From Bdellovibrionia bacterium (GTDB lineage Bacteria; Bdellovibrionota; UBA1018), in contig JBMSSC010000066.1 in NCBI GenBank assembly GCA_049424145.1, positions 1 to 14,813 on the forward strand: a stretch of 14,813 nucleotides of DNA. Reading direction: 5' to 3'. A program made the position numbers and the translations under genes. The notes beneath the pieces were generated by a model, which did not search any database, was not told the DNA's origin, and saw nothing but the letters and a program-made list of their open reading frames with translations. Shown here one piece after another: positions 1 to 14,813 of this stretch. Each line of letters begins with the position of its first letter. The stretch's first letter is position 1.

Positions 1-175
1 CCTCGACCTGATGCTCGGCTCGGCCGGCGTCAGCCCGTCCGAGACGCCGCGCGAGGCGGTCGGCAACAACCCGGCTGCATTCCAGTTCGTGAAGCAGGGC
101 CGCATCGACGGCTTCATCGCCGCCTTCAGCGTCGCGATCGCCCTGCGCGAGGCGAACGAGCCCTTCGAGTTCTTC
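1..175 (+). pseudogene. Partial, high-GC fragment of an ABC transporter substrate-binding protein (NMT1/THI5/SsuA-like); truncated, possibly a chimeric join
   Basis: Frame from position 2 reads LDLMLGSAGVSPSETPREAVGNNPAAFQFVKQGRIDGF..., resembling the 'l..G.iDa' segment of NMT1/SsuA-type binding proteins. GC is about 69% over 1-180 (hand count 125/180) with almost all-G/C third codon positions. It drops to about 57% over 181-360 and the codon style changes after ...ttcttc at ~175. Confidence 0.5.
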
Positions 176-682
176 AGGGGGGTCCAGTGGAAGTCCCTTT
201 TTGGAGACAAATTGCAGGCGATCCGTGGATGGCGATTCTCCTTGGATTCCACTGCCCAGATAGAGCACGGCCCATCGACCTGCTTGTGCGGGTTTGCCTA
301 AAGCCTGCGAGAGATTGGGCCAACACAGGCCCACTTTTAAGGTGGACGAGGGCAGAGCCAGGTGAGCGATTCGAGCCGTTCCTAAATGCTTGTCGGGCTC
401 TTGGGGGTGTTGCAGGATGAGGACCTGGAGTTGAGTTTTTAAAGGACGAATCTTGGAGCAAACGCACAGATCCTGAAGTTTAGAGCACCGGGGGCAAACA
501 CCAGCGGCTTCTTCTGGGGTGGGTTTTTTACTATTTTTTATATTTTTTTTTAAATGAAGCGAACTCAAGTGAGCGGGATCAGTCTGGGGTGAGCGAGGGG
601 GGGAAGGGGGTTGACGCATGGTCGGCGACACTAGCGGTTCAGAGCTCACTCGGCAAGCAGATTCTTCCGAGATCTGGGCTTT

Positions 683-1342
683 TCACGGTGCTCCTGCTGC
701 GGTTCCATAGTATCGTTGAACGCTTAACACTTTTCCTTGAATTAGGTTCTCAGCATCCCAAGAGCACTCAATGGGTGAGAACTCGGGATTGGCGGGAAGG
801 AGACGAACCGAATGGCTCTTTTTTTCAAAAATCTTCACCGTGGCTTCTCCGTCAAGGAGAGCGACAACGATTTCTCCATTTTCTGCATGGCTTTGCTTTT
901 TAACAATGACATAGTCTCCCTCGAGGATTCCGGCATCCTTCATACTGAAGCCTTTGACTTTTAAGGCATAAAGTGAACTCGGTCCTTCACTGCCCCGAGA
1001 AGAAGCACTCAGGCGACTTAAGTTCGAGGGAACCGAGAGGTAACCTAACGTGTTTTCAAAGGCTTCCGTCGGTTTGCCCGCAGGAACCATTCCTAAAATG
1101 GGAATGTCCATAGAGCAGGAACGATGCGTCAGTTGCAGCCCCCGCGCTAAGCCGCGCTCTTTTTGAAGCATCCCTTTTTTCATTAATGCTCGAATGTGAT
1201 CTTGAACCGTGCCTACGGCTTCGTAACCACAGCCCTGAGCAATGTCTCGATACGTAGGCGGTCGACCCGTTCGAGCGATTTCACTTTCGATGAAGGCTAA
1301 GACCTTGGCTTGCTTGGGTGATAAAGAAGTTAAATTGGGCAT
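683..1342 (-). CDS. lexA: LexA SOS repressor
   Basis: N-terminal wHTH (LSPKQAKVLAFI...PPTYRDIA...TVQDHIRAL.KKG), Ala-Gly autocleavage site (VPAGKP), S24 peptidase Ser (GFSM) and Lys (ATVK). SD-like GGAGA lies just before the ATG on the minus strand. Confidence 0.97.
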   Translation of the reverse strand: MPNLTSLSPKQAKVLAFIESEIARTGRPPTYRDIAQGCGYEAVGTVQDHIRALMKKGMLQKERGLARGLQLTHRSCSMDIPILGMVPAGKPTEAFENTLGYLSVPSNLSRLSASSRGSEGPSSLYALKVKGFSMKDAGILEGDYVIVKKQSHAENGEIVVALLDGEATVKIFEKKSHSVRLLPANPEFSPIECSWDAENLIQGKVLSVQRYYGTAAGAP

Positions 1343-1365
1343 GTGATCTCCATCAGAGTTGAGGT

Positions 1366-1394
1366 ACCATACGCCCGTATGGGCAGTATTTCAA
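1366..1394 (-). promoter_or_regulatory. sigma70-type promoter of lexA (-35 TTGAAA, 17 bp, -10 TATGGT)
   Basis: Minus strand reads TTGAAA-tactgcccatacgggcg-TATGGT (-35 at 1394-1389, -10 at 1371-1366), ending 23 bp upstream of the lexA ATG. Confidence 0.7.
1367..1382. promoter_or_regulatory. Putative LexA operator, copy 1 (CCATACGCCCGTATGG)
   Basis: Perfect 7-bp inverted repeat CCATACG-CC-CGTATGG between divergent lexA and imuA. It overlaps the lexA -10 and spacer, and the same motif recurs at the imuB start. Confidence 0.8.
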
Positions 1395-1954
1395 ATCAAA
1401 AATGGACCGAATTTTTAGCAGATTTTCCTCGCGCAACTCCTCTCAGCTTCCGGGATTCATTGCCTTTTTCCCTTTTCTCAGGAGGGATTCCCCGAGGTGC
1501 GCTAACGGAGCTGAGCTCTCCTTTAGGCTGTGGAAAGACAGAAGTTGTCTTAAAATTCCTAGCGGAGCATCCCGAACTTTCAGTTCTTTGGATTGAGCAG
1601 GAGTTTACGTTTTATCCCAATCGGATGCTCCAAGAGCGCGTCTCCTTGAATCGAGTCTTGTTTGTGGAGTCTTCAGAAGGTCCCTGGGTTGCTCTTCAGG
1701 GCTTAAAAGCCCAGATTTTTGAAGTGGTGGTTTTGAATTCCTTCATTCTTTCAGAAACGAATTTGCGTCGTTTGCAAATTGCAACTAAACGGGCCGGAAG
1801 TATTGTTTTTCTCCTTTCAGAACAACGAACTCAGTGCGGTGCTTGGGCGATTTTACTTCAGCTTGGGGTCGAAAAGCAGGGAGGTCAAATCCAGCTTTCC
1901 CTGGAGCACTCGTTACGTTCTACTGGGCGCTTGAAGAGTCAATTTTTTCGTTGA
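1379..1954 (+). CDS. imuA: ImuA/RecA-like mutasome accessory protein
   Basis: RecA-superfamily N-terminal pattern GGIPRGALTELSSPLGCGKTE, a 'WIE...YP...VSLNRVLFV' segment and the ImuA-typical 'LRRLQIA'. It lies next to lexA with imuB/dnaE2 nearby. ATG 1379 is preferred over GTG 1343, which abuts the lexA start. Confidence 0.85.
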   Translation: MGSISNQKWTEFLADFPRATPLSFRDSLPFSLFSGGIPRGALTELSSPLGCGKTEVVLKFLAEHPELSVLWIEQEFTFYPNRMLQERVSLNRVLFVESSEGPWVALQGLKAQIFEVVVLNSFILSETNLRRLQIATKRAGSIVFLLSEQRTQCGAWAILLQLGVEKQGGQIQLSLEHSLRSTGRLKSQFFR

Positions 1955-2112
1955 AATGAAGATCGTTGAATTGAGTAGTCGTGATTTTTTTTCTGCCGGA
2001 TCTTTTTTCTGCTCAGTGCACTTGAGGAGATCTCTAGTTTGATCTACTTTTCCCAGAGTTAGCTAGGATCTCCTATCTGAGTCCTAAGCTTCATTGGATT
2101 CTGTGATTATGC

Positions 2113-2156
2113 TTTACTTAAGATTTACTTGAGGTTTACTTAAGATTTAGATGAAG
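2113..2156 (+). repeat. 11-bp tandem direct repeats (TTTACTTAAGA, TTTACTTGAGG, TTTACTTAAGA, degenerate TTTAGATGAAG)
   Basis: Read directly at 2113-2123, 2124-2134, 2135-2145 and 2146-2156 in the AT-rich intergenic region. Confidence 0.75.
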
Positions 2157-2234
2157 CGCAGAGAGCCTTTCCTTTCAGTAGTTTAAAGTAGGTTTAGTTT
2201 TTTCTTTTCAAAATCTTTTAAAAATTATTTTATA

Positions 2235-2263
2235 TTTACAAACTAAATAAAATATTTTATATT
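2235..2263 (+). promoter_or_regulatory. sigma70-type promoter of the kinase-like lipoprotein gene
   Basis: TTTACA (2235-2240), a 17-bp spacer and TATATT (2258-2263), with AT-rich UP-like sequence upstream. A perfect palindrome ATAAAATATTTTAT (2247-2260) overlaps it. Confidence 0.6.
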
Positions 2264-2319
2264 GCTGTCCTCTTCTTGATTCTTTCTTCTGAGATTGGTT
2301 TTAGATGAGGGAAAGATCC

Positions 2320-3336
2320 GTGAAAAGAAAACAGAGTCTTTTGGTGTTCCTGCTCTTCGGGCTCTTCGGGCTCTTCGGGCTCTTCGGGCTCTCCGGGTGT
2401 GTGAGTTTTTCAGACTCTCTTCACTTGAGTGACGCTACATTAGACGAGCCTGTCCGGTCGATTTGGAAGAGTCAAATTCACAGTCATTGCGGAATTGACC
2501 CTAAAAAAGTCATACAGTTTCGTAAAGAACAAACGAAGTTTGATCCTTGGCTGTCCTTTGAGGAACAGCAAGCTACGGTTCGTCAAACACAAGCTTTAGC
2601 TCAGGGCCTCGTGAAAGAAAATCGGATTCAAGAAGCTATCTGGGTCTTAGATGAGTCGCAGGATCCAAGCTTGCTCGAACAATCTAAACAACTCAAGTTG
2701 CAACTTAAAAGTCTTTTGTCTGAGGGAAGCTTAAAGCTCACTCCCCTTTCATTGGGTGGGTCAACAAAAAAAAAGGTTTTTGAAATCGATTCGATCATGA
2801 CTATTTATAAAACAGGCGTGGATGAGGGTTTGGCTTGGTCCAATGTAAACGCTGAAGCAGCGGCCTATGTGGTGGATCAGTTTTTAGGAACCAATATCGT
2901 ACCCATGACTCTGAAAAGAGAGTGGGGGTCCTATTTTGGGTCAATTCAGGTTTTAGTCAAAAATATGGAGTCCGGTTCAAAATCTCATTTGCGGGCTAAG
3001 AACTTCGGTCATCTTGCGATCCTAGATTACGTGATTGGAAATATTGATCGTAAGGAGGAAAATTTTCTATACTGGCCCTCATTGGATCGTGTGATTGCAA
3101 TTGATAACGGGTATTCTTTTCGTTTAGATTGCTCTTGCTATGAAAAAGCAACAGACCCCCTTCATTACCTCTTAGAAGAAACTCCCGCGATGCAGAGAGT
3201 GAGAAATCATATTTACGACTTGGATTTAGATCAATTGGAAGCAGCTCTGACGCCTCTTTTTCCGGGAGATTCTCAAGCGGTGAGCGTTGTCCTTGGTCGA
3301 GTCGAAGAGCTGCAGAAAATTCTAAAAAGCATTTAA
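2320..3336 (+). CDS. Predicted lipoprotein with C-terminal PI3/PI4-kinase-like (HipA/type II PI4K-like) domain
   Basis: Basic N-terminus, hydrophobic stretch and lipobox LSGC. Kinase motifs are EAAAY..D..LG...VP.T, GSIQ, catalytic loop LDYVIGNIDRKEENFL and Mg-binding AIDNGYSF. GTG 2320 has SD-like GAGGGA upstream; the alternative start is ATG 2305. Confidence 0.7.
   Translation: MKRKQSLLVFLLFGLFGLFGLFGLSGCVSFSDSLHLSDATLDEPVRSIWKSQIHSHCGIDPKKVIQFRKEQTKFDPWLSFEEQQATVRQTQALAQGLVKENRIQEAIWVLDESQDPSLLEQSKQLKLQLKSLLSEGSLKLTPLSLGGSTKKKVFEIDSIMTIYKTGVDEGLAWSNVNAEAAAYVVDQFLGTNIVPMTLKREWGSYFGSIQVLVKNMESGSKSHLRAKNFGHLAILDYVIGNIDRKEENFLYWPSLDRVIAIDNGYSFRLDCSCYEKATDPLHYLLEETPAMQRVRNHIYDLDLDQLEAALTPLFPGDSQAVSVVLGRVEELQKILKSI
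2352..2396 (+). repeat. In-frame 9-bp tandem repeat (GCTCTTCGG)x4 plus GCTCTCCGG in the signal peptide
   Basis: Four perfect units and one with a single mismatch, encoding LFG-LFG-LFG-LFG-LSG immediately before the lipobox Cys. Confidence 0.9.
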
Positions 3337-4157
3337 ACGGAATGAGGTGTGGCCTTGGGCTCCATCACGAGGGGAGGTGTCTGAGGCGTTTGGAATTCTT
3401 CACTGAGCCTCTGAAATGGCTGAGTGCTTTGATCCTTCAGCTGAACTCCCGAGAGTTGTCGCGCAAGGCTCTGTTGAACTAAGTAGGTCAACTTATGAGC
3501 AGCTGCCTCATAGGAGAGTCCATGAGGCGGTCGAATGTTGGAGATGCAGTTGCGCGAAGAGTCTTGAGTTCCGGGTAGTGGAGCATAGGTGAGATAAATT
3601 CCTAAACTATCAGGTGAGCTCAGCCCAGGTCTCTCCCCAATGAGAATGACGCTTAAACGGGCCTTCAGGTGGTAGCCCACCTCATCGGAGAGGGCAACTC
3701 GAGAGTACGGAGCCAGAACTAAGGGTGCAATCCGAAGTGGCTGCTGGAGAGTCGAGAAGAACTGCTGCAAAAATGCCACCCCATGACGATGAATCGCTAG
3801 AGCCGATAGTCCATCGGACAGTGTGATAGCCAGATCCCAAGGCTTTAGGTCCTCTGTTTGGGATAATGCCTGCAGACTTGGGATTTCATTCGGATTTAAT
3901 TTTCTTCCGAGATCCGGTCGTTTTAAAAAGTCCAAGCGGGTATTGATCTGCGAACTGACACGTAGGGTAGGCCTCTGCATTGCGTGCAACTCGGATTGAG
4001 TGAGCTGCCAGTCCCACACGGATTGCACAGCGTCTTTTGCTGCTGCATGATCCCATTTGAGTTTGAGCTGCTCGCGCGTCGAAATGGAGTTTCCCTTGCG
4101 TTCGAGTCCCACTCGAGCCGTGGTCCATGGGCTGGCTGTTGAGAGTTCTTGTGACAT
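3333..4157 (-). CDS. eutC: Ethanolamine ammonia-lyase small subunit
   Basis: Motifs TTARVGLERKG, HAAAKDAV, LKRPDLGRKL, DGLSALA, LIGERPGLSSPDSLGIYLTY and RNCISNIRP.GL. ATG 4157 is 2 bp after the eutB stop. Confidence 0.95.
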   Translation of the reverse strand: MSQELSTASPWTTARVGLERKGNSISTREQLKLKWDHAAAKDAVQSVWDWQLTQSELHAMQRPTLRVSSQINTRLDFLKRPDLGRKLNPNEIPSLQALSQTEDLKPWDLAITLSDGLSALAIHRHGVAFLQQFFSTLQQPLRIAPLVLAPYSRVALSDEVGYHLKARLSVILIGERPGLSSPDSLGIYLTYAPLPGTQDSSRNCISNIRPPHGLSYEAAAHKLTYLVQQSLARQLSGVQLKDQSTQPFQRLSEEFQTPQTPPLVMEPKATPHSV

Positions 4158-4159
4158 GA

Positions 4160-5566
4160 TTAAAGTCCAATTTGAGAGTGAATCCACTGAAGTTGAGTTT
4201 TCAGTTGAGCTTGAGTGTGAGAGGGGTCAAAAAGCTGATTTTTTTCTGAATCCCAGATTTTCATTCGCATTAACCACTCCTCAAATTCAGGGGCAGGTTT
4301 TAAGCCGAGAAGGTTTCTACAGTACAGAGCATCATGAAACGAGGTGCTTTGGTAGTTGAGCATGATATCATCAGTGCCTGGAACACCCATGATGTAATTG
4401 CATCCTGCTGATCCCAGTAAGGTGAGCAAAACATCCATGTCGTCTTGATCCGCTTCAGTGTGATTCGTGTAACAAATGTCGCATCCCATGGGTAATCCTA
4501 AGAGCTTTCCTGAGAAGTGATCTTCAAGTCCAGCTCGAATAATTTGTTTTCCATTGAACAGGTATTCTGGGCCAATGAAGCCCACCACGGTATTGACCAG
4601 TAAAGGGTCAAATTCCCGAGCCACGGCGTAGGCTCTGACTTCCATCGTTTGTGCGTCCACACCAAAATGAGCATCCGAGGAGAGAGCTGAGCCCTGGCCT
4701 GTTTCAAAATACATACACTGATTGCCCACTGTGCCTCGTTTGAGTTCAAGTGCGGCTTGATGGGCTTCACGTAAAGTCTGAAGATTAAAGCCAAACGCTT
4801 CATTGGCTTTTTGAGATCCTGCAATGGATTGAAAAACAAGATCAACTGGGTAGCCCGAGGCGATCGCATCGATGCTGCTTGTCACATGGGTTAAGACGCA
4901 GGATTGGGTGGGAATCTCAAAGCGCAGACGCATTTCATCAAAAAGTAGCAAAAGTTCTCCAATCCGCTCGGGGTGGTCAGACGCCGGGTTAATCCCAATG
5001 ACCGCATCTCCACTGCCCAATAAGAGTCCATCTAAAACGCTCACCAGCACTCCTTTGGGATCATCGGTGGGATGATTGGGTTGTAGGCGTGTGGAGAGTC
5101 TTCCTTTGAGTCCCAGGGTGTTTCGAAAAGAAGTGATGACTTCACACTTGTGGGCAACGGAGATTAAATCTTGAATGCGCATGAGTTTAGAGACGGCAGC
5201 CACCATTTCAGCAGTAAGAGCAAAGCGAATCCGTCTGAGCTGTTCAGCTCTCACTTCGTTTGATAATAGCCAGTCTCTCAGCTCTCCTACTGTGAAATGG
5301 GAAATCGAGGAAAAAAGCTCCATCGAGTGCTGTTTGAGGATTAGGCGGGTGATTTCATCGCTCTCAGGGGGGATCACAAAGTCGGTTAAAAAGTGCTTCA
5401 GAGGAACTTGAGCCAGTGCGATTTGAGCTGCGGCTCGTTGGCGTTCGGATTGAGCAGCAATTCCTGCGAGTTCATCAGCAGAACGCGCGGGAGAGGCTTT
5501 GGCTAAGAGTTCTCGTAATCCTGTGAAGGTGAATCGTTCTCCTTGGATTTGAGCGCAGTAGGGCAT
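4160..5566 (-). CDS. eutB: Ethanolamine ammonia-lyase large subunit (AdoCbl-dependent)
   Basis: Motifs RLQPNHPTDD, GDAVIGINPASD, PTQSCVLTH, YFETGQGSALS, NTVVGFIGPEYL, RAGLEDHF and DDIMLNYQSTSFHD. GGAGG SD upstream. Confidence 0.97.
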   Translation of the reverse strand: MPYCAQIQGERFTFTGLRELLAKASPARSADELAGIAAQSERQRAAAQIALAQVPLKHFLTDFVIPPESDEITRLILKQHSMELFSSISHFTVGELRDWLLSNEVRAEQLRRIRFALTAEMVAAVSKLMRIQDLISVAHKCEVITSFRNTLGLKGRLSTRLQPNHPTDDPKGVLVSVLDGLLLGSGDAVIGINPASDHPERIGELLLLFDEMRLRFEIPTQSCVLTHVTSSIDAIASGYPVDLVFQSIAGSQKANEAFGFNLQTLREAHQAALELKRGTVGNQCMYFETGQGSALSSDAHFGVDAQTMEVRAYAVAREFDPLLVNTVVGFIGPEYLFNGKQIIRAGLEDHFSGKLLGLPMGCDICYTNHTEADQDDMDVLLTLLGSAGCNYIMGVPGTDDIMLNYQSTSFHDALYCRNLLGLKPAPEFEEWLMRMKIWDSEKNQLFDPSHTQAQLKTQLQWIHSQIGL

Positions 5567-5682
5567 GATGTAACCTCCATGAGTGTGAAGTTCCTGGGGT
5601 CAAATGGGAGAGTTAGCAGTCAATGAGATTGAACTCTGAGGAATCACTCGATCAGATCACTGGATTCGTAGCTCAGTCTTTT

Positions 5683-6051
5683 TTAAGCGAATTGTTTTTT
5701 TAAGAGTTGAATAATATCGTCCGATTCGTACAGCCATTGGACTTCTCCAGAGTCTTTTTCAATTCTCAGGCAAGGAACCTGCAACATCCCTCCTTTTTCA
5801 ATCAGCTCCTGGCGATATGAGGGGTTTCCTTGTGCATCTCTGAGCTCAATTTTTAAACCCAGTTTTTTAATCACTCGTCGTACTTTGACGCAGAACGGGC
5901 AGGCCTTGAATTCATAAAGACTCAACTTTTTTGTTTGAGCATCGAGGAGAAGCTGAGCTTCCTGAGAGCGCTGGATCGGCTTGGGCTGAAAGACCCCATC
6001 TAAACCTAAAATGATTTGACCTAAGAGGCTTCGAATGAGTTTGAGGAGCAT
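5683..6051 (-). CDS. Glutaredoxin-like (GST-N/thioredoxin fold) protein
   Basis: CPFC active site, 'QVPCLRIE' cis-Pro motif and 'LYESDDII'. The family-like N-terminus begins MLLKLIRSLLGQII at ATG 6051 with AAGG upstream; the longer ORF to 6243 is probably not translated. Confidence 0.85.
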   Translation of the reverse strand: MLLKLIRSLLGQIILGLDGVFQPKPIQRSQEAQLLLDAQTKKLSLYEFKACPFCVKVRRVIKKLGLKIELRDAQGNPSYRQELIEKGGMLQVPCLRIEKDSGEVQWLYESDDIIQLLKKQFA

Positions 6052-6210
6052 GCAATTACCTTTTTGATTTTGTGGTTTTTTATCTTTTTGAGAGGAGGTT
6101 TCCTCTTCGTTTTCCACAGCTTCTCCCTCGAGCTCGGATTGAGCAAGCTCATTTTTTTCAGGGGCCAAAAGGGAATCTTCTTGATTTGTGGGAATCTCCT
6201 CCGCTAAATG

Positions 6211-6226
6211 CCATACATCTGTATGG
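6211..6226. promoter_or_regulatory. Putative LexA operator, copy 2 (CCATACATCTGTATGG)
   Basis: Perfect 7-bp inverted repeat CCATACA-TC-TGTATGG at the imuB start, with 6-bp arms identical to copy 1. Confidence 0.8.
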
Positions 6227-7725
6227 ATTTCATTCAGTCTCAACCTTGGATTGCCTGTTGTCTTTTAGAGACGAAAAAAGAACCCCACGGCGAGGCAAAA
6301 GGGCCTTTTGATGAAGCTCATCGGCCCTTTGATCTGCGCCTCTTTGCTCAGGCTTGTTATCGATGGACGCCGCAAATTGCTCTCAGAGGGGAACAAGGCG
6401 TGTTCCTTCATCTTTCGGCGTGTCGTAAGTTGTACTCAGAGACGGGTTTTAAGCGCAGAGTGGAGGCTTTAGCCAAGCGCTTTGGGGTCCGAGTTCAGAT
6501 GGGCTTTGCAACGGATGCACCGACGGCTCTTGCTTTGGCTCGAATCCAGGGCTCTGAGTTTTTAGGGTCCCATAGGCAAGCCCTGCTCTTAGATGCGTTA
6601 TTGGATTATGCAAGCCCCTTTCAATGGGATGCTGACTTGCACGCGTGTGCTCTGCACATGAGGGAGGTTTTAAAAAAGCTGGGATTGAAGACGTTGGGGG
6701 ATTTTTTAGCGCTTCCACAAGACACGCTGGCTTCGCGTTTTGGTGAGAAGGGGCTTGAGATGCGTGCTCGAGTCCATGGGCATTTTCTTTGGGCTTGGCC
6801 TGCATGGGAAGTGCCTGAGCGGATCATGGAGACTCAGGATCTCGAGGAAGAGGTGGGAGGGGAGGCTTTGCTCTTTGTGCTGAAGGGTTTGGTGGACCGA
6901 GCCATGGCGAGGCTTCGAGGCTTAGGGCAAAGAGCCGTTCGGATTGAGGTTCGAGTGCTGCTGAAGGGTTGGTCGACGGTTGAGGTTCGAAATCGAACGT
7001 GGAGCGTGGCTTTTGCTTTTCCCCAGGGGTCGACTTCATCGGTGATGCCTGTGATCCAAGAGAGAATTTTTTCAGATCTTCAGGCGTCGTCTCTGTCGGC
7101 TCCTCTGGAGAGAGTGGAGTTGGAGGTCCAAGAGGGGGTGCCTGGAAATCAGGCGCAAAAGAATTTTTTCAGTCAACAAGAAGAAGAGCAGGAGCGCTGG
7201 GAGGCTTGGGTCAATCGCTTGGTGGTTCGATTGGGAAAGGAGCATGTGTTTTTGGCGGCTCCGGTGAATCGGTACTTGCCTGAGGGGGCATGGGGGAAGG
7301 AAGAGGGCTTTTCTTCATGGAATTTGAGGAACTTCCATGAGGGCAGGGGGGTGAAGAATGCAGCAGACCCGTTTGAGCAGGCCAGCGGATCCGTAGCAGC
7401 AGAAGAAAAGAATCAAGAAACAGGGCAAGGCCTGAGCTCGGAGACTCGCAGGGTGATTGGGCTGAGACCCACTCGGGTTTTAAAAAAGCCACAGCCCTTT
7501 CGTCTTTCACATCCTCATCAGATCCAAGTGCAGGGGAAGACATGGAAGGCTCGAAAGTGGTCCGCGCTGGAGCGCATTGCAGGTGAGTGGTGGAGGGATC
7601 CTCAAATGCAAGGTTTTCACAGGGACTACTATCAAGTGAGCACGGAAACGGGAGAGGAGCTTTGGGTTTTTTTGGATCGAAACCAAAATCCTCCGGTTTT
7701 TTTTCTCCATGGCTACTTTGATTGA
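6223..7725 (+). CDS. imuB: ImuB, catalytically inactive Y-family polymerase homolog
   Basis: Motifs 'RWTPQIAL', 'LGLKTLGDFLALP...LASRFG', 'LRPTRVLKKPQP', 'ERIAGEWW...RDYY' and C-terminal 'FLHGYFD'. Lies directly upstream of dnaE2. Start is ATG 6223 (in the operator) or ATG 6208. Confidence 0.92.
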   Translation: MDFIQSQPWIACCLLETKKEPHGEAKGPFDEAHRPFDLRLFAQACYRWTPQIALRGEQGVFLHLSACRKLYSETGFKRRVEALAKRFGVRVQMGFATDAPTALALARIQGSEFLGSHRQALLLDALLDYASPFQWDADLHACALHMREVLKKLGLKTLGDFLALPQDTLASRFGEKGLEMRARVHGHFLWAWPAWEVPERIMETQDLEEEVGGEALLFVLKGLVDRAMARLRGLGQRAVRIEVRVLLKGWSTVEVRNRTWSVAFAFPQGSTSSVMPVIQERIFSDLQASSLSAPLERVELEVQEGVPGNQAQKNFFSQQEEEQERWEAWVNRLVVRLGKEHVFLAAPVNRYLPEGAWGKEEGFSSWNLRNFHEGRGVKNAADPFEQASGSVAAEEKNQETGQGLSSETRRVIGLRPTRVLKKPQPFRLSHPHQIQVQGKTWKARKWSALERIAGEWWRDPQMQGFHRDYYQVSTETGEELWVFLDRNQNPPVFFLHGYFD

Positions 7726-7741
7726 GTGAAGGGTTTTAGGG

Positions 7742-10700
7742 ATGTATGCCGAGCTGATGTGTCGAACGCACTATTCGTTTTTAAAGGGAGCCTCAAGTCC
7801 TCAGGAAATGGTCCAAAGGGCCTCAGAACTTGGGCTTTCTGCCCTCGCCATCACGGATCGAAATGGGGTGTATGGAATCCCAAAGGCGGTACAAGAGAGT
7901 CGCTTGCATCGGGGGCTTAAGCTGATTGTGGGAGCCGAGTTAACGCTGGAAAATCCCCTGGTTCAGAACTCCAGTTTCATTCTCCCGCTTTTGGCTAAGA
8001 ATCGAGCAGGTTACGCTCTTTTGTGTCGGCTCCTCACGGCCAGTCATCAGAAAAAATCAGAGGCCCGCTTGTTATGGGAGCCATTTTTGGAGCTCATGAA
8101 CAGATCTGAGCGCTCAGGGCTTGTGGCTCTCCTTCCGGTTCCGGGGCCAGCGCTGCCTCAATCCAGAGAGCTTCCTTATTCTGAGTTAAAGCAGGTGTTT
8201 GAGCAGAATCTGGCTCTGGCTTTGTCCCGAGTCTTGGATGGAGGTGACTCCTTTCGAACGCAGTTGGCCTTGGACTTAAAACGTCGCCATGGATTTCCTC
8301 TTTTAGCGACGAATGACGTGCATTTTCATGTTCCCCAACGAAAGCGACTCCAAGACACATTGACTGCAATTGGGCAAAACTGCTCTTTAGATGAAGTGGG
8401 TCATGAGGTATTCTCCAACTCCGAGCGCTACCTCAAATCAGCAGCGCAGATGCAGATCCTGTTTCAGGACTTACCTGAGGCTTTAGAGCAGACTCAAAAG
8501 GTGGCCTCTCAGTGTGAGTTTTCTCTCTCCGAGTTGAAGTACACCTATCCCTCCGAATGGATTCCTCAAGGCGAAACGGCACAAAGTTACTTGGAAAAAC
8601 TCACCTGGCAAGGTGCGCAGAATCGCTATCCTTGTGGCGTGCCTGATGACGTTTCCGCGCAGCTAGAACATGAGTTGAGACTCATTGAGCAATTGGAGTT
8701 TTCACACTACTTTCTCACTCTTTGGGAAATCGTGGAGTTTGCGCAACGAAAAAAAATCCTGTTTCAAGGCAGAGGTTCAGCTGCAAACTCAGTGGTTTGT
8801 TATTGTTTAGCAATCACGGCTATTGATCCCGTTCGAATGAACCTTCTTTTTGAACGGTTCATTTCAGCAGAGCGTGGGGAGCCTCCCGATATTGATGTGG
8901 ACTTTGAGCATGAGCGTCGAGAAGAGGTGATTCAGCATATTTATGAAAAGTATGGACGTCACCGAGCCGGTATGGTCTCTGCGGTGATCACTTATCGTAC
9001 GAAGTCGGCGCTTCGGGATGTTAAAAAAGTTTTAGGTGAAAAGAGGGTTCAAGAGCACCCGGAAGTAGCAGCGGCGTTAGCTCAAGAACTTCAAGGCGTG
9101 CCTCGCCACCTCTCCATTCACTCAGGAGGTTTTACCCTATCGGCCACTCCCATCATTGAGATCGTCCCTGTGGAGCCTGCTCGCATGCCCGGACGAAGTA
9201 TCATTCAATGGGATAAGGAAGATTTACAGATCGTGGGCTTATTAAAAGTCGACATCCTTGCCTTAGGCATGCTCTCGGCCCTTCGAAAAACCTTAGAGCA
9301 AGTGCATCCTCCGCTCACTCTAGCCAGCATCCCTCCAGAGGATCCCAAAACCTATGAGATGATTCGACGAGCAGAGACTGTAGGGGTTTTTCAAATTGAG
9401 TCTCGTGCTCAGATGAGCATGTTAAAAAGGCTTTTACCCGAGACCTTTTATGACCTCGTGGTTCAAGTGGCCATCGTTCGCCCTGGACCCATTCAAGGAC
9501 AGATGGTGCACCCGTATTTAAGAAGACGTCGGGGTTTGCAAAGCGCAGAGAGTCCAGATCCTAGGCTGGAGCCCATTTTAAACAGGACGCTAGGGGTGCC
9601 CTTGTTTCAAGAGCAAATCATGAAGATTGCGATGGTGATGGCTGATTTTACTCCTGGAGAAGCTGATCAGCTCAGGCGAGCCATTGGGGCTTGGAAATCC
9701 ACTGGCTCGGTGGATTCCATTGGAAGAAGGCTGATGCAAGGGCTTTTACGTAAGGGCCTAAGCGAGCAGTTTGTGCAGCAGATCTTTCAGCAGATCCAAG
9801 GATTTGCTGAGTATGGGTTTCCTGAGTCTCACGCCGCCTCGTTTGCTCTATTGGCCTATGCTTCAGCGTATTTGAAGTGTCACTATCCGGCTCAGTTTAC
9901 GTGCGCGTTGTTGAATTCTCAGCCCATGGGGTTTTATTCCTCCTCCACGCTTGTTGAGGAAGTGAAGCGCCAGCGGGTTCGGGTTTTCTCTGTTCATCCC
10001 AATGATTCCGAGTGGGATTGTACGGTTCATCAGGGCTCGGTGCAGTTGGGGTGGCGCATGCTTCAAGGGTTAACCCAAGCTCAGGGAGAGGGGATTGTTC
10101 AAGCCAGGCGCTTAAGAGCGTTTGAAAGCTTATTGGATTTTGTTTTAAGAACGAATCTCTCCGTTCGTCTTCTGAATCGCTTGGCCTGGGGAAATGCGTT
10201 TTCTTGCTTTGGGCTCACTCAGCGGCAAGCCCTGTGGGAAATTCTGAGCCTCCGAGGTCTGAGAAATCAGGGAGAAAGTAATTTTCAGCGGCCTGAGTTC
10301 AAAGAAGTGCAGTTGAGTCTTTTTCCTTTTTTTCGCTCCAATCACAATTCCTCTTTTCTTCCATTTCAACCCCTGAGTCCCTATGAAGCCATCAGTTCAG
10401 ATCATGAAGCCTATCAACTCTCTGTTCAAGGGCACCCTATGTGGGCATTGAGACAAGAGCCTAGCTGGAGAAGGAAACTGCCAAAAACCACCACACAGAG
10501 CTTCAGGCAGGCTGTGAGTTCGTCTTGGGTTTCCTTAGCTGGGTTGATCATCATTCGGCAAAGACCTCCGAGCGCAAAAGGCACGATGTTTGCGACTTTA
10601 GAAGACGAGTGGGGGTTTGCGGATTTGATTTTTTCGCTCCAGGTGTTTGAAAAGTATCGTGTTTTACTCGAGACTACGGCTTTTCTGAGGGTTCATGGTT

Positions 10701-10813
10701 TCGTCCAGCGCTCAGAGAACCTCAGGAGTCTTCAAGTCCGAAAAGCCTCCCCTCTTTTTGAGGAAGAAGAGCAGAGCTGCGATTTTGCTTCTTTGTCTAT
10801 GCCTTCCTGTTGA
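7742..10813 (+). CDS. dnaE2: Error-prone DNA polymerase III alpha-like DnaE2 (ImuC)
   Basis: PHP start YAELMCRTHYSFLKGASSP, QGRGSAANS, catalytic PPDIDVDFEHERREEVIQ and KVDILALGML, PRHLSIHSGG, YGFPESHAASFA, LLNSQPMGFY and OB-fold RQRPPSAKG...LEDEWG. About 1020 aa, with no C-terminal tau-binding extension. Confidence 0.97.
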   Translation: MYAELMCRTHYSFLKGASSPQEMVQRASELGLSALAITDRNGVYGIPKAVQESRLHRGLKLIVGAELTLENPLVQNSSFILPLLAKNRAGYALLCRLLTASHQKKSEARLLWEPFLELMNRSERSGLVALLPVPGPALPQSRELPYSELKQVFEQNLALALSRVLDGGDSFRTQLALDLKRRHGFPLLATNDVHFHVPQRKRLQDTLTAIGQNCSLDEVGHEVFSNSERYLKSAAQMQILFQDLPEALEQTQKVASQCEFSLSELKYTYPSEWIPQGETAQSYLEKLTWQGAQNRYPCGVPDDVSAQLEHELRLIEQLEFSHYFLTLWEIVEFAQRKKILFQGRGSAANSVVCYCLAITAIDPVRMNLLFERFISAERGEPPDIDVDFEHERREEVIQHIYEKYGRHRAGMVSAVITYRTKSALRDVKKVLGEKRVQEHPEVAAALAQELQGVPRHLSIHSGGFTLSATPIIEIVPVEPARMPGRSIIQWDKEDLQIVGLLKVDILALGMLSALRKTLEQVHPPLTLASIPPEDPKTYEMIRRAETVGVFQIESRAQMSMLKRLLPETFYDLVVQVAIVRPGPIQGQMVHPYLRRRRGLQSAESPDPRLEPILNRTLGVPLFQEQIMKIAMVMADFTPGEADQLRRAIGAWKSTGSVDSIGRRLMQGLLRKGLSEQFVQQIFQQIQGFAEYGFPESHAASFALLAYASAYLKCHYPAQFTCALLNSQPMGFYSSSTLVEEVKRQRVRVFSVHPNDSEWDCTVHQGSVQLGWRMLQGLTQAQGEGIVQARRLRAFESLLDFVLRTNLSVRLLNRLAWGNAFSCFGLTQRQALWEILSLRGLRNQGESNFQRPEFKEVQLSLFPFFRSNHNSSFLPFQPLSPYEAISSDHEAYQLSVQGHPMWALRQEPSWRRKLPKTTTQSFRQAVSSSWVSLAGLIIIRQRPPSAKGTMFATLEDEWGFADLIFSLQVFEKYRVLLETTAFLRVHGFVQRSENLRSLQVRKASPLFEEEEQSCDFASLSMPSC

Positions 10814-10849
10814 GTTCTGATCTCGGCTCAAGTTAGAGTGGGCCCTGAG

Positions 10850-12178
10850 ATGGACACTTCAAGACGCTTGAAAAACCGAGTGGGTATTCTAGGCGGCGGA
10901 CAACTAGCCTTGATGTTAGCTCATGCGGCTGCCCGGATGGGAATGAGGCCCGTGATTTTTGCAGAAAGCGCTGAGGCACCTGCTGCCCGAGTTCACCGAG
11001 ATGTGGTCCTAGGTGCCATGGATGATGAGGCAGCCCTCAGGCATTTCTTCTCTCAAGTGGATCTCGTTGTGTTTGAGAATGAATTTGTCGACTGTGATCT
11101 CCTGCGAGCTCAAGCCCAGGGCTTTGATGTTCGCTTTGCTCCTGATCTCTCCGTGCTTCAACTGCTCCAAGACAAGGTGTCGCAAAAGAGAACGTTAAAA
11201 AACCTAGGCATTCCGACGCCTGAGTTTCGTGTCTTGAGTCGCTCCTGGGGCCAGTTTTCCCGGGAAGTTCATCAGTGCCTTCAGTCTTGGAAAGGTCAGT
11301 GCGTTTTTAAGTGGTCTCGTCAGGGCTACGATGGAAAAGGTGTCCTCTTTTTTAGCGCCCAAGACGCCGCCCAGTCCACTCAGAAGCTCGAGGCGTTTTT
11401 TCAAGGCGCAAAAGAGCGAGGAAGCGATATTTATGCTGAACCTCGGGTGGTCTTTCAACGCGAACTGGCCATCTTGGGTGTTCAATCCCAGGCCGGTCAG
11501 TTTATGACCTATCCCCTGGTGATCTCCGAGCAACATCAGGGCGTGTGCTCCCAAGTTCTGGGTCCTGCTCAGGCCTTTGGGGTTTCCTCTGAACTCCAAA
11601 CTCAGGCTCATGACTGGGCTCAGAAATTGGCTCAGAAAACCGGGCTCAAGGGGGTCTTTGCTTTGGAGTTCTTTGAGTCTGCTCAGGGAAAACTCTGGGT
11701 CAATGAGATTGCCCCACGCGTCCACAACAGCGGTCATTATACCCAAAACGCTTGCTCCACGGATCAGTTTGAAAACCACCTGAGAGCAGTCTGGGGCATG
11801 TCGCTTGGAGAGGTTCACGTGCATCCTTGCTTTGGAATGATCAATTTACTGGGGCCCGAGAGCTGGGCAGGTCCGTTAGAGCCGGTTTTTTGGCCCAAGC
11901 TTGCCCCTCAGATGAACCTCCATTGGTACGGAAAACTCGAGAGCAGGCCTGGGAGAAAACTGGGGCACCTCAATGCTACGGCCTCCTCTCCTCAGCAGAT
12001 GCTCCAGACGATCCAGATACTTCGGCAGTGGCAAGCCCGCTGGCTGAAGACGCTTGCGCCGCAAAAAAAAGCAACTTTGGCCCAAAAAACCAGGGTTGTG
12101 AGCCCGAAAAAAGAACCTCATATTTTGCCTGAGGGACGCGTGAAAAAAAAGATCAACAAAGGGAGTTCCATTTTATGA
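10850..12178 (+). CDS. purK: N5-carboxyaminoimidazole ribonucleotide synthase (ATP-grasp)
   Basis: Motifs [50 protein letters not shown] and [15 protein letters not shown]. Start is ATG 10850 or GTG 10838. Confidence 0.95.
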
Positions 12179-12723
12179 GTTTAACGAAATCCTCTTCTCC
12201 TGTTGTTTCCATTGTGATGGGTAGTGATTCAGATTACCCCGTCATGAAAGAGGCGGCTCAGTTTTTAGATCAAATGCAGATTGCTTATGAAATGGCCGTG
12301 GTCTCAGCCCATCGCACGCCTCATGAACTCTTTGAGTTTGCTCAAAACGCCCACACCCGAGGCATTCGTGCAATCATTGCAGGAGCAGGCGGAGCGGCGC
12401 ATCTGCCGGGAATGGTGGCGGCTCTCACTCCTCTTCCCGTCATTGGTGTCCCCGTGCCCGTAGGCGCTTTAAGAGGCGAGGACGCCTTACTTTCCATGGT
12501 TCAGATGCCCAAGGGGGTCCCCGTGGCCACTGTGGCCATTGGCAATGCTTGGAATGCAGGCGTGCTGGCTGCTCAGATCTTGGCATCCAGTGGGGATCCT
12601 CAGTGGAGCTCTAGGCTTTTGAATCAACTCCTTCAGTACAAACAGCAACTTCGAGAGCAGGTTCTCGCCAAGAGGCTTGAAGGGCAAGCATCCCCGCACA
12701 AAGCAGTACGCCCCAGCTCTTAG
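12175..12723 (+). CDS. purE: N5-CAIR mutase (class I PurE)
   Basis: Motifs [42 protein letters not shown] and [20 protein letters not shown] overlap with purK. Confidence 0.97.
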
Positions 12724-13816
12724 CGCATTCTTGTTCGAGAAAAACTCCCAGTGGCCCTAGGAGTTTTTCCGTTGCCCCGCAGATTAAAAAAATTCCAAGT
12801 CCCACGCAGGTTAGTGCACCCCAAGATCGCTTCGATCCCCGCGTAGGGAGGCAAGCCTCCAGACTGACAGCAGCCAGAGGGAAGGAGAAAATAAACAAAT
12901 GCCACCACGGTAGGGGATGAATCACAGGAGTGAGCGCAAGCCAGCCAATCCACGCCTCAAAGGGCTTCATACGAGCTGAGGCTTTGCTCCAAACGAAGCC
13001 TAAGACCAAGGCCAGAGCGCAGGCCACGGCACTATCTAATGCAGCTTTTTCTGCAGGCACGTGCAAGTGCGAGAGTACCCAGCGCGTGAGGCTTGGGTTG
13101 TGGCGTCCTCGAATCTGCTCCGAAGTTAAAAGTGCGCCTCCTGAGGTGGCAGCCCTGCTCCAGGCCTCAAGTAAAGAGGGCTTTTCCCCTTGCGTAAGCC
13201 AGGCGGGGGTTGAGAGGGTCACTAGGGCCAGTCCAATGAGGAGAAGAGTTCTTCGGTTTTTTTTTCTCAGTCGAAATGAAACCAGAGGCAGGAGCGTGAA
13301 AATCTTTGTGGAAAGAAGGAAGACTAAAAGCCCACTTCGAATCCGGGATTTTTCAAACCCATCGGGGCTCCAGCTCCAGAGGGCTCCTGCTAAAAGTAAA
13401 AGCACGACCTGTCCATCGAGTGCATGCACGGCCCAAAGCCCCCAGTAAGTCACAACCACAATGAAGAGAGTTGGAGTGCGAGTTGTGGTGAAGCGCTGAA
13501 TCCATCGGATCACCCAGGCCAGAGAAGCCACCTCAAGCAGTCCCCAGACGAGCTTGGCGGACTGAAGCGGGAGTGCTGCAAAGGGGAAAAAAAGGGGGAT
13601 GCTCCAAGGCGGGTATTTGTAAACCATTCCTCCGTCCCGCTCTAACGAATACAGGGGCTCTCCGTGGAGCACGGCTCGAGCGGCATTCCAAAAGACCGTA
13701 AAATCATGCCCGTTTTCCATCGTGTCTCGGATCAAGGCAATAGCCCCTAAGCCTAGCATCAGGCGCAGGAGGATCTGAGAGGTCAAGGCAACACTCAGGG
13801 GGTTCCATTGTGGCAT
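12611..13816 (-). CDS. Multi-pass membrane glycosyltransferase, GT87/DUF2029 (GT-C) like
   Basis: N-terminal TM then '[19 protein letters not shown]...YKYPP...LFFPFAALP...A.LVW', '..GQV', a K-containing loop 'STKIF' and 'PLPWWH', with many TM segments. Confidence 0.75.
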
Positions 13817-14136
13817 GAGCCAAGTTTAGTCGAGAAAAGTGGAGAGGGTGAATAAAAAATGAGGACATGATCTTCCCAAAATGAAAGAAAGCAGATATGA
13901 AGGGATCTCAAAAGAAATCGACCGATCAGCCCGTCGATACCGATTGATGTAGGGCGATGCCTGTCGATTAAAAGAAGAGTTCGTCTCCTCTGAAGAACTG
14001 AATGCAAGCTAAAACAGCCTGCGTGAAGAAAAATTTGATTTGAGAGCCTGCATGAGAAGCTCTCTCAAAAAAGTGAAATAAGTTGACGCACCAGAAGCGT
14101 CTCACTTTCTTCTGAGAGGTGATGACAAAAGTGAAT

Positions 14137-14228
<92 letters not shown>

Positions 14229-14405
14229 GTCCAAGATTTGTTTTCAGTTCAAGAAGTGAAAACAAAGAACTGGGGCAATCCGTAAATCCCATTGGTCCAG
14301 TTATCAAAAATACGATTCCCATAAACCTTCAGGCTGATTCTTCACCCTTGGAAAAGGGTCGGGAGGGACTCATGGCTCTGAAGTTGGGGTGATGAGGGCT
14401 CATCC

Positions 14406-14667
14406 ATGCGCTATGAAAACAAAAACCCGTCCATCGATGAGCTGAACAGTCAGGTCCCTGTTGTGATCACGGGCACGCAGTACGTTCCACCTCCGGCTTC
14501 TCAGGTTCCATCTTTGATGAAGAAATTCATCAAACAGCTTCCAGCCTTAAGGAAAAAACTTCACCCCGTCGATTTTGTCGCTCAAGTTCATCTTCGTTTG
14601 GTTCATATTCATCCGTTTGTCGATGGCAACGGTCGCACTGCGCGTCTTTTGATGAACCTTGCTTTAT
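14406..14667 (+). pseudogene. Fic-domain protein remnant, truncated at both ends
   Basis: Intact Fic motif HPFVDGNGRTAR and flap 'VVITGTQYVPP'. The N-terminal helices and the usual G.YR before the flap are missing. Homology ends at LMNLAL, exactly where the IS left end begins. Confidence 0.75.
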
Positions 14668-14813
14668 CAAACATGCCGTAAAACCTCCTGGTTTAGCAGG
14701 AGGATATAAGGCATCCGAACTTTAGTTCGGCGTTCCTTTTTTGCTCCAGGTAAGCTAAATAGAGTTTTCGTTCTTTGAAATTCAGATATACGGTTCGAGC
14801 ACCAAAAAACATC
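14668..14813 (+). mobile_element. Left end of an IS200/IS605-family (IS608-like) element; continues beyond the window
   Basis: Layout TTAT|CAAACATGCCGT-AAAA-CCTCCTG-GTTTAG-CAGGAGG-ATATAAGGC: target tetranucleotide, guide tetranucleotide and subterminal hairpin (14684-14703), as in the IS608 left end. No transposase ORF lies within the window. Confidence 0.75.

Follow-up and report, generated by a model that had tools for sequence, protein, structure and literature searches.

Is a palindrome that stands at both pieces of a divided imuA-imuB-dnaE2 mutasome cassette the operator of the LexA repressor encoded beside it, and could it hold the two pieces under common SOS control? The question is raised by a contig of a Bdellovibrionia bacterium, of which we analysed 14,813 nucleotides (hereafter the window). 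Comparative genomics supports the proposal of the initial annotation, that a lineage-specific LexA box controls both cassette halves, and from it we infer binding by LexA. In several uncultured families of Bdellovibrionota, LexA has the recognition helix A[VI]GT[VI]QDH, and the palindrome CCATAC-N4-GTATGG is very likely the SOS operator of this LexA type.

Table 1 Features of the split cassette and their positions in the window.
Feature	Position	Strand	Evidence or remark
lexA, 219 aa	683-1342	-	PF01726 and PF00717; TIGR00498, 166 bits (cut-off 111)
Predicted imuA -10, TACCAT	1365-1370	+	Box 1 left arm and flank; poor -35; suggested by sequence and pattern across relatives
Predicted lexA promoter	1366-1394	-	-35 TTGAAA (1394-1389), 17 nt, -10 TATGGT (1371-1366); consensus match only
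Box 1, CCATAC-GCCC-GTATGG	1367-1382		Predicted LexA operator, common to divergent lexA and imuA
imuA-like gene	1379-1954	+	NF033429, E = 1e-16, 61 bits, under the cut-off of 150
4.3-kb insert splitting the cassette	1955-6210		Four genes between imuA and imuB
PI3/4-kinase-like gene	2305-3336	+	In insert
eutC	3333-4187	-	In insert
eutB	4160-5566	-	In insert
Glutaredoxin gene (grx)	5683-6051	-	In insert
Box 2, CCATAC-ATCT-GTATGG	6211-6226		Predicted LexA operator of imuB-dnaE2
imuB-like gene, diverged Y-family polymerase homologue	6223-7725	+	N-terminal alignment; likely start ATG in box 2 right arm
dnaE2 (imuC), error-prone polymerase	7742-10813	+	PRK05672, 1171 bits (cut-off 939)

Two rare palindromes

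Re-reading of the window places the two perfect palindromes at 1367-1382 (CCATACGCCCGTATGG, box 1) and 6211-6226 (CCATACATCTGTATGG, box 2), as first described. They had been thought the only copies in 14.8 kb, and the window indeed holds no other match, even allowing 2 mismatches; a genome-wide scan, proposed at the time as a check, returns exactly 2 copies in 2.69 Mb, at lexA/imuA and at imuB. Such matches average 0.12 by chance, with 2 or more in 0 of 200 shuffles of the window, and when the spacer is set to any other length from 0 to 10 nt, the whole genome has no exact copy of the arms. By a position weight matrix built without this genome, box 2 ranks first among 2.69 M positions and box 1 second.

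The wider consensus reads aTACCATACAwwTGTATGGTAt. The inner bases had been described as co-varying, but the first and last spacer bases are complementary in 63 of 88 sites, versus 59.6 after shuffling (p = 0.12), and spacer ends G..T or A..C (14 sites) are commoner than G..C (3 sites). The spacer pattern is a preference for A...T, not co-variation.

The box follows one LexA type

The lexA product combines an N-terminal winged-helix domain (PF01726, E = 2e-14), the single LexA DNA-binding domain match found in this genome, with an S24 peptidase domain (PF00717, E = 1e-28). Its model, with a mean pLDDT of 67, has helices at residues 9-25, 31-38 and 43-55 and a two-strand wing. The cleavage site (A88-G89) and the catalytic dyad (S133 and K170) are invariant in 14 orthologues and align with solved LexA. 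Helix 3 reads GYEAVGTVQDH, as the initial annotation had it; the closest solved LexA has GFRSPNAAEEH.

Among 61 genomes, 60 of them relatives of this one, the exact motif occurs in 14, always at lexA, and these are the same 14 whose LexA carries helix 3 AVGTVQDH. It occurs in 0 of the 47 genomes outside this LexA clade, 10 of which gave no LexA match, and a reversed control pattern is present in 3 of the 61. Other LexA types in the same order have direct repeats at lexA in place of the palindrome. Conservation upstream of orthologous lexA genes, the lack of which the first description would have counted against it, is seen in 14 of 14, and this retention, together with absence from other LexA types, supports reading the palindrome as a LexA box.

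Across the phylum, 64 of 251 genomes have the box, chiefly members of five families, and 13 of 251 have the control pattern, all single. With families labelled by number, the rate is high in f16 (14/20), f18 (22/34), f23 (11/14) and f28 (2/4) and low in f21 (1/26), f22 (5/51) and f25 (2/16). Nine exact copies in f21, f22, f25 and f32 are not beside SOS genes and were taken as chance, as was the hit in genome G259.

In a table of 143 LexA rows, the box accompanies 60 of 63 proteins with this helix versus 3 of 80 without it, counts that are inflated by non-independence among kin, by 15 loci that the motif itself first brought to light and by a helix pattern drawn up once the data had been seen. 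A test restricted to independent pairs was underpowered, with 3 pairs on well-supported branches (sign test, p = 0.25). Of the three helix-bearing LexAs that fail the strict motif, those of G161 and G071 have a degenerate CCGTAA-N4-GTATGG; the third, at locus L111, has no box in 815 nt. Within one family, helix AVG[TS]VQGY pairs with ACATAC-N4-GTATG (7 genomes of one genus) and helix TVATVYEH with CCGTAC-N4-GTACGG (1 genome).

These pairings bear on whether another DNA-damage regulator binds the palindrome while LexA uses a different site. Binding by LexA is itself deduced from comparison, and G046 and G259 have more than one LexA type, both of which would leave room for such a regulator. We consider it very unlikely, given that the motif tracks the LexA clade exactly within one family (14/14 versus 0/47), that it varies together with helix 3 and that seven known or observed LexA patterns are all absent from three promoter regions. 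GAAC-N4-GTTC, GTTC-N7-GTTC, TTAC-N3-GTAA, CTGT-N8-ACAG, GGTT-N10-AACC and GTAC-N4-GTRC have 0 matches in the lexA/imuA, imuB and recA promoter regions.

SOS genes beyond lexA and the mutasome

The box recurs upstream of canonical SOS genes: recA, dinB, umuD, rSAM-UDG, imuA, imuB and dnaE2. Exact boxes precede recA (3 loci), dinB (3), umuD (1) and rSAM-UDG (4) among 60 loci examined, and boxes before these four genes are seen in one family. Their presence before canonical SOS genes in another family further supports the LexA-box reading. In some families the box goes with a minimal regulon of lexA and the mutasome, in another the same box goes with a larger one that adds recA, dinB, umuD and rSAM-UDG, so that the growth of the regulon can be followed.

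Upstream of recA, a site is present in 8 of 12 f16 genomes; this clade has it in 1 of 12, and f18, f23 and f28 in 0 of 13. This genome (95% complete) has a third site, with one mismatch, 190 bp before recA and none at uvrA; dinB/IMS and rSAM-UDG were not found in it. One-mismatch sites number 16 in 14 close genomes, versus 22 for the control pattern, and none of 14 such sites in relatives could be linked with any known SOS gene. A one-mismatch site in G019 (locus L169) is intergenic and precedes a 434-aa ORF without a Pfam or NCBIfam family, and one in this genome (C97:5953) lies inside a predicted ORF start.

One box for each piece of the cassette

Close relatives have a single box between lexA and an intact imuA-imuB-dnaE2, and in 11 relatives imuA precedes imuB with the insert absent between them. 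The position of imuB before dnaE2 is fixed. The imuB product has no match to the IMS catalytic domain, and its similarity to Pol IV is remote only: a profile of the 11 imuB orthologues matches DNA polymerase IV (7yll, E = 7.7e-6), and IMS_C is found in 2 of the 11. ImuB, like ImuA, scores below curated cut-offs. BLASTP of ImuB against the f16 imuB-like gene is not significant; a profile search ties the two (E = 1e-9).

The ancestral unit in the family would have been lexA<-box->imuA-imuB-dnaE2, from which the insert would have cut off imuB-dnaE2, the second box keeping these genes under SOS control. Box 2 sits in the 171-bp gap separating divergent grx and imuB, and the junction there is spanned by contigs from two other studies. 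No imuA remnant was found 5' of box 2, and an origin of box 2 as a duplicate of the box 1 region was rejected, flank similarity being not above shuffles (p = 0.63 and 0.55). The best match in a plasmid search was 40%.

It could be asked whether box 1 is the only true operator, box 2 being non-functional or serving the divergent grx-eutBC. At box 2 we could discern no convincing -35/-10 for imuB, relatives of this clade all lack a box at imuB, and the insert genes begin 160 bp off on the opposite strand. Such a restriction to box 1 is nonetheless improbable: box 2 is the top-scoring site of the genome and overlaps the imuB start, a box at the detached imuB is also present in 6/6 f16 genomes, and no box 2 variant is among the differences listed in the two other studies' contigs, where the flanks do vary. 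One box per piece is found in the split cassettes of this genome, G007, 6/6 f16 genomes, G084, G113, G135 and G200, a repetition that again supports the LexA-box reading. The box on each half of the mutasome thus stands as first described; its novelty was overstated, the configuration having been described already (PMC3901139). Split cassettes bearing their own boxes are known, and the new part is the motif, within the literature searched.

With the palindrome as LexA operator, a LexA dimer at box 1 would block the divergent lexA and imuA promoters, LexA at box 2 would silence imuB-dnaE2, and binding at the site before recA would be weaker. After DNA damage, RecA-driven self-cleavage of LexA at Ala88-Gly89 by Ser133/Lys170 would free the boxes, allowing joint production of ImuA, ImuB and DnaE2.

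Predicted promoters and likely start codons at the boxes

The box is at lexA in 14/14 orthologues. A lexA promoter-like site, TTGAAA-17-TATGGT, has its spacer and -10 overlapped by box 1, as the initial annotation noted; the overlap is a consensus match, weak on its own because the lexA region has 8 promoter-like sites versus 5.0 in shuffles. Overlooked at first were the likely start codons within both boxes, imuA ATG 1379, in the right arm of box 1, from which the closest relative also aligns, and imuB ATG 6223. The left arm and its flank would supply the -10 hexamer TACCAT, and the right arm the start codon, GT-ATG-G. The arm ATG is in frame in 45 of 86 box-gene pairs. With a TTG placed 16-18 nt 5' of such a -10, 15 of 17 arm ATGs are in frame and open, versus 27 of 69 otherwise, among kin that are not independent.

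The -10-like hexamers and in-frame ATGs (45/86 pairs) would also suit no more than a compact promoter reading both ways (TACCAT/TATGGT as -10, with a start codon), and the arms can fold as six perfect pairs around a 4-nt loop (z = -1.96 and -1.43), as in a short RNA hairpin. Either element, acting with no repressor, is exceedingly improbable: the spacer varies between arms of fixed sequence, the element occurs at SOS-type genes and nowhere else in the genome, it stands 100-280 nt upstream of recA and supplies no start codon there, and it has no Rfam match.

Comparison with known LexA systems

GTAC-N4-GTRC is the box of Pseudomonas/Xanthomonas LexA2 and of cyanobacteria. The box described here shares its N4 palindrome and TAC core, but replaces the G ahead of TAC by A and carries an extra CC/GG pair. 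As in the LexA2 system, where LexA controls lexA along with imuA-imuB-dnaE2 (PMC3901139), the two would be controlled together, but lexA here is divergent from imuA and not the first gene of the operon. The Firmicutes/Actinobacteria box GAAC-N4-GTTC (PMC3323433) has equal spacer geometry and the A...T spacer preference, whereas two of four core bases differ per arm; the helix at the single locus of this type seen (L093) is SSSTVHGH, versus AVGTVQDH here. Split imuABC cassettes in which every locus bears an SOS box are known, for example, from M. tuberculosis (PMC3901139). There, as predicted here, a LexA box accompanies each detached piece, but the break in this genome, recent in that 11 relatives are intact, separates imuA from imuB, and the motif is the new one. 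In Balneolaeota, the box, a direct repeat TTACACATATTTTWTACATA, was likewise inferred from lexA upstream regions, and the regulon similarly has recA, TLS polymerases and a radical SAM gene (PMC7739468). That repeat resembles the other Bdellovibrionota LexA type, not this palindrome.

Bdellovibrio bacteriovorus belongs to the same phylum, and its box has the same TAC core. Its canonical SOS genes, by the title of one study, reportedly lack LexA repression, as would those in most genomes of this clade. The B. bacteriovorus box, TTAC-N3-GTAA (PMC8565304, PMC3323433), differs in its arms and in having N3 rather than N4. By eye, it is present in the lexA promoters of 3 of 5 f21 loci of that kind, and the LexA of TTAC-N3-GTAA genomes has helix SFNSVQNY, is a longer protein and forms a separate branch.

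CCATAC-N4-GTATGG was not found in the literature searched (motif strings, titles and abstract openings), in which the B. bacteriovorus box alone represents the LexA boxes of the phylum. Among 34 of the 44 rows of a 2021 table of LexAs with known sites, which give no motifs, the phylum is represented only by B. bacteriovorus. Reports of new LexA boxes appear regularly, and taken alone the motif adds something solid rather than startling; if true, it would define an SOS regulon for a large uncultured part of Bdellovibrionota.

A broader reading, which we regard as possible and hold tentatively, is that the box may be LexA operator, -10 hexamer and start codon in one, giving near-leaderless SOS transcripts, and also a member of a natural helix-3/box series. 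The series comprises ATAC, GTAC, ACAC and AGAC palindromes and TTAC, GTAC and GTTC direct repeats, several within one order; if true, it would open the LexA recognition code and the palindrome-to-direct-repeat switch to helix and linker swaps. Palindromic and direct-repeat LexA types coexist in one family, even in one genome, and provide closely related pairs for studying how LexA changes specificity.

Candidate LexA box in the window and its genome

Judged from sequence comparison, CCATAC-N4-GTATGG is a real, well-supported candidate LexA box, and it is very probably the operator of the window's own LexA. Both palindromes proposed by the initial annotation are present, box 1 between the divergent lexA and imuA and box 2 at imuB, and they are, as it had held, the sole copies in the window, where no other match with up to 2 mismatches occurs (chance mean 0.12; 0/200 shuffles reach 2). 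Across the 2.69-Mb genome (193 contigs), the exact motif is confined to these two boxes, two more sites have one mismatch, and the exact arm pair is absent at any other spacer from 0 to 10 nt. A position weight matrix made without the window's genome gave box 2 the top score (26.4) and box 1 the next highest (18.9) among 2.69 M positions, followed by position C97:5953 of another contig (16.5) and a site upstream of recA (14.9); a score of at least 12 was reached in 6 of 5497 scored sequence windows. The recA-upstream site, CCATATCTTTGTATGG (G000:C11:6543-6558), has one mismatch and is intergenic, after pgpA and 190 bp before the recA ATG.

Positions and assignments of features of the window
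Feature	Position	Strand	Remarks
contig start	1-175		GC-richer by eye; DTW gene similarity drops there; possibly a mis-joined contig end
lexA	683-1342	-	PF01726, PF00717; TIGR00498 above cut-off
box 1	1367-1382		CCATAC-GCCC-GTATGG
imuA-like gene			at box 1; NF033429 E 1e-16, under cut-off
tandem repeat	2352-2395		9-bp unit, where the kinase-like gene begins; the repeat is 27 bp shorter in one other run
kinase-like gene, eutC, eutB			with the glutaredoxin gene, separate imuA from imuB
glutaredoxin gene	5683-6051	-	start likely still ATG 6051 despite the open frame 6052-6243
acidic open frame, 65 codons	6052-6243	-	upstream of and into the glutaredoxin gene, crossing box 2; two variants at third codon positions
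box 2	6211-6226		CCATAC-ATCT-GTATGG
imuB-like gene			at box 2; remote Pol IV similarity
dnaE2			PRK05672 above cut-off
tRNA-Ser(GGA), then short Fic-domain fragment	14137-14681		arranged as at an integration site

The window's LexA retains Ala88-Gly89 and Ser133/Lys170, its predicted structure is a winged helix with the recognition helix (helix 3) at 43-55 (pLDDT 67), and a single LexA DNA-binding domain was detected in the genome. NCBI labels the close relatives of this LexA as Bdellovibrionota metagenome bins, with no cultured species name among the listed matches.

Pairing of box and LexA type

The close comparison covered 61 genomes, the window's and 60 relatives (10 of the 47 motif-negative genomes gave no LexA match). 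Fourteen of them encode a LexA at E <1e-59 and 53-70% identity, and these form a clade with 100/100 support, a short linker and helix 3 A[VI]GT[VI]QDH. The motif lies upstream of lexA in 14/14 loci of this clade, and ATAC-N4-GTAT is absent from the remaining 16 of the 30 lexA loci examined. A whole-genome search found the exact motif in the same 14/61 genomes, one copy each and two in the window's genome, and the reversed control pattern in 3/61. At the same lexA position, by eye, helix SLGTVQ[ND]Y goes with the direct repeat CTTACG-N5-CTTACG and helix SxATxQxH with TGTTCG-N5-TGTTCG.

In a table of 143 LexA rows, the box accompanies 60/63 with the helix versus 3/80 without it, an association that is overstated because kin are not independent and 15 loci were found via the motif; independent pairs on well-supported branches number only 3 (p=0.25). 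Other helices pair with variant boxes: AVG[TS]VQGY with ACATAC-N4-GTATG[TC] (7 genomes, one genus), TVATVYEH with CCGTAC-N4-GTACGG (1 genome) and, by eye in metagenome loci, STGTxRD[HY] with CCACAC-N4-GTGTGG and AVQ[ST]ARxH with CAGAC-N4-GT[CA]TG.

Within one order, loci L013-L030 and L259-L271 hold at least four LexA box types (the ATAC palindrome and CTTACG, TGTTCG and GTACG direct repeats); TGTAC direct repeats occur in family f13, two LexA types in genome G046 and three LexA domains in G259. Candidate boxes tied to helix types at metagenome lexA loci L081-L153 include CCACAC-N4-GTGTGG, CAGAC-N4-GTCTG, CCGTAC-N4-GTACGG, CTGAA[AC]-N4-[TG]TTCAG and CCATAC-N4-GTATAG.

Described LexA boxes

For B. 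bacteriovorus, the only Bdellovibrionota member among 34 of the 44 rows of Table S2, PMC8565304 gives the LexA box TTAC-N3-GTAA, and also lists GGTT-N10-AACC and GTTC-N7-GTTC. GAAC-N4-GTTC appears in PMC3323433 and a Balneolaeota direct repeat in PMC7739468; passages of PMC13148647 and PMC3108266 yielded no further motif. Six described patterns had no match in three promoter regions of the window's genome. Literature text searches for the motif strings and related spellings returned no match, nor did a search combining LexA, Bdellovibrionota and SOS response. The motif is thus likely to be previously undescribed.

The Balneolaeota box resembles period-11 direct repeats, TTAC[AG]-N6-TTAC[AG], seen in lexA promoters L272-L291 (families f21, f22, f25, f29, f31 and f32). 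By eye, TTAC-N3-GTAA overlaps the direct repeat in 3/5 such f21 loci, so that the palindrome published for Bdellovibrio may belong to a direct-repeat operator.

Box anatomy

The 88 distinct sites give the consensus aTACCATACAwwTGTATGGTAt, with A and T favoured at the spacer ends. The co-variation of inner bases read from the two boxes by the initial annotation did not hold up, complementary ends occurring in 63/88 sites versus 59.6 expected (p=0.12). The right-arm ATG is in frame with the following gene in 45/86 box-gene pairs. With a left-arm TAnnnT hexamer and TTG 16-18 nt upstream, the arm ATG is in frame and open in 15/17 cases versus 27/69 (kin not independent), and with TTG 0-7 nt ahead of the box in only 9/38. 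These counts suggest two promoter layouts, in which the box would either lie within the promoter spacer or form the -10 and start of a near-leaderless message. The window's predicted lexA promoter has its box within the spacer; imuA and imuB likely start at the arm ATG of their own boxes. For imuA, TACCAT is present with a poor -35; a search for an imuB promoter at box 2 gave no clear candidate.

Spread across the phylum

The exact motif occurs in 64/251 phylum genomes and the reversed control in 13/251, always as one copy. It is frequent in families f16 (14/20), f18 (22/34), f23 (11/14), f28 (2/4) and f11 (1/1), occurs in 4/22 genomes of f1 plus the window's genome, and is rare in f21 (1/26), f22 (5/51) and f25 (2/16). 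Sixty motif loci were examined, with neighbouring ORFs scanned with Pfam (51) or NCBIfam (18). Boxes of f18 and f28 mostly precede lexA; those of f16 precede recA (3 loci), dinB (3), umuD (1) and a PA0069 radical SAM gene (1), as well as HNH genes (5) and Y1-transposase-like genes (6). An rSAM-UDG gene follows the box in one f16 and three f18 loci, and no SOS genes adjoin the nine f21/f22/f25/f32 hits. A matrix made from lexA sites of 14 relatives found a recA-upstream site in 8/12 f16 and 0/13 f18/f23/f28 genomes. Within the window's clade, 1/12 genomes, the window's own, has this site and the other 11 lack it; it is possibly a recent gain.

At f16 loci L203-L229, boxes stand where repeated Y1/IS200-like transposase and HNH genes begin, many close to contig ends; two of the HNH genes have weak IscB matches, and G122 carries 19 exact boxes. 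These genes are possibly mobile elements under SOS control.

The split cassette

In 11/13 close relatives imuA-imuB-dnaE2 is unbroken, the other two contigs ending too early, and in 10 of these 11 a single box separates lexA from the divergent imuA. In the eleventh, G007, lexA is 0.9 kb off and a second, degenerate box precedes imuA. We therefore infer that the window's 4.3-kb insert is derived and box 2 a gain; no sign of copying from box 1 was seen. Contigs of two other studies span the glutaredoxin gene, box 2 and imuB, and among the differences listed (low depth), variants flank both boxes with none inside either. Among 20 further loci, each detached piece (imuA-lexA; imuB) has its own box in 6/6 f16 genomes, probably reflecting a single splitting event, and the same holds for detached pieces in G084, G113, G135 and G200. 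Split imuABC cassettes in which every locus has an SOS box, as in M. tuberculosis, are already described (PMC3901139).

LexA binds as a dimer, and RecA induces its self-cleavage, releasing operators. The window's LexA would bind boxes 1 and 2, and lexA, imuA, imuB-dnaE2 and perhaps recA would be co-induced through the predicted boxes.

The G007 imuB was matched as two pieces (L060:5116-6535), a possible frameshift. The imuA-imuB-dnaE2 of G200 (L309, contig C11, f18) scores far higher on window-clade profiles than other f18 cassettes do, and its acquisition by transfer is possible.
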